Below the pieces are notes generated by a model, which was not told the origin of the DNA, did no database searches, and saw nothing but the letters and a program-made list of their open reading frames with translations. This document shows, piece after piece, positions 1 through 64,000 of a DNA stretch of 64,000 bases. The number at the start of each line of letters is the position of its first letter. Position 1 is the first letter of the stretch. Position numbers and translations under genes: made by a program. The DNA comes from Dehalococcoidia bacterium (lineage in GTDB: Bacteria > Chloroflexota > Dehalococcoidia > SM23-28-2), in contig CP070630.1 in NCBI GenBank assembly GCA_020356025.1, positions 1,831,697 to 1,895,696 on the forward strand, written 5' to 3'.

Positions 1-414
1 CAGAAACATCTTGCGCAGGTTCTCGGCCTGGACCTCCTGTTCCCTGTCTCCCTGCTCGGGGGCCTGCCAAGGGATCTGGCCCAGCTTGGTGACGCCATCC
101 ACCAGCTTGGCCACCTCCGACCCGAACTGCTTCTGGATGGCTCCATTCTCGACGCCGCAGTCCTCCTGCACATCGTGGAGAACAGCCGCGGCGACGGCGT
201 CGGCATCCAGCTGGAGTTCGACTATGGTCAGAGCTGTATGAAGGGGATGAGTGATAACAGGGTCGCCCGAGAGGCGCATTTGCCCCGCGTGACGCTCAGC
301 AGCGAACTGGTAGGCCTCCTTGACCAGGGTCACGCCCTTGGCGGGAAGATACTGACTTGCCTTGTCGAAGAGCTCCTCAGCCTCCGCGAGCACCTGGTCA
401 CCGTTGCTGCGCAT
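1..414 (-). CDS. RelA/SpoT-family (p)ppGpp synthetase/hydrolase, N-terminal HD-domain part (gene runs off window start)
   Basis: Manual minus-strand translation from ATG (complement of cat 412-414): MRSNGDQVLAEAEELFDKASQYLPAKGVTLVKEAYQFAAERHAGQMRLSGDPVITHPLHTA...AAVLHDVQEDC...AKLVDGVTKL, the classic RelA/SpoT HD region. Absent from ORF track because no stop lies inside the window. Confidence 0.8.
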   Translation of the reverse strand, partial: MRSNGDQVLAEAEELFDKASQYLPAKGVTLVKEAYQFAAERHAGQMRLSGDPVITHPLHTALTIVELQLDADAVAAAVLHDVQEDCGVENGAIQKQFGSEVAKLVDGVTKLGQIPWQAPEQGDREQEVQAENLRKMFL

Positions 415-482
415 GCCTTAGTCTAGCACCTTTGCCCAGCTTTGCGCCACGCCCGTCTTTACAGATCGGGGGCCCCTTCTGT

Positions 483-1772
483 ATGCTCAGGTCGATGAGT
501 CCTCTTTATCGAGCCCCACGGGGAACGGTCGACGTCCTGCCCCAGGAGCAGCCCTACTGGGAGCACGTCTACCAAACGGCTACCCACCTCTGCCAGCTTT
601 ACGGCTACTCTCGCATCGACACGCCCGTATTCGAGGACGCCTCCCTCTTCGCCCGTGGCGTGGGCCAGACCACCGACATCGTCCAGAAGGAGATGTACGT
701 CTTCCAGGATCGCGGCGGCGAGATGATGGCCCTGCGACCCGAGGGCACGGCCAACGTCTGCCGGGCCTACATCCAGCACGGCATGCGCAACCTGCCCCAG
801 CCCGTCCGCCTGTACTACTGGGGTCCGGCCTTCCGCTACGACCGCCCCCAGGCGGGCCGGCAGCGCCAGTTCACCCACTTCGGCTATGAGGCCATCGGCG
901 TAGACGACCCCGCCCTGGACGCCGAGGTCATCGAGTTCGCCTGGCGTCTCTATCAAGAGCTCGGCCTCACCGACCTCTCCCTCCAGCTCAACAGCATCGG
1001 CGACCCCAATTGCCGGCCCAGCTATCTGACGGCTCTCAACGCCTACTACGAGGACAAGCTGGGCAGCGTTTGCCCCGACTGCCGCGCCCGCTTCCAGAAG
1101 AACCCATTGCGCCTGCTGGACTGCAAGGTCGAGGGCTGCCAGCCGATCATCGACGCCGCGCCCCCCTTCATCGACTACCTCTGCGAGGCGTGCGCCCACC
1201 ACTTCCAGGAGCTGTGCTCCTACCTGGAGGCCCTGGCCATCCCCTACACCCTGAACCCCCGCCTGGTGCGAGGGCTGGACTACTACACCCGCACCGTCTT
1301 CGAGATCCAGCCGCCCGAGGAGGGAGCCCAGAACACCGTCGGCGCTGGCGGCCGCTACGACGGCCTCATCGAGGAGCTGGGCGGCAAGCCCACGCCGGCT
1401 ATCGGCCTTGCCACTGGCGTCGAGCGTATTATCGTCAACCTCAAGCGGGCCAAGGTACCCATCGCTGCCCTTGACAGGCCGGCGGTCTTCGTCGTCTACC
1501 AGACGGCCGCTGCCCGTCCGACCGCCGCCAAGCTGGCCAGCGAGTTGCGCCGCGCCGGCATCGCCGCCGTCATGGCCGTAGGCGGCCGCAGCCTTAAGGC
1601 CCAGATGCGCCAGGCCGACGCTGCCGGCGTGCTCTACACCGCCATCCTGGGGAAGGAAGAGCTCGCCACCGACACCGTGAACCTGCGCCGCATGGAGGAT
1701 GGCCACCAGGAGCGGGTGGCCAGCAAGGACGTTCGTCGCCTGATTGCCAAGGGCCTTCGCCAGACCAGATAG
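483..1772 (+). CDS. hisS: histidine--tRNA ligase
   Basis: ORF 357..1772; HisRS hallmarks RAPRGTVDVLP near N-terminus, MMALRPEGT, GAGGRYDGLIE. Start trimmed to ATG 483 (alternative ATG 495); the 42 aa upstream are Pro/Arg-rich and look non-coding. Confidence 0.9.
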   Translation: MLRSMSPLYRAPRGTVDVLPQEQPYWEHVYQTATHLCQLYGYSRIDTPVFEDASLFARGVGQTTDIVQKEMYVFQDRGGEMMALRPEGTANVCRAYIQHGMRNLPQPVRLYYWGPAFRYDRPQAGRQRQFTHFGYEAIGVDDPALDAEVIEFAWRLYQELGLTDLSLQLNSIGDPNCRPSYLTALNAYYEDKLGSVCPDCRARFQKNPLRLLDCKVEGCQPIIDAAPPFIDYLCEACAHHFQELCSYLEALAIPYTLNPRLVRGLDYYTRTVFEIQPPEEGAQNTVGAGGRYDGLIEELGGKPTPAIGLATGVERIIVNLKRAKVPIAALDRPAVFVVYQTAAARPTAAKLASELRRAGIAAVMAVGGRSLKAQMRQADAAGVLYTAILGKEELATDTVNLRRMEDGHQERVASKDVRRLIAKGLRQTR

Positions 1773-1796
1773 CGCCCTTCCTCGCCCAGGAGCGTT

Positions 1797-1808
1797 TGTG
1801 CTATAATC
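1797..1808 (+). promoter_or_regulatory. extended -10 promoter box TGTGCTATAAT upstream of prfA
   Basis: tgtgctataat at 1797-1808, 34 nt before prfA ATG; no recognisable -35 at the 17-nt spacing. Confidence 0.45.
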
Positions 1809-1817
1809 CAGTAGTGG

Positions 1818-1837
1818 AAAGCCCCCAGCGGGGCTTT
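1818..1837 (+). other. short GC hairpin aaagcccc-cagc-ggggcttt between the -10 box and the prfA start
   Basis: Stem aaagcccc/ggggcttt with a 4-nt loop seen directly; could be a hisS terminator or a prfA 5' leader structure. Confidence 0.35.
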
Positions 1838-1841
1838 ATGT

Positions 1842-2927
1842 ATGTTGGTAGCGGATATGTGGGACAAGCTGGAAGGCATCGAAGCACGATACGAGGAACT
1901 GGCCCAGGAAATGGCCCAGCCGGAGGTGGCGGCCGATTTCCAGCAGTTGCAGGCCCTCGCCAAGGAGCACGCCTCCCTCGAGGCCATCGTCTCCCTCTAT
2001 CGCGAGTACAAGCGCGTTGACGCCGCCCTGGCCGAAGCCCAGTCGCTGGCCGACGAAAGCCCTGACCGCGAGCTCGCGGCCATGGCCCGCGACGAGGCGA
2101 CTCAGCTCACCGAGCAGCGCCAGCGCCTGGACGAGGAGATTCGCCGTGCCCTCCTCCCCAAGGATCCCTACGACGAACGTCCCGTGATCATGGAGATCCG
2201 CGCCGCCGCCGGCGGCGGCGAGGCCGCCCTCTTCGCCGCTGACCTCTTCCGCATGTACAGCCGCTTCGCTGAGCGCCAGGGCTGGCCTGTGGAGGTTATG
2301 TCGAGCCACCCCAGCGACCTCGGCGGCTTCAAGGAGATCATCTACGAAGTGCGAGGCCGTGGCGCCTACTCCCGCCTGAAGTACGAGGGTGGCGCCCATC
2401 GCGTGCAGCGCATTCCCGTCACCGAGGCCGGTGGCCGCATCCACACCTCCACCGCCACTGTCGCCGTCCTGCCTGAGGCCGAGGAAGTCGACCTGGAGAT
2501 CAACGAGGACGACCTGCGCATCGACATCTTCCGCGCCGGCGGCCACGGCGGCCAGAACGTGAACAAGCTGTCCACCGCCGTTCGCATCACCCACATCCCC
2601 TCCGGCACTACCGCCGTCTGCCAAGACGAGCGCTCGCAGCTCAAGAACAAGCTTAAGGCTCTCACTGTCCTGCGGGCCCGCCTCCTGGACGTAGAGCAGA
2701 AGCGCCAGCACCAGGAGATCAGCCAGGCTCGTCGCGCCCAGGTGAAAAGCGGCGAGCGCGCGGAGAAAGTCCGCACCTACAACTTCCCCCAGGATCGCGT
2801 GACCGACCACCGAGTTAGCCTCACCCTCCACAATCTGCCTTCCATTCTCGATGGCGAGATCGACGACATCATCGACGCCCTGGCCACCGAGGAGCAGGCC
2901 AAACGTCTCCAAGAGACCCTGGCGTGA
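1842..2927 (+). CDS. prfA: peptide chain release factor 1
   Basis: 361 aa; GGQ motif (RAGGHGGQNVNK), RF1-type PVT tripeptide (QRIPVTEAGGRIHTS); alternative start ATG 1857. Confidence 0.93.
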   Translation: MLVADMWDKLEGIEARYEELAQEMAQPEVAADFQQLQALAKEHASLEAIVSLYREYKRVDAALAEAQSLADESPDRELAAMARDEATQLTEQRQRLDEEIRRALLPKDPYDERPVIMEIRAAAGGGEAALFAADLFRMYSRFAERQGWPVEVMSSHPSDLGGFKEIIYEVRGRGAYSRLKYEGGAHRVQRIPVTEAGGRIHTSTATVAVLPEAEEVDLEINEDDLRIDIFRAGGHGGQNVNKLSTAVRITHIPSGTTAVCQDERSQLKNKLKALTVLRARLLDVEQKRQHQEISQARRAQVKSGERAEKVRTYNFPQDRVTDHRVSLTLHNLPSILDGEIDDIIDALATEEQAKRLQETLA

Positions 2928-3787
2928 CCCTAGCGGAAGCCCTGCGCTGCGCCGCCAAGCACCTCGCCGCCCTCGAAATCCTCGAAACGTCCAATCCCCA
3001 CCTGGAAGCGGAGCTTCTGCTACAACACGCCCTAGGCTTCAACCGAACCCAGCTCTATCAGCGCCTCCGCGACGAGATGCCGCCCGACAAGGAGACAGCC
3101 TATCATGACCTCGTCTGGCGACGCCTATGCGGCGAGCCCACGCCCTACATCACCGAGCGAACCGACTTCTGCGACATCGAACTGACGGTGACCCCCGCTG
3201 CTGCTATCCCCCGTCCGGAGACGGAGCTTCTGGTGGAGGAGGCATCGGTTTTGGCTGGCAAGCGCCTGCAGGACACCCCCTCCCTTACCATCGTGGACGT
3301 CGGCACCGGCTGCGGTGCCATCGCCCTGGCCCTTGCCACTCGTCTGCCCTCGCTGCAGATCATCGCCACCGATATCTCCCCGGCGGCCCTCGCCCTGGCC
3401 CAACGCAACGCTGAAAGACTCGGCCTGGCGTCCTCCCTGCGCTTCCTCTGCACTGATCTCCTCGCGTCCGTAAGGCAGCCGGTTGACATCGTTGTTGCCA
3501 ACCTTCCCTACGTCAGGTCAGCCGAGTGGAAGACCCTGCCCGTCGAGATCCGCTGCTATGAGCCGCGAGAGGCCCTGGACGGCGGCCCCGACGGGCTGCG
3601 GGTCATCGACCGTCTGCTGCGCCAGGCGCCGCCCCTTTTACGCTCCGGCGCTGCCCTTCTTCTGGAGATAGGCTACGATCAGGGACCGCCCGTGGCAGCC
3701 CTCGCCTCGGAAGTCTTCCCCGACGCGGCGGTCGAGATCAAGAAGGATCTGGCCTCCCTGGATCGCCTGGTAATCATTCAACTCTAG
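2924..3787 (+). CDS. prmC: release factor glutamine N5-methyltransferase (HemK/PrmC)
   Basis: 4-nt overlap with prfA; SAM motif I VDVGTGCGAIALAL and NPPY-type motif VANLPYV. Confidence 0.88.
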   Translation: MTLAEALRCAAKHLAALEILETSNPHLEAELLLQHALGFNRTQLYQRLRDEMPPDKETAYHDLVWRRLCGEPTPYITERTDFCDIELTVTPAAAIPRPETELLVEEASVLAGKRLQDTPSLTIVDVGTGCGAIALALATRLPSLQIIATDISPAALALAQRNAERLGLASSLRFLCTDLLASVRQPVDIVVANLPYVRSAEWKTLPVEIRCYEPREALDGGPDGLRVIDRLLRQAPPLLRSGAALLLEIGYDQGPPVAALASEVFPDAAVEIKKDLASLDRLVIIQL

Positions 3788-4076
3788 CGTCTTATGGGCG
3801 TATCTTAGGGGCATCTTTGGCGTTGTGATTACTGTCAGCGGCCGCTGGGAGAGATAAGGTCGAGGGGACACAACGGAGGTGCGTGCTGCTGGCGCTTCTG
3901 GCCGGCCTGCTGCTGATCGCCGTTTGCAGTAGGGAGATACAAGCGGCGACAGACCACAGAAGCGGCCTCCAGAAGCCTCTGATGGGTGGGTGAACCCTCA
4001 CCTACATTTTCCAGCGGCCGCTGGACCGCGATCACGACCACCGGTCACAGCGAGGCCTGAGGACCGGGCACAGACC

Positions 4077-5219
4077 CTACCTGCGCTGCGCTAGCTGGTG
4101 CTTCTTGCCTTCTGTCTTGATCGAGGGCGCTACGATGAGCTCCACGTTGTGGAACTCATTGATAGTCTGGGCCCCGCACATCCCCATGGCGCTGCGAGTG
4201 GCCCCCACCAGGTTCTCCGTGCCGTCGGTCCGAGACGTGGGGCCGAAGAGCAGACGCTCCAGTGTGGTATTCACGCCTACATGAATGCGAGTGCCGCGCG
4301 GAAGCTGAGCGTGGCCGGTGGACATCCCCCAGGAGTAGCCCTGGCCGGGCGACTCCTCCGTGCCGGCGAAGATAGAGCCCAGCATCACTCCGTCAGCGCC
4401 GGCGGCCAGCGCCTTGCAGACATCGCCGCCGGTGCGCATGCCGCCGTCGGTGATCACGGCCACATAGCGGCCCGTCTCCCGATGATGCTCGTCGCGAGCG
4501 GCGGCGCACTCGATGGTCGCCGTAACCTGCGGCACGCCCACTCCCAGCACCTCGCGAGTTGTGCAAATGGCGCCTGGGCCCACGCCCACCAGCACGCCCG
4601 CGATCCCCGTTTCCATCAGCTCCTTGCAGGCGCCATAGGTGACGGTGTTGCCCACCACCACCGGCACCGGCAGTTGCTGGCAAAGCTCCGGCAGGACTAG
4701 GCCCCGAATGCTGCGCGAGATGTGGCGAGCCGTGGTCACGGTCGCTTTGACCGTGAAGATGTCGGCGCCAGCCTCCACTGCCACCGGCGCCAGACGCTTG
4801 GTGTTCGCCGGCGTGGCTGAAACCGCGCACACGGCTCCCGCGGCCTTGATCTCGCCGACCCGCTCGCCGACCAGTTCCTCCCGGATAGGCTGTGAGTACA
4901 CCTTCTGGATGACGGCCGTAGCTTCCTCATCGCCAGCCGAGAGGATCTCCGCCAGGGCGGCACCGGGATCGCTGTAGCGTGTCTGGAGGCCCTCCAGGTT
5001 CAGGAGCGCCAGGCCGCCCATCTGGTGGAACGCGACGGCGAAGCGGGGATCGACCACGGCATCCAGGTCGGCCGCCAGAACGGGTATGGCAAAGCGGAAG
5101 CGGCCGAGGGTGAAAGAGGCGTCGCTCAGCTCGGGGTTCACGGTCACATCGCCCGGAACGATGGCTACATCGTCGAATCCATAGGCCGGCCGTAGCTCCT
5201 TGAGATGCGGCACAATCAT
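4077..5219 (-). CDS. GuaB3-type IMP dehydrogenase-related protein (no CBS pair)
   Basis: 380 aa TIM-barrel IMPDH-like; catalytic-loop-like [20 protein letters not shown]; too short to carry CBS domains. Confidence 0.8.
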
Positions 5220-5363
5220 CGCCCTGTCGCCTCCCTGCCCTGCTTCCTGCCGTCTCGATTATTGCCCAAAATATATCAGAGCCCCTAGGCTCAGTCAATA
5301 AGAATTTCCCCGAAAAAGGTCAAAATTGTGAAAAGAGATAAGCAGCTGACTCTTACGGCATGC

Positions 5364-5372
5364 TGCTATAAT
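5364..5372 (+). promoter_or_regulatory. extended -10 box TGCTATAAT upstream of rsmI
   Basis: tgctataat at 5364-5372, 23 nt before the ATG at 5396, in an AT-richer divergent intergenic region. Confidence 0.45.
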
Positions 5373-5395
5373 GAAGCGACCATCGAAGGAGCGCC

Positions 5396-6214
5396 ATGCC
5401 CACTCTGTACGTCGTGGCCACGCCCATAGGCAACCTGGAGGACGTCACCCTGCGGGCCCTGCGTGTCCTGCGAGAGGTCTCTCTCATCGCCGCCGAGGAT
5501 ACCCGCACCACCCGCAAGCTCCTCAGCCACTACAGGATCAAGGCTCGCCTCACCAGCTACCACGAGCACAATAAGGGGGCCAAGATCCCCCATATTCTGG
5601 ACGCCCTCCGACACGCTGACGTCGCCCTGGTCTCCGAATCGGGCATGCCGGGCGTGAGCGACCCCGGCTACGACCTGGTGGCAGCCGCGGCGGCGGCCGG
5701 GCTGCCAGTGGTGCCCGTGCCCGGCCCCTCGGCGGTGGTAGCCGCCCTGGCCGTCTCGGGTCTGCCCACCCGGCGGTTCGCCTACGTTGGCTTCTTCCCA
5801 CGCCGGAAGGGCGAGCGTCGTCGTCTCCTTTCTGCGCTGGCCGCTCAGTCTCAAACCATCGTCGCCCTCGAATCGCCCCATCGCCTGCTGGCTACTCTCT
5901 CTGATCTGCTGGCCGTCCTCGGCGACCGTCGTATCGCTGTCTGTCGCGAGCTCACCAAGCTGCACGAGGAGGTGTTTCGCGGCCGCACCAGCGAGGCCAT
6001 CGCCCACTTCCAGGAGCCTCGCGGCGAGTTCACCCTTGTGCTGGAGGGAGCGCCCCAGCCCGCGAAGGCCGTGGTGCCCACGGAGGCTGTCCTGACGGAG
6101 CTGCGCCAGCTTCGCCAGCAGGGCGTAGCTCCCCGCCAAGCGGTGACTCAGGTGGCCCAGCAGCTTGGCCTGCCGCGGCGGCAGGTGTACCGCCTCTGGC
6201 TGCAGCTACAGTGA
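5396..6214 (+). CDS. rsmI: 16S rRNA (cytidine1402-2'-O)-methyltransferase
   Basis: N-terminus LYVVATPIGNLEDVTLRAL...IAAEDTRTTRKLL, typical of RsmI tetrapyrrole-methylase-fold enzymes. Confidence 0.9.
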   Translation: MPTLYVVATPIGNLEDVTLRALRVLREVSLIAAEDTRTTRKLLSHYRIKARLTSYHEHNKGAKIPHILDALRHADVALVSESGMPGVSDPGYDLVAAAAAAGLPVVPVPGPSAVVAALAVSGLPTRRFAYVGFFPRRKGERRRLLSALAAQSQTIVALESPHRLLATLSDLLAVLGDRRIAVCRELTKLHEEVFRGRTSEAIAHFQEPRGEFTLVLEGAPQPAKAVVPTEAVLTELRQLRQQGVAPRQAVTQVAQQLGLPRRQVYRLWLQLQ

Positions 6215-6291
6215 GAGCCTGAGCAGTAATCGCCCAGCTATGCTAAAATTGCCGCGTAATCGCGTTTGCCTGCCTGCAGGCAGGAGGAGAT

Positions 6292-7959
6292 TTGTTGCCT
6301 GAAAAGATCTTCATCGGCATAGCTTGGCCCTACGCCAACGGCTCCCTGCACCTGGGTCAGATCGTCAGCTCCCAGCTTCCGGCCGACATCCTCGCCCGAT
6401 ACCACCGCACCAAGGGCAACCGTGTTCTCATGGTCTCCGGTAGCGATCAGCACGGCACTCCCATCACCGTCCGCGCCGAGCAGGAGGGCCGCTCACCTCA
6501 GGAAGTGGCTGCCCAGTTCCACGAGGAGTTCCTCGACTGCTGGCAGCGCCTGGGCATAACCTTCGACCTCTACACCACCACCGGCACCCAGAACCACGCC
6601 AGCGTCACCCACGACATCTTCCTGACCCTCCTAGACAAAGGCCATATCTACAAAGAGAGCATGCCCCTGCCCTACTGCCCCAACGATCGCCGCTTCCTCC
6701 CCGACCGCTACGTAGAGGGAACCTGCCCCTATTGCGGCTCCGCCGGTGCCCGCGGCGACCAGTGCGATGAGTGCGGTAAGACCCTCAACGCCGCCGAGCT
6801 TCTGGAGATGCGCTGCCGCCACTGTGGCACCACGCCAGAGATTCGCCAGTCGGACCACTTCTTCCTCCGCCTGAGCGCCTTCAACGAGCGTCTCAAGGAG
6901 TGGGTCAGCGACAAGGTTCACTGGCGCAAGGCCGTCCTCAACTGGACGATGGGCCTGCTCAACGAAGGGCTTCAGGATCGCGCGGTCACTCGCGACATCG
7001 AGTGGGGCGTAGCCATTCCCCTCGAGGGCTATGAAAACAAGCGCATCTACGTCTGGTTTGAGGCGGTCATCGGCTATCTGTCGGCGGCCAAGGAGTGGGC
7101 CCAGAATGGCGGCGACCCGGACGGCTGGCGAGAGTTCTGGCAGGACGGAGACTGCAAGAGCTACTACTTCTTGGGCAAAGACAATATTCCCTTCCACACT
7201 ATCATCTGGCCGTCCATGCTCATGGGCTACGGTGATCTCAATCTGCCCTACGATGTCCCTGCCAGCCAGTATCTCACCATGCGCGGCAGCAAGGCCTCCA
7301 CCAGCCGCAAGTGGGCCGTCTGGCTCCCCGACTACCTCTCGCGCTATGACCCCGACCCCCTGCGCTACTGCCTGTCGGTGACCATGCCCGAGACATCTGA
7401 CACCGACTTCACCTGGGCAGACTTCGTTCGCCGCAACAACGATGAACTGGTGGCCACCTGGGGCAACCTAGTGCACCGCGTCCTCACCTTCAACTATCGT
7501 CATTTCGATGGCGCCGTCCCCCAGCCGGGCGAGTTGGATGAAGCCGATCGTCGTCTACTGGAGCGCGCCGAGCAGAGCCTGGCCCAGGTGGGAGATGAGA
7601 TAGGTCGCTGCCACTTCCGCGGCGGCATCAGTGCTGCCATGGCCATGGCCCAGGAAGCTAACCGCTATCTGGAGGAGAAATCCCCCTGGAAGCTCATCCG
7701 TGACGACCGCCAGAAGACGGCCACCGCCCTCTATGCGGCCATCGGCGCCATCAACGCTCTGAAGACGGCTTTCTACCCCTACATGCCATTCACCTGCCAG
7801 CGCCTGCACGGCTACCTGGGCTACGATGGGCCCGTCCAAGATAGTGGCTGGCAGTTTGTCCCGCCGCCTCCCGGCCAGTCTATCGCCCAGCCGGAGCCCC
7901 TGTTCAAGAAGCTTGAGCCGCAGATAGTGGAGGAGGAAGAGGCCCGCCTGGGGCAATGA
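6292..7959 (+). CDS. metG: methionine--tRNA ligase (short form, no C-terminal tRNA-binding domain)
   Basis: TTG start after aggaggag; HIGH-like AWPYANGSLHLGQ, KMSKS-like KASTSRK, zinc knuckles CPYCGS...CDECG and CRHCG. Confidence 0.92.
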   Translation: MLPEKIFIGIAWPYANGSLHLGQIVSSQLPADILARYHRTKGNRVLMVSGSDQHGTPITVRAEQEGRSPQEVAAQFHEEFLDCWQRLGITFDLYTTTGTQNHASVTHDIFLTLLDKGHIYKESMPLPYCPNDRRFLPDRYVEGTCPYCGSAGARGDQCDECGKTLNAAELLEMRCRHCGTTPEIRQSDHFFLRLSAFNERLKEWVSDKVHWRKAVLNWTMGLLNEGLQDRAVTRDIEWGVAIPLEGYENKRIYVWFEAVIGYLSAAKEWAQNGGDPDGWREFWQDGDCKSYYFLGKDNIPFHTIIWPSMLMGYGDLNLPYDVPASQYLTMRGSKASTSRKWAVWLPDYLSRYDPDPLRYCLSVTMPETSDTDFTWADFVRRNNDELVATWGNLVHRVLTFNYRHFDGAVPQPGELDEADRRLLERAEQSLAQVGDEIGRCHFRGGISAAMAMAQEANRYLEEKSPWKLIRDDRQKTATALYAAIGAINALKTAFYPYMPFTCQRLHGYLGYDGPVQDSGWQFVPPPPGQSIAQPEPLFKKLEPQIVEEEEARLGQ

Positions 7960-8795
7960 CCATGCTCATCGACTCCCACTGTCACCTCCAGTTCGCCCAG
8001 TTCAATGATGACCGCGCTCAAGTCCTGGACCGAGCCTGGCAGGCCGGCCTGTCGGCCATTGTTGTGGTGGGGACGGATGCAGACGCCAGCCAGCGCGCCC
8101 TTGACCTGGCCGAGGCCCACCCGAACGTCTTCGCCGCAGTCGGCTGGCACCCCCACCAGGCCGCTCAGTTCGATGACGAGCAGCACCTGGCCCTGCGCCG
8201 TCTGGCCGAGTCCCCCAAGACGGTGGCCTTGGGCGAGATCGGCCTCGATTTCTATCGCCGCCTCTCGCCCCCGGAGACGCAGCGAGCCGTCTTCCAGCAA
8301 TTGCTTGACTTGGCCGGCGAGTTGCGCCTGCCGGTCGTCGTCCACTCCCGCGCCGCCGAGGACGAAGTCTTCGCCATCCTCTCAGGCTGGGCGGCCCAGG
8401 TGAAAGGTCAGTGGCCCCAAGAGCGGCCTCTGGGGATCGTGCATTGCTTCGGTGGCGACCTCGCCCTCGCCCTGCGCTACATCCAGCTGGGCTTCCTTGT
8501 CTCCATAGCAGCGAACGTCACCTACCCCAACGCCGGCCGCCTGGCGTCGGTGGTGGCCGGTCTCCCTCTGGAGCGCCTGCTGGTGGAAACGGACGCCCCT
8601 TACCTGACCCCCCAGTCGATGCGCCCCCAACGCAACGAACCCTCCTTCCTGGTGGAGACGGTGGGCAGAATAGCAGAAATACGCGCTCAGACCGTCCGAG
8701 AGGTGGCGGAGCAGACGAGTGCCAACGCCGCCGCCCTCTATGGCATTGCCCAGGTTGACGCCTCCGAGTCAGCAGACGAGAGAGAGACGCTGTGA
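7956..8795 (+). CDS. tatD: TatD-family metal-dependent hydrolase
   Basis: LIDSHCHLQ N-terminal motif, 279 aa, 4-nt overlap with metG. Confidence 0.88.
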   Translation: MTMLIDSHCHLQFAQFNDDRAQVLDRAWQAGLSAIVVVGTDADASQRALDLAEAHPNVFAAVGWHPHQAAQFDDEQHLALRRLAESPKTVALGEIGLDFYRRLSPPETQRAVFQQLLDLAGELRLPVVVHSRAAEDEVFAILSGWAAQVKGQWPQERPLGIVHCFGGDLALALRYIQLGFLVSIAANVTYPNAGRLASVVAGLPLERLLVETDAPYLTPQSMRPQRNEPSFLVETVGRIAEIRAQTVREVAEQTSANAAALYGIAQVDASESADERETL

Positions 8796-9757
8796 ACCTG
8801 GACTCCCTCTACGGCCCCGTCCACCAGGACCTCGACTTGGTCGACGAGACCATCGATGCCCTGAGGGACGTGGGCTTTGAGCCCATGGCCGAGATGCTGG
8901 ACCTGGTGCTGGCCGCGAGGGGCAAACGTTTGCGGCCAGCCCTTTCCCTCCTGGCAGGCAAGTTCGGCCGGTACAGGCTCGACCTTCTCGTCCCCCTGGC
9001 TGCCTCCATCGAACTGCTGCACACAGCCACCCTAGTACACGACGACGTCATCGATAACGCCGCCACCCGCCGCGGGCATCCCACTGCCAACAGCGTACTG
9101 CACAACACCACCACTGTGATGCTGGGCGACTATATGTTTGCCCACGCCGCCGACTTTGCCGCCAGCACCGGCAACATCGAGGTCATCCGCCTGTTCAGCC
9201 GGACCGTCATGACCATCGCCAGAGGCGAGATTGGCCAGGACATGACCGCCTACGACACCCGCCAGACTGTGCGTGAGTACCTCCAGCGCATCGGCGGCAA
9301 GACGGCCTCCCTGTTTGCCGCCGCCTGCCAGGGTGGGGCGCTCCTGGCCGACGCCAGCAGGGACCGGGTGGATGCTCTCAGAGACTACGGCTACAAGTTG
9401 GGCATGGCCTTCCAGGTCGTCGACGACATCCTCGATTTCGTAGGCGACGAGGAAGAGATGGGCAAGCCTGTGGGCAGCGACCTCAGTCAGGGCACCTTGA
9501 CCCTGCCTTCCCTCCTACTGCTCGACCGCTACCCCAAGAATAACCCCATACGGAAGCTGTTCGCCCACCGCCGGCGGCAGGAGTACCTCAGCCAGGCCGT
9601 CGAAATGATCCGCCAGTCGGATATCCCCCGAGAGTCCTATCAGATGGCGGAGGGTTTTGCCAGGGAAGCCGAGGAGGCGCTGACGGCCCTCCCGAAGAAC
9701 TCTGCCCGCCGCACCCTGCGAGACATCGTGGCCTACGTCTTGGAGCGCCAGAGCTAG
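8792..9757 (+). CDS. polyprenyl diphosphate synthase (long-chain trans-prenyltransferase family)
   Basis: Two Asp-rich motifs, LVHDDVID and QVVDDILD; GTG start overlapping the tatD stop. Confidence 0.88.
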   Translation: MNLDSLYGPVHQDLDLVDETIDALRDVGFEPMAEMLDLVLAARGKRLRPALSLLAGKFGRYRLDLLVPLAASIELLHTATLVHDDVIDNAATRRGHPTANSVLHNTTTVMLGDYMFAHAADFAASTGNIEVIRLFSRTVMTIARGEIGQDMTAYDTRQTVREYLQRIGGKTASLFAAACQGGALLADASRDRVDALRDYGYKLGMAFQVVDDILDFVGDEEEMGKPVGSDLSQGTLTLPSLLLLDRYPKNNPIRKLFAHRRRQEYLSQAVEMIRQSDIPRESYQMAEGFAREAEEALTALPKNSARRTLRDIVAYVLERQS

Positions 9758-9764
9758 ACGAAAG

Positions 9765-10049
9765 CTAGCTCCGGCCCCTGCTCGGCCGCTTCACCGGCTT
9801 CGGCCCGGGATGCTGCCGCATCCGCTTGGGCAGCGTCTTCACCTCTTTCCCAAGATGCCAGTAGGTGCCCTTGTCGGGGATACGACGGGGATAGCCGTCG
9901 CGGTAGGTGAAGGCCATGAACGAGGATAATATCCGCTGCCCGTCGCGCTGGCAGGCCGGGCAGGGCGCAGGAAGGACGGCCTCTTTGATCGGCCGCAGAG
10001 CCTCGAAGACGCCGTCGCAGTGCTGGCAGTAGTACTCGTAGAGAGGCAC
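9765..10049 (-). CDS. FmdB-family zinc-ribbon protein
   Basis: MPLYEYYCQHCD...CPACQ, the characteristic FmdB CxxC...CxxC ribbon. Confidence 0.8.
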   Translation of the reverse strand: MPLYEYYCQHCDGVFEALRPIKEAVLPAPCPACQRDGQRILSSFMAFTYRDGYPRRIPDKGTYWHLGKEVKTLPKRMRQHPGPKPVKRPSRGRS

Positions 10050-10063
10050 GGAAGCCTATCCTG

Positions 10064-10852
10064 CTAGCTCGATACCCCCGCCGGCTGCCAGAAGTCCTCC
10101 CGCCGCAGGCGGTCGATGAAGGCAGCCGACCGCACATCTCGCTCCAGCACGTGGATCAGGTAGGCCCGCAGGTGCATCTCGATCTCCTGCGCCAGAGCGG
10201 AAGCCACCCTCACCCGCGACACTTCGGCGAAGCTGCCGCTTTGAAGCAGCCGCATCACCTTCAGGGCGTTCAGCGATAGCGTCCTCGATCCGGCACCCTC
10301 CGGCCCGCACGAGGGGCAGAGGACGCCGCCGGCGTCGGGGCTGAAGTGGCTGGGCGCCGCTGCCAGTGCCCGTTCGCAGTTCACGCAGCGAGCGAGCTGA
10401 GGCTGAAAGCCCGCCAGCCCCAGGAGCTGCATCTCCAGATAGCGCAGGACGGTGTCCACGTTCTTTGCTGAGACCAGGCGACGGAGGGTCGCCAGCAGCA
10501 ACTGGAAGACGTGATAGCTCTCCGCCCCCTCGGGCGAGAAGCGATCCACCAGCTCGGCAGCGTACAGGGCCCGGCTCAGGCGGTGCAGGTCGGCCCGCAG
10601 GCCCCCGAAGCTCTCCACCGTCTGCGCCTGGGTAACGGTGTCCAGATTGCGTCCCTGGGCCACCACGACCGCCGTGTGAGTCAGCACCTCCAGGTGGCCA
10701 CCCAGACGGCTCTTCGGTCGGCGTACTCCCTTCGCCACGGCGTCTAGCTTGCCGTAGTTGGGAGTGTAGAGAGTCACGATCTTGCCCGCCTCGCCCAGCT
10801 TGCGCTGGCGCAGAACGATGGCTTCCGTCTTGTAGATGCGCGGCGTCGTCAT
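10064..10852 (-). CDS. recO: DNA repair protein RecO
   Basis: N-terminal OB region TEAIVLRQRKLGEAGKIVTLYT..GKLDAVAKGVRRPKSR and Zn motif CVNCE...CPSCG. Confidence 0.9.
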   Translation of the reverse strand: MTTPRIYKTEAIVLRQRKLGEAGKIVTLYTPNYGKLDAVAKGVRRPKSRLGGHLEVLTHTAVVVAQGRNLDTVTQAQTVESFGGLRADLHRLSRALYAAELVDRFSPEGAESYHVFQLLLATLRRLVSAKNVDTVLRYLEMQLLGLAGFQPQLARCVNCERALAAAPSHFSPDAGGVLCPSCGPEGAGSRTLSLNALKVMRLLQSGSFAEVSRVRVASALAQEIEMHLRAYLIHVLERDVRSAAFIDRLRREDFWQPAGVSS

Positions 10853-10871
10853 GGAAAGCGCCCGGCGAGGC

Positions 10872-11483
10872 TTAGCCCATCTCCTGCCGGCCCTCCAGCG
10901 CGCGCGTAAGCGTGAGATCGTCGGCGTACTCCAGGTCGGCGCCGCTGGGCAGGCCGCGCGCCAGGCGAGTCACCCGTACCCCCAGGGGCCGCAGCAGCCG
11001 CCCGAGGTACATCGCCGTGGCCTCGCCCTCCAGGTTGGGGTTGGTCGCCAGGATCACCTCCTGGACAGAGCCATCCTTCAGACGCGCCAGCAGCTCCTCT
11101 ACCTTCAGGTGCTCCGGCCCCACGCCGTCCATGGGCGAGATCACACCGTGGAGCACATGGTACAGCCCGTTGTAGCTGCCCGTCCGCTCCAGCGCCAGGA
11201 TGTCCAGCGGTTCCTCCACCACGCATACAAGCGCAGCATCCCGCTCCTCGTTGGCGCAGATGAGACACGGGTCGCGGTCGGTCACGTTCTGGCAGATCGA
11301 GCAGAAGGTGATCTTCTCCTTCACCTCAAGGATGGCCTGCGCCAGGGCCTTCGCCTCGTCCTGCGGCGCGCGCAGGAGGTAGTAGGTGAGGCGCTGGGCG
11401 CTCTTGGGGCCAACGCCCGGCAGCTTATGGAACTCCTCGATGAGCCTCACCACCGGCGCTGCGGCGGAAGGGGTAACGTCCAT
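10872..11483 (-). CDS. recR: recombination protein RecR
   Basis: HhH N-terminus (KLPGVGPKSAQRL), C4 finger CSICQNVTDRDPCLIC, Toprim VCVVEEPLDILALERTG. Confidence 0.93.
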   Translation of the reverse strand: MDVTPSAAAPVVRLIEEFHKLPGVGPKSAQRLTYYLLRAPQDEAKALAQAILEVKEKITFCSICQNVTDRDPCLICANEERDAALVCVVEEPLDILALERTGSYNGLYHVLHGVISPMDGVGPEHLKVEELLARLKDGSVQEVILATNPNLEGEATAMYLGRLLRPLGVRVTRLARGLPSGADLEYADDLTLTRALEGRQEMG

Positions 11484-11489
11484 TGCGGA

Positions 11490-11795
11490 TTAAGTTAGGC
11501 CCAGGATGTCGAGCCCGCCGGTCACAGACCCGAACCGCTCGGCCTGCATCGTGCGCACTTTGTCCAGTGCCTCGTTGAGAGCAGCGACGATCAGATCCTC
11601 CAGCATCTCCACGTCATCGGGATCAACCGCCTCGGGCTCGATCTTGACCGACTGCACCCTCGGCTGGCCGTTGACCACCACAGTGACAGCGCCGCCGCCG
11701 GCACTCGCCTCCACCGTAGACTCCTCGATTTCCTGCTGAGCCTTGGATATCTGGTCCTGCATCCGCTGGAGCTGCCGAAGCATATCAGGTCTCAT
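11490..11795 (-). CDS. ybaB: YbaB/EbfC nucleoid-associated protein
   Basis: 101-aa C-terminal part of ORF 11490..12053: MRPDMLRQLQRMQDQISKAQQEIEESTVEASAGGGAVTVVVNG...; conserved dnaX-ybaB-recR order. The longer ORF would overlap dnaX by about 270 nt. Confidence 0.85.
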   Translation of the reverse strand: MRPDMLRQLQRMQDQISKAQQEIEESTVEASAGGGAVTVVVNGQPRVQSVKIEPEAVDPDDVEMLEDLIVAALNEALDKVRTMQAERFGSVTGGLDILGLT

Positions 11796-13563
11796 TCCGC
11801 GGTTCGCCACTGGAACCTCCCTTCCCACCAACAACCGGCCGTGCTCCCATCTCCCGAGCCGCCTGCACCAGATGTCCCCCACGCATCGATGGCTTCCCCT
11901 CCGCCCTCTGGCGCTCGCACACCGTGCACTCCACGGTGATCGTCTGGCCCACAAGCCGCGAGGCTGCCTCCGCCACGATTCGGCGGTTGTCCGGCGTCTC
12001 GATCTTCCCCTTATGGAGCCCAAACTGCTGATAGAATGCCAGGACGAGAACACCGTCCTCCAGAGACTTGATCTCGCACGTTCCGTTCAGATAAGCGGCC
12101 ACCCGATGATCGACCCCCTTGCACGCCAGCCGGATGCGCTGCAGGAGGTCATCGCCCGCCGCCGCCGTCGTCTCTGCCGCCGGAGCGGCCTCGGCTGGCT
12201 GGCTCTCGCCCTCGCCGGCTGGTGCGGCAGGCTTCGACGGCTCTTTCTCACCTTCCCCGGATGGTACGGCGGCCTTCGACGGCTGGCTCTCAGCCCCGCC
12301 TGTCGGCGCGGCAGGCTTCGTCTGCTTCGGCGGCTGCTTCGGCGCCTGCCTCTCGCTCTCCTGAAGGCGCGTCCGTAGCTTGGGCGGCTGCCGTGGTTCC
12401 CCCTGACGGCCGGACGGGAACGGCGGTCGGGCGACGGGCTCCGTCTCCTCGGCTGCCACCTGAGCAGCAGCGCTCGGCCCCAGCACTTGGTCGGCCAGAG
12501 CCAGCTCCAGAGGCAGCGAAGACTGAGGATCGTCGCGGAAGTCAGCCTGGCCGAATCCGCGCAGCGCTCGCAGGATGTCCTCGCTGGCGGCAGCAGACGA
12601 GACCGAACGCATCTCCTCCACCTCCTCCGCCCCCAGGTCCAGCGTGTCCTCCGCGCCCGCTTTCGCCACCAGCAGCGCCCGCAGATAGTTCACCACCTCT
12701 CGCTGAAACTGGCGCATGTCCACGCCGTCGTCCCGAACGGCAGCGATCAGCTTCAGCCCAGCCGACAGGTCTTTCTCCAGGACGTGACGCACCAACTGGC
12801 GGCCACGGGCATCGGCGGTCAGGCCCAGCGAGTCGCGCACCTGCTCCAGGCTGGGCGACGAGCCGTAGTAGTTGCTAAGCTGCTCCACCAGGTTGATGGC
12901 ATCGCGGAGGCTGCCGCTGGCGCTGCGAGCGATCTCCTGGAGCGCAGCCGCCTCTATCTTGATGCCCTCCTTCTTGCAGATGTGCTCCAGACGGGAGACC
13001 ACCGCCGCCAGCGGCAGACGGTGGAAGTCGAATCGCTGACAGCGAGAGATGATGGTCGCCGGCACCTTGTGGGACTCGGTGGTGGCCAGAATGAAGATGA
13101 TGTGGGGCGGCGGCTCCTCCAGCGTCTTGAGAAGGGCGTTGTAGGCCTCGGCGGTGAGCATGTGCACCTCGTCCACCAGATAGATCTTGTGCTCGCCGGC
13201 CATGGGTGCCAGGCCCACCCGATCGCGCAGCTTGCGGATCTCGTCGATGCCGCGATTGCTGGCGGCGTCCATCTCCACCAGATCCATCGCCCGCCCTTCG
13301 AGATAGGCCTGGCAGGACTCGCAGGTGTTGCACGGCTCGCCGTCGGCCGGCTGGAGGCAGTTCACCGCCTTGGCCAGAAGGCGGCCCATGCTGGTCTTAC
13401 CCGTCCCACGAGGGCCGCAGAAGAGGTAGGCGTGGGCCACCCGACCGCTGGCCAGCGAGTTGCGCACCGTCTGGGTGATAGGATCCTGGCCTACCACCTC
13501 AGAGAACGACTGGGGACGCCACTTACGATAAAGGACTTCGCTGCTGTTACCGCTGCTACTCAA
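11785..13563 (-). CDS. dnaX: DNA polymerase III subunit gamma/tau
   Basis: Walker A GPRGTGKTS, DEVHML box, Zn module CNTCESCQ, SRCQRF sensor; Pro/Ala/Glu-rich repetitive linker in the C-terminal half. Confidence 0.93.
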   Translation of the reverse strand: MSSSGNSSEVLYRKWRPQSFSEVVGQDPITQTVRNSLASGRVAHAYLFCGPRGTGKTSMGRLLAKAVNCLQPADGEPCNTCESCQAYLEGRAMDLVEMDAASNRGIDEIRKLRDRVGLAPMAGEHKIYLVDEVHMLTAEAYNALLKTLEEPPPHIIFILATTESHKVPATIISRCQRFDFHRLPLAAVVSRLEHICKKEGIKIEAAALQEIARSASGSLRDAINLVEQLSNYYGSSPSLEQVRDSLGLTADARGRQLVRHVLEKDLSAGLKLIAAVRDDGVDMRQFQREVVNYLRALLVAKAGAEDTLDLGAEEVEEMRSVSSAAASEDILRALRGFGQADFRDDPQSSLPLELALADQVLGPSAAAQVAAEETEPVARPPFPSGRQGEPRQPPKLRTRLQESERQAPKQPPKQTKPAAPTGGAESQPSKAAVPSGEGEKEPSKPAAPAGEGESQPAEAAPAAETTAAAGDDLLQRIRLACKGVDHRVAAYLNGTCEIKSLEDGVLVLAFYQQFGLHKGKIETPDNRRIVAEAASRLVGQTITVECTVCERQRAEGKPSMRGGHLVQAAREMGARPVVGGKGGSSGEPRNET

Positions 13564-13619
13564 GAAACCACCGCAAAACTCTACATCTCGAGGCCATTAT
13601 AGACTAGCGCCGAACATTG

Positions 13620-14117
13620 TCAAAAGGACGCACCTTCTAGACCCAAGGCCGCCAGAATTTCGTCCTCCCTCCGCCGCATGACCCGCTCCTCTTCCGCCTC
13701 CATGTGGTCGTAGTCCAGCAGGTGGAGGACGCCGTGCACCAGCAGGTGGGCCACCTCGGCCTCCACGCTGTGGCCCTGCTCCTCGGCCTGCCGCACCGCC
13801 GTCGGATAGGAGATGATCACCTCGCCCAGGCTTGGGGCCTCGCCCGGCGGCAGAGCGAAGGGCGCGTCGTCCTTCTCGCCCAGCCCGAAGGAGAGGACAT
13901 CCGTCGGCTCATCGACGTCGAGATAGCGGCGGTTCAGCTCGCGCACGGTGGCGTCGTCGGTAATCACCACACCCAGCTCGGTGGGGTCAGCACCCTCCGC
14001 CACCAGAACGTGGCGGGCAATTCGCCTCAGCCAGAGCGCCCGCAGCGCCGAGCGGAATGGTCGAGCGACCTGCACCTCTATGCGGTGCGCGGAACGGGAG
14101 GGTCGGCGGGCAGCCAT
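13620..14117 (-). CDS. ybeY: rRNA maturation endoribonuclease YbeY
   Basis: Zn motif HLLVHGVLHLLDYDH. Confidence 0.9.
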   Translation of the reverse strand: MAARRPSRSAHRIEVQVARPFRSALRALWLRRIARHVLVAEGADPTELGVVITDDATVRELNRRYLDVDEPTDVLSFGLGEKDDAPFALPPGEAPSLGEVIISYPTAVRQAEEQGHSVEAEVAHLLVHGVLHLLDYDHMEAEEERVMRRREDEILAALGLEGASF

Positions 14118-14165
14118 GCTGGCATGCTAGCACCCGCTGGCTGGCGATTCAACAGAGGCGAGCCC

Positions 14166-15629
14166 CTAGCTGCCGAACGTCCTGGCCGCCGTCTCCGAGA
14201 CCTCCAGCAGGAGAAACGGCAAGATGCCGATGAACAGGATGCCACCGCTGGCAATGGCCATCGCCAGGCCGAGGGATGGCCCGGCGGAGACGCGCTCTTC
14301 GCTGGCCGGAGCCTCCAAGAACATCTGGAGCACCACTCGCAGGTAGTAATAGGCGGATACCACGCTGTTGAGCACGCCAACGATGACCAGCCACACCAGG
14401 TCGCTCTGGACAGCGGCATTGAAGATGTAGACCTTCGCGATGAAGCCCGCGGTCGGTGGGATGCCGGTGAGAGACACCAGGCACAGAGTGAGGCCCAGCG
14501 CCAGCAGAGGGGCCCGCCGGATCATGCCGGCGTAGTCGCCTATCTCGTCGCTGTTGATCCGGTTGGAGATGGCGATGATTGCTATGAAGGCCCCCAGGTT
14601 GGTGAACGCGTAGGCCGCCAGGAAGAAGATGACGCCGCTGGCTCCCAGGCTGAACTCGCCTTCGGCGGCGGAGATCGCCGCCAGGCCCACCACCAAGTAC
14701 CCCGCCTGGGCGATGGAGCTGTACCCCAGCATTCGCTTGATGTTGGTCTGAGTGATGGCCACCACGTTGCCCACGGTCATCGAGATGGCAGCGACGGCGG
14801 CAAACATGTTCGACCAGTCGCTGCTGATAGAGCGGTCGCCCAGGGCCTCGAAGAAGATGCGCATCACCACCGCGAAGCCCGCCGCCTTGCTCCCCACCGA
14901 CAGATAGGCAGTGATCGGCGTGGGGGCACCCTCATACACATCCGGCACCCACATCTGGAAGGGCACCACCGCCATCTTGAAGCCCAGACCCGCCACCAGG
15001 AAGACCATCGCCATCACCACCGCCGCCCGCGTATCGTCGTTGGCCGCGGCCACTACGTTCCCTATGTCGTCCAGGCTGGTGCTTCCCGACAGCCCGAACA
15101 GAAGGGCCATCCCGTACAGAGTGACGGCGGTGCTCAAGGCACCCAAGAGGAGATACTTGAGACCGGCCTCGCTGGAGCGCATGTCTTTAAGGAAGGCCAC
15201 CAGGATGTACAGCGAGATACCGGTCAGCTCCAGAACGATGAAGATAGCGATGAGGTCGACGGTGGCGGCCAGGAGCATCATGCCAGCCGCCGAGACTAGG
15301 ATGAGAGCGTAGTACTCAGCCTGGTAGCGGCTGAATCGTTCGCTGTAGTCGATGGAAGCCAGGATGACCACGGCGGCGATGCCGGCGAACAGGAAGGCGA
15401 AGAAGAGCGAGAAGTTGTCCACCACCAGCAGCCCGTCGAAGGCGCTGCCTCGCATGTCGCGCGCAACCAGCGTGCCCGCCCAGATGAGGGAGCCTGCCAC
15501 CGCCAGCAGACTGCCTCCCACCACCAGCCACCGCCGCTGCACCACCAAATCGGTCAGCACGATGATGCCGGCGAAGGCCAGCAGGATCAGCTCGGGCCCA
15601 AGACGGTCGACGCTACCCAACTCGTCCAT
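14166..15629 (-). CDS. nuoN: NADH-quinone oxidoreductase subunit N
   Basis: 487-aa polytopic antiporter-like protein, last gene of the nuo block. Confidence 0.88.
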   Translation of the reverse strand: MDELGSVDRLGPELILLAFAGIIVLTDLVVQRRWLVVGGSLLAVAGSLIWAGTLVARDMRGSAFDGLLVVDNFSLFFAFLFAGIAAVVILASIDYSERFSRYQAEYYALILVSAAGMMLLAATVDLIAIFIVLELTGISLYILVAFLKDMRSSEAGLKYLLLGALSTAVTLYGMALLFGLSGSTSLDDIGNVVAAANDDTRAAVVMAMVFLVAGLGFKMAVVPFQMWVPDVYEGAPTPITAYLSVGSKAAGFAVVMRIFFEALGDRSISSDWSNMFAAVAAISMTVGNVVAITQTNIKRMLGYSSIAQAGYLVVGLAAISAAEGEFSLGASGVIFFLAAYAFTNLGAFIAIIAISNRINSDEIGDYAGMIRRAPLLALGLTLCLVSLTGIPPTAGFIAKVYIFNAAVQSDLVWLVIVGVLNSVVSAYYYLRVVLQMFLEAPASEERVSAGPSLGLAMAIASGGILFIGILPFLLLEVSETAARTFGS

Positions 15630-15630
15630 C

Positions 15631-17094
15631 TCAAGCCAGCCTTCCTACGATCGGCTCCACACCGGTCGAGATGACATCGGCCACCACCGCCGGGTAGATA
15701 CCGACGAGAAAGATGACGGCCACCATCGCTATCATAGCCGTTCGCTCCCACCACGCGGTCGCGTCGCCCAGGTCCTTCCAGCGAGGCGAACGCTCGCCTA
15801 GGAACACCCGCTGGATCATCCACAGGATGTAGCCCGCCGTCAGCAGGATGCCGATCACCCCCAGGATCGTCAGCGCCCCGTGCTTGTCGAAGGTGCCCAG
15901 GAAGACCATCACCTCCGACACGAAGCCCGCCATGCTGGGCAAGCCCAGCGATGCCAACCCGGCGATGACCATCACCACGGCGATCATCGGCATCTGGTGG
16001 GCCAGGCCCGACAGTTCGCCGATCTGGCGCGTGTGGGCCCGGTCGTAGACCATCCCCACCATGACGAACAGCAGGCCCGTAATCACGCCATGGGTGAACA
16101 TCTGCATGCCCGCCCCCGTCAGGCCCACCTGCCCCAGCGCAGACAAGCCCAGCAGCACATAGCCCATATGGCTGACGCTGCTATAGGCGATCAGCCTCTT
16201 GAGGTCGGTCTGGACCAGGGTCACCAGCGCCCCGTACAGGATGTTCACCACCCCGAAGATCGCCAGCCAGACGGCGGCGTCTCGCGCCACGTCGGGCAGG
16301 ATGCTCAGGCAGATGCGCAGCATGCCGTACCCACCCATCTTCAGAAGAACGCCCGCCAGCATCACGCTCACCGCCGTGGGCGCATCGGTATGCGCGTCGG
16401 GGAGCCAGGTGTGGAAGGGGAACACCGGCAGCTTGATCGCGAACCCGAAGATCAGCAGGAAGAACAACACCTGGGTCGGCACCAGGGCATCGCGGATCTC
16501 CATCTGGCTCAAGACCCTGATGTCGAAGGTGTCGGCGGCGAAGCCCAGCACCAGCAGTCCCACCAGCATGAAAGCGCTGCCAAAGAAGGTGAAGAAGACG
16601 TACTTCCAGGCCGAGTACACCTTGCGGCCCGTGCCCCAGATGGAGATGAGGAAGTACATGGGGATCAGCTCGATCTCCCAGAAGATGAAGAAGAGCAAGA
16701 AGTCCAGAGCGGTGAACACGCCCAGAAGGCTCATTTCCAGCAGCAGCAGCCAGGCGAAGTACTCCTTAGGCCGCAGCTCGATGTTCCACGAGATGAGCAC
16801 TGCCACCAGCCCCAGCAGTGCTGTGAGCACGAGCATCGCCATGCCCAGGCCGTCCACGCCCAGCAGGTACTGGATGTCGAAGTGGGCGATGTCGCCGCTG
16901 ATCCACGTGTGGCTCTGAACGAACTGGAAGCCCGTCTGGTCACGGTCGAAGGCGACGAAGAGGCCCACGGCCGCCACAAGCACCACGAAGGCCGTGGCCG
17001 CCGCCACCCACTTCGAGTCGCGCTCCCGCTCCCTGGGGAGCAGGGCGATGATGGCGACCCCTAGCAGAGGGAAGAAAACGATGAACGATAGCAC
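15631..17094 (-). CDS. nuoM: NADH-quinone oxidoreductase subunit M
   Basis: 487-aa antiporter-like subunit between nuoL and nuoN; WLPDAHTDAPTAVSVMLAG motif. Confidence 0.9.
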   Translation of the reverse strand: MLSFIVFFPLLGVAIIALLPRERERDSKWVAAATAFVVLVAAVGLFVAFDRDQTGFQFVQSHTWISGDIAHFDIQYLLGVDGLGMAMLVLTALLGLVAVLISWNIELRPKEYFAWLLLLEMSLLGVFTALDFLLFFIFWEIELIPMYFLISIWGTGRKVYSAWKYVFFTFFGSAFMLVGLLVLGFAADTFDIRVLSQMEIRDALVPTQVLFFLLIFGFAIKLPVFPFHTWLPDAHTDAPTAVSVMLAGVLLKMGGYGMLRICLSILPDVARDAAVWLAIFGVVNILYGALVTLVQTDLKRLIAYSSVSHMGYVLLGLSALGQVGLTGAGMQMFTHGVITGLLFVMVGMVYDRAHTRQIGELSGLAHQMPMIAVVMVIAGLASLGLPSMAGFVSEVMVFLGTFDKHGALTILGVIGILLTAGYILWMIQRVFLGERSPRWKDLGDATAWWERTAMIAMVAVIFLVGIYPAVVADVISTGVEPIVGRLA

Positions 17095-17106
17095 GATCGC
17101 CTTCCC

Positions 17107-19023
17107 CTACGGATTCACTATGAGAATGCCTGCCACGATAAGTACAACCCCCACAAAGATGGCCGCCGCGTACAGCTGGAGCTGACCCGACTGCACCAGC
17201 CGCAGGCGGGACGCGCTGAACTGGGTCAGCCAGGCCGTTGTGTTCACCGCTCCGTCCACCACGTATCTGTCGAACAGGTCCAGCCCCCCCGCCACCGTCC
17301 GCACCACGACGCGTCGCACCAGCTGATCCTCGTACAGCCAGTCCATGTAGTACTTGTTGACGAGCAGCCGGTGGACGGGCCCGAACGCTTGCCGCAGCCT
17401 ATCGGCGCTCAGCAGACGAGCGCCGTAGATGGCCCAGGCCACGATGAATCCCGCCAGGCCGAAGATCATCGACAGCGTTGCCAGCCCGAAGTGAAACTCT
17501 ATCTCCGTCGCCCGCTCCAGGGCCAGCTCCGGCAGCCAGCCCTCCAGAAGGTCGGTCACCCCGTGATGCAGGTTCAAGAAGCCCGTAACCACTGCCGCCA
17601 CGGCCAGCACAACCAGCGGCAGCACCATCACCGGCGGCGACTCGTGAGGCTGAGCCTCATGGCCGGCCTGCTCGCCGGGCGGCGCCTCGCCTCCCCTGTA
17701 CTCGCCGCCGAAGGTCAGGAAGATGGCTCGCCCCATATAGAGCGCGGTCATGAACACCACGACCAGGGCCACCCAGAACAGGAGGCGCTGATCCTCCCAC
17801 GCCGCCGAAAGGATCTCGTCCTTGCTCCAGAAGCCCGATAAGGGGAAGATGCCCGCCAGGCTCAGCGAGGCGATGACGAAGGTGACGAACGTCCACGGCA
17901 TGAAGTGGCGCAGGCCGCCCATGCGGCGCATGTCGAAGGTGTGGGTGGCGTGGTTCACGCTGCCCGCCCCCAGGAAGAGCAGGGCCTTGAAGAAGGCATG
18001 ATTGAACAGATGGAATATGCCTGCCGCGAAGCCTCCCACTCCCAGAGCCAGCATCATATAGCCCAGCTGGCTGATCGTAGAGTAGGCCAGCACTCGCTTG
18101 ATGTCGGTGACCACGATGCCCATGCTCGCGGCTATCAGAGCGGTAATCCCTCCCACCACGGCCACGCTGTTTATCGCCTCCTCTGACGCACTGAAGATCG
18201 GGAAGAAACGCGCCACCAGATAGACCCCCGCCGCCACCATCGTCGCGGCGTGGATCAGGGCCGACACCGGCGTCGGGCCCTCCATGGCATCGGGCAGCCA
18301 CACGTGCAGGGGGAACTGAGCCGACTTACCCACCGCCCCGGCGAAGACGCCGGCCGCCAGCCAGGTGAGGATGACGGTGCCGATGGCCCCGGTCATGGCC
18401 ATCTCCTGGATATTGGGGATGTCCAGCTCCCCCGTCTGCGTCCAGATGAGCAGGATGGCCGACAAGAAGCCTAGGTCACCTAAACGCGTGACCACGAAGG
18501 CCTTGGTTGCCGCCGCCCTGGCCGCTGGTCGCTCGAACCAGAACCCGATGAGCAGGTAGGAGCAAAGGCCAACCAGCTCCCAGAAGAGGAAGAGCATGAT
18601 CAGGTTCTCGGCCAGCACCAGGCCCAGCATGGCGGCCGTGAACAGCGACATGAAGCCGAAGTAGCGCGAGTAGCCGGGGTCGCCGTGCATGTAGCCCTGG
18701 GAGTAGATCTGCACCAGCAGGGAGACGGATGTGACCACCATCAGCATGATGGCGCTCAAGCCGTCCACCGTCAGTCCCAGGTTCAACGTCAAGGAGCCGA
18801 TGGTCAGCCATTCATGGGTCGGGAAGCCCAGGTTCGCGCCGTCCTCCTGGATGACGCTGTCCAGCACCCACAATGAGAAGAGGAAGGAGATACCGATGGC
18901 GGCGATGGTGATGTAGCCGCTGCGTTGCGGCCAGCGGCGGGCGAATAGGCTGATGATGACGAAGGAAGACAGCGGCAGCAGGAAGATGGCCCAGACGACG
19001 GCTTCAGGGATAGTGTTCAGCAT
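17107..19023 (-). CDS. nuoL: NADH-quinone oxidoreductase subunit L
   Basis: 638 aa, antiporter-like core (HVWLPDAMEGPTPVSALIHAATMV) plus a long C-terminal extension typical of NuoL. Confidence 0.9.
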   Translation of the reverse strand: MLNTIPEAVVWAIFLLPLSSFVIISLFARRWPQRSGYITIAAIGISFLFSLWVLDSVIQEDGANLGFPTHEWLTIGSLTLNLGLTVDGLSAIMLMVVTSVSLLVQIYSQGYMHGDPGYSRYFGFMSLFTAAMLGLVLAENLIMLFLFWELVGLCSYLLIGFWFERPAARAAATKAFVVTRLGDLGFLSAILLIWTQTGELDIPNIQEMAMTGAIGTVILTWLAAGVFAGAVGKSAQFPLHVWLPDAMEGPTPVSALIHAATMVAAGVYLVARFFPIFSASEEAINSVAVVGGITALIAASMGIVVTDIKRVLAYSTISQLGYMMLALGVGGFAAGIFHLFNHAFFKALLFLGAGSVNHATHTFDMRRMGGLRHFMPWTFVTFVIASLSLAGIFPLSGFWSKDEILSAAWEDQRLLFWVALVVVFMTALYMGRAIFLTFGGEYRGGEAPPGEQAGHEAQPHESPPVMVLPLVVLAVAAVVTGFLNLHHGVTDLLEGWLPELALERATEIEFHFGLATLSMIFGLAGFIVAWAIYGARLLSADRLRQAFGPVHRLLVNKYYMDWLYEDQLVRRVVVRTVAGGLDLFDRYVVDGAVNTTAWLTQFSASRLRLVQSGQLQLYAAAIFVGVVLIVAGILIVNP

Positions 19024-19032
19024 CGTTCGCTT

Positions 19033-19230
19033 CTAGATCTTCCTCAGGATCTCCTTGGCCACATGCAGCTTGCCCTGAGGCACGTACAGCTTGCGCGGCT
19101 CTAGCTCGCCCGCTTCGCTCCACTCCCCCGATAGCGGCACCACCAGCACGGCCAGACCCTCGGCGTTGAACAGCTCCTTCCAGCTCTCGGCTATGTAAGC
19201 GTTCTTGACCTCCATCAGCTCCACCCACAT
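19033..19230 (-). CDS. small DUF2007-like (putative signal-transducing alpha/beta domain) protein embedded in the nuo operon
   Basis: 65 aa, tightly packed between nuoK (stop 19237) and nuoL (start 19023). By eye, the pattern VKNAYIAESWKELFNAEGLAVLVVP...LHVAKEILRKI resembles DUF2007. Confidence 0.5.
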   Translation of the reverse strand: MWVELMEVKNAYIAESWKELFNAEGLAVLVVPLSGEWSEAGELEPRKLYVPQGKLHVAKEILRKI

Positions 19231-19236
19231 AGCGCC

Positions 19237-19551
19237 CTACCACCTCATCAGATTGATCTTGTCGATGTCGATAGTCTCTCGGTTGCGGTAGATCACCATC
19301 GCCAGAGCCAGAGCCAGCGCTGCCTCGGCCGCCGCCACTGTAATCACGAACACCACGAACACGTGGCCGCTCACATCCGTGGGCGGGCTGACAAACCGAG
19401 AGAAGGCGATCAGTGTCAGGTTCACGGCGTTGAACATCAGCTCGATGCCCATAAGGATGCCCACGGCATTGCGCTTCGCCAGCGCCACGTACAGGCCGAT
19501 GGAGAACAGGATGGCCCCCACCATCAGATAGTGGCTCAGCTCCACCGACAC
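19237..19551 (-). CDS. nuoK: NADH-quinone oxidoreductase subunit K
   Basis: 104 aa, three TM helices, position between nuoJ and nuoL. Confidence 0.9.
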   Translation of the reverse strand: MSVELSHYLMVGAILFSIGLYVALAKRNAVGILMGIELMFNAVNLTLIAFSRFVSPPTDVSGHVFVVFVITVAAAEAALALALAMVIYRNRETIDIDKINLMRW

Positions 19552-19554
19552 CGC

Positions 19555-20046
19555 CTAGTCCTCCCGCACCAGCACGATAGCTCCCACCATCGCCGCTAAG
19601 AGGATCACCGAGGCGATCTCGAAGGGCAGGACGTACTTGTCGAGCAGCGCCTCGCCGATGGCCGCCGCTGTCTCCGAGAAGGGGCCGCGGGTAGCCTCAT
19701 TCCAGTCGGTGACCAGAGCGATCGCCCCAACGGTGACCCCGACCAGCGCTGCCAGCACCAGCCCCGGCAGCTGGAGGAAGGTCTCGGCGTTATCGCGAGC
19801 CGCCCTCGGCGTGAGCATGACAGCGAACAGGATAAGAACAGAGATAGCTCCGGCGTAGATCAGGATCTGAGTGATCGCCACGAAGTCGGCAGACAGCGTG
19901 ATGTACAGGCCGGCCACGCCGATGAAGCTCAGGATCAGGAACAGAACGGCGTGAATAAGGTTGCGGACGGCCACCACCATCAGGGCCGCCCCCACCGTTA
20001 CCACGGATAGCACCCAGAACGCTACGATTGAACCGACATCCTCCAT
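19555..20046 (-). CDS. nuoJ: NADH-quinone oxidoreductase subunit J
   Basis: 163-aa membrane protein directly upstream of nuoK. Confidence 0.85.
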   Translation of the reverse strand: MEDVGSIVAFWVLSVVTVGAALMVVAVRNLIHAVLFLILSFIGVAGLYITLSADFVAITQILIYAGAISVLILFAVMLTPRAARDNAETFLQLPGLVLAALVGVTVGAIALVTDWNEATRGPFSETAAAIGEALLDKYVLPFEIASVILLAAMVGAIVLVRED

Positions 20047-20058
20047 TGGTGCGCTCCC

Positions 20059-21300
20059 CTAGGCCTCCTCTCCGTAGACCACAGCTCCCAGCTCCTTGAC
20101 CAGCCGCGCCCGCGTCGGTCGGTACTGAGGCCGCCCCCGCCCCAGCAGTTGCGCCCACGCCACTATCAGGACCACCGCCAGCACCAGGTTGGCGATGGCA
20201 AAGCCAGGTAGCACCGCCTCCGCTGCCAGGTCGTTCTCCTGCCACAGAAGAACCTCTAGCCCGGCAAAGAAGATGTTGATCAGCGCCAGAGGCAGCAGGG
20301 CCTTCCAGGCGAAGCCCATGAGCTGATCGATGCGCAGGCGAGGCAGCGTGCCCCGCATCCAGATGAAGAACCAAAACAAACCGTAAAGCTTGACCAGGAA
20401 GATCATCCAGCCGGGAACCCACTCCTCCAGCCCCCACAAGGTCCAGCCGCCCAGATAGAGGGTGGCGATGATCGCAGCGATGGCAAAGCCGGCAAAGTAC
20501 TCGGCCAGCCAGAACATGCCGAACTTCACCCCCGAGTACTCGGTGTGATAGCCGGCCACGATCTCCGACTCCGCCTCGGCGATGTCGGTAGGCGTGCGGT
20601 TGATCTCCACGGCGCCGGCGATGAAGTAGATGAGGACAGCCAGCGGCTGCAGGAAGATCAGCCAGGTGTTGTGCTCATCCTGCCAGCCCACGATGCCGTT
20701 CATCCGCATGGTGTTGGTGAAGATCACCACCCCCAGCAGAGCCAGCACCAGCGGTATCTCGTAGCTGATGAGCATGGCCACTTCCCGCATCGCCCCCATC
20801 AAAGAGAACTTGTTGTTGGATGACCAGCCCGCCATGAATATGGGGATGGCAGTGACCGACCCGACAGCGACCAAGAACAGAACGCCCACATTCAGGTCGG
20901 CCAGGATCATGCCCTCGTTGAAAGGCATGACGGCAAACACCACCAGCGCCGGAACCACCACCAGTATCGGCGCCAGCCAGAACACCCATCGGTCGGCGTT
21001 GGCGCTGGTGATCGCCTCCTTGGTAACGAACTTGATGGCGTCCGCGATGCTCTGGAACGCGCCCCAGGGCCCAACCCTGTTCGGACCCCTTCGCGCCTGG
21101 ATGCGGCCGATCAGCCGTCGCTCCAGCCAAGCAAAAACGAGCAGGCTGACCAGCAGGAAAACAACGATGGTGATGGCGCCGACAAGCGCCGATGCAGTGT
21201 AGGGCAACCAGTCAGGACCGTGATCGCCCAGCCATTCCAGCAATTCCCCCACAGCGTTGCCCAGGTCGCGCACGTCCCACCATTCGGCCAGGAAGATCAT
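20059..21300 (-). CDS. nuoH: NADH-quinone oxidoreductase subunit H (with N- and C-terminal extensions)
   Basis: RRGPNRVGPWGAFQSIADAIKF signature; 413 aa, longer than a typical NuoH. Confidence 0.9.
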   Translation of the reverse strand: MIFLAEWWDVRDLGNAVGELLEWLGDHGPDWLPYTASALVGAITIVVFLLVSLLVFAWLERRLIGRIQARRGPNRVGPWGAFQSIADAIKFVTKEAITSANADRWVFWLAPILVVVPALVVFAVMPFNEGMILADLNVGVLFLVAVGSVTAIPIFMAGWSSNNKFSLMGAMREVAMLISYEIPLVLALLGVVIFTNTMRMNGIVGWQDEHNTWLIFLQPLAVLIYFIAGAVEINRTPTDIAEAESEIVAGYHTEYSGVKFGMFWLAEYFAGFAIAAIIATLYLGGWTLWGLEEWVPGWMIFLVKLYGLFWFFIWMRGTLPRLRIDQLMGFAWKALLPLALINIFFAGLEVLLWQENDLAAEAVLPGFAIANLVLAVVLIVAWAQLLGRGRPQYRPTRARLVKELGAVVYGEEA

Positions 21301-22403
21301 CAGCGGTCAACCTCGCCCAGAACGATGTCGATGCTACCCAGAGTGACGACGGCGTCGGGGATGGTCAGACCCACCACCATATCACGCAGTGGTGTCAGAT
21401 TGATGAAGGACGGCGAGCGAATGTGAAACCGCTGCGGATGGGGGCTGCCATCGCTCACCAGGTAGAAGCCCAGCTCCCCTTTGGGCGCCTCGATGCGAGC
21501 GTATGCCTCGCCTGCCGGCGGTCGCAGAGCCAGAGGGACCTCCACGCTGGCCACCCCATCCGGCAGCATGTCGAGCGCCTGCTCCAGGATGCGCACGCTT
21601 TGCCGCAGTTCCTCCAAACGCACCAGAAAGCGATCGTAGCAATCGCCGCGCGTGCCCACCGGGATGTCGAAATCCAGCCGATCGTACACCGCGTAGGGGT
21701 CGGCCTTGCGGATGTCCCACATCACGCCGCTGCCCCGCAGCACCGGCCCGCTCGTCGAAGCGGCGATGGCTAGCTCAGGCGGTAGTACGCCAACATCCCG
21801 CGAGCGTACGAGTATGATCTCGTTCTCCAGCAAGAGAGACTCGTACTCGGCGATGCGTTCGGGCAGTTCCTTCACTAGAGCCGTAGCGGCAGGCATGAAC
21901 TCCGGCGGGATGTCGAACGACACTCCGCCGATTCGCACATAGTTGGTGGTCAGGCGCGCGCCGCAGGTCATCTCAAACAGGTCGAGGATCTTCTCCCTGT
22001 CGCGGAACATCCACATCAACGGCGTGAACCAGACGCCGCACTCCATGGCAAACGACCCGATCGCCATGGCGTGGTTGGCGATGCGCTGGAACTCGGCCAT
22101 GATCACCCGCAGGAACTCGCCTCGCTCGGGCACCTCGATGCCCATCAGCTTCTCCACCGCCATGCAGTACGCCAGGTTGTTGGACATCGCCGACAGATAA
22201 TCGAGCCGGTCGGTGAAGGGAATGTTCTGAGTGTAGGTGCGCCCCTCGGCCAGCTTCTCCACGCTGCGATGGAGATAGCCCATCACCATCTCGGCATCGA
22301 CGATCCTCTCGCCGTCCATTGTCAGCCGTAGCCGAAAGACGCCGTGCGTGCTGGGATGCTGAGGCCCCACGTTCACCACAAACGGCTCGCTCTTCATCGT
22401 CAT
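21300..22403 (-). CDS. nuoD: NADH-quinone oxidoreductase subunit D
   Basis: [17 protein letters not shown]-terminal signature, 367 aa. Confidence 0.92.
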
Positions 22404-22413
22404 GGCACGCTCT

Positions 22414-22905
22414 CTAGTCCTCGCGAGGGAATCGCCCCAGTCCTGGAGTGAGGCCGCCCGGCATCTCCATCCAGTCCTTCCGCAGGGGATGGCCAGCGAA
22501 ACCTTCCCACAGGAAGACCCGCCGCAGGTCGGGATGGCCAGCGAAGCGCACGCCCATCAGGTCGTACACCTCTCGCTCCTGGAGTTCGGCTCCCCGCCAG
22601 ACGGAGACCAGTGACGGCACCTCCGGGTTCTTGTGATCAAGGGCCCGCGTCTTCAGAGTCAGCACGTGGTTCTGGGAGATGGACTGGAGATGATAGACGA
22701 CCTCAAAGTGGTCCAACTGGTCCACCGCGGTCACGCCGATGAGGAAGCCCAAGTCCAGCTCGCCCTCATCGCGCAGGTATGTGGCCACGGCCACCAGCTT
22801 CTCGGGGTGCACCACGACCCATCGAGGCGTGGCCTCTACCACCGCCTCCGGGACGCGTTGGCCAATTCTCTCCCCTACCTCCAGGCCGTCAAGCAGTCGC
22901 GACAT
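22414..22905 (-). CDS. nuoC: NADH-quinone oxidoreductase subunit C
   Basis: 163-aa 30-kDa-subunit-like protein ([27 protein letters not shown]). Confidence 0.88.
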
Positions 22906-22931
22906 CGTCCACTAGCCAGCGCTTACCACTC

Positions 22932-23303
22932 TCACAGCCACTCCAGCGCCTTCTTTCGCCAGGCATAGATCAGACCGATGGTTAGGATGATGACGAAGAT
23001 GACCGCCTCCACGAAACCGTAGATGGCCACCTTGCGGAAGGCCACCGCCCAGGGGTAGAGGAAAACGGCCTCCACATCGAAGATGACGAACAGGAGGGCG
23101 TAGAAGTAGTAGCGGAAATTGAACTGCACCCAGGCGCTACCCTCGGTGGTAACGCCGCATTCGTAGGTGTCTTCCTTAACGGGGTTTGGCTTGTCGACGC
23201 GGATACGTACGCGGCTGAGCAGCCAGGAGGTCAAGATAGCAGCAAGGGGGAAGGCAATGGCAACTGCCAGAAGAAGCCCCACTTGTCCGTAGTCGGAAAG
23301 CAT
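22932..23303 (-). CDS. nuoA: NADH-quinone oxidoreductase subunit A
   Basis: 123 aa, three TM helices, YECG motif (TYECGV), first gene of the operon. Confidence 0.88.
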   Translation of the reverse strand: MLSDYGQVGLLLAVAIAFPLAAILTSWLLSRVRIRVDKPNPVKEDTYECGVTTEGSAWVQFNFRYYFYALLFVIFDVEAVFLYPWAVAFRKVAIYGFVEAVIFVIILTIGLIYAWRKKALEWL

Positions 23304-23344
23304 CCCCTACCCTGTTTGTGAAATCCGTCGCTTAGCTTCGCGGT

Positions 23345-23373
23345 AGTATAGCATGGGGCATACCTAGCAGCAA
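23345..23373 (-). promoter_or_regulatory. putative nuo operon promoter (TTGCTG-17-TGCTATACT on the minus strand)
   Basis: Complement of cagcaa (23368-23373) and of agtatagca (23345-23353), with a 17-nt spacer. Confidence 0.45.
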
Positions 23374-23492
23374 CGATCGTTCTTGCAGCAGCGGCGACGG
23401 TTTGGTAACGTTTCCAGCGTGATCCATTATCTGATCGTCTGCCTTCGGGCGCCGTAGCGAAGACTACCAGACTAGTCGATGGAGGAGTGATC

Positions 23493-24743
23493 ATGAGCCC
23501 TGACGATCTCTACAAATTCGATCGCAGCGAAGCCCTGATGGAACGTGCCCGCAAGGTGATCCCCGGCGGGATCTACGGCCACAAGAGCCCTGTCTTACTC
23601 GTGCCCGGTGCCTACCCAAGCTTCATGGCCCGCGGCGAAGGCTGTCGCATCTGGGACGTGGACGGCAACGAGTACATCGACTACATGTGCTCCTATGGGC
23701 CCATCGTTCTCGGCCACAACCACCCGCGGGTCGAGGAGGCAGCGGCCGCCGAGCGCAGCCGAGGCGACTCCCACAACCTGCCCGGCGAGGTCTGGGTAGA
23801 GCTGGCCGAGTTGCTCGTCGGCATTACGCCTGCCGCCGACTGGGTGATGTACGCCAAGAATGGCTCGGACGTCACAACCTGGTCGCTTGCCGTCGCCCGT
23901 GCCCACACCCGCCGCAACAAGGCGATCATGGCCGCTGGTGCTTACCACGGTTCTCACGCCTGGTGCTCGCCGGTTCCCACCGGGATCACCGATGCTGATC
24001 GGGCCAACATCCTCACCTTCCAATACAACGACCTCGATGACCTCCGCCGGGTGGTGGCAGAAAACCGCGGCGATGTCGCCGCGATCATCCTCTGCCCCTT
24101 CCGACACGACATGTTTCACAACGAGGAGATGCCCGCCCCCGGCTTCCACCAGGGCGTGCGCGACCTCTGCGACGAAGAGGGCATCGTCCTCGTCCTCGAC
24201 GACATACGGGCCGGCTTCCGCCTTCACCTGGGCGGCTCCGGCGAGATCCTCGGCCTACGGCCAGACCTCATCTGCTACTGCAAGGCGATTGCCAACGGCT
24301 ACTCCCTGGCGGCAGGACTCGGCTGTGAGGAACTGCGCCAGGCAGCCCTAGGCGTTTTCTTCACCGGCACCTACTGGACCGCCACAGTACCGATGGCCGC
24401 CTCCATCGCCACCATCACCACCCTGCGCGAGGAGGGAGGCATCGAGCAGATGGAAGCGATGGGCACGCGCCTCCGCCAGGGCCTCGATCAGCAGGCGCGC
24501 TCGCGAGGCCTGCCCATCACCCAAACGGGACCGCCGGCAGTCCCCTTCATGACCTTCGATGCCGATGAGGGAGCCTTTCAGCGCAGCCGGGTCTTCTGCG
24601 CCGAGGCCTGCCGCCGAGGCGTCTTCTTCCACCCCCACCACAACTGGTTCCTCTCGGCGGCCCACACCGAGGCTGACATCGACGAGACCCTTGGGATCAC
24701 CGACATCGCCTTCGGCATCGTCAAGGAGCAGTTCGGCGACTAG
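23493..24743 (+). CDS. class-III (GSA-aminomutase-like) PLP aminotransferase
   Basis: ORF 23487..24743; ATG 23493 sits 7 nt after GGAGG. Family pattern IPGG..G...P...ARGEGCRIWDVDGNEYIDY and PLP-Lys region YCKAIANGY. Confidence 0.85.
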   Translation: MSPDDLYKFDRSEALMERARKVIPGGIYGHKSPVLLVPGAYPSFMARGEGCRIWDVDGNEYIDYMCSYGPIVLGHNHPRVEEAAAAERSRGDSHNLPGEVWVELAELLVGITPAADWVMYAKNGSDVTTWSLAVARAHTRRNKAIMAAGAYHGSHAWCSPVPTGITDADRANILTFQYNDLDDLRRVVAENRGDVAAIILCPFRHDMFHNEEMPAPGFHQGVRDLCDEEGIVLVLDDIRAGFRLHLGGSGEILGLRPDLICYCKAIANGYSLAAGLGCEELRQAALGVFFTGTYWTATVPMAASIATITTLREEGGIEQMEAMGTRLRQGLDQQARSRGLPITQTGPPAVPFMTFDADEGAFQRSRVFCAEACRRGVFFHPHHNWFLSAAHTEADIDETLGITDIAFGIVKEQFGD

Positions 24744-24746
24744 GGA

Positions 24747-25430
24747 ATGCTCATCGATCTGCACTGCCATACCTTCCCCCTCTCCAACGATAGCTTCCTC
24801 TCCCCCGATCAGCTCATCGAAAGAGCCAAGGCCGTGGGACTGGACGGCGTCTGCCTCACCGAGCACGACTCCGTATGGCAGCCGCTCAAGGTACGCGAGT
24901 TAGCGGAGCGGCACAACTTCCTGATCATCCCCGGCATCGAACTGAACACCGAGGACGGCCACATTCTTGTCTTCGGCCTCGACCGCCACGTCACCGGCAT
25001 GTACCGGCTCCCACAACTGGCCCGGCTCGTCACGGAAGCCGGCGGAGCGCTGGTCTATCCCCACCCTTACCGCCAGTTCACGCCCCTGCTTCGTATGGAC
25101 GATGACTTCTGGACGATGGCCCTAGAGCGAGCCGTGGCCAGCCCGGCCTTCCAGCATGTGTGCGCTCTCGAGGCCATCAACGGCCGCTCTACCCAGGAAG
25201 AGAACCTCTTCTCCTGGCAACTGTGCGCTCGCCTGGGCCTGCCCGCCGTCGCCGGCAGCGATGCCCACGACCCCAGCGACGTCGGCACCTGCGCCACCCG
25301 CTTCCAGCGGTCCATCGCTGATGTGGAAGACCTGGTGCGGGAGCTCAAGTCCGGTCGCTTTCACGCCGTCAACCTGAGAGCGCAGAGCGAAGCTACAGAG
25401 GAGACGCGGCTTGCCCCACCACTTGATTGA
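24747..25430 (+). CDS. PHP-domain metal-dependent phosphoesterase
   Basis: MLIDLHCHT...LTEHD...AGSDAHD motifs. Confidence 0.85.
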   Translation: MLIDLHCHTFPLSNDSFLSPDQLIERAKAVGLDGVCLTEHDSVWQPLKVRELAERHNFLIIPGIELNTEDGHILVFGLDRHVTGMYRLPQLARLVTEAGGALVYPHPYRQFTPLLRMDDDFWTMALERAVASPAFQHVCALEAINGRSTQEENLFSWQLCARLGLPAVAGSDAHDPSDVGTCATRFQRSIADVEDLVRELKSGRFHAVNLRAQSEATEETRLAPPLD

Positions 25431-25455
25431 CGGCTTATCTTGCCTGCGGTATGCT
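25427..25455 (+). promoter_or_regulatory. putative promoter TTGACG-17-TATGCT for the MaoC pair
   Basis: ttgacg 25427-25432, 17-nt spacer, tatgct 25450-25455; followed by GAGGAGG and ATG 25496. Confidence 0.4.
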
Positions 25456-25495
25456 CCTTCAGGCACACGCAAGGCTTAACCGAGGAGGTAGACAG

Positions 25496-25969
25496 ATGGC
25501 TGAAGCCTCAGTAATAACCGACGAGATGCGATCGTTCATCGGCCAGGAATCAGAACCTGTCACCATCGAGGTGGACAAGACGGCCGTCCGCATGTTCGCT
25601 CGCGCCGTCGGCTATACGGACCTCATCTACTACGACGAGGAGTACGCCAAGGGCAAAGGCTATCGCAGCCTGCCGGCCCCCATGGGCTGCCTGGGCCACC
25701 CCATCTTCAGGCCGGACATCCCTTCCCGCCCCGCTTACGTCCCACCCTTCAAGAGCCCCTACAAGCGCGTCCTCAACGGCGGCACCGATATCGAGTACTA
25801 CGAGCCGATCTGCGCCGGCGACGTCCTCACCGCCACCACCAAGGTCGCCGACCTCACCGAGCGCACGGCAAGCATCGGGCCGATGCTGCTCGTCACCGGC
25901 GAGACCACCTACAAGAACCAGAAGGGTAAGGTAGTCGCCAGATTCCGCGGCGTTCTCATCCAGTACTAG
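25496..25969 (+). CDS. MaoC_dehydrat_N / FAS1-like hot-dog protein (hydratase partner subunit)
   Basis: Start trimmed to ATG 25496 (SD gaggagg 25482-25488); ITDEMRSFIGQESEPVTIEVDKTAVRMFARAVGYTD is typical of N-terminal-type MaoC hot-dog proteins. Confidence 0.75.
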   Translation: MAEASVITDEMRSFIGQESEPVTIEVDKTAVRMFARAVGYTDLIYYDEEYAKGKGYRSLPAPMGCLGHPIFRPDIPSRPAYVPPFKSPYKRVLNGGTDIEYYEPICAGDVLTATTKVADLTERTASIGPMLLVTGETTYKNQKGKVVARFRGVLIQY

Positions 25970-25980
25970 GAGGAGAGAGC

Positions 25981-26412
25981 ATGAGCGACCAAGTCTACTT
26001 CGAAGACGTCCAGGAGGGTCAAGAGATACCCTCGCTAACCGAGAAGTGCACCTCTCAGCGCCTGGTGATGTGGGCGGCCGGCTCGGGCGACTTCTATCAG
26101 ATCCACTATGACAAGGACTTCGCCCAGAACACCGGCCTGCCCGACCGCATCACCCACGGCGCCCTCAAGCACGCCCTGCTGGGCCGCCTGCTCCACGAGT
26201 GGGTGGGCGACCAGGGTCGGGTCAAGCGCGTGGCCTGTCAGTACCGCGGCATGGACATGGTGAATCAGGATGTCATCTGCCACGGCCGTATCACCAAGAA
26301 GTCTCAGCAGGGCGGCGAGAACATCGTGGAGCTGGAGATTTGGGCCGAGACTCCTCAGGGGCAGAAGACGACGCCGGGCACCGGCGTGGTGTCTCTGCCC
26401 TCCCGAGGGTAG
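25981..26412 (+). CDS. MaoC-like (R)-specific enoyl-CoA hydratase hot-dog subunit
   Basis: 143 aa; WAAGSGDFYQIHYDKDFA...ITHGAL matches the MaoC hydratase motif region. Confidence 0.8.
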   Translation: MSDQVYFEDVQEGQEIPSLTEKCTSQRLVMWAAGSGDFYQIHYDKDFAQNTGLPDRITHGALKHALLGRLLHEWVGDQGRVKRVACQYRGMDMVNQDVICHGRITKKSQQGGENIVELEIWAETPQGQKTTPGTGVVSLPSRG

Positions 26413-26448
26413 GAGAAGGAATAGTAGCCGCCTAGCCCATACAAACGA

Positions 26449-26497
26449 GAAACGGGCGGATCGTAATCCTGCTTCGTCGTCCGCCCGTTTTCTTTTC
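26449..26497. terminator. bidirectional intrinsic-terminator-like hairpin between the MaoC gene and the convergent GNAT gene
   Basis: gaaacgggcgga (26449-26460) pairs with tccgcccgttt (26480-26490), followed by tcttttct. Confidence 0.55.
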
Positions 26498-27042
26498 TAC
26501 CGTCTGGCCGTATGCTCCAGCCGTCGCAGTTTCTCCATCAGCAAGAAGTCGCGACCATCGCGCCGTACCAGGCCGCGTGGCAGGAACCCCGCCTTCTGGA
26601 AGCAACGCTGAGCGCGCACGTTCCAGTCGAGGGTGTGAAGGAACATCCGTCGCAGGCCCTTCTCCCTGAACACCAGCCTCGCCAGAGCCTCTACGGCGTC
26701 GCTGCCGTAGCCCTGGCCCCAGTAGCGCCGGTCGCCGATGGTGATGCCCAGCTCGGCCTCGCCCATCGCTTCCCTCAGGTTGTAGTACATAGCGTTGCCG
26801 ATGTGACGACCACCCTCGTCCTCGATAGCATACGAGCGCTTCGCCGCATCAGGATAGCGGAGCTGAGCCTGCAACGAGGCCACGAAGTCAGAGAAAGAGA
26901 GGCGTAGAGGCGGCACAGCGTCATAGCTGGCCAGCTCCTCGTCGCTACGCCAGTCGTAGTCCTCCTTGGCGTCGGACAGACGCTTACGCCGAAGGATAAC
27001 CCTCCTACCGCGAGCAACCACATCATCCGCGAGCGTGTTCAC
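26497..27042 (-). CDS. GNAT-family N-acetyltransferase (RimJ/RimL-like)
   Basis: 181 aa; RRYWGQGYGSDAVEAL...NVRAQRCFQKAGF acetyl-CoA-binding region. Confidence 0.82.
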   Translation of the reverse strand: MNTLADDVVARGRRVILRRKRLSDAKEDYDWRSDEELASYDAVPPLRLSFSDFVASLQAQLRYPDAAKRSYAIEDEGGRHIGNAMYYNLREAMGEAELGITIGDRRYWGQGYGSDAVEALARLVFREKGLRRMFLHTLDWNVRAQRCFQKAGFLPRGLVRRDGRDFLLMEKLRRLEHTARR

Positions 27043-27500
27043 GACCGCTCTCCCTGACCCTCGATCAGAGCCACCGCCTTGCGAACCACCTTCACCTCAT
27101 TGTCATAGCTCAAGGTCTTACAGGCTTCCTCCAGCGGGAACCAGTCAACTCTATCGTACTCCCAATCGTGGTCGTCAAGGCTCCCACCAGTGGCGACCAT
27201 CAGATAATGATGGACGAACTTATGGTACCGCACACCCTCCCGAGCGAACCAGTACTCTATGGTGTCGATCTTGGCTTCGATAGCCACCAGCAGGCCCGTC
27301 TCCTCACCCACCTCACGTACAGCCGTTTCCTCCAGGCTCTCGTTGGCGTCGGGCGTTCCCTTGGGAAGGCCCCATATGCCCTCGGCCGTCCGACCGCAAA
27401 GCACCACCTCGATACCCTCTTGCCCTCGCCGATAGACGACGCCCCCAGCCGAAACGGCCCGTTCCAGCGGCAACTTCTTGGATGACGCGCCCTTGGCCAT
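27039..27500 (-). CDS. NUDIX hydrolase
   Basis: Nudix box GLPKGTPDANESLEETAVREVGEETGL. Confidence 0.88.
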   Translation of the reverse strand: MAKGASSKKLPLERAVSAGGVVYRRGQEGIEVVLCGRTAEGIWGLPKGTPDANESLEETAVREVGEETGLLVAIEAKIDTIEYWFAREGVRYHKFVHHYLMVATGGSLDDHDWEYDRVDWFPLEEACKTLSYDNEVKVVRKAVALIEGQGERS

Positions 27501-27506
27501 GTAGAG

Positions 27507-28427
27507 TTAAGGGCTAAAGGAGAGGGGGTCCTCAGTGAAATCCACCACTGACAAGGCTTCCTCCACCGCCTCTCGCATGCCTTGTGAGGGGCCCTCCAGA
27601 TAGCGCAGCAGGACAGCCCTCGCCTGGCGGCCCCCGATTTCCCCAAGAGCAGCGATGGTGACCTCCCTCACTTCGATGTCCTCGTCTTCTAGAAGAGGAG
27701 CCAGATGGAGAACCGCCGCCTCCTCAGCCAGCAAACCACAAGCCAGAGCCGCTTCATAGCGCATCTCAGGGTCCTCGCTCTTGAGTTCCTCGAAAAGGAT
27801 GGGTAGCCATGAGGGATCGCAGTTGCGCCCCATAGCATGGATGCCGCTCACCCTGAGACGCTGATTGTCGCTCCTGTACGCCCTGTCGATAGCCTCCCGA
27901 ACCCAGGGCAGGCTGCAGGCACCGATGGCCTCCAGTGCCCTGCCTCGCACCTCCAGTTCCTGGCCCTCATCGTCGATGGTCCGCCGAAGCGCCTGCTCCA
28001 CCTGGCGAAAGTAGCGGTCGGGCAGGGAGCCAAACTCGCACTGAAGAACGAAGCGGCCCAAGGCTAGGGCCGCCTCCGCTCTCACGAACGCACTGTCATC
28101 CGATTGCAGCAGGCCGATAAGCCGTTCGATGAGGTCGCGCTGCTCGTACTCCCACAGGCCGCGAATGGCAACCGCCCTCACCTCGGGGTCAGCGTCGGAA
28201 AGGCAGGCCAGAAAGATGGCGTCGAAGTTCAGCTCTACGTTATCTTCGGCCAGTTCCCCCAGTTGACGCACCATCTGGCGACGGCGCTCTATCCCAATCT
28301 CAGGCCACGCGTCCAGGAAGGCCCTCTCTTCCTCGTCGACCAGATGCGAGAGATGCAGCAGCTTGGTCGCCTTCAGTGGGCGGCCTTCATCTTTCAGGTC
28401 AGCCAGATACTCCTGAAAGGTCGTCAT
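27507..28427 (-). CDS. HEAT-repeat protein
   Basis: 306 aa of repeated helical DP.VR..A...LG units (DADPEVRAVAIRGL, SEDPEMRYEAALACG, DEDIEVREVTIAALG). Confidence 0.7.
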   Translation of the reverse strand: MTTFQEYLADLKDEGRPLKATKLLHLSHLVDEEERAFLDAWPEIGIERRRQMVRQLGELAEDNVELNFDAIFLACLSDADPEVRAVAIRGLWEYEQRDLIERLIGLLQSDDSAFVRAEAALALGRFVLQCEFGSLPDRYFRQVEQALRRTIDDEGQELEVRGRALEAIGACSLPWVREAIDRAYRSDNQRLRVSGIHAMGRNCDPSWLPILFEELKSEDPEMRYEAALACGLLAEEAAVLHLAPLLEDEDIEVREVTIAALGEIGGRQARAVLLRYLEGPSQGMREAVEEALSVVDFTEDPLSFSP

Positions 28428-28453
28428 CTCCCCACTTACATTTTATGAAATGA

Positions 28454-29122
28454 TCACACCCTTTGTGGAGGCCCCTGAAGACGTCTTTGCCCCCCCTTAC
28501 CTATCTTCGGCTCCGTGCCAGCCAGCAGCCGCTGAATGTTCCCCCGATGCTGGAACAGCACCAGCGCTGACGCAATGCCGCCGAATATGGCGAAGGCGTA
28601 GGGAACGATGCCCGCCACTGCTAACCCTAAGAAGGCAGACCCTCCCATGAGAACGGTCGTCACCGACATGAGCGACATGTAGCGGAAAGTCAGAACGATG
28701 GCTACCGCCACCGCCAGCAGACCGGGCACGGTCAGGGGAAAGAACAGCATAGCAGCGAACGCCCCGTAGCTCGCGGCAACCCCCTTGCCTCCCCTGAACC
28801 CCAAGTACACCGGCCAATCATGACCGATGATCGCTGCCACTCCCGCTGCCGCCTGGAGGTTATGAGCTGTGTTCGCCCCTTCATAGGGCTCAAAGATGTA
28901 CCAGATAGCAAGGACGGTCACATACACCTTGAGGATATCAGCCACAAGAACCAGGAGAGCCGGCCGAAGCCCCAGGCTACGCAGGACATTCGCGGTACCC
29001 GTCGCCCCACTGCCGTACTCACGAATATCGATGCCTCGCGTGAACTTCCCCGCCAGCCACCCGCTGGGAATGGCCCCCATCAGGTAGCCCACCAAGGCGA
29101 CAACGACGTACTGCCAGATCAT
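28454..29122 (-). CDS. plsY: glycerol-3-phosphate acyltransferase PlsY
   Basis: YLMGAIPSG and GSGATGTANVLR motifs; ATG at 29122 preferred over upstream GTG 29137. Confidence 0.88.
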   Translation of the reverse strand: MIWQYVVVALVGYLMGAIPSGWLAGKFTRGIDIREYGSGATGTANVLRSLGLRPALLVLVADILKVYVTVLAIWYIFEPYEGANTAHNLQAAAGVAAIIGHDWPVYLGFRGGKGVAASYGAFAAMLFFPLTVPGLLAVAVAIVLTFRYMSLMSVTTVLMGGSAFLGLAVAGIVPYAFAIFGGIASALVLFQHRGNIQRLLAGTEPKIGKGGQRRLQGPPQRV

Positions 29123-29126
29123 CCCC

Positions 29127-30500
29127 CTAGACCTCACTCCGACTGCGGAAGATCAGTTTAATGGCCGTTCCCTGGAAGCCAAAAGCCTTGCGGATGGAGT
29201 TCTCCAGGTAGCGTCGATAGGAAAAGTGGAGGAGCGAGGGAGCGTTTACAAAGAACACGAACGTGGGCGGCCGCGTCTGGGCCTGGGTCACGTAGAGCAG
29301 CTTCAGCCGCTGTCCCTGGACGGAGGGCGGGCCATGAGCCGCCACAGCCTTGCGCATGGCGACATTCAGTTCAGCAGTAGCCACCCGCTCGTTGCGCGTC
29401 GCCCCCGCCGCCAGCGCCGCATCGAGCAGTTCATCGATGCCACTGCGCTCCTTAGCCGAAACGAAGCACACGGGGGCCCAGGGCAGAAAACGCAGACGCG
29501 CCCGCGCCGCTTTGACGAAGGCTGCCCGCGTCTCGCCGTCGCCGGGCATGAGGTCCCACTTATTGACGGCTATCACCAGACCCTTGACCGCCTCGGTCAC
29601 ATAGCCCGCGATGTGAGCATCCTGGGCAGTGATCCCGTCGCTGGCATCGGCCACCAGCAAGGCCACATCGCCCCTATCGATGGCTTTCTGCGCCCGCAGA
29701 ACGCTGTGCTTCTCCACACCGCCCTGAATGCGCCCGCGGCGACGGATGCCGGCCGTGTCGACCAGCACCAGGTCTTGCTCCTGGTAGCGGAAAGCGATGT
29801 CTATGGCATCGCGGGTGGTCCCCGGCTCCTCGCTAACGATCACCCGCTCCTGGCCCAGGATGGCGTTGAGAAGCAGCGACTTGCCCACATTCGGTCGGCC
29901 CACAATGGCCAAACGCAGACCAGCGGGCACGGCCGCCACTGCTCCGACAGGCAGGAGCACAACCAGCCTATCCATCAGCTCGGGCAGGCCCAGGCCGTGG
30001 TAGGCACTCACAGGGATGGGCTCGCCAAGGGCCAGTTCGTAGAACTCCACTGCCGCCTCCTGACGAGCCTCGTTGTCAGCTTTGTTGGCTGCCAGAACCA
30101 GCGGCTTATCTGCCCGCCGCAGGAGATTAGCGATCTCTTGGTCGGTAGCGGTGACGCCATCCCGCGCGTCCACCACCAGGACGATGACGTCAGCCTCCTC
30201 CAGAGCCACCTCCACCTGTCGCTTCACCAGCGGGATGTAGCCTTCCTCGCCGCTGGGCTCCAGACCACCGGTATCGACCAATCTGAACGCTCGCTCTCCC
30301 CACTCCACATCGGCGTACAGGCGGTCGCGGGTGGTGCCCGGAATGTCTTCCACCAGGGCCTTGCGGGAGCCGATGAGCCTGTTGAATAGAGCTGACTTAC
30401 CGACGTTGGGGCGGCCAACGATCGCTACCAGCGGCTTCTGAGCCCCTGCGGCCCCCTTCCCCTCGAAAGGCTCCTCGGTCAGGGGACCGGCCTCTCTCAT
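29127..30500 (-). CDS. der: ribosome-biogenesis GTPase Der (EngA)
   Basis: Two G domains ([14 protein letters not shown] and [14 protein letters not shown]) plus a KH-like C-terminus. Confidence 0.92.
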
Positions 30501-31795
30501 GGCGCTGCCTCCAGCACCACCTCGACCGATGCGGGCGATATGTCGGCCACCTGCAATCCCTCGGGCGCCTCCACTCGCGGCTCCAGGCGATGGCTGCCGG
30601 CAGCCAAGCCTGATAGGTCAACGCTCACCGTAACCTGATCGGGCGACACGTTTCGCAGCGTCGGCAGTTCACCCCGGAGTGTCACCTGCACCAGGGACGT
30701 AACACTCACCACCCGCAGATCGCTCGCCACCCCCGCCCACTGCGGTGCCACCCCAAAGGTCGCCTCGCCCTCACCCGCAGAGATGCTCACCCGCACGGTC
30801 ACCGTGCTCGACGTTACGCTGACGCCTCCAGGCAGCCCAACTATATTGACGATGCGAGTTATGTCGCTGGTGGCACCCGTGATATCGATATCGTCAGTCA
30901 CCACAAAACTGGTGACGTTCAGAAGCTCCAGAGGGCCCAGCAGGGTTACGCTGGACGGATCCAGTTCCACTGCCGTCACGTTGTAGCCGGCGGCCGGGCT
31001 GCCCTCCAGCGAAGGACTGACCACCACCAGTCGGCTGAAGCGCTTCTGCTCCACAGCTAACTCAATGTCGACGCTGCTGGGATCGAGGGTCACCCCCGCC
31101 ACTATGAAGCCCCCATCATCGCGTGGCACCAGGGAATAGGTCTGCCGCACATCACTCACCACCCCCGACAGATCGACGCTGGCCACGGCCGCCTCTACTC
31201 GGCCTACCAAATCCTCAGGGCCCGATACCACCACCTGCTCGGGCTTCACACTGGGCGTGGACATCTCATAGCCCATGGGAGGCGTTCCCACCAAGTCCAG
31301 AGACACCGGCACAACCTGGCTGACCATGGGTTTCAGTTCGACGCGCACGGTGCTCGGCGGCGCTCCCTGCGCGTGCAACGCCGGTATGACCTCTATTATG
31401 CGCAGGCCGTTGCGCCCAATCAGCGGCTCAACCTGCACCTCTACGTCTTGGGTACCTATCTGCGCTCCCAGTAGGTTCACGGTAGCTTCAAAGTCGCTAG
31501 CCGTGAGCTGGTCCCACAGATCCTCATCTGCCTCGATACGCAGGGCCACGTCGCCCAGGGGCCCACCAAGAGTCAGGCCCTCTGGCACGTTGACAGGTTC
31601 CACCGGGATGTCCACCGGGAAAACCCCTGTCCGCGTGGGATTCTCGGTGTCGACGATGAACATCCACACGCCGAAGGCCAGAGCTACCGACAGGACAGCA
31701 AGGCCGAGGTTGCCCCTGACCGACCCGAAAGCAGCCGCAATTGCGGCTCGGCTAGCCCTGAAGAACTCCCGCAGCAGACGCGCCAATCCAGCCAC
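30497..31795 (-). CDS. cdaR: YbbR-domain protein (CdaR-like regulator of CdaA)
   Basis: N-terminal TM then repeated YbbR-like beta modules; directly downstream of cdaA. Confidence 0.75.
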   Translation of the reverse strand: MAGLARLLREFFRASRAAIAAAFGSVRGNLGLAVLSVALAFGVWMFIVDTENPTRTGVFPVDIPVEPVNVPEGLTLGGPLGDVALRIEADEDLWDQLTASDFEATVNLLGAQIGTQDVEVQVEPLIGRNGLRIIEVIPALHAQGAPPSTVRVELKPMVSQVVPVSLDLVGTPPMGYEMSTPSVKPEQVVVSGPEDLVGRVEAAVASVDLSGVVSDVRQTYSLVPRDDGGFIVAGVTLDPSSVDIELAVEQKRFSRLVVVSPSLEGSPAAGYNVTAVELDPSSVTLLGPLELLNVTSFVVTDDIDITGATSDITRIVNIVGLPGGVSVTSSTVTVRVSISAGEGEATFGVAPQWAGVASDLRVVSVTSLVQVTLRGELPTLRNVSPDQVTVSVDLSGLAAGSHRLEPRVEAPEGLQVADISPASVEVVLEAAP

Positions 31796-31839
31796 CCCGC
31801 AGTGTCGTCAGAATAGACGGCGGAAGGGCGCTCTTCCGC

Positions 31840-32664
31840 TCATCGCCAGAACCGTCCCAGGCCACGGACGGGGGCACGGTCCCGCTCCCAGGCGGCGCTG
31901 AACAGGCTTCGGAGAATAGCCCGCAGGCGCGGCTTCTCCAGCCGCGAGATCATCCGCCCGTTGGCCGCCACCGAGATCTCGCCGCTTTCCTCAGAAACGA
32001 CCACAGTCACAGCATCCGTCCGTTCACTGAGCCCTAGGGCCGCCCGATGGCGAGTGCCCATGTGCCCGCGATCCGCTCTCTCCGAGAGGGGAAGCGTGCA
32101 GCCAGCAGCCACCACCCGGTCGCCCCGGAGAATCATCGCACCGTCGTGAAGGGGCGAGTTGGGATAGAACAGACCTTCCAGCAGCTCCACAGAAGGCGTG
32201 GCATCCAGTCGCACGCCTGTATCGGCATAGTCCTCCAGCCCCGTCTCCCGCTCAAGCACCATCAGAGCGCCGTGGCGGCGCTGGGAGAGATTGTCCGACG
32301 CCTCGATCACCGCGTCGAGAACGCTATCGTAGGCGGGAAACAGCGCCCGTCCCAAGCGCCCGGTTCGCCCAACCCGCTCCAGGAAGCGCCGGATCTCCGG
32401 CTGGAAGATGATGGGGATGGCGATCAGCAGGGCCGGGAAGGAGTTGCGCACCAGCCAATCCAGAACCGTCAGCTCGAAAAGCCTCACCAGAACGAAGGCC
32501 ATCGCCAGAAGGATGACAATGCCTCGCGCCAGAAAGACGGCGGTCGTTCCCCTCATGATCAGAAGAACTAGGTAGATGATGCCAGAGATGATCAGGATGT
32601 CGACAACACTGGCCGGCCCGAACTGCCCCAGAGCGTCTTCGATACTGTTGATGAAGCCGCCCAT
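31840..32664 (-). CDS. cdaA: diadenylate cyclase CdaA
   Basis: Three N-terminal TM helices, DAC domain motifs DGAMIL and GTRHRAALG. Confidence 0.9.
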   Translation of the reverse strand: MGGFINSIEDALGQFGPASVVDILIISGIIYLVLLIMRGTTAVFLARGIVILLAMAFVLVRLFELTVLDWLVRNSFPALLIAIPIIFQPEIRRFLERVGRTGRLGRALFPAYDSVLDAVIEASDNLSQRRHGALMVLERETGLEDYADTGVRLDATPSVELLEGLFYPNSPLHDGAMILRGDRVVAAGCTLPLSERADRGHMGTRHRAALGLSERTDAVTVVVSEESGEISVAANGRMISRLEKPRLRAILRSLFSAAWERDRAPVRGLGRFWR

Positions 32665-32669
32665 GTTCC

Positions 32670-33593
32670 TCAGGCCCCCTCTCCGCCCAGGATTAAGGCC
32701 AGCACGGCCTTCTGAGCGTGCAGCCTGTTCTCCGCCTGGTCAAACACCACCGATTGAGGCCCCTCGATCACCTCGTCCGCTATCTCCTCACCTCGGTGAG
32801 CAGGCAGATCATGCATCACGATAGCGTCGGGCGAGGCCAGAGCCAGCAACTCGGCATTCACCTGGTAGTCGCTGAAGGCCCGCCTCCGCTCCGCCTGCTC
32901 CTTCTCCTGGCCCATGCTCGCCCAGACATCGGTATACACTACATCGGCGCCGCGAACCGCCTCCTGAGGCGACTCGACGCAGATAACCGCAGCCCCCGAG
33001 GCAGCGGCCAGGCTCTCCGCCTTGTCTACCAGCGCCCTCGCTACGCGATAGCCCGGCGGCGAGGCAATCCGAAAGTCCATTCCCACCATGGCCGCCCCCA
33101 GCATGAGCGAGCGGGCAACGTTGTTGCCGTCGCCCACGAAGGACAGCACGACGCCCTGCCACCGATCCTTCTTCTCGTAGATGGTCAGCAGATCAGCCAG
33201 CGCCTGGCAGGGGTGCTCGCCATCGGAGAGGGCATTTATCACCGGAACGTCGGCCCAGCGAGCTAGCTCTTCCACCGTCTCGTGCTTGAAGGTGCGTGCG
33301 GCGATGGCGTCCACGTAGCGACTGAGAACTCTCGCTACGTCGGCCACAGGCTCTCGCTCGCCTAGGCCCACCTCCGCCGGCGATAGGTAGAGGGCATGGC
33401 CTCCCAGTTGCTGCATCGCTACATCGAAGCTCACTCGCGTGCGCAGGGATGGCTTCTCGAACACAAGAGCCAGGGTCTTCCCGCCCAGGATGGCGACCGA
33501 CTGGCCATTCTTCGTGTGCAAGGCCATATCGACGACCCGCTGGACGTCCCGCGGAGAGAGATCAGCAACCGATATGAGGTGCCGCCCGTGCAA
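32670..33593 (-). CDS. argF: ornithine carbamoyltransferase
   Basis: FEKPSLRTRVSF, HPCQALAD, DVWASMG, AENRLHAQKA; HCLP motif reads HDLP (see findings). Confidence 0.88.
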   Translation of the reverse strand: MHGRHLISVADLSPRDVQRVVDMALHTKNGQSVAILGGKTLALVFEKPSLRTRVSFDVAMQQLGGHALYLSPAEVGLGEREPVADVARVLSRYVDAIAARTFKHETVEELARWADVPVINALSDGEHPCQALADLLTIYEKKDRWQGVVLSFVGDGNNVARSLMLGAAMVGMDFRIASPPGYRVARALVDKAESLAAASGAAVICVESPQEAVRGADVVYTDVWASMGQEKEQAERRRAFSDYQVNAELLALASPDAIVMHDLPAHRGEEIADEVIEGPQSVVFDQAENRLHAQKAVLALILGGEGA

Positions 33594-33624
33594 TCCTCAG
33601 AAAGCCTCCTCTCCTGACATAGCT

Positions 33625-33633
33625 AGTATAGCA
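33625..33633 (-). promoter_or_regulatory. extended -10 box TGCTATACT (minus strand) upstream of argF
   Basis: Complement of agtatagca at 33625-33633, about 30 nt upstream of the argF ATG, with an AGGAGG between. Confidence 0.4.
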
Positions 33634-33704
33634 TGAGCACGAAATCTTTCAATTCTCACCATCGCCTGCGGGCACAATGGCCGCCGCCCACGCCTCGCTC
33701 ACGG

Positions 33705-33732
33705 TTGACTTTCGCTGCCATCAGTCTACAAT
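33705..33732 (+). promoter_or_regulatory. putative promoter TTGACT-16-TACAAT for the SBP gene
   Basis: ttgact 33705-33710, tacaat 33727-33732; a second tgctagaat box follows. Confidence 0.4.
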
Positions 33733-33762
33733 GCTGCTAGAATCGCCCGTGAAGGAGAAAGG

Positions 33763-35079
33763 ATGCGACCCATGCAGCACGTAGTCATGGTCTGCAAGCG
33801 CAGCAGCCTCCTCGCCATCTTCCTTCTGGCACTCCTCGCCACCATCCCCTTGACGTTAGCCTGCGAGGGTGAAGAGGACGAAGCCGTCACCCCCACTCCC
33901 GCCGTCACCCACACCGCCACGCCGGCGGATACGCCCACCCCGACGGCAGTGGGACCAGGCATCACCGACGAAGAAATAATCCTTGGCCAGCACGCCATGC
34001 TTGGTGGCACATTGGGAGCGGTCTATTCCATGCTCCCCCAGACGCACCAGGCCTACTTCAAGTGGGTCAACGAGACCCAGGGAGGCGTCTGTGGCCGCGA
34101 CATCGTCCTGAAGGTAGAGGACAACGGCAGCGACCCCGCAAGGGCTCTTGAGGTCACCCGCAAGCTGCTGGAGCAGGACCAGGTATTCGCCATTTTCGGA
34201 GGAGTGGGCGATCACCCCCATTCCTCCGTTCAGCCCTACCTGAACGAACTGGGAGTGCCCGACCTGTTCATCACGGGAGGAGCGCACACCGGAGGTGCCA
34301 ATCCTGAGGAATTCCCCTGGTCCGTCGGCGGCCCGCCCGACTACCGCACGGAGGGGAACTTCTTTGGCCAGTACATCTCCGACAATCTGCCGGGCAAGAA
34401 GGTAGCTGTCCTATACGAGAACCACCACCTCGGCTGGGATGGCCTGGAAGGAGTGAAGGCTGGTCTCGACCCCGAAAAGAACGAGTTGGTCACCGAGCAG
34501 AGCTATGAGCTCACCGCCGTCGACATCCGCTCCCAAATCATCAACATGAAAGACGCCGGCGCTGAGGTGGTCGTCCTTTACTCCACGCCCGGTTTCACTG
34601 CTCAGGCCATCAAGCAGGCCGACCGCATGGGCTGGGACCCTCAGTTCCTGGCCAGCTACGTCAACTCCGATCCTATCCTGTTCCAGTTCGTCCCCGCTGA
34701 GCTGGCGGAGGGCCTGATCTCATTCAATGCCTTCAAGATCCCGGACAACACCGACGACCCGGCCATAGCCCAGCACCATCAGATCATGCAGGACTACGGC
34801 GGGCCATCCCCCGGCGTCTTCACCATCTATGCCCAGTTGACAGCGGAGGTCATGATCGAGGCCCTCAGCAGAACCTGTGACAACTTGACCCGACAGGGCC
34901 TGATGGACGCCGTCGAGTCGATAACAGACTACCGTAGCGATCTGCTGCTGGAGGGTGTGACTGTCACCTTAAGCGACACCGACCACTGGACCCTCCAGTC
35001 CGGCCCCATGGAGCGGGTTGTCGTGGAGGATGGCAAGGGCAGGTGGGAGTACTTCGGCCCCGTCTACACGTTCGATTAG
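33763..35079 (+). CDS. ABC-transporter substrate-binding lipoprotein (LivJ/branched-chain-amino-acid-type family)
   Basis: Signal peptide plus lipobox (LTLAC), acidic/Thr-Pro linker, then GITDEEIILGQH...GGVCGR..., typical of Peripla_BP_6 proteins. Confidence 0.82.
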   Translation: MRPMQHVVMVCKRSSLLAIFLLALLATIPLTLACEGEEDEAVTPTPAVTHTATPADTPTPTAVGPGITDEEIILGQHAMLGGTLGAVYSMLPQTHQAYFKWVNETQGGVCGRDIVLKVEDNGSDPARALEVTRKLLEQDQVFAIFGGVGDHPHSSVQPYLNELGVPDLFITGGAHTGGANPEEFPWSVGGPPDYRTEGNFFGQYISDNLPGKKVAVLYENHHLGWDGLEGVKAGLDPEKNELVTEQSYELTAVDIRSQIINMKDAGAEVVVLYSTPGFTAQAIKQADRMGWDPQFLASYVNSDPILFQFVPAELAEGLISFNAFKIPDNTDDPAIAQHHQIMQDYGGPSPGVFTIYAQLTAEVMIEALSRTCDNLTRQGLMDAVESITDYRSDLLLEGVTVTLSDTDHWTLQSGPMERVVVEDGKGRWEYFGPVYTFD

Positions 35080-35110
35080 CGGGAAAAACGCCCGCCCTGC
35101 CCCCTATGCT

Positions 35111-35887
35111 CTAGTGGAATCGAGGCTCTCGCTTCTCCAGGAAGGCCCGCACGCCCTCGGCGAACTCGGGCGAGCGAACGCAGGTCGCCAGGAAGCCCAA
35201 CTCCGAAGCCTCGGCGCCGGCCAGGTCGGACACCAGCCCCTGGTGCAAGGCTTCTTTCGCCAACCCCAGGGTGTAGGTCGGCCCCTGGGCCAGAGTAGTG
35301 GCCAGCGACATAGCCTCCGTCATCAGCTCTTCGTGGGGAACTATCTTGCTCACCAGCCCAACGTCCAGAGCCTTCTGAGCATCGATGATGCGGCCGAGCA
35401 GGGCCAGCTCCTTGGCCTTGGCCAATCCTATCAGCCGGGGCAAGAGGAAAGTGCTGCCGAATTCGGGAACCAGGCCCACCCGCACGAATATCGGCCCGAA
35501 GCGCGCTCGGTCGGAGGCAATGCGGATGTCGCACGTTAGCGTCATAGTGAAGCCCACACCCACCGCCGGCCCGTTGATAGCAGCTATGGTCGGCTTCTTG
35601 AGGTTGAACATCAGTTGACAAAGGCTCTCCGACCCTGACAGAGCCTGGTCCGCCCTCCTCCCTTCGAGGCCAGCCTGGAATTCCCGCACGTCGGCGCCCG
35701 AGCAGAAGCCCCGACCGGCGCCCGTCAGGACGACGCAGCCAATGTCCTCGTCGTCCTCCGCCTGATGGAAGGCCTGGAGCATCTCATCACCCATACTGGA
35801 CACGAAAGCATTCAGCACCTCCGGCCGGTTCAGGGTAATGGTGGCAACTCGATCCTTCTTCTCGTAGAGGATGTTCTCAAAGCTCAT
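35111..35887 (-). CDS. enoyl-CoA hydratase/isomerase (crotonase family)
   Basis: 258 aa; ITLNRPEVLNAF...VVLTGAGRGFCSGADV...AINGPAVGVG. Confidence 0.88.
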   Translation of the reverse strand: MSFENILYEKKDRVATITLNRPEVLNAFVSSMGDEMLQAFHQAEDDEDIGCVVLTGAGRGFCSGADVREFQAGLEGRRADQALSGSESLCQLMFNLKKPTIAAINGPAVGVGFTMTLTCDIRIASDRARFGPIFVRVGLVPEFGSTFLLPRLIGLAKAKELALLGRIIDAQKALDVGLVSKIVPHEELMTEAMSLATTLAQGPTYTLGLAKEALHQGLVSDLAGAEASELGFLATCVRSPEFAEGVRAFLEKREPRFH

Positions 35888-35926
35888 GGCTCCCCCTCGT
35901 ATCGCCTGCCCCCCAAGGCTGGATTC

Positions 35927-37459
35927 TCACTCTATCGCTGCGATGTTGCGGCCCGTCTCGGCATCGTGCCTCACCTTCAGCCTCCGACCCACCATCTCCT
36001 CCTCCGTCATCCACTGCAGCAGCTCTGGGTCTGTCCCCGTACTGGCGATGAACCTGCTCCCGTCTTCCAGCCGCCCGAACACCACACCGAACTTCGGCTC
36101 GCCCTCGCGATCGAACACGACCGTATACGTTTCCACCGTCCCAGCGCCCTGGGCCACCTCCACGAACGGCGGGTGAGGCGTGGCGTCCAGTTCCGCCTGA
36201 TCCTGCGCTGAATCAACCCTTTTCCACTCACGCTCCGGCGCCATGCCGCTGTAGATCCCCTGAGTGTGCTTGGTGAAGTACCAGCCCAACCCGGTCACCA
36301 GGGCCTTGCGCTGAGGCTCCCGGCGCAGCCGCTCCACCATCGCGCATACGGCGTGCAGGCTGTAGTTGTTTCCGGGGCCCCCGAAGTAGGGGAGACCGCC
36401 CGCCAGGGTAATGGGCCGCGGATCGTCCTCGGCGATGCCCAGCATGTCGCGCGCGACTTCCACCGCGGACGGGAAGCAACTGTAGAGGTCGAACCAATCG
36501 ATCTCCTCGATGCCGACGCCGGCCATCTTCAGTGCCCTTCGACCGACCAGGGCCATGGCCGGCGAGCTGTAGTAGTTGAGCCGTTCGCTGAGGTACCAGA
36601 TGTCGTTGGCGTCGGCGCATCCCCAGATGTACACCCACTTCTCCTTGGGGATGCCCAACTCCTGGGCTGTGCCCACGCTGGTCATGATCACCGCCGCTGC
36701 CTGGTCCACCTCCATGATGGCGTTCATGTACTTGGGGTAAGGAAAGCAGATCATGCGGTTCTCAGGGGTGACCGTCCCGATCTCCTCAGCCGTCTTGCCA
36801 TCTCGGAACCAGGCAAACGGATTGTCCCTGGCCACCTGGGCCAGGCGCGCGCACAGCGCTGCCAGCCGCCGCTGATGCTCACCGATCGGCCGCCCCTTAT
36901 GGGCCCGAATCGCGTTCTCGAACAGAGCGTAAATCCGCAACGGCGCATTGGCACCATGGCGCATCTCGATTTCGGTGCTACCCATTCGAGCATCCCCGGC
37001 CATCGCCTCGGGAGGTGTCCACCGCCGACCGCGCCGCCAGCCTCGCGCCCCACCCCGCCAGCCTTGTCGCCCGCCGGTTCCCAGCTTGACCACCGATCGC
37101 ATCGCTTCCGCCCCCGCCACCAGCGCCAGACGGCTCTCGCCCCGAGCGATGCGCTCCGCCGTGCGGTTAATCAACCACTGCGACGCCGTGGCGCCAATCG
37201 TCGTGTAGCACTTATCGCTCGGTTGGGCGCCGACCGCCTCGGCCAGCAGACCGGGCGCATCCCCATACGACCATGAGAGGATATTGGCCACCCCAACCGA
37301 GTCCAGCCGCCCCAGCAGATCCTTGCACTGGGCATCCTCCTCGGCCCCCCTCGCCACCTTGGCCATCATCTCCAGCGGCCCCAGAGCATCGTCCGGATCA
37401 TCGGAGCGATTGGTGTACTGGGCCGCTCCGACGATGATGGGCAACTCTCGTTCGTTCAT
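35927..37459 (-). CDS. thiolase-fold protein lacking the nucleophilic Cys, with an extra C-terminal OB-like domain (TLP1-like architecture)
   Basis: 510 aa. Thiolase-like N-terminal and C-terminal halves. The nucleophile position reads TIG[A]TAS, 17 residues before the conserved Gly of IARGES..LVAGAEAM. The C-terminal about 90 aa (AQGAGTVETYTVVFDREGEPKFGVVFGRLEDGSRF...) looks like a DUF35-type OB fold. Confidence 0.65.
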   Translation of the reverse strand: MNERELPIIVGAAQYTNRSDDPDDALGPLEMMAKVARGAEEDAQCKDLLGRLDSVGVANILSWSYGDAPGLLAEAVGAQPSDKCYTTIGATASQWLINRTAERIARGESRLALVAGAEAMRSVVKLGTGGRQGWRGGARGWRRGRRWTPPEAMAGDARMGSTEIEMRHGANAPLRIYALFENAIRAHKGRPIGEHQRRLAALCARLAQVARDNPFAWFRDGKTAEEIGTVTPENRMICFPYPKYMNAIMEVDQAAAVIMTSVGTAQELGIPKEKWVYIWGCADANDIWYLSERLNYYSSPAMALVGRRALKMAGVGIEEIDWFDLYSCFPSAVEVARDMLGIAEDDPRPITLAGGLPYFGGPGNNYSLHAVCAMVERLRREPQRKALVTGLGWYFTKHTQGIYSGMAPEREWKRVDSAQDQAELDATPHPPFVEVAQGAGTVETYTVVFDREGEPKFGVVFGRLEDGSRFIASTGTDPELLQWMTEEEMVGRRLKVRHDAETGRNIAAIE

Positions 37460-37558
37460 TGAAGTCTCACAAAGCTTCCCGGCGCCAGGGCACCGTTCGA
37501 AGGTAGCGAGAAGTCGCAGCAGGAAGACGCTTCGCCCTGCGCCGCCTATTCGCCTGGC

Positions 37559-37768
37559 TCAGACAGCAACTGGTTTGAAGTACCGGATATCCAGGAGAGA
37601 GCCCTTGCGCTGCCGTCGAGGCCGCACGACCGCCGCCACCGGCAAGCCGATGTCCACGTCCTCAGCCATGGTCTCACCCAACCTGTGCACGAGGAACCCG
37701 TCCGCCCCCGCTTCATCTCTTGCTAGTCCTGGCAAGAGACCGCGCCATTCTGTCCAGCTTGAAGATGG
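37559..37768 (-). pseudogene. remnant of a DUF35 OB-fold gene (C-terminal about 50 codons only)
   Basis: Manual translation of the frame overlapping the 3' end of ORF 37713..38714: ...GADGFLVHRLGETMAEDVDIGLPVAAVVRPRRQRKGSLLDIRYFKPVAV*. It aligns with the C-terminus of the intact DUF35 protein at 42489..42974 (GADGCLSHILGG...VWRDERKGEIGDIEYFRPV). The frame is closed by a stop at 37769-37771 and has no Zn ribbon. Confidence 0.6.
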
Positions 37769-38714
37769 TTACAAACTCTTGGTTCTTGCTGATCCACAGC
37801 TTTTTCAGGATCACGGCGTCGGTGAGGGCGCCCCTATACGCTAAGCCGTCTAGAAGTACTCTCGGGTCTTCACAGACCATCACGAAGTCGGGGGATGCGA
37901 CCTTCCCCTGCCGTAGCCTTATCTCTCCGTCATCGATAAGGATGCCGAACTCCCCTCCCATGGTCTTGACCTGGATGTCCCGCTTCCACTCGGCGATGTC
38001 TCGCTTGGCGCGCTCAGTGCGGTTCATCTCCTCGATCACAGAAGCTATCTCCCTGACAGAATCCTCGTAGATGCCCACTTGCTCCTTCGAGGCTTTGGGC
38101 AGCTGGGGAATCACTGCTGCTTCCCAGTTGATCTCAGATTCCTGGAGGCCCTTTTTCTCCACCTGCTCCGGCGTGAGCTCACAAGTGGGGACGCAGAAGA
38201 TATCTGATGATTCGCCGATGCGATCGTCCCGAAAGACGACTTTGACCTCGGCACCCTTCTTAATCAGTCCCGGCACCAGTATGCCGGTTGTCGTGTAGAC
38301 GTTGACGCTTAGGGCAGTGTCAGCCCCGTTCAGAATCACCCGGCCGCGGCCGAAGGGCGCCATACGCTGAAATAGGGAGGTAGCGAAATAGGTGATGGGT
38401 GGTGTGCTGTTCATTACCCCCACCTGCTGCACCTCCACCAGCTCAGTGGGAGTAAACTCGCAGTCGGGACAATGGGTCAGGAAGGGGGGCACTCGTACTA
38501 ACCCGCATCTGGTGCACTTGCATCCGAGGATCCTCTTCTCATCCCGCAAAGCGACGAAGTAGGGAGACAACTCCCCCTTGCTGCGCTGATAGAAAGTGAA
38601 CATGGCATCGTTGGCTACCAGATAATCCTTCCCGTCGATGGCCACAGTCCGCGACCCCGGCTCAGGTATAATCTCGGTGGGTATAACCTTGGCGCTGGCT
38701 TTTCGCTCTGTCAC
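37713..38714 (-). CDS. DUF35 (Zn-ribbon plus OB-fold) protein fused to a C-terminal SCP2-like lipid-binding domain
   Basis: CKCTRCG...CPDCEF ribbon, OB region LNGADTALSVNVYTT..GAEVKVVFRDDRIGESSDIF. The C-terminal about 110 aa (FGILIDDGEIRLRQGKVASPDFVMVCEDPRVLLDGLAYRGALTDAVILKKLWISKN) is SCP2-like by eye. Confidence 0.65.
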   Translation of the reverse strand: MTERKASAKVIPTEIIPEPGSRTVAIDGKDYLVANDAMFTFYQRSKGELSPYFVALRDEKRILGCKCTRCGLVRVPPFLTHCPDCEFTPTELVEVQQVGVMNSTPPITYFATSLFQRMAPFGRGRVILNGADTALSVNVYTTTGILVPGLIKKGAEVKVVFRDDRIGESSDIFCVPTCELTPEQVEKKGLQESEINWEAAVIPQLPKASKEQVGIYEDSVREIASVIEEMNRTERAKRDIAEWKRDIQVKTMGGEFGILIDDGEIRLRQGKVASPDFVMVCEDPRVLLDGLAYRGALTDAVILKKLWISKNQEFVTIFKLDRMARSLARTSKR

Positions 38715-38735
38715 GATTAGCCTCCTTCAGTCCCT

Positions 38736-39932
38736 CTAGTCGTGCTCTAGAATCAGACAGGCGGTGTACTGGGCGACGGTGCTCCCCGTGCCGTGCACCA
38801 GAGCGGTCTTAAGCTTCCTCTTGATCAGCTCGTTCCTGGCCGACCAGGCGGACATGATGTTGCTGGCTCCAACGGCATGACCGCAATAGATGAGGCCCCC
38901 GCAGGGGTTCACCACGTACTTGCCCCCTGGTGTCATAAGCCCCTCCTCGATGAGAGCGTCGGCCCTGCCCAGGGGCACCAGCCCGAACTCGGCGCAGCTT
39001 ATCTCCAATTGGTGTACGAAGGCATCGTGAAGTTCAACCACCTCAATAGCCTTGGCCGGGTCCTTAATACCAGCCATCTCATAGGCCCGATGGGCGCCGT
39101 AGTGATCGGACATGATGCGGGACATCACTTTCTGGTTCCTACCAGCGAAAGAATGCTCATTGGCCTCTCCGACGCCGGTTATCCACACGACGGGCTTACC
39201 TGTGTTCCTGGCGATAGCCTTGGCGGTCTCCTCCTCGGCCAAGATGAGTGCGGCAGCGCCCTCGCTGTACACACAGATCTCCAGCTCCCTGAAGGGGTAT
39301 ACCACCAGCCTGGAGTTGAGGACCTCCTGTGGGGTCACCTGATCAAGCTGCCTCTGAGCGTAAGGGTTATTCCGCACGTTCTGACTAAGGAGAGAGGAAA
39401 CCTGGGCAGTCACCTCCGGCTTCAAGTCTCCCGGATGCTCATCCATGTAGGCCAGAACCACTTCGGCATAGCTATCTGACGCAGACCAGCCTATCTGCTG
39501 CTCAAAGAAGCTGTCGCCTGACCAGGCGATGGTCTTGATCACTTCAGGAGTGGACGACATTGACTGGAAATCATAACAGTCGGTGGCCTTCTCTACGCCC
39601 AGCACCAGAGCAATCTTGAACCGCCCCGCCGCTACATAAGCATGAGCTGCCGACATAGTGTAGGCGCCTGTGGCTCCACCGTTGGAGATACGAATGCCGA
39701 ACTTGTTCTGCATGCCGCAGATGCCTTGTAGGGGATGCTCCGGGATGCAAGCCCTCTCAAAGATATCGTTGTAGATGCCGTAGAAGACAGCATCTACCTC
39801 TCCGATGGATATGCCCGCATCCTTCACGGCCTCTCTGGTCGCCATCTGGGCCAGCTCGTAGTAAGTCTTCTCAAACCATTTCGCCCTAAAGGGGGTCACC
39901 GCGGCCCCCACGATACCAACGCGTCTCGTCAT
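38736..39932 (-). CDS. SCP2-type thiolase-fold protein lacking both catalytic cysteines
   Basis: 398 aa. Nucleophile position SNG[G]ATGA; HDCF-equivalent reads LHDAF; GHP-equivalent GHAVGASN retained; no CxG. Confidence 0.75.
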   Translation of the reverse strand: MTRRVGIVGAAVTPFRAKWFEKTYYELAQMATREAVKDAGISIGEVDAVFYGIYNDIFERACIPEHPLQGICGMQNKFGIRISNGGATGAYTMSAAHAYVAAGRFKIALVLGVEKATDCYDFQSMSSTPEVIKTIAWSGDSFFEQQIGWSASDSYAEVVLAYMDEHPGDLKPEVTAQVSSLLSQNVRNNPYAQRQLDQVTPQEVLNSRLVVYPFRELEICVYSEGAAALILAEEETAKAIARNTGKPVVWITGVGEANEHSFAGRNQKVMSRIMSDHYGAHRAYEMAGIKDPAKAIEVVELHDAFVHQLEISCAEFGLVPLGRADALIEEGLMTPGGKYVVNPCGGLIYCGHAVGASNIMSAWSARNELIKRKLKTALVHGTGSTVAQYTACLILEHD

Positions 39933-40018
39933 AGCTTCTGCCTCCGCTACTGGGCCTGCACCGCCACCACATCGAGGGCGCCAGTGAGGATCTGCATGGG
40001 GCCTGCCGTCAGCCAGGG

Positions 40019-40027
40019 ATTATAGCA
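40019..40027 (-). promoter_or_regulatory. extended -10 box TGCTATAAT (minus strand) for the 39932-35111 operon
   Basis: Complement of attatagca at 40019-40027 in the divergent intergenic region. Confidence 0.4.
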
Positions 40028-40143
40028 GACTTTCTTGCTCAAAAGAACTCAATCTCTGGGCTGACTGCCTTATCTGTATCGGACATCTGTGATATTCTTT
40101 CCCTGCTTGTCCAAAAACACGCGGAAAGGGAGGTGAGAACGAT

Positions 40144-41295
40144 ATGCCCAAACGAGTGGCCATCGTCGGCATTGGTCAGACCAAGCACGAAGAGTCGAAG
40201 GGCCACTACATGTACCACGAGACCGACTTCGAGGCAGCCAAGCGCGCCCTCGATGACGCCTCTCTGAGCCGGGGCGACCTCGATACAGTCATTGCCTCCG
40301 GCTGGGATGCCATCGATGGCCGCACCCTATCCGATATGCACACCTGCATGGCTATCGGTGGCTACCTCAAGGACTCTAGCCACGCAGGCGAGGATGGCAT
40401 CATGGCCCTGGTGTATGCCTACCTGCGCATCGCCTCGGGCCTATTCGATGTTGCCCTGGTGGCCGGCCACGGCCACCGCGAGGCCTCCATCGACGCGGTG
40501 ACCAGGGTCGTCTTCGACCCCCTGTTCACTCGCCCCGCTGGGCGTAACTACATCATCACCATGGCCATGCAGGCCAACTCCTACATGCACAAGCATGGTG
40601 TAAGCAAGGAGCAGGCCGCGAAGGTGGTGGTAAAGAACCGCGCCAACGGCGCGCGCAACCCCTACGCCCACCTGGATTCGCCCGTCACCCTGGAGGACGT
40701 GCTTGCTTCGGCGCCTGTGGCCTACCCCCTGAAGGCCCTGGACTGCCCGCCCGAGTCGGTGGGGGGCGTAGCCCTCATCCTGGCAGCTGAAGACGTGGTG
40801 AGGCGCATCACCGACAAGCCCGTCTGGATCCGGGGCATTGGCTGGGCTATCGAGAGCTACGAGATGGGGGACAAGGATCTGGCCGAGATCCCCTCCCTGG
40901 CTGCAGCGGCCCAGCGCGCCTACAAGATGGCCGGCATCAGACGCCCTCTGAACGAACTCGACCTGGCGGAGGTCCACGAGGCCACCTCCTTCCACGAGCT
41001 GATGGACTACGAGGCCCTGGGCTTCGCCAAACCCGGCCAGGGAGCAAAGCTGATCGACGAAGGAACGACCGAGATGGGCGGCAAGCTGCCGGTCAATCCT
41101 TCCGGCGGCTCTCTTTGCGCGAACCTGTTCGGCGCCTCCGGGCTGGTGCGCGCTGCCGAGGCCGCCCTCCAGCTGCGCGGCGACGCCCACGGTCGGCAGG
41201 TGGCGGGAGCCAGCCTGGCCCTGGCCCACGGCCTCAGCGCCCCTTCCGGCGCTGCTGCCCCCACCAACTGCGTGGCAATTCTGGAGCGGGGGTGA
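40144..41295 (+). CDS. thiolase-fold protein lacking catalytic Cys and His (subunit 1 of a pair)
   Basis: 383 aa. Nucleophile position HA[G]EDG; HDCF-equivalent VHEAT; GHP-equivalent reads ANLFGASG. Confidence 0.75.
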   Translation: MPKRVAIVGIGQTKHEESKGHYMYHETDFEAAKRALDDASLSRGDLDTVIASGWDAIDGRTLSDMHTCMAIGGYLKDSSHAGEDGIMALVYAYLRIASGLFDVALVAGHGHREASIDAVTRVVFDPLFTRPAGRNYIITMAMQANSYMHKHGVSKEQAAKVVVKNRANGARNPYAHLDSPVTLEDVLASAPVAYPLKALDCPPESVGGVALILAAEDVVRRITDKPVWIRGIGWAIESYEMGDKDLAEIPSLAAAAQRAYKMAGIRRPLNELDLAEVHEATSFHELMDYEALGFAKPGQGAKLIDEGTTEMGGKLPVNPSGGSLCANLFGASGLVRAAEAALQLRGDAHGRQVAGASLALAHGLSAPSGAAAPTNCVAILERG

Positions 41296-41298
41296 GTC

Positions 41299-42471
41299 AT
41301 GGCTAGAAGAGTAGCTATCGTTGGTGTCGGCCTGACCAAGTGCTCCAGCCACCGCCGCGACGTGACCTATCCGGAGCTCGTCCACGAGGCGGTGAGCGCA
41401 GCCCTGGCCGACGCTAACCTGAAGGCCAAGGATATCGATGCCGTCGTCTACGGCTCTATGGACCCCTTCGATGGCGTTTTCGCCCTCGAAAGGTGGAACG
41501 TGGACGCCTGCGTGGGCGCTGGCGCGGCGAATATGCCCTTCCTCAAGCTCACCACCGGCGGCACCACCGGCGGCTCAACAGCCCTCGGCGGCTACTACCA
41601 CGTGACCTCGGGGATGTTCGATGTGGTGTTGACGGTCGCCTCCCAGCGGGTAGGCGAGACCCTCGAGGCCCAACTCGTTCTCAACACCGCGATTGACCCC
41701 ATATACGAGCGCTGGATGGGCGGCGGTGCCATCACTGTCGTTGCTAACCAGGCCTCCAGTCACTTCCACTACTACGGCACCACTGAGGAAGACCTAGCAA
41801 TGGTAGCCGCCAAGAACTACGCCTGCGCCCTCAACAACCCCTACGCCCACCTTCAGCGCCACCTGACGGTGGAGGACGCCCTCAAGATGCGCATGCTCTC
41901 CTGGCCCCTCCGCCTGAGCGACTGCTGTCCCAGCTCCGACGGCGCTTGTGCCATCATCTTCGCCTCCGAGGAGCGGGCCGCCAAGATAACGAAGACGCCG
42001 GCTTGGGTACGGGGGAAGGGCCAGATCACTGACAACTACTACATCGGTGACCGCCCCTGGTTCCAGGACTGGGACGGCCTGACAATGCTGGCCCAGCGCG
42101 TCTACAAGGAGGCCAGGATCAACAATCCGTTGCAGGAGCTGGATGTGGCCGAGCTATACAACGCTTTCACCATCCAGGAGATCATCGAATGCGAGGCCCT
42201 GGGTTTCTGCGAGCCGGGCAAGGGTGCCGAGCTCGTCCGCAAGGGCGTGACCGACATGGGCGGCGAACTGCCTGTCTGCCCCTCAGGCGGAACGCTCTGC
42301 ACCAATCCCATTGGCGCTACCGGCCTCATCCGCATAGGCGAGGCCGCCTTACAGGTCATGGGAAAGGCTGATAAGCGACAGGTGCCCAATGTCAAGACCG
42401 CCCTGGGCCACGTCTGGGGTGCCGCCATCGGCTTCCATGTCCTGATGATCCTCGACAAGGAAAAGCCGTAA
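41299..42471 (+). CDS. thiolase-fold protein lacking catalytic Cys and His (subunit 2 of a pair)
   Basis: 390 aa. Nucleophile position TTG[G]TTGGS; HDCF-equivalent LYNAF; GHP-equivalent TNPIGATG; 3-nt gap to the upstream paralog. Confidence 0.75.
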   Translation: MARRVAIVGVGLTKCSSHRRDVTYPELVHEAVSAALADANLKAKDIDAVVYGSMDPFDGVFALERWNVDACVGAGAANMPFLKLTTGGTTGGSTALGGYYHVTSGMFDVVLTVASQRVGETLEAQLVLNTAIDPIYERWMGGGAITVVANQASSHFHYYGTTEEDLAMVAAKNYACALNNPYAHLQRHLTVEDALKMRMLSWPLRLSDCCPSSDGACAIIFASEERAAKITKTPAWVRGKGQITDNYYIGDRPWFQDWDGLTMLAQRVYKEARINNPLQELDVAELYNAFTIQEIIECEALGFCEPGKGAELVRKGVTDMGGELPVCPSGGTLCTNPIGATGLIRIGEAALQVMGKADKRQVPNVKTALGHVWGAAIGFHVLMILDKEKP

Positions 42472-42488
42472 AAACGGAGGACGACGCC

Positions 42489-42974
42489 ATGACACAGGAA
42501 GAGGAAATTCTGATAATGCCGGGGGCCTGGAACCTGCCCTTCCGTCATACGGCGGGGAGGTTTGCCAGCCGATTCTTCCGGGAACTAAGAGACAACAAGA
42601 AGATCTTCGGCGTGCGCTGCCCTGAGTGTCGGCGGGTCCTCCTGCCCCCTCGCCCCTTCTGCGAGAGGTGCTTCGCCTCCATCGACGAGTGGGTAGAGGT
42701 GGGAAACCAGGGCACCTTGGAGCTCTTCACCATCTGCTACGTCCCGTTTCTGGGCCTGCCGCCGCCGCCTATCGCCACCATCATGGTCAAGCTGGACGGC
42801 GCCGACGGCTGCCTGAGCCATATTCTGGGCGGCATTGACCTCAGCGACGTGGACAAGGCCCCAGAGCTGGTGAAGATCGGCATGCGGGTCGAGGCCGTCT
42901 GGCGCGACGAGCGCAAGGGAGAGATCGGCGACATCGAGTACTTCCGGCCGGTGAAGAGCAGCCGCCGCGCCTAG
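42489..42974 (+). CDS. DUF35 OB-fold/zinc-ribbon protein (thiolase-partner family)
   Basis: CPECRRVLLPPRPFCERC ribbon followed by an OB fold (GTLELFTICYV...VEAVWRDERKGEIGDIEYFRPV). Confidence 0.85.
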   Translation: MTQEEEILIMPGAWNLPFRHTAGRFASRFFRELRDNKKIFGVRCPECRRVLLPPRPFCERCFASIDEWVEVGNQGTLELFTICYVPFLGLPPPPIATIMVKLDGADGCLSHILGGIDLSDVDKAPELVKIGMRVEAVWRDERKGEIGDIEYFRPVKSSRRA

Positions 42975-43079
42975 CGGCAGGCCATCACTCGCGCTTGACG
43001 AAGACGGGCCCTGCCCTTGCGGCGTCAGCCCAGGGGAAGGTAGCGTATTCCTCGTGGGGCTGGTGCTGCTGCTCTCCCC

Positions 43080-45080
43080 TTAGCTGCTTGCCTCTTGCAG
43101 GCTCCGGGCCAGGTCGATGAAGAAGTGGATCGAGCGCGGGTTGCTTATGGCATCCGGGCTGACCGCTTTTTCTGGCGGAGTCCCGGTCAATATCCGCTTG
43201 ACTGGCACCTCGAGCTTCTTCTGGTTGAGCGTGCGAGGGATGTCGGAAACGGCATACACCTCATCTGGCACGTATCGAGGGGAGATCTCCTGGCGAAGCT
43301 TCTGCTTGATTCGAGCCTCAAGCCCCTCGTCCAGGCTGGCTCCACTGGCCGGCACCACAAAGAGCAGCAGACGGCCTTCGCTCCCCAGTTGACCCGTGTC
43401 CACGACTAGGCTGTCCAGAACCTCGGGGAGATCTTCCACCACCCGGTAGAACTCGCTGCTGCCCATCCGGATACCGGCCCGGTTCAGGGTGGAATCCGAA
43501 CGCCCGTAGATCACGCAGCTACCCCGCCGAGTGATCTTGATCCAGTCGCCGTGACGCCACACCCCCGGAAACATGTCGAAGTAGCTCTCCCGGTAGCGCT
43601 GGTCATCTGGATCGTTCCAGAAGAAGAGGGGCATACAGGGTAGCGGCTCTGTGACCACCAGCTCCCCCACTTCCTCCACTACGGGATGCCCCTGTTCATC
43701 GTACGCCTCCACGCGGGCGCCCAGACCACGACACTGGATCTCGCCGGCGTGCACCGGCAGAGTCGGACAGGACAGCACGAACGCCGTGCACATGTCCGTC
43801 CCACCGCTCACCGAACCCAGCACCAGGTCCTCCTTGACTTTGTCATAGACCCACCCGAAGCCTTCCGGCGTAAGCGGCGCGCCCGTGGATCCCACTGCCC
43901 GCAGGCTGCTCAGATTGAGCTCCCGCCCGGGCTCAATACCGTCCCTCATGCACGCCAGGATGTACGGAGCGCTAGTACCGAAATAGGTCATCCTTGCCTC
44001 TTCGGCAAACTGCCACAGGGCCCGCATATCGGGATAGCCAGGGCTTCCGTCATACAACAAGATCGTCGTGCCCAGCAGCAGCCCGCTTATCAGGAAATTC
44101 CACATCATCCAGCCGGTGGTGGTGAACCAGAAGAATCGGTCATCGGAGGTCAGGTCAAGATGCAAAGAGAGCGCCTTCAGGTGTTCCAGAAGAATCCCGC
44201 CGTGCCCCTGAACGATGGCCTTAGGAACCCCCGTGGTGCCCGACGAGTACAGCACCCACAGCGGATGATCGAAGGGCACCGGCTCGAACGATAGCTCGCC
44301 CGTTTCGCCGAACAGCTCGCCCCACACCTTAACGTTGCCCAGACCCTCCGTCGCCGGCCGCTCGTCGAGACAGGGAACCAGTACAGTGGCCTCCAGCGTA
44401 GGGAGATGGCGCTGTATCTCCGCGACCGCAGTCAGGCGTTCGTAGGGCTTGCCATTGTAGTGGTAGCCGTCCACAGCAAACAGCACCTTCGGCTCGATCA
44501 GCTGGAAGCGATCTACCACCGCACGGATGCCGAAGTCCGGCGAGCAACTGGACCAGATCGCCCCGATGCTGGCGGCGGCTAGAAAGGCCACCAAGCTCTG
44601 AGGGATGTTGGGCATATAGGCCACCACCCGGTCGCCTCGCCCAACGCCGAGTCGTCTCAGCCCCGCCGCCACCGCCGCGACCTGCCGATACAGATCGGCA
44701 TAGGTTAGCGTGCTCAGCGGCCGCGTCTCCGACTTGAACACTACCGCCGGCTGATCGTCCCGCCGCTGCAAAGCGTGCTCCGCATAGTTCAGCTCGGCAC
44801 CCGCAAACCACTGCGCTCCCGGCATGCGCCGCTCGGCCAGCACCTGCGCGTAGGGCCGGTGGGCCTTCACCCCAAAGAAATCCCAGAGAGAAGCCCAGAA
44901 GCTCTCGAGGTCGGTCACCGACCACGTCCATAGGTCATCGTAGGAGCCAAAGTCCAGCCCCTTCTGCTCCTTCAGCCAGCGCAGGTACCGCGTGATATTG
45001 GCCTGCGCTTTTTGCTCCTCCGAGGGCTGCCAGAGAACAGTGCCCTCGGAGACCGGCTCAGCCGACACGTCGCGATCCAT
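43080..45080 (-). CDS. acetoacetate--CoA ligase-like AMP-forming synthetase
   Basis: N-terminal pattern LWQPSEEQKAQANITRYLRWLKEQKGLDFGSYDDLWTWSVTDLESFW is typical of acetoacetyl-CoA synthetases; AMP motif YSSGTTGVPKA. Start trimmed to ATG 45080 (SD ggaggag 7 nt upstream). Confidence 0.85.
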   Translation of the reverse strand: MDRDVSAEPVSEGTVLWQPSEEQKAQANITRYLRWLKEQKGLDFGSYDDLWTWSVTDLESFWASLWDFFGVKAHRPYAQVLAERRMPGAQWFAGAELNYAEHALQRRDDQPAVVFKSETRPLSTLTYADLYRQVAAVAAGLRRLGVGRGDRVVAYMPNIPQSLVAFLAAASIGAIWSSCSPDFGIRAVVDRFQLIEPKVLFAVDGYHYNGKPYERLTAVAEIQRHLPTLEATVLVPCLDERPATEGLGNVKVWGELFGETGELSFEPVPFDHPLWVLYSSGTTGVPKAIVQGHGGILLEHLKALSLHLDLTSDDRFFWFTTTGWMMWNFLISGLLLGTTILLYDGSPGYPDMRALWQFAEEARMTYFGTSAPYILACMRDGIEPGRELNLSSLRAVGSTGAPLTPEGFGWVYDKVKEDLVLGSVSGGTDMCTAFVLSCPTLPVHAGEIQCRGLGARVEAYDEQGHPVVEEVGELVVTEPLPCMPLFFWNDPDDQRYRESYFDMFPGVWRHGDWIKITRRGSCVIYGRSDSTLNRAGIRMGSSEFYRVVEDLPEVLDSLVVDTGQLGSEGRLLLFVVPASGASLDEGLEARIKQKLRQEISPRYVPDEVYAVSDIPRTLNQKKLEVPVKRILTGTPPEKAVSPDAISNPRSIHFFIDLARSLQEASS

Positions 45081-45361
45081 CACCACTCCTCCTTCGGGCA
45101 CCCTTTGAGCGGCGCCGATTTCTCGCCCCTATTATAGCTGCCGCTGGCAATAGACCCTAGCCGTTGGCAAGACGCCTCACAGCCTCCCGGGTTCCAAGAC
45201 CTCATCCACATGTGGAGGGTTGACATGCTATGGTATCTGGAGCAGCCTTGAAGCACCATATCGTCATGGAGACCCAGCTCCACGAGTACGACTAGATGGC
45301 TGCTTGACCCGCGAAGAACCAGAGGTAGTTCTGGCAGCCCCCAGGAGAAAGGAGCTAGGCA

Positions 45362-45997
45362 ATGCTAACCGAACATCGCGGCTTTCAACCCACGGTGGAT
45401 CCATCTGCATTGGTGGCACCAACCGCTGTTCTTGTGGGAAGGGTTCATGTTGGTCCAAGGTCACGAATAATGTATGGAGCCATATTGGATTCAGAAGGCT
45501 CAAGAGTCGAAGTTGGGGAATGCACAATAATCTGTGAAAACGCAGTTCTCAGGGCAACTGCATCTGGAGATGTCGAGTATCCCGTGGTGATAGGCGATCA
45601 TGTTTTCATTGCACCTCACGCAACCCTTCTAGGCTGCACAGTAGAGCCCTGTTCTTATATAGCAGCTGGTGCAACTGTCCTGCAGGGGGCAACAATTCAT
45701 TCCGGCGCCGCTATAGCTGTTGGAGCCCTCGTTCATGCCAAGACAGTAGTCCCATCCGAGTTCTTTGTTCCTCCAAACACCATTGCAGTCGGTGATCCCA
45801 TCAAGCTCTATAGCCCAGACGAGAAAGAAGCTCTGGCCAATGCCATAGAATCTGTTGGGTTCGCCAAGATCGCATTTGGCGTCGAGGTTCAATGGGGAAA
45901 ACGCATTTCGAGATATGAACAGGCTACAGAGGCCAGATCAAAGGAATTTGAAAACCATTTCGGTGACGTTGTTTTGGGATGCAACGGCGCTGCCTAA
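45362..45997 (+). CDS. left-handed beta-helix (hexapeptide-repeat) protein, gamma-carbonic-anhydrase-like but lacking the His ligands
   Basis: Hexapeptide periodicity throughout. At the positions of two of the three gamma-CA Zn histidines the sequence reads NAVLRA and HATLLGC. Composition visibly less GC-rich than its neighbours. Confidence 0.7.
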   Translation: MLTEHRGFQPTVDPSALVAPTAVLVGRVHVGPRSRIMYGAILDSEGSRVEVGECTIICENAVLRATASGDVEYPVVIGDHVFIAPHATLLGCTVEPCSYIAAGATVLQGATIHSGAAIAVGALVHAKTVVPSEFFVPPNTIAVGDPIKLYSPDEKEALANAIESVGFAKIAFGVEVQWGKRISRYEQATEARSKEFENHFGDVVLGCNGAA

Positions 45998-46027
45998 CCA
46001 CTCGCTACACAAGAAGGGAGTGCAGAC

Positions 46028-46873
46028 GTGGGAAACGAAAGGAATACTCCTGCCAGCGAACCGCCTGACATGGGCTCCTACGCACAACGGCTGGCTGTAT
46101 CCAATCCCCTGAGCGAGCTGATCGTTCCGTCGGCCATCCAGGCACTGCAACTCCCTCCGGGAAGCCGAGGACTGGATGCAGGATGCGGAATCGGCCTCCA
46201 GGCCTTGTCGTTGGCAGAAGCCGTAGGGCCGGCTGGGCATGTCACCGGCCTTGATTTGTCGCCCCAGTTCTTGGTTCACGCAAGGGAAACCGCAGAGAAG
46301 GCCGGCCTGTCGGAGCGAATCTCCTTCCAGCAAGGAGACGTCAGCAGGCTCCCCTTCGACGACGGCACCTTCGACTGGGTATGGAGTGCGAACTGCGTAG
46401 GGTATGCTCCTGCAGAGCCTCTGCCATTGCTGAGGGAGCTTACGCGGGTGACAAAGCCAGGCGGCAGCGTGGCCATCCTTGCCTGGTCTTCCCAACAGTT
46501 GCTTACGGGATATCCCCTGCTGGAGGCCCGGCTCAATGCGACCTCTTCCGGGATTGCCCCTTTTGTCAAGGGGAAGAAACCGGAGTCGCACTTCTTGCGC
46601 GCGCTGAGTTGGTTTCGAGAAGTGGGCTTAGAGGCACCGACGGCCCAAACCTTTGTAGGCGACGCTCATGCCCCGCCAAGCAATGATATGCGCAGCGCCT
46701 TGATAGCACTCCTTGAGATGCGCTGGCCTGGGGTGCAGTCAGAGCTGACACCGGAGGACTGGGCGGAATTTCAGCGGCTCTGTCAACCAGAGTCACCGAA
46801 TTTCATTCTGGATCTTCCCGACTACTACGCCTTTTTCACCTATTCGATGTTCCGTGGCAACGTCGCCAAATGA
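46028..46873 (+). CDS. class I SAM-dependent methyltransferase
   Basis: Motif I GLDAGCGIGLQALSLAE; GTG start after aagggag; same lower-GC patch. Confidence 0.75.
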   Translation: MGNERNTPASEPPDMGSYAQRLAVSNPLSELIVPSAIQALQLPPGSRGLDAGCGIGLQALSLAEAVGPAGHVTGLDLSPQFLVHARETAEKAGLSERISFQQGDVSRLPFDDGTFDWVWSANCVGYAPAEPLPLLRELTRVTKPGGSVAILAWSSQQLLTGYPLLEARLNATSSGIAPFVKGKKPESHFLRALSWFREVGLEAPTAQTFVGDAHAPPSNDMRSALIALLEMRWPGVQSELTPEDWAEFQRLCQPESPNFILDLPDYYAFFTYSMFRGNVAK

Positions 46874-46903
46874 ACCCTTCGACTGGTAGCCAGACCAGCC
46901 CCC

Positions 46904-47575
46904 TTACAGCAGCGTCATCTCCTGGACATCGGGCGGCACAATGATCTTGGCGTCCGTCAGTGCCTGCACCTCCTCGGCCGTCCAGCCGGGCACCAGCTCT
47001 CGCAGCACCAGCCCCTCGGGCGTCACATCCAGCACGGCGATATCGGTGATGATCTGGTCCACGCATCGTGGTGCCGTGAGCGGCTGCGTACACTCCTTCA
47101 CGACCTTGGCCTCGCCCTCCTTTGTGCTAAACGTGGTCAGAGCAATGACCTTCTTGGCGCAGAAAGCCAGATCCTGTCCTCCCCCCAGGCTTCCGATCTG
47201 CTTGCCCGGGATGATGTAGTTGGCCAGGTCGCCCTTCTCCGATACCTGCACCACGCCTAGGACAGTGATATCCACGTGACCGCCACGAATGATGCACAGG
47301 CTCTCGCCGTGATCCGTGATCGCCATGCCGGGTTTGCTGGATACCGGCTGCGCGCCGGCGTTGATCAGATTCTCATCGGCATCGTCGGGGTTGTCGATGA
47401 TCGGCCCGAACCCGATGACCCCGTTCTCCGAGTGGAAGATGACCTCTCGCTCGGGCGGCACGAAGTTGCTGCAGTAGGTGGGTATTCCGACCCCAAGGTT
47501 GATTACCATCCCGTCCTGGAACTCTTTGGCCGCTCGGATGGCCATGGTCTGCTCGTCTAGTCTCTCACCTGCCAT
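46904..47575 (-). CDS. 3-oxoacid CoA-transferase subunit B
   Basis: Catalytic SENG motif (FHSENGVIGFGP), 223 aa. Confidence 0.9.
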   Translation of the reverse strand: MAGERLDEQTMAIRAAKEFQDGMVINLGVGIPTYCSNFVPPEREVIFHSENGVIGFGPIIDNPDDADENLINAGAQPVSSKPGMAITDHGESLCIIRGGHVDITVLGVVQVSEKGDLANYIIPGKQIGSLGGGQDLAFCAKKVIALTTFSTKEGEAKVVKECTQPLTAPRCVDQIITDIAVLDVTPEGLVLRELVPGWTAEEVQALTDAKIIVPPDVQEMTLL

Positions 47576-47596
47576 GATTCTGCCTCCCTCTGTTCC

Positions 47597-48358
47597 TTAC
47601 ATGGCCTCATCCCAGGGCCTGGGTTCCTTGGGCCGCACCACCACTCGCTGCACGTACACGCCCGGCGTCACGATGCACTCCGGGTCCAGCTCGCCCAGTT
47701 CCACCACCTCGTCCACTTCGGCCACAGTGACGGTAGAAGCACCGGCCATGACGGGGTTAAACGTGCGACCTGTCCCCCGATACACCAGGTTCCCGTACCT
47801 ATCGGCCTTGTGAGCGCGGATGAGCGAGAAGTCGCCCTTGATGGCGTGCTCCAGAAGGTGCTTACGGCCGTTGAACTCCCGCACCTCCTTGCCCTCCTCC
47901 ACAACCGTGCCCACGCCCACGGGGGTGTAGAAGGCGGCGATGCCTCCCCTGCCCGCTCGCATCCTCTCGCACAGCGTCCCCTGGCCCATAAGCTCCAGCT
48001 CGACCTGACCCTGCAGCACCCCTTGCTCGAAGGGAGTGAGAACGCGGGCTGGAGCCGCAGGGAAGCACAGGATGCCCTTCTTCACCTGCCCCCGCTGGAC
48101 CAGCAGGCCGGGGTCGTACCAGTCTTCGGCGATCTCCAGGATGACCGCCATCCGCTCGCGCAAGATCGCCAGCAGGTTCACCCCCCAACCGCCGGTGTTG
48201 CCGACGATGGTCAGGTCCTTGACCTCTTTTCGGGCCACGGCGGCGATCAAGTAGCTGGGACACTCCGCCGGCCCGCCGAAGCCACCGATCATAACAGTGG
48301 CCCCGTCGACCATATCGGCCACGGCCTCATCGAAGCTCTCCAAGATCTTGTTTATCAT
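47597..48358 (-). CDS. 3-oxoacid CoA-transferase subunit A
   Basis: EAVADMVDGATVMIGGFGGPAECP N-terminal pattern; directly upstream of the B subunit. Confidence 0.9.
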   Translation of the reverse strand: MINKILESFDEAVADMVDGATVMIGGFGGPAECPSYLIAAVARKEVKDLTIVGNTGGWGVNLLAILRERMAVILEIAEDWYDPGLLVQRGQVKKGILCFPAAPARVLTPFEQGVLQGQVELELMGQGTLCERMRAGRGGIAAFYTPVGVGTVVEEGKEVREFNGRKHLLEHAIKGDFSLIRAHKADRYGNLVYRGTGRTFNPVMAGASTVTVAEVDEVVELGELDPECIVTPGVYVQRVVVRPKEPRPWDEAM

Positions 48359-48737
48359 CGGCCTTGACCTCCCTGATTGTGGTAACTACAGCATCATAGC
48401 ATCATCGAAAGCCCTCCGCCTGTCAAGCAAAACCGTAATGAACTCCATCGGATTGGTTACAGCCTCTGCCCTTGCCAAGCCTCCCGCCTCGGAGTAGCAT
48501 GGGCCTGCTCCAATTGGCCACCGTGCTCACAACAAGGGGCCGAGGATCGTGCATGGGATGGATCGACTTCGTCCTCGACCGAGGCGAATGCCTCGCCGTC
48601 CAAACGCTCCCGCTGAATCGGGCCACCAACGGCCACCAGCAGCCCCTAGCGCAAAGCTATTCTGGTAGGCTAAGATAGCATCCCTCGCTGAAAGGGAGGG
48701 TAAGCGTGGCAATCGAAGAAAGGAGGCCAAGGAGCCC

Positions 48738-50030
48738 ATGCGGAAGCTAGCCAAATTCTCGCTGATTTTCCTATCCCTGGCAGCGCTGTTGCTGGTGCTG
48801 GCAGTGGCCTGCGAGGATGAGGAAGAAGAGGAGGTAACCCCCACCGGCTCACCTGCCGCTACCGTGACCGAATCTCCTACCCCCACGGGCGTGAGCACCG
48901 GCATCACCGACGAGAAGATAATCCTGGGCAGCCACTTCGCCCAGAGCGGCACCTACGGAGCAGCGTTCGCTCCCGTCCTCGCCGGCCTCGAGGCCTACTT
49001 CAGGTACGTCAACGCCGAGGAAGGTGGCGTCTGCGGCCGCGAGATCGATTTCAGGGCGGAGGATGATCAGTACGACCCGGCCAGAGCCGTTGAGGCCGTC
49101 CGCAAGCTGGTGGAGGAGGACGAGGTGTTCGCCATCGTTGCCGGCCTGGGGACGGCCGCCCACTCAGCGGTCTGGGAGGACCTCAACGAGAAGGGGATTC
49201 CCGACCTGTGGATCATGACCGGCGCCCACAAGTGGGCTGCGGATGTCGAGGCGCACCCCTGGTCGGTTGCCATCCTGCCGGACTACTTCGTGGCGGGCAG
49301 CATCACCGGCAAGTACATCTCGGAGAACCTGCCCGGAAAGAACGTGGGCGTCCTCTACCAGAACGATGACTTCGGCCAGGACCACGTGGACGGCCTGAAG
49401 CACGGCCTCGACCCCACCAAGAACGAGGTGGTGTCTGAGCAGAGCTATGAATCCACCGCCGTCGACATCCGCTCTCAGGTCAATAACCTCAAGAATGCTG
49501 GGGCAGAGGTTGTGTTAGGCGCCTGCATCCCAGGCCACTGTGCTCAGCTCGTCAAGACGAAACAGCAGCTGGACTGGGATGTCCAAGTCTTCATGAGCTA
49601 CGTCAATTCTGACGCTGCCATGTTCGCGTATGCTCCCCCGACCGCCATGGAAGGAGTCATCACCCTCCAGGCCAACAAGATGTACGACTGGACTGATGAC
49701 CCAGCGGTAGCGGAGCACCACCGGATCATGAGCGAGTACGGTGACTTGCCCCCTGGCAACTACACCATCGTCGGCCAAGTCGCGGGCGAACTGACGATCG
49801 ACGCCCTGAGCAGGACCTGCGACAACCTAACGCGACAGGGCCTGTTGGACGCCGTCCACGACTTTGAGAACTACCAGAGCGAGCTCAGCCTGCCGGGCGT
49901 TACCCTCGATCTTAGCCCGACAGACCACTTGGGCTTCGAAGCCATGAGGATGCTGCAGGCCACGCTGGTGGACGGCAAGGGCAAGTGGGAGTACTTCGGC
50001 GACGTAATCTCGTTCGAGCAGGAGGAGTAA
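48738..50030 (+). CDS. ABC-transporter substrate-binding lipoprotein, paralog of 33763..35079
   Basis: Lipobox LAVAC, acidic/Thr-Pro linker, GITDEKIILGSH...GGVCGREI; collinear with the first SBP to the C-terminus (GKGKWEYFG). Confidence 0.82.
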   Translation: MRKLAKFSLIFLSLAALLLVLAVACEDEEEEEVTPTGSPAATVTESPTPTGVSTGITDEKIILGSHFAQSGTYGAAFAPVLAGLEAYFRYVNAEEGGVCGREIDFRAEDDQYDPARAVEAVRKLVEEDEVFAIVAGLGTAAHSAVWEDLNEKGIPDLWIMTGAHKWAADVEAHPWSVAILPDYFVAGSITGKYISENLPGKNVGVLYQNDDFGQDHVDGLKHGLDPTKNEVVSEQSYESTAVDIRSQVNNLKNAGAEVVLGACIPGHCAQLVKTKQQLDWDVQVFMSYVNSDAAMFAYAPPTAMEGVITLQANKMYDWTDDPAVAEHHRIMSEYGDLPPGNYTIVGQVAGELTIDALSRTCDNLTRQGLLDAVHDFENYQSELSLPGVTLDLSPTDHLGFEAMRMLQATLVDGKGKWEYFGDVISFEQEE

Positions 50031-50092
50031 AGGACAACCCTCGGACGCCTAGGGACGCCGCAGCCGCCAACCGTGGGAGGAATAGACACGTA

Positions 50093-50533
50093 TTGACCAA
50101 AGCCAAAGAGGAGCACTACCGAAAGCTAGAGCGAATGTACGCTTCCGCACCGGTGAACAAGTACTACGCTCCGACGATGCGAGTGAGCGAGGGGCGTGCA
50201 GAGGTGACTATCCCGATACGTCCGGACTTCTTTCACGCAGGTGGTGCCGTCCATGGCTTGGTGTATTTTAAGGCGCTCGATGATGCCGCCTTTTTCGCGG
50301 CCAGCTCACTGGTTGACCACGCTTTTGTGCTAACCGTCTCGTTTAACCTATACATGACTCGCCCCATCTCGGAAGGCGAAATGAAAGCGACTGGCCGAGT
50401 GACCCACCGTTCCCGACGTTTGTTCATAGCGGAGTCTGTGCTGGTTGACTCGGATGGTCGGGAAATCGCCAGAGGAAGCGGCACCTTTATGCCAAGCAAC
50501 ATCCCGCTTTCGCCCGAGGTTGGCTATCAGTAG
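50093..50533 (+). CDS. PaaI-family hot-dog thioesterase
   Basis: ORF 49985..50533 overlaps the SBP gene. In-frame TTG 50093 lies 12 nt after gggagg. Core GGAVHGLVYFKALDDAAFFAA is typical of PaaI-type proteins. Confidence 0.7.
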   Translation: MTKAKEEHYRKLERMYASAPVNKYYAPTMRVSEGRAEVTIPIRPDFFHAGGAVHGLVYFKALDDAAFFAASSLVDHAFVLTVSFNLYMTRPISEGEMKATGRVTHRSRRLFIAESVLVDSDGREIARGSGTFMPSNIPLSPEVGYQ

Positions 50534-50575
50534 CCCTAGCGCGGCCTAGTCGCCGTCTGACAACGCCCTACAGCC

Positions 50576-50610
50576 GACCGCGCCGAGCTTAGCTCGGCGC
50601 GGTCATTGTT
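50576..50610. terminator. strong GC hairpin between convergent genes
   Basis: gaccgcgccgagc-tta-gctcggcgcggtc (13-bp stem) followed by attgttat. Confidence 0.5.
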
Positions 50611-50650
50611 ATCAGTGCATCCGCGTCGTTGCGCGGAAGCGCGCGCTCAG

Positions 50651-52204
50651 TCAGCCCTTTCTGCTGCGCTCTCGCTCGATGAGCTCGCGCCGTAGGATCT
50701 TGCCGGCGGCCGACTTGGGGATCTCCGACAGGTACTCCACCTCGCGAATCTTCTTGTAGGGCGCCACCTTCTCCGCCACGAAGGCCATCAGCTCTTCGGG
50801 GCTGGCCTCGGACCCCTCCTTCAGCACCACCAGCGCCTTGGGGATCTCGCCGCCCTCCAGCTGGCGCTTAGGGATGACGGCGGCGTCCAGGACGGCCGGG
50901 TGTTCGTACAGCAGGGCCTCCAGCTCCGCCGGCGCCACCTGGTAGCCCTTGTACTTGATCATCTCCTTCTTCCGGTCGAGGATGTACAGGTAGCCGTCCT
51001 CGTCCTGCCAGCCGATGTCGCCGGTGAGTAGCCAGCCGTCCTCGCTGAGGCACTCCCTGGTCTCCTCCGGACGCTTCCAGTAGCCCTTCATCACCTGCGG
51101 GCCCTTCACCGCCACCTCGCCAACCTCGCCCGCGGGCAGCTCCTCGCCGGTGTCCAGGCTCACGATCTTCTCGAAAGTGTCGGCCATCGGCAGGCCTACC
51201 GACTCCAGCTTGATCCGATCCAGGGGATGGGTGTTGGTGCTGGGGCTGGTCTCAGTCAGTCCGTAGCCCTGCAACACCAGACAGCCGTAGATCGATTTCA
51301 CCCGCTCCGCCACCTCCGGAGGCAGCGCCGCCGCTCCAGAGTGGACCAGTCGCAAGGCAGACGTGTCGAAGCGCGACGGGTTCGGCACGTTGGCCATAGC
51401 CAGCACCGCCGGCGGCGCCAGATAGAGGTTCGTCATACCGTACTTGCCCACCAGCTCCAGCATCTGCTCCACATCGAACCGCATCATGACCACGCCGGTG
51501 ATGCCCAGGGCAACCCCTATGCTCAAGAGCACAGTCATCCCGTAGATGTGGAAAAACGGCAGCACGCACAGGCTCACGGCATCCGATGTTAGCTGCCCCG
51601 TCGCCAGCCCCTGCTTGACGTTGGAGGTGATATTGTGGTGGGTCAGCATCACGCCCTTGGGAAGGCCCGTCGTGCCGCTGGAGTAGGGCAATACAGCGAT
51701 GTCCTCGCGAGCGTTGATGTCCACCGCACGGTACTCTTCCGAGACATCCCCCAGCAGGTTCGGCAGCCCCTCGATGGGCCAGACGTGGCGCAATCGGGGG
51801 AGATTCTTGCGGGCCACCTCCACCGGGGCAGCCATCGGGCCGAAGGCGAACAGCGCGACGGCCTCGGCGTCGTCCAGTTGGTGCTCGATCTCCCGCTCCC
51901 GGTAGAGCGGGTTGAGCGTCGTGACCGTGGCGCCAGCCAGGAGGATACCGTAGAACACCGATGCGTAGTCTACGTAGTTGGGCGAGAAGATGCCCACCTT
52001 GTCGCCCTTCTCGATGCCGTGGTCCTGCAGCAAGCGCGACACCTTGCAGGCGTGGCTCCACAGCTCGCGGTAGGTGCGCGTCGTCCCGTCTGCGCCGATC
52101 AGGGCCGGCTTGTCGCCAAAGGCCTCCGCCGACCGATGCAGCAGCTCCGGCAGGGCAAACTCCTCGTAGGGGGCCTGACTGGGCCAGTGTCCCGAGACAA
52201 CCAT
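50651..52204 (-). CDS. AMP-dependent acyl-CoA ligase (long-chain/4-coumarate-type)
   Basis: 517 aa; YSSGTTGLPKGV, GYGLTE, TGDIGWQDEDGYLYILDRKKEMIKYKG motifs. Confidence 0.88.
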   Translation of the reverse strand: MVVSGHWPSQAPYEEFALPELLHRSAEAFGDKPALIGADGTTRTYRELWSHACKVSRLLQDHGIEKGDKVGIFSPNYVDYASVFYGILLAGATVTTLNPLYREREIEHQLDDAEAVALFAFGPMAAPVEVARKNLPRLRHVWPIEGLPNLLGDVSEEYRAVDINAREDIAVLPYSSGTTGLPKGVMLTHHNITSNVKQGLATGQLTSDAVSLCVLPFFHIYGMTVLLSIGVALGITGVVMMRFDVEQMLELVGKYGMTNLYLAPPAVLAMANVPNPSRFDTSALRLVHSGAAALPPEVAERVKSIYGCLVLQGYGLTETSPSTNTHPLDRIKLESVGLPMADTFEKIVSLDTGEELPAGEVGEVAVKGPQVMKGYWKRPEETRECLSEDGWLLTGDIGWQDEDGYLYILDRKKEMIKYKGYQVAPAELEALLYEHPAVLDAAVIPKRQLEGGEIPKALVVLKEGSEASPEELMAFVAEKVAPYKKIREVEYLSEIPKSAAGKILRRELIERERSRKG

Positions 52205-52481
52205 AGCGCGCCCTCCTCTAGACTCGCTTAAGCAGACGTTGGCGACCCTGCAGGGTCAGACCCTCCGCCTTTATGTCCACAGTCCGATGACCATCGCGCC
52301 CTATTCTACCCGCACGAGCCAACGCCTGACAAGATGGCCCGGCTGGCCCGCTGTTGGCCGCGCAGCGTATGGTTCGTCGCTTACAGGGCGACCTGGATGT
52401 CCTCCGCCCGGGTCGTCCACCTCCTTGCTGGCCCTCTAGCACCTTGACGCCTCCGCGACTTTCTGGGAGATTATTTGGGAT

Positions 52482-53138
52482 ATGGCCCTTGCTGACGAGT
52501 TCACCCGAGAGCGGCCCATGCTGCGGGGCGTGTCCCATGTTGGCGCAACCATTGCCGCGATGCTTGGGGCACCCTTGCTTTTGTTGGTTGCGGACTCGCC
52601 ACGGGCGTACGTCGGTGGGGCGATCTTCGCGACGAGCCTGATTCTTCTATACGGCACCAGTGCGGCCTATCACCACATTGCCTGGACGCCTCTCTTCCGA
52701 GCGATCATCAGCCGGCTGGACCATTCGATGGTTCTGGTGCTGATCGCCGGCACCTACACGCCGCTTTGCCTCGTTGTGCTGAGCAACGCGTGGGGGATCA
52801 CCATGCTGTCCGTGGTTTGGGGAGTGGCAGGCGCCGGCATCATCACGAACCTGGCCCGGCCGGCGACACCGAGATGGCTCCGGGTGACCTTCTACGTCAT
52901 CCTCGGCTGGCTCGCCCTGGCGTCGGCGGGGGAACTGGCTGCGCGGCTTTCGGCCAGCCCGTTAGCGCTTCTCGTGCTGGGCGGGGTACTGTACACCGTG
53001 AGTGGAATCGTCTACGCGGTTAGGAAGCCGGACCCGTGGCCGCGAGTGTTCGGACACCTTGAGGTCTTCCATCTGCTGGTTATCGCTGGAAGCGCCCTGC
53101 ACTACTCATTGGTCGCGATCTACGTGCTGCCGAGCTAG
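52482..53138 (+). CDS. hemolysin III / PAQR-family membrane protein
   Basis: 218 aa, seven hydrophobic segments, SAAYH, LDHSMV and HYS motifs. Confidence 0.82.
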   Translation: MALADEFTRERPMLRGVSHVGATIAAMLGAPLLLLVADSPRAYVGGAIFATSLILLYGTSAAYHHIAWTPLFRAIISRLDHSMVLVLIAGTYTPLCLVVLSNAWGITMLSVVWGVAGAGIITNLARPATPRWLRVTFYVILGWLALASAGELAARLSASPLALLVLGGVLYTVSGIVYAVRKPDPWPRVFGHLEVFHLLVIAGSALHYSLVAIYVLPS

Positions 53139-53171
53139 AGGCTCCTACCGCTCCTCCCAATATCTCCTCCT

Positions 53172-53237
53172 ATGACGGCAGCAGCCCTCGCCCTCACCGC
53201 TGGCGCCTGGTACGCAAGGAGCCGTTGGCTGATCTAG
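53172..53237 (+). repeat. orphan copy of an Ala-rich hydrophobic-tail-coding repeat (MTAAALALTAGAWYARSRWLI*)
   Basis: About 60 nt similar to 55185-55247 (shared gccctcaccgc...gcctggtacgcaag); lies in frame after the TAG stop of the hemolysin III gene. Confidence 0.6.
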
Positions 53238-53294
53238 CCCGCCACACGTAGCACCCCTCCCCACCCTAGCCAGCGCCTGACCACCACCCTGCCC

Positions 53295-53323
53295 TTGACA
53301 TATAAGCCACCCCCAGATATGAT
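53295..53323 (+). promoter_or_regulatory. near-consensus promoter TTGACA-17-TATGAT
   Basis: ttgaca 53295-53300, 17-nt spacer, tatgat 53318-53323; about 68 nt upstream of ATG 53391. Confidence 0.55.
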
Positions 53324-53390
53324 GATGGCGTCCTACACGCGTTCGTAGCGTACCCTCGCGATGCGTCGGCCTGGGAAACGGTGGTAAGGC

Positions 53391-55184
53391 ATGAGAAAGC
53401 TGCCGCTTGGCTTGCTTGTCCTGGCCATCCTTGCCGTCGCCTCGCTCGCGAGACCAGCCGCAGAAGCCACCCCTGGCGCTACCATCATCGTAGACACCAC
53501 CGACGACGAACTCAACGCCGATGGCGATTGCTCTCTGCGGGAAGCGATCCAGGCAGCCAACGCTGATGCCGCCGTTGACGCCTGCACCGCTGGCAGCGGC
53601 GCCGACACGATAGTCCTGCCGGCCGGCACCTACACACTGACCATTGATGGAAGGGAAGAGGATGCCGCTGCTACGGGCGACCTAGACATCAGCGATGACC
53701 TGACCCTCACCGGCGCTGGCCAGGCAATCACCGTTATTGACGGCGGCGCCCTCGACCGGATCTTTCACCTGATCGGCTCCGTCACCGTAGAGATCGCCGA
53801 CGTGACGATCCAGAACGGAATTGCTTCAGGTGCCCCCGGCGGTGCTATCCGCAACAGCGCCACGCTCACCCTCATCAACGTTACCGTAAGCGGCAACACG
53901 GCTCCCGCGTCTCCTGGCGGTGACGGCGGCGGCATCGCCAACACCGGCACGCTGACGCTCAACAGCACCACTGTCAGCGACAACACGGCGCGCTTTGACG
54001 GCGGTGGCATCCTAAATGATGGCGGCACGCTGACGATCAACAGCAGCACTGTTAGCGACAACACAGCAGGGATGTTCGGCGGCGGCATCGATAACTACGT
54101 GGCTGACCTGCAGATGAGTAACAGCACCGTCAGCGGAAATGCGGCCACCGGCGACATCACGTGGGGTGGAGGCATCTGCAACATCGGTGGCAACGCCACG
54201 CTCACCAACGTCACCATCAGCGGCAATTCAGCCACTAGCCCGTACGACGACTACAGCGACGGTGGCGGCATTTTCAGTATGCCCGAAATAATCATCTTCA
54301 TCGACCCACCCGGCAGTCAGATCATCCCTGCCACGCTGACGCTCACCAATGGCACCCTGCGAGACAACTCAGCCAGCGAAAGCGGGGACAGTATAGCCAA
54401 CGACTCCTACAGCACCGTGAGGCTCAAGAACACCATCGTCGAAGGCGGCGCCACTAGCGTAAACTGCACCGGCAACATTTACTCCGACGGCCACAACCTA
54501 GACAGCGGCAACACCTGCGGGTTCCATCGTTCCAGCGACCTCAACGACACCGACCCCATCCTCGGCCCGCTACAGGACAACGGCGGTCCTACTCAGACCC
54601 ACGCCCTGCTTGCCGACAGCCCCGCCATCGACGCTGGCGATAACACTGACTGCCCTACCACCGATCAGCGTGGTATTCCCCGACCGGTAGATGGGGACGA
54701 CGATGGCAGTGCTACCTGCGATATCGGAGCGTTCGAGTATTGCGGGGATACCGACACGGACGGTGATGGCATCGGCGACATCTGCGACCCCGACGACGAC
54801 AACGACACCATCCTCGACGCCAACGACAACTGCCCGACGGTGCCCAACCTCGGCCAGGAGGACTTCGAGCCGGACGGCATCGGCGACGCCTGTGACCACA
54901 GCGACGGAGACGACTTCGTCGATGCGGTCGAGTTGTACCTGGGTACCGACCCCCAGGACGACTGCACCGACGAAATAGGCGTGCATGACGCCTGGCCCCT
55001 GGACATCAGCATAGACATGTCTGTCACCGTGGTGGGGGACGTTCTCGCCTATGCGGGCAACATCGGATTGCCGGTGGGCGGCGACCCGATCCTCCAGCGG
55101 CTGAACATCAACGTCGACAGCAACATCACCGTGGTGGGCGATGTCCTCCCGTTTAGCGGGAACGTAGGAGCGACCTGCACGTAG
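53391..55184 (+). CDS. secreted parallel beta-helix protein (choice-of-anchor-Q-like) with thrombospondin type-3 Ca-binding repeats and two dockerin-like repeats
   Basis: Signal peptide [26 protein letters not shown]; [25 protein letters not shown]; repeated GGGI.N.G.LT..ST.S.N units; [37 protein letters not shown]; [18 protein letters not shown] / [18 protein letters not shown]. Confidence 0.8.
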
Positions 55185-55247
55185 GCGACAGCGGCGGTGG
55201 CCGCCCTCACCGCCGCCTGGTACGCAAGAAGGCGCTGGCCGACGTAA
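55185..55247 (+). repeat. second copy of the hydrophobic-tail repeat, in frame after the TAG of 53391..55184 (ATAAVAALTAAWYARRRWPT*)
   Basis: Manual translation of the 20 codons following TAG 55182-55184; nucleotide similarity to 53172-53237. Confidence 0.6.
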
Positions 55248-55268
55248 ACCCTCGCCCAAGCACCAGAC

Positions 55269-55297
55269 TTGACTCCTCAGATAGCGTGAGCTAGCAT
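55269..55297 (+). promoter_or_regulatory. putative promoter TTGACT-17-TAGCAT
   Basis: ttgact 55269-55274, 17-nt spacer, tagcat 55292-55297; SD gaggaggg 55322-55329 precedes GTG 55336. Confidence 0.45.
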
Positions 55298-55335
55298 ATT
55301 CGTGGCATGAGATAGGCGCTTGAGGAGGGTTCGTT

Positions 55336-55923
55336 GTGGATAGGAAGCAAGCAAAGCAGCTTCTGGCGGAGGTGCTCGGGATCATCGAGGAACTGGACAT
55401 TCCGGAGGATCTTCGGCCCACAGCGCTGCAACTCCTCTGGGCCGATCTCAGCCCAGCACGCGCTGCTGTGCCGAGCACAAGCCCAGCACCCGCTGCTCTG
55501 CCCAGCACAAGCCCAGAAGAAGCCGCGTCTTCTGACGCTCTCAAGGCCCTCGGCACGCGCCTCGGCATCAGTGACCTCGGCCGCCTGGCCGATTTGTACG
55601 CGACCACCGAGGATGGGATGTTGGAGGTCAGCGTGCCCACCACCAAGCTTCCAGCGGAGAAGGCAGCCTCAACCACACAATTGGCGCTTCTCACGTGTGC
55701 CGGCCGCCAAGCCGCTGGCGAATCCGTCACCCTGTCTGCTACCCTAAGAGCCGTCTGCGAACAGTATGGCAAGCTCAACCCCCCCAACTTCGCTAGGACC
55801 TTGAAGGACGCCGACCAGCTCTGGATCATTGGCGGCCCGCGCCTACAGAAGACCTACAAGCTCCGCAACCCGGGCTGGGAAGAGGCGAAGAAACTTGTGA
55901 AGCAGCTTGCCGACATCTCCTAG
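55336..55923 (+). CDS. hypothetical protein: helical N-terminus, Pro/Ala/Ser linker with a tandem decapeptide, C-terminal wHTH-like region
   Basis: 195 aa, good SD, translationally coupled to the next ORF. I do not recognise a family. C-terminal PPNFARTLKDADQLWIIGGPRLQKTYKLRNPGWEEAKKL resembles the wHTH of the downstream ORF. Confidence 0.55.
   Translation: MDRKQAKQLLAEVLGIIEELDIPEDLRPTALQLLWADLSPARAAVPSTSPAPAALPSTSPEEAASSDALKALGTRLGISDLGRLADLYATTEDGMLEVSVPTTKLPAEKAASTTQLALLTCAGRQAAGESVTLSATLRAVCEQYGKLNPPNFARTLKDADQLWIIGGPRLQKTYKLRNPGWEEAKKLVKQLADIS
55451..55516 (+). repeat. 30-bp tandem repeat, 2.2 copies, inside ORF 55336..55923
   Basis: gcccagcacgcgctgctgtgccgagcacaa / gcccagcacccgctgctctgcccagcacaa / gcccag; 27 of 30 identical; encodes (A)AVPSTSPAP/AALPSTSPEE. 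Confidence 0.85.
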
Positions 55924-55925
55924 CC

Positions 55926-56765
55926 GTGTCTGATGCCTTAGCGCTCCAAATCCAGCAACTGGGAACCTATGTGGACCAGACACTGGTTCTCACACACGTG
56001 GCCGAGCTACAGAGTCCAGACCGGTCAGCCCCCCCAGCTGGTATAAGGGGGATGTTCATACAGCTGCGATTACCACCCCCCTCGAACATATCCCGGAATC
56101 TGGCAATCCTCGCCGACCAAGGCTTCGTTATGCAGCCGGGACATGGCCAGTGGGCCACCACCCCAACGGGAAAGGAACGCCTCCGCATCCTCATGGCAGG
56201 CGTCGACGATGAGCAACTCCAGCGCCTCGTCGACCAGACCGAGGAGGCCGAGTTCAGCAACACCCGACACCACCTGCTTCCTCCCCAACTGGCTCCAGCA
56301 GCTTTCCAGGTCGGAATCGGGCGGTTCCTAGAGGGCCACCCGTTCGATCGGAACGTTCTGTGCATGTCGAGATTTCCGCGCACCCGGGGCGACCCCATTC
56401 ATGACGCTATCGCCGTGTCCCGCAGCACTTGCGCCGAGGCCGGGTTCGAGATGCATCTCGCCTCAGACCGCGTGGTCGAAGACTTGCTCTTTGGAAACGT
56501 CGCCGCCGCTATGTGGGCGAGCCGCTTCGGTATTGCCGTCTTCGAGGATCGAGTGGGTGAGGGGCTCAACTACAACGTGATTCTGGAAGTGGGAGCAATG
56601 CTCGCGACCGGTCGCCGTTGCCTTCTGCTCAAAGACGTAACCATCGGCACGCTTCCCACAGACCTAGTGGGACACATCTACCAATCCATTGATCTCGATG
56701 ATCCGGCAACCATAGCCACCGCCGTCGCTCGCTGGATTACGCAAGACCTCGGGCTCGGCGGCTAG
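55926..56765 (+). CDS. wHTH N-terminal domain fused to a TIR-like (COG4271 / CAP12-type) nucleotide-processing domain
   Basis: 279 aa. N-terminus SNISRNLAILADQGFVMQPGHGQWATTPTGKERL (winged helix). C-terminus VLCMSRF...FGIAVFEDRVGEGLNYNVILEVGAMLATGRRCLLLKDVTIGTLPTDLVGHIYQSIDLDD matches by eye the (R)xNVxFElG....G.....l.k.....PSDl.G..Y hallmark of TIR-like domains. Confidence 0.6.
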   Translation: MSDALALQIQQLGTYVDQTLVLTHVAELQSPDRSAPPAGIRGMFIQLRLPPPSNISRNLAILADQGFVMQPGHGQWATTPTGKERLRILMAGVDDEQLQRLVDQTEEAEFSNTRHHLLPPQLAPAAFQVGIGRFLEGHPFDRNVLCMSRFPRTRGDPIHDAIAVSRSTCAEAGFEMHLASDRVVEDLLFGNVAAAMWASRFGIAVFEDRVGEGLNYNVILEVGAMLATGRRCLLLKDVTIGTLPTDLVGHIYQSIDLDDPATIATAVARWITQDLGLGG

Positions 56766-56860
56766 CCTCGCCGCTTCTACCCAGACGTACAGCCTTACTG
56801 ACGCCGGCACCCACACCACCCGCGTGCTATACTCCCGCTGCTCCCGCCACCACCACCGCC

Positions 56861-57292
56861 AACCAGACCGGCGGCGCCACGCTCTCCGTGCTCCATCCGC
56901 CGCGCGATTTCTTGGATGCCACCGCCGACGAGGACGACAACTCGCTGGTGCTGAAGGCCAGCCTGGGAGATGCCGCCTTTCTCCTGACGGCGGACATCGG
57001 CGCAGACGGCGAGGCGTACCTGCTGGACAGCGATACAGACCTGCGCGCCCCCGTGCTGAAAGTAGCCCACCACGGCTCCCGCGCCTCCACCTCCACCGCC
57101 TTCCTGGCCGCCGTCGAGCCCCTCACGGCCGTCATCTCGCTGGGCGAGGACAACCGCTACGGCCACCCTTCGCCCCAGACGCTCGACCGGCTGGGCACCC
57201 ACCCCGTCTTCCGCACCGACCTCCACGGCGACGTGCAGATCACCACCAACGGCCACAAGCTCTGGATCAAGACGCAGCGGGGCAGAGGGTAA
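56861..57292 (+). pseudogene. comEC: comEC/rec2 3' fragment (C-terminal part of the metallo-beta-lactamase domain only)
   Basis: GGATLSVLHPPRD...DDNSLVLKASLGDAAFLLTADIGADGEAYLL...APVLKVAHHGSRASTSTAFLAAVEPLTAVISLGEDNRYGHPSPQTLDRL...FRTDLHGDVQI matches the ComEC C-terminus. The HxHxDH part and all membrane domains are absent upstream. Confidence 0.75.
57117..57276 (+). repeat. direct repeat copy 1 (comEC 3' end, about 160 bp)
   Basis: Near-identical to 58187-58346, with a handful of substitutions seen by eye. Confidence 0.85.
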
Positions 57293-57396
57293 CCCGCTGG
57301 CGGCGAAAACTTCTTCCCTCGCCAGCTCTCGCGGCTACGCGCACTCCGTGATGGCCTTCGATCTAATCAGATTACCCTGATAAGTATTGCCCCCTA

Positions 57397-57425
57397 TTGA
57401 CAATGTCCTGCAAGGGGTGTATACC
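57397..57425 (+). promoter_or_regulatory. near-consensus promoter TTGACA-17-(TG)TATACC
   Basis: ttgaca 57397-57402, 17-nt spacer ending in gtg, tatacc 57420-57425; in an AT-richer spacer. Confidence 0.5.
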
Positions 57426-57488
57426 CTGCTTGCGGCTGTCTTATGTCGGCAACCACGAATGTTGAGAGTCGATGAAAGGAGGACAAGC

Positions 57489-57803
57489 ATGGCACTCTAC
57501 ATCACGAACACAGTCAGGATCAAACCAGGGCATGTCCAGGACTTCTTCGCGTGGACGCCGAAGGTGATCCCCATCTACGAGAAGTATGGCGTGAAGTTCC
57601 ATGGAGCGTTTCAGGCTGTGGGCGGCGAGGGGAACGTCGCCGTTTACCTGGTGTCGGTCCGAGACTTTGCGGCCTGGGGAGACGTCAACCAAAAGCTACA
57701 AGCGGATGCGGACTTTCAGGCGGCGCAGCGCGAGGGGGGCAATCACATCGACGGGAACGTCATCCAAGCTCTCACGCCGTTGCCTGGCTCAGGGATGGAG
57801 TAA
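57489..57803 (+). CDS. NIPSNAP-like / dimeric alpha-beta-barrel small protein
   Basis: 104 aa from ATG 57489 (SD aaggagg). MALYITNTVRIKPGHVQDFFAW...VAVYLVSVRDFAAWGD pattern. Confidence 0.55.
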   Translation: MALYITNTVRIKPGHVQDFFAWTPKVIPIYEKYGVKFHGAFQAVGGEGNVAVYLVSVRDFAAWGDVNQKLQADADFQAAQREGGNHIDGNVIQALTPLPGSGME

Positions 57804-57868
57804 GGACGTCTGACGAGCGGAATCGGCAACGGGCCAGCAAACGTGGCCAAGGAGGAAGGAGAAAGCCG

Positions 57869-58162
57869 ATGGCTACATATGTGTCGCTGGTTCGCTTCAC
57901 TGACCAGGGCATCCGCGGCGTCAAGGACGCGCCCGAGCGCATCGCCGCCGTTGAAAAGTTGCTGGGCCAGGTCGGTGCCAGAATGAGTGAGATCTACCTG
58001 ACCATGGGCCGCTATGACTATGTGGTGATCATGGAGGCTCCCGACGACGAGACGGTGACCAAAGCGGCGTTGGCGGTGAGCTCGCTGGGCAACGTTCGCA
58101 CCGAGACCCTGCGGGCCTACACGAGGCCGGAGATCGGGAAGATCATCAGCGGCCTGCCGTAG
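57869..58162 (+). CDS. GYD-domain protein
   Basis: 97 aa: MATYVSLVRFTDQGIRGVKDAPERI...LTMGRYDYVVIMEAPDDETVTKAALAVSSLGNVRTETLRAY, the canonical GYD family pattern. Confidence 0.85.
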   Translation: MATYVSLVRFTDQGIRGVKDAPERIAAVEKLLGQVGARMSEIYLTMGRYDYVVIMEAPDDETVTKAALAVSSLGNVRTETLRAYTRPEIGKIISGLP

Positions 58163-58180
58163 GCCTATCCTTCCTGACGA

Positions 58181-58362
58181 CGGTGAAGCCCCTGACGGCC
58201 GTCATCTCGCTGGGCGAGGACAACCGCTACGGCCACCCTTCGCCTCAGACGCTCGACAGGCTGGGCAGGCGCCCCGTCTTCCGCACCGGCCTCCACGGCG
58301 ACGTGCAGATCACCACCAACGGCCACAAGCTCTGGATCAAAACGCAGAGAACTGGGCACTAG
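58181..58362 (+). pseudogene. comEC: second comEC 3' fragment (last about 55 codons)
   Basis: VKPLTAVISLGEDNRYGHPSPQTLDRLGRRPVFRTGLHGDVQITTNGHKLWIKTQRTGH*, a duplicate of the end of the 56861..57292 fragment. Confidence 0.75.
58187..58346 (+). repeat. direct repeat copy 2 (comEC 3' end)
   Basis: See 57117-57276. Confidence 0.85.
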
Positions 58363-58386
58363 TCACCTCACTCCCCACATAAACCA

Positions 58387-58418
58387 GTAGCGGGCGCGCC
58401 ATCGGCTACGCCCGCTAC
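58387..58418. terminator. GC hairpin between convergent comEC fragment and TadG-like gene
   Basis: gtagcgggcg (58387-58396) pairs with cgcccgctac (58409-58418); on the minus strand it is followed by tggtttatg. Confidence 0.4.
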
Positions 58419-58449
58419 CCACGTCGGTCGTTCCCTCAGACGCTCTCTA

Positions 58450-59475
58450 TCACTCTACCAGCCGCACGAAGCGGATCAAGCTATCGGGCTCTAGAGCCCC
58501 AATCAGGCTGCCCACATCGGCCTGAGCATCCATGAACCAGCCGGTGACCTCGCAGTCGTTGCCCGTGCAGCTACCCAGCTCCTCGAGGAAGAACATTGCG
58601 AACTTCAGTATAGTCACCTCGCAACGGCCGTGGCACAGCTCTTCGATGACCGGAACGACGACCACCCTATTGCTATCGTGGGCTCCACCTGGCCCAAACG
58701 GATTGCAGCGCGTTTTCAGCCGATACGTGTCACCGTCCTCCTGAAAGACCTCCTCAAATTCGTCGCACGCCGAGCTGGTCTCGTCGATACGCCAGTTCAC
58801 GCCCGTGCGGGTGGGGCCAGTCATATTGCCGGGCTCCGTCTCCGTAGTAGGATCAGTACAGGTGGGCTGGCTTTCAGAACAGAGGGCGGTCTCAGAGCCG
58901 TACTTGATTGTCTCACGGTAGATGCTGGCACCGTCACCGTCGATGGCCAGGGCGCCGAAGTTGCCATGGTCGACATCGGTAGCGTCGTACTTGAGAACCG
59001 TCGGCTCATCAAGCTCGATGGCATCCTCCAGAACGCCAAAAGGCACTAGCCCCCCCATCCCAGCGGGCGAGCCCACGCGCGCGGTGGCATCGGCGCTCAT
59101 CGTGTCGCTGCTAAAGCCCAGCACGCGGGCAAACATAAATGGGACGTCTCGGCTCACCTCGACGGTAATGGTGTCATCGGCGATGTAGGTAGTGCTTATC
59201 TCGATGGACTCAAGCTCACCGGCATCGATTCCGTTGTTCGCCGCCCACTCCTCCGCCTTCTGCACGGCGTCGGTCGGCGACTCGGGCAGTTCCTGCGCTC
59301 CGGCCAGGGCAGCGGCATCAGCCGACTTCTGAAGCTCCCTCCTCTCGTGCAGGAATACCCCCACATCGATAGCTATGGCCGCAAACGCCATGATCACCAC
59401 CATCGCCAGCGCCGCCACCACGAGGCCCTGTCCCCGCTCCTCAACAACTTTCCCCACTACCAATCTCCCCAACAT
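58450..59475 (-). CDS. TadE/TadG-like (Flp-pilus-assembly N-terminal domain) protein, orphan
   Basis: N-terminus ERGQGLVVAALAMVVIMAFAAIAIDVGVFLHERRELQKSADAAALAGA is typical of the TadG-like family; no other tad genes in the window. Confidence 0.7.
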   Translation of the reverse strand: MLGRLVVGKVVEERGQGLVVAALAMVVIMAFAAIAIDVGVFLHERRELQKSADAAALAGAQELPESPTDAVQKAEEWAANNGIDAGELESIEISTTYIADDTITVEVSRDVPFMFARVLGFSSDTMSADATARVGSPAGMGGLVPFGVLEDAIELDEPTVLKYDATDVDHGNFGALAIDGDGASIYRETIKYGSETALCSESQPTCTDPTTETEPGNMTGPTRTGVNWRIDETSSACDEFEEVFQEDGDTYRLKTRCNPFGPGGAHDSNRVVVVPVIEELCHGRCEVTILKFAMFFLEELGSCTGNDCEVTGWFMDAQADVGSLIGALEPDSLIRFVRLVE

Positions 59476-59815
59476 AGCACCTACCTCCGCTCGATGCGAC
59501 TCCTCTTTCAGCCTTCTCCCTCTATGCGCTTAGACGCTTAACATAAGCATTCGCTACATGTAGCTCCTTATGCGATAGGCATCCGAAAAAGGACGTTGTT
59601 ACATTTGCGTCTACCCGCGAATGGTAGGCAAGAACCGCGTATCCTCAATGTTAGGCTAGCACTCTAGTCCTGATCTGCTACATGACAAAGGAGTAAAAAG
59701 CGGTAGAAACCTGGTTAAAGAAGGCTGCTCCATTCCAGTTGCAGCCGTCGAGTTGCCCACCCCGTGCTATACTCCTCCTGCCGTCATCGCCCTGGATGGC
59801 CTCGCTTCCCTGCCG

Positions 59816-59824
59816 GTGCTATAC
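59816..59824 (+). promoter_or_regulatory. extended -10 box TGCTATACT 10 nt upstream of the rph ATG (near-leaderless); twin box at 59765-59773
   Basis: ggtgctatact at 59814-59824, ATG 59835, no SD in between; a second ccgtgctatact lies 51 nt upstream. Confidence 0.45.
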
Positions 59825-59834
59825 TGACAGCGCC

Positions 59835-60578
<744 letters not shown>

Positions 60579-60620
60579 ATCGCTGCCATCAGTCCTTCCT
60601 TGCCTTGTATCCCCCAGCAA

Positions 60621-60648
60621 TTGACATTTCTCCTCGGCGGCATATACT
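60621..60648 (+). promoter_or_regulatory. near-consensus promoter TTGACA-16-TATACT
   Basis: ttgaca 60621-60626, tatact 60643-60648; SD ggaaggag then ATG 60695. Confidence 0.5.
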
Positions 60649-60694
60649 GGCTCTGCCCGGCGCGCTCAGACGCGCCGGAAGGAGACGTGCCAGA

Positions 60695-61306
60695 ATGGCT
60701 CTAGGCAAGGAGGAAGCCTGGCGGCGGTTCGCCACCGAAGTCGGCGGGGAGTTCGTAAAGGGCGACAGAGGGTTACGTCGGCTGTTCGGCGGAAAGCCCG
60801 ACAGAGTATTGGTGCAGGCCAACCAATGGCCCATCACGCTCGATACCTACGAGGCTGGCGACCAGTACACCAGCACAACCTACACTCGCATGATGGCCCC
60901 CTATGTGCACAACGATGGGTTTCGCTTCGCGCTGTACAGGAAGACCATGCTCAGTGGTTTAGGCAAGTTCTTGGGGATGCAGGACATTGAAGTTGGCTAC
61001 CCCGACTTCGACCCCGACTTCATGATCAAGGCCAACGACGAATTCAAAGTGCGCGAACTGTTGGCGGACTCGCGGATTCGCCAATTGATTCAGTCGCAGC
61101 CCTCTATCCACCTCCAGGTCAAACATGGCGAGGGCTGGTTCCGCCGCGGCCTGCCCCAGAACGTTCACCAACTGTACTTCGAAGAGGCAAGCCTGATCAC
61201 AGATGCTGCACGGTTGAAATCCCTCTGCGAGCTCTTCGGGGAGACCCTGAATCGACTCTACCAGATCGGCTCAGCTTCGAAGGAAGACCCAGGCGTAGAG
61301 CCCTAA
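60695..61306 (+). CDS. hypothetical protein
   Basis: 203 aa from ATG 60695 (SD ggaaggag 60677-60684). I do not recognise a family. Confidence 0.55.
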   Translation: MALGKEEAWRRFATEVGGEFVKGDRGLRRLFGGKPDRVLVQANQWPITLDTYEAGDQYTSTTYTRMMAPYVHNDGFRFALYRKTMLSGLGKFLGMQDIEVGYPDFDPDFMIKANDEFKVRELLADSRIRQLIQSQPSIHLQVKHGEGWFRRGLPQNVHQLYFEEASLITDAARLKSLCELFGETLNRLYQIGSASKEDPGVEP

Positions 61307-61328
61307 CCGACGACGGGGACTCCGACCC

Positions 61329-61652
61329 CTAGCCGTACTCTCCCAGGAACGTGCCCCCCAAAATGTGCACGTGGCCGTGCTGCTGGCTCTGCATCGCGTC
61401 GACGCCAAAGTTAGAGAGCAGGCGGAAGCCGCCCGGACAATGCTCCTGCCCCATGCGCACGGCGATCTCCCCCACCCGACCCATGTTCCGCCACAGTTCC
61501 TCCTGAGTGACGTGGCGCTTGGGGACGACCAGTAGCATCACCGGCACCCAGCGCAACAGATTGCGAAACACCATCACCTCGTCGTCCTCGTAGAGGACCT
61601 CCGCCTCCCCCTCGTGGGAAACGATTTGGCAGAAAGTACACCGATAACGCAC
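61329..61652 (-). CDS. HIT-family (histidine triad) protein
   Basis: CTFCQIV N-terminus and triad QQHGHVHILGG. Confidence 0.85.
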   Translation of the reverse strand: MRYRCTFCQIVSHEGEAEVLYEDDEVMVFRNLLRWVPVMLLVVPKRHVTQEELWRNMGRVGEIAVRMGQEHCPGGFRLLSNFGVDAMQSQQHGHVHILGGTFLGEYG

Positions 61653-61832
61653 GCTGGGCCCCCTGATCGAAGCGTCTCTTGCTGCTTGCGCCTGCCCGTC
61701 GGCATGAGCCCCAGGGCTGATCCGCCTCAGGCCGAGGCAGGGTCATTCTAGCGGCCCAGGACTCGCACGATCAACGGCCGCGATCCTTTACGCAGGGCCA
61801 GCGATTAGGCTATCATCCGCTCAGGAGTTCCC

Positions 61833-63158
<1,326 letters not shown>

Positions 63159-64000
63159 CTACAGCCGCACCAGCCGCGCCGAGAAGATACCAGAGATCTC
63201 CTTGACCTTCTTAAGTTGCTCGCCCGTCAGCGCCTCGTCCAGCGCGAGCACCATGAGCGCCAAGCCGCGCCGCTCGTGGCGGCCCACGTTCATGAAGCTA
63301 ACGTTCACATTGAAGTCGCCCAGTATCGTACCTACGGCGCCGATCATTCCCGGCCGGTCCTCGTTCTCGCAGACCAGCAGATAGCCCTCGCTCGGCGGGA
63401 TGTCCACCCAGTAGCCGTTCACCAGCACGACGTGGGCGCCGTCGTGCGCCAGGGTAGTCGACACCGTTGTCTCGCCGTCGCTCGTAGTGAGCCGCACGCC
63501 CACCAGGTTGCTGTACATCTCATGTGAGGTGTGCTTGTGCTCGTCGATGTTCAGCCCTCGCCTCTGGGCGATCAAGTCCGCGTTGACGATATTGACCGGT
63601 TCCTCGCTGATGGATGACAGCAGTCCCCGGATAACCGCCACCTTCAGAAGCGTCACGTCGTGCTGGCTGATCTCGCCCGCGTACTCTATCTGAACATCCT
63701 TCAGTTGCCCCTCGTGCAACTGCTGGGCAAGCAGCCCCGTTTTCAGTGCCACGTCAACATACGGCGCCAGAAACGAGAGGGTCTCCGGTGGAATGAGGGG
63801 AGCATTGACAGCATAACGCACCGGCTCGCCCTTCAGGTGGGCGATGATCTCCTTTGCCACGTCCACAGCCACCCGCTCCTGGGCCTCGGCGGTGGATGCC
63901 CCCAGATGAGGAGTCACCACAATGCGATCGCTCTCCGTCAGCTTGTTGCCCACCGCTGGCTCTTTGCTGAAAACATCGACGGCGGCGCCAGCGATCCGGC
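63159..64000 (-). CDS. serA: D-3-phosphoglycerate dehydrogenase, C-terminal part incl. ACT domain (gene runs off the window end)
   Basis: Frame stays open to position 64000 (manual check: ...RIAGAAVDVFSKEPAVGNKL). VVTPHLGASTAEAQ motif. C-terminal ACT LLVCENEDRPGMIGAVGTILGDFNVNVSFMNVGR. Confidence 0.88.
   Translation of the reverse strand, partial: RIAGAAVDVFSKEPAVGNKLTESDRIVVTPHLGASTAEAQERVAVDVAKEIIAHLKGEPVRYAVNAPLIPPETLSFLAPYVDVALKTGLLAQQLHEGQLKDVQIEYAGEISQHDVTLLKVAVIRGLLSSISEEPVNIVNADLIAQRRGLNIDEHKHTSHEMYSNLVGVRLTTSDGETTVSTTLAHDGAHVVLVNGYWVDIPPSEGYLLVCENEDRPGMIGAVGTILGDFNVNVSFMNVGRHERRGLALMVLALDEALTGEQLKKVKEISGIFSARLVRL

Follow-up and report, generated by a model that had tools for sequence, protein, structure and literature searches.

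Enzymes of the TIR type have a central place among the immune effectors of bacteria, plants and animals, and to our knowledge the bacterial examples described so far are activated through second messengers, through Argonaute or NLR scaffolds, or through phage proteins. CBASS, Pycsar and Thoeris require a cyclase (CD-NTase, PycC) or a ThsA partner together with a sensor domain on the effector, and the characterised proteins of the PF10137 branch (CAP12/Pycsar TIR-like, COG4271), known from the CBASS and Pycsar literature, are NADases. The type II systems TacAT, AtaRT and KacAT place a small DNA-binding partner upstream and a toxin downstream in coupled genes; TacT-type GNAT toxins are normally restrained by the upstream antitoxin, and the known antitoxins of TacT, AtaT and KacT are ribbon-helix-helix DUF1778 proteins. 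In RES–Xre, MbcTA and DUF4062 'Swarozyc', the last a recently recognised divergent TIR-like NADase family of single-gene defence (bioRxiv 10.64898/2026.05.01.722283), a one- or two-gene module arrests growth via NAD+ depletion, the same outcome that we propose below. AbiJ-NTD-type Abi proteins combine one recognition module with alternative effectors (HEPN, TIR, deoxyribosyltransferase, nucleases), and the nucleoside deoxyribosyltransferase (NDT) domains found in Abi proteins have been proposed to act on DNA (Anantharaman et al. 2013, PMC3710099).

We have analysed a gene pair, ORF1 and ORF2, located in a window of 64,000 nucleotides (the whole stretch of DNA under study) from a Dehalococcoidia bacterium. 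ORF2 has in common with the PF10137 effectors the fold class and a motif block (N-x-N-V-x-x-E-x-G ... G-[KR]-R-x-x-L-L ... P-[ST]-D-L-x-G-x-x-Y), and relatives of its domain are likewise fused to conflict-system modules; unlike those effectors, it has neither a cyclic-nucleotide sensor nor a cyclase partner but carries an N-terminal winged helix and is accompanied by a winged-helix partner gene, so that the cyclase or ThsA and the sensor domain on which CBASS, Pycsar and Thoeris depend are missing from the pair. The NDT, DNPH1 (Rcl) and MilB/BcmB enzymes of the PF05014 clan are structurally near ORF2, bear a Glu in what is probably the equivalent strand-loop-helix motif and are echoed in weak PF05014 matches over the same residues, yet they are stand-alone metabolic or biosynthetic enzymes without a winged helix or a dedicated partner gene. 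Gene order and coupling are those of TacAT, AtaRT and KacAT, whereas the partner is here a protein made of hairpin, linker plus a winged helix-turn-helix domain (wHTH), and the proposed toxin is TIR-like and possesses a wHTH of its own. The AbiJ-NTD families (PMC3710099) follow the same combinatorial logic, the part of the recognition module being played here by the wHTH, but most of them consist of one polypeptide and have different N-terminal domains, whereas in our case a separate wHTH partner gene is nearly always present. The RES and MbcT toxin folds and the DUF4062 TIR-like family differ from ORF2, as do their partner and control domain. The literature yielded no described wHTH–TIR-like pair, no account of PDC-S35 and no PF10137-based toxin–antitoxin system, which is not proof of absence; the curated libraries gave no equivalent either. 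To that extent the two-gene module, which a first-pass annotation had put forward as a candidate novelty, apparently has no described equivalent.

Our main reading, to which we assign a probability of roughly 0.55, is that ORF1 and ORF2 form a co-transcribed two-gene conflict module, that is, a type II toxin–antitoxin-like or abortive-infection pair in which ORF2 would be a nucleotide N-glycosidase effector and ORF1 its partner; what the analysis itself shows is the pair of genes, the conserved promoter, the modelled folds, the homology links, the retained pairing and the varied company of the partner, while enzymatic activity and its substrate, toxicity, a role in defence, neutralisation, the trigger and the operator are inferred within this reading.

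Both ORFs are real genes with many homologues each, and their layout (Table 1) is that of a type II toxin–antitoxin system, namely two small, adjacent, co-directional and coupled genes with a promoter of their own. The first-pass annotation had described two coupled ORFs behind a TTGACT-17-TAGCAT promoter, and this description proved accurate: the coordinates match, and the two hexamers and the 17-nt spacing are unchanged across the window and four related contigs (L116-L119), while the letters of the spacer diverge. A consensus scan over 1.9 kb returned this promoter as the sole sigma-70-like match, against 0.3 predicted from shuffles. The candidate operator is imperfect in the window (TTCGTG-G-CATGAG, with a left arm of 4/6) and a perfect palindrome in the relatives (CTCATG-A-CATGAG). 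The public gene call for ORF2 is shorter, comprising 237 aa from Met43; because the first 42 residues are kept in homologues, we prefer the GTG at 55926 as the start. The two genes are as a rule directly contiguous, or share a few bases, in homologous loci.

Table 1. Features of the ORF1/ORF2 locus, in positions of the window
Feature	Position	Strand	Description or basis
Sigma-70-type promoter	55269..55297	+	-35 TTGACT 55269-55274, 17-nt spacer, -10 TAGCAT 55292-55297
Candidate operator	55299..55311	+	just 3' of the -10; alignment of five upstream regions; putative function
Shine-Dalgarno GGAGG	55324..55328	+	7 nt 5' of the ORF1 GTG; kept in relatives
ORF1	55336..55923	+	195 aa, GTG start 55336, TAG 55921-55923; small winged-helix partner (putative antitoxin/regulator)
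ORF1 N-terminal helical hairpin, residues 3-38	55342..55449	+	conserved 'P.DLR..AF'; AF2 secondary structure, alignment
ORF1 Pro/Ala/Ser-rich disordered linker, residues 39-62	55450..55521	+	pLDDT <50
ORF1 C-terminal winged helix-turn-helix, residues 109-191	55660..55908	+	AF2, Foldseek, hhalign to ORF2 wHTH
Coupling junction	55921..55928	+	ORF1 TAG, 2 nt, ORF2 GTG
ORF2	55926..56765	+	279 aa, GTG start; winged helix + TIR-like/NDT-like domain (proposed toxin/effector)
ORF2 N-terminal winged helix, residues 13-94	55962..56207	+	hhalign, AF2, weak MarR/ArsR/DtxR-type profile matches
ORF2 linker, residues 95-125	56208..56300	+	near-invariant H115-x3-P119-x3-A123-P124; pLDDT 60-75
ORF2 C-terminal TIR-like/nucleoside-deoxyribosyltransferase-like domain, residues 126-279	56301..56762	+	AF2, Foldseek, weak PF10137/PF05014 matches
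Glu221 GAA codon	56586..56588	+	invariant Glu of NVILEVG; predicted catalytic residue

A profile search with ORF1 retrieved 136 homologues of about 190 aa, none of them functionally annotated, and comparison with Pfam, NCBIfam and PADLOC gave nothing above threshold (no match at all in PADLOC-DB v2). In the AF2 model (pLDDT 82) the C-terminal wHTH comprises five elements or element pairs (H109-126, H134-143, H149-158, wing E163-166/E173-176, H178-191), and the top-ranked Foldseek matches of ORF1 are mostly winged-helix DNA-binding proteins, with weak E-values. The N-terminal hairpin module also occurs in other small wHTH paralogues; the linker, which varies across the family, contains in the window a 30-nt tandem duplication (55450-55509). 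With a predicted DNA-binding wHTH and a predicted disordered segment, ORF1 fits the type II antitoxin pattern, many antitoxins being built in this manner.

The homologues of ORF2 number at least 199, are about 279 aa long and show 40-86% identity, some of them occurring in the culturable genera Mycobacterium, Microbacterium, Nocardioides, Aeromicrobium and Amycolatopsis; no entry of Pfam, NCBIfam or PADLOC matched ORF2 above threshold. PADLOC-DB v2 returned a single sub-threshold match (PDC-S35, E=0.054, residues 216-257), and neither ORF matched a model of a known system. The confident AF2 model (pLDDT 87.9) gives the C-terminal domain a five-stranded beta/alpha architecture, with strands 143-147, 175-178, 201-206, 231-237 and 252-255 alternating with helices, which models as a flavodoxin/TIR/deoxyribosyltransferase-type fold. 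The most conserved region of the family is the block NVILEVG...GRRCLLLKD...LPTDLVGHIY, and its Glu221 is invariant both in 53 family members and in a wider alignment of 29 sequences.

The assignment of this domain proceeds through intermediates. ORF2 itself scores 11.8 bits against PF10137 (E=0.25), below the gathering score of 24.7 bits, and 15 of the 53 family members have likewise sub-threshold matches (best E 8.6e-4); the sub-threshold alignment of ORF2 covers profile positions 77-118 and includes Glu221. A search with the ORF2 domain profile brought together 1591 clusters, among which P0183, P0224 and P0220 exceed the PF10137 cut-off (31.2, 29.2 and 28.8 bits) and match the domain profile at E 2e-35 to 7e-30, connecting ORF2 to PF10137 by transitive homology. 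In other relatives the domain is joined to STALD-SLOG, CHAT or HEAT, modules with which conflict-system proteins are typically combined. PF05014 did not match ORF2; six of the 53 members match it below threshold, and the relatives reach at most 21.3 bits against a gathering score of 28.8. Membership of the DUF4062/Swarozyc family was rejected, as none of the 53 members matched that profile. PDB sequence searches with ORF2, the family, the domain, widened profiles and a bridging relative gave weak matches to the wHTH and none to the C-terminal domain.

Structural comparison is less discriminating. Among the best-scoring Foldseek matches in the PDB, those of domain size and good target TM (0.5-0.7) were repeatedly DNPH1, NDT, the CMP N-glycosidase BcmB and TIR proteins (MAL, AbTir and TIR-1 being among the latter), and the NDT/DNPH1-family structures 4kxm, 4fyi, 8rh3, 4jen and 2a0k gave target TM values of 0.49-0.72; all E-values against the PDB are weak (2.5e-3 or worse), which for the NDT/DNPH1 structures is explained by the use of a two-domain model as query. 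The best viral structural matches were NDTs (E 8e-4) and a CMP/hm-CMP hydrolase. We regard the ORF2 domain as supported, by the intermediates above the cut-off and by the modelled fold, as a divergent TIR-like domain of the PF10137/COG4271 type, and Glu221 as the probable equivalent, judging from its position in the motif, of the catalytic Glu that TIR and NDT enzymes carry where the helix following strand 3 begins. The first-pass annotation, which had recognised a TIR-like C-terminus with its conserved Glu by eye, thereby finds backing, with the qualification that ORF2 itself remains sub-threshold; its proposed Foldseek check did match TIR proteins, but the domain is structurally at least as near NDT, DNPH1 and the CMP N-glycosidases as the classical TIRs, and NADase activity is therefore one among several possible N-glycosidase chemistries.

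The feature that ties the two proteins together is their winged helix. Residues 13-94 of ORF2 align by hhalign with the C-terminal wHTH of the ORF1 class of partners (P=2.1e-6) and with that of a second partner class (P=9.5e-9), from which we take the two winged helices to be homologous, in agreement with the kinship that the first reading of the sequence had noted. A small wHTH partner lies at most 1.4 kb upstream in 59 of 60 full-length ORF2 loci, which span Chloroflexota, Actinomycetota, Verrucomicrobiota, Deinococcota and other phyla, and abuts ORF2 on the same strand in 52 of them. The N-terminal domains of the partners are highly variable and fall into at least three types (the helical hairpin and two beta-rich types), and many loci have extra paralogous small wHTH genes. 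As regards a third gene, clustering of flanking ORFs produced only partner classes, antisense shadows and tyrosine recombinases, and no neighbour family recurred, according to Pfam and PADLOC, among 140 flanking proteins of 35 loci (maximum 2/140). The pair is a self-contained unit whose sole conserved neighbour relationship is that with the wHTH partner.

A more telling observation comes from loci retrieved with an ORF1-like profile, for which a sub-alignment was used because the wide alignment was too diverse. The genes downstream of ORF1-like genes differ from locus to locus: ORF2-like proteins are found in eight loci, while in three others (L087, L090, L091) GNAT toxins of the TacT/AtaT/KacT type follow directly, exceeding the PF00583 cut-off and matching PDB 6g96 at E=3e-20. 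Elsewhere the downstream gene encodes one of two uncharacterised kinds of protein: a family of 259 aa in which the motif RNNRxVGH is invariant and whose C-terminal wHTH is related to that of ORF2 (P=1.3e-5), or a wHTH protein with LRNxSGHP at its end. Beside some ORF1-like genes no effector is obvious. The RNNRxVGH and LRNxSGHP motifs resemble Rx4-6H and offer a lead toward HEPN-like effectors, an identity for which Pfam and PDB searches gave no support. The position of the partner ahead of varied toxin-type genes, GNAT toxins included, is the strongest functional clue available to us, one out of reach of the first-pass annotation, and points to a toxin–antitoxin-like logic for ORF1 and ORF2.

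The genomic surroundings are less informative than was initially supposed. The mosaic region around the pair had been taken as a sign of shuffled defence genes, an argument that is weak because in the nearest relatives the order is comEC–ORF1–ORF2–rph and because the neighbours of homologues are heterogeneous; the rearrangement in the window affects the surroundings of the module and not the module, whose placement between comEC and rph is stable in this lineage and untypical of a defence island. A recent horizontal arrival in the window was rejected, given that the module and its flanks have the same GC content (0.61), that the window contains no tRNA gene and that the comEC–module–rph order is shared. 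A phage origin was likewise discarded, the family being absent from the IMG/VR viral contigs and phage genomes searched. Of 74 homologous loci, 16 have tyrosine recombinases no more than 6 kb away, and enterobacterial plasmids of 3.5 kb carry a relative of the ORF2 domain as their main cargo; in locus L001 the module sits within an NAD biosynthesis cluster, adjoining an NrtR-like regulator. The expected enrichment of homologue pairs beside known defence genes did not materialise, the matches among 140 flanking proteins of 35 loci being scattered (mad8 four times, mad3 and HerA twice each, ThsB, DrmD and DRT once each). The reported lack of cyclase, SIR2, Argonaute and STING genes, on the other hand, holds for the neighbouring genes in the window.

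Under the main reading, ORF2 would be the effector, cleaving via Glu221 the N-glycosidic bond of an essential nucleotide, most likely NAD+ and alternatively a mononucleotide as in DNPH1 or MilB. ORF1 would hold ORF2 inactive, whether through direct binding or by taking up the DNA sites that both recognise, and would repress the shared promoter through the palindrome adjoining the -10. ORF2 might then be freed when ORF1 is lost or titrated away, or when the winged helices recognise foreign DNA or protein; it would assemble and deplete its nucleotide, whereupon growth would stop.

Several other explanations deserve to be weighed against this one. The same system logic could operate with another chemistry, whereby ORF2 would remove bases from (deoxy)nucleoside monophosphates in the manner of DNPH1, MilB/BcmB or NDT rather than cleave NAD+, its targets possibly being phage-modified (hm-dCMP, hm-dUMP) or, guided by the winged helix, DNA itself. 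The structural neighbours DNPH1, NDTs and BcmB (target TM 0.55-0.72), the top viral matches (NDTs and a CMP/hm-CMP hydrolase), the weak PF05014 matches in six of 53 members and many relatives, and the proposal of DNA-acting NDT domains in Abi proteins (PMC3710099) all favour it, and for a glycosidase directed at DNA the fusion to a DNA-binding domain would make sense. The family is nevertheless tied above threshold to PF10137 and never to PF05014, and its STALD-SLOG fusions are typical of NAD-centred TIR/SIR2 systems; as the characterised members of the PF10137 branch are also NADases, we consider this chemistry unlikely. Improbable, too, in our judgement is that ORF1 acts within an abortive-infection system as sensor or adaptor, with a variable N-terminus that recognises a phage component and winged-helix contacts that recruit, oligomerise and switch on ORF2 or alternative effectors. 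Three or more highly variable N-terminal types are what one expects of arms-race sensors, the winged helix is the only element common to partner and effectors, as with effector-associated domains elsewhere, extra paralogous small wHTH genes accompany many loci, and TIR enzymes generally require assembly to become active; but the partner occupies an antitoxin-like upstream position, also before TacT-type GNATs, no phage-derived trigger can be inferred and defence-island enrichment is lacking.

We deem it distinctly unlikely that no toxin is involved and that ORF2 is a one-component transcription factor whose domain only binds a nucleotide or NAD-related ligand, with ORF1 as a paralogous co-regulator of the same operators. 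Regulators commonly couple a wHTH to a Rossmann-like ligand-binding domain, flavodoxin-like folds can bind ligands without catalysis, both proteins have related winged helices, and the stable position between housekeeping genes in the lineage of the window and the NAD biosynthesis cluster of L001, with its NrtR-like neighbour, would suit a regulator. No target or neighbour gene, however, is conserved across 35 loci; the patchy spread over phyla with integrases often nearby, the fusions of the ORF2-type domain to CHAT, SLOG and HEAT, its role as main cargo of tiny plasmids, the genuine GNAT toxins behind the partner family and an invariant Glu within a catalytic-type motif speak against it as well. 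That the module is what remains of a Thoeris, CBASS or Pycsar system, its partner gene being located elsewhere or lost, is hardly credible: PF10137 is indeed the kind of TIR found in CBASS and Pycsar effectors and one homologous locus has a ThsB-like neighbour, but ORF2 lacks a SAVED, STING, cNMP-binding or SLOG sensor domain, cyclase, ThsA and SIR2 are neither adjacent in the window nor recurrent in the 35 homologous loci, and the wHTH partner is the only conserved neighbour.

The two-gene conflict module that we favour may be part of something larger, although on this point we are tentative and rather doubtful. ORF1 and ORF2 could belong to a widespread and hitherto undescribed combinatorial conflict family in which a winged-helix 'handle' is common to a small, fast-evolving partner and to interchangeable toxins (a PF10137-like TIR, two HEPN-like types and a TacT-like GNAT), control being exerted by winged-helix pairing on DNA with DNA-templated TIR activation and no second messenger. 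The partner would then act both as repressor of the operon and as the factor that keeps the toxin in monomeric form; once foreign DNA is bound or the partner is lost, assembly of the TIR-like domains into an active nucleotide glycosidase would be templated.

These predictions are directly testable, given that homologues occur in culturable genera and a relative of the domain resides on 3.5-kb enterobacterial plasmids. Their reach is suggested by the roughly 1,600 sequence clusters that carry this divergent domain, while Pfam thresholds assign the ORF2 subfamily to no family. If a TIR-like effector is controlled solely by the winged helix fused to it and by a partner with a paralogous winged helix, this would represent a new and very compact control logic, and the promiscuous ORF1-like partner would add a new antitoxin or adaptor family linking TIR-like, GNAT and probable HEPN toxins.

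The pair formed by ORF1, a small winged-helix protein, and ORF2, a winged helix fused to a TIR-like domain, is in our reading a toxin–antitoxin-like or abortive-infection effector system, to which we assign a probability of about 0.55. This reading is underpinned by a coupled gene pair behind a conserved promoter, a TIR-like/deoxyribosyltransferase-like domain that keeps an invariant Glu, winged helices that are homologous between the two proteins, near-obligate pairing, and a partner whose promiscuity extends to a recognised toxin class. In such a system ORF2 would act as a nucleotide N-glycosidase toxin and ORF1 would neutralise it and autoregulate the operon through a palindrome; ORF2 would be released upon loss of ORF1 or upon recognition of foreign DNA or protein.

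Features of the module, its surroundings in the window and related loci (positions prefixed by L refer to homologous contigs)
Feature	Position	Strand	Remarks
AMP-dependent ligase	50651-52204	-	
HlyIII	52482-53138		
Repeat-rich surface protein	53391-55184		Thrombospondin-3 repeats; 597 aa
Predicted sigma-70-like promoter	TTGACT 55269-55274, TAGCAT 55292-55297	+	17-nt spacer; consensus scan and conservation
GGAGG	7 nt 5' of ORF1 start	+	
Module (ORF1 + ORF2)	55336-56765		
ORF1	GTG 55336 to TAG 55921-55923	+	195 aa
ORF1 helical hairpin	residues 3-38		Conserved P.DLR..AF motif; model
ORF1 linker	residues 39-62		Disordered, Pro/Ala/Ser-rich; model
ORF1 winged helix	residues 109-191		Canonical, ends C-terminal domain; model
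ORF2	GTG 55926 to 56765	+	279 aa; starts two bases past ORF1 stop
ORF2 winged helix	residues ~13-94		N-terminal; AlphaFold model
ORF2 linker	between winged helix and C-terminal domain		Near-invariant H115/P119/A123/P124 motif; lower model confidence
ORF2 beta/alpha domain	residues ~126-279		Five-stranded; AlphaFold model
134-aa fragment	56888-57292		ComEC C-terminal HHGS...GHP motif
NIPSNAP	57387-57803		
GYD	~57870-58162		
Second ComEC tail fragment	58183-58362		
TadG-like	58450-59475	-	
RNase PH (rph)	59739-60578		
Divergent class C partners	L002:5593-6027, L017:7438-7929, L056:7449-8027	-	Dehalococcoidia
ORF2-like wHTH–TIR-like protein	8 loci		Downstream of ORF1-like gene
178-aa GNAT acetyltransferase	3 loci: L087:624-1160, L090:4253-4846, L091:2821-3357		Directly downstream of ORF1-like gene; passes PF00583 cut-off
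259-aa uncharacterised family	6 distinct, including L075:5546-6325, L092:2974-3753, L109:5112-5888		Follows ORF1-like genes
220-246-aa proteins	L097/L098 and L099/L100; L097:5076-5816, L099:2730-3392, L100:2817-3560		Downstream of ORF1-like genes; N-terminal winged helix, C-terminus ending LNLRN[RK]SGHP

Sampling one genome per species yielded 71 ORF2-type loci, in Chloroflexota (Dehalococcoidia), many Actinomycetota (including Solirubrobacterales, Mycobacterium, Microbacterium, Nocardioides, Aeromicrobium, Amycolatopsis and Leifsonia), Verrucomicrobiota, Trueperaceae, Pyrinomonadaceae and Dormibacterota. A small winged-helix partner lies within 1.4 kb upstream in 59 of 60 full-length loci, the window counted. 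In 52 of the 60 it shares the strand of ORF2 and adjoins or overlaps it; in three Dehalococcoidia loci it is divergent, and the L002 copy seems to be cut short ahead of the recognition helix. The partners form at least three classes with related winged helices but unlike N-terminal modules, either a helical hairpin or small beta-rich domains; along the ORF2 tree, partner class holds over blocks and switches several times. Additional paralogous small winged-helix genes are frequent nearby; no third gene recurs, no Pfam family appearing more than twice among 140 flanking proteins from 35 loci, and the pair is therefore a self-contained unit. PADLOC hits on flanking proteins are scattered (mad8 four times, mad3 and HerA twice each, and single ThsB, DrmD, DRT and methyltransferase hits) and 16 of 74 loci have a tyrosine recombinase within 6 kb; the pair is thus frequently, though not invariably, carried on mobile DNA and shows no clear enrichment in defence islands. 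In one Dehalococcoidia MAG (L001:992-9196), whose partner protein is identical to that of L005, the pair sits inside an NAD biosynthesis cluster, with nadB and nadC upstream and nadA and an NrtR-like Nudix regulator downstream, a curious placement for a predicted NAD-cleaving enzyme that may be coincidence.

A reverse search, starting from ORF1-like proteins and inspecting the gene immediately downstream, revealed that this gene varies by locus. The closest solved relatives of the GNAT found there are the toxins TacT, AtaT and KacT (6g96, E=3e-20), and the 38-57 nt gap between the ORF1-like and GNAT genes in L087, L090 and L091 holds no DUF1778-type antitoxin ORF, which implies a new type of antitoxin for that toxin class. 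The 259-aa family is without match in Pfam and PDB searches; its members share the invariant motif LYEIRNNRxVGHxGGD and carry at the C-terminus a winged helix that aligns with the N-terminal one of ORF2 (P=1.3e-5). The 220-246-aa proteins look like a further effector type. The motifs RNNRxVGH (Rx6H) and LNLRN[RK]SGHP (Rx4H) resemble the HEPN Rx4-6H signature, which is a lead; library searches gave no support for HEPN identity of either family. An upstream partner that is conserved while the toxin-type genes downstream of it are exchanged is the characteristic mark of toxin–antitoxin and abortive-infection modules. Combination on the same principle has been described for Abi proteins, which join a single targeting domain to one of several others (HEPN, TIR, nuclease or deoxyribosyltransferase; PMC3710099).

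Direct library scans assign ORF2, modelled by AlphaFold from a 53-sequence alignment (pLDDT 87.9), to no family: the best match of its C-terminal domain is PF10137, the CAP12/Pycsar TIR family, at 11.8 bits against a cut-off of 24.7, and PADLOC returns only PDC-S35 (E=0.054) over the same residues. Among the 53 family members, 15 show weak matches to PF10137 and six to the nucleoside 2-deoxyribosyltransferase family PF05014, together with weak MarR/ArsR-type matches at the N-terminus. What links the domain decisively to PF10137 is an exhaustive profile search: the C-terminal domain alone retrieves 1591 clusters at E≤1e-3 (1245 at E≤1e-10), and the relatives P0183 (31.2 bits), P0224 (29.2) and P0220 (28.8) pass the PF10137 gathering score while matching the ORF2 domain profile at E 2e-35 to 7e-30. 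Relatives include fusions to STALD-type SLOG, CHAT protease and HEAT repeats, and proteins with the domain at either end next to an uncharacterised second domain; in the wider alignment A179, N191, N215, E221, G223, M225, L235 and W270 are invariant (ORF2 numbering). The domain is thus TIR-like, of the PF10137 type though divergent, and its NVILEVG motif holds a conserved Glu; the earlier call of a TIR-like (COG4271/CAP12) domain carrying that Glu is correct at the level of superfamily and branch, ORF2 itself falling below the family threshold.

PDB sequence and profile searches found no solved structure within sequence reach of the domain. Foldseek matches of the ORF2 model to the PDB are weak (E-values of 2.5e-3 and worse), the top ones mixing larger flavodoxin-like proteins, some unrelated folds and compact matches to the C-terminal domain. 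The recurring compact matches are DNPH1/Rcl, nucleoside 2'-deoxyribosyltransferases and the CMP N-glycosidase BcmB, as well as the TIR domains of MAL, AbTir and TIR-1/SARM1, all at a target TM of 0.5-0.7; among viral models, deoxyribosyltransferases, a CMP/hm-CMP hydrolase and TIR proteins match best. By its modelled structure the domain sits between TIRs and the deoxyribosyltransferase/DNPH1 group.

The main alternative as to chemistry builds on these neighbours, namely that ORF2 acts in a DNPH1/MilB-like manner on mononucleotides or DNA; NAD+ is nonetheless the most likely predicted substrate, given the link by sequence to PF10137 and the fusions with SLOG, and we regard the alternative as unlikely. 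Similarly improbable in our view is that ORF1 serves as a sensor or adaptor activating ORF2 through contacts between their winged helices. A purely regulatory, non-toxic module is less likely still, as it leaves unexplained the want of conserved targets, the domain fusions and the GNAT association.

That ORF1 and ORF2 share a winged helix, as proposed from the window alone, is borne out by profile-profile comparison: ORF2 residues 13-94 align with the winged helix at the C-terminus of ORF1-class partners (P=2.1e-6) and with a second partner class (P=9.5e-9), and this region also aligns between the two partner classes (P=3.7e-4). The best-ranked structural neighbours of the ORF1 model (pLDDT 82.4) are mostly winged-helix DNA-binding proteins, with weak E-values. 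Its linker holds a 30-nt tandem duplication (55450-55509, 90% identical, encoding SPARAAVPST/SPAPAALPST); close homologues are 10-11 residues shorter and gapped there, so that linker length varies between lineages.

The first-pass annotation had also described a coupled operon with its own TTGACT-17-TAGCAT promoter, and this holds. The site is the only sigma-70-like one in the 1.9 kb scanned, where shuffles expect 0.3, and when the window is aligned with the four contigs bearing the closest homologues with context (L116-L119), hexamers and spacing are invariant while spacer and flanks diverge, so that conservation as well as consensus argues for the predicted promoter. Directly 3' of the -10, these relatives carry a perfect palindrome, CTCATG-A-CATGAG, a candidate operator whose counterpart in the window reads TTCGTG-G-CATGAG (55299-55311). 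At least 199 ORF2 homologues (~279 aa, 40-86% identity) and 136 ORF1-like proteins from a profile search (~190 aa) were found, none with a functional annotation or precomputed Pfam domain; judged by these homologues, both genes are genuine. The public gene call starts ORF2 at Met43; since family members conserve the 42 residues ahead of it, the GTG is the preferable start.

The nearest relatives, whose ORF2 is 72-75% identical, have the 3' end of comEC followed by ORF1, ORF2 and rph, and a gap of just ~70 nt separates the last two. The window has two copies of this spacer with its 22-nt box, GTGCTATACTCC, at 56820-56841 and 59760-59781, which flank an insert of ~2.9 kb (within 56766-59781) that holds two comEC tail copies (57099-57277 and 58169-58347, 92% identical) and the NIPSNAP, GYD and TadG-like genes. 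From this order and the bracketed insert, the module, whose GC content equals that of its flanks, predates the surrounding mosaic. The shuffled accessory context once taken as a hint of defence belongs to the surroundings and is no evidence on module function. Upstream, the surface-protein ORF ends at an in-frame TAG, and the next 20 codons (within 55182-55247) encode ATAAVAALTAAWYARRRWPT and a stop, a hydrophobic stretch that ends in basic residues and resembles a C-terminal anchor; a 57-nt copy, 72% identical and encoding AAALALTAGAWYARSRWLI and a stop, lies upstream of that gene, just after HlyIII (53176-53232). These copies suggest that a cassette was replaced within an older surface-protein gene, or that the anchor is interrupted by a stop codon or reached by read-through.

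Compact modules that deplete nucleotides are known already, with CBASS/Pycsar TIR effectors, RES–Xre and MbcTA. The recent DUF4062 'Swarozyc' system depletes nucleotides likewise (bioRxiv 10.64898/2026.05.01.722283). The outcome proposed for ORF1/ORF2 would be that of all these systems, whereas the control architecture has neither second-messenger sensor nor cyclase, relying instead on the winged helix fused to the effector and on a partner with a paralogous one, which serves other toxins too. No PADLOC v2 model covers the pair, and literature searches found no description of it; the effector domain itself is a new, sub-threshold branch of the known family PF10137. The initial proposal of a novel two-gene module hence keeps its domain and operon, with a predicted effector function, and has its argument from context revised.

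A 312-aa hypothetical protein (NZ_OW967268.1, 1648-2586) has a C-terminal domain related to that of ORF2, at 40% identity over residues 179-272, and an unrelated N-terminal domain. Its gene is the largest on the 3.5-kb non-mobilisable plasmids of Citrobacter freundii and on related Salmonella and Klebsiella plasmids. Such plasmid carriage fits a role in conflict or addiction, and these small enterobacterial plasmids offer a tractable model.
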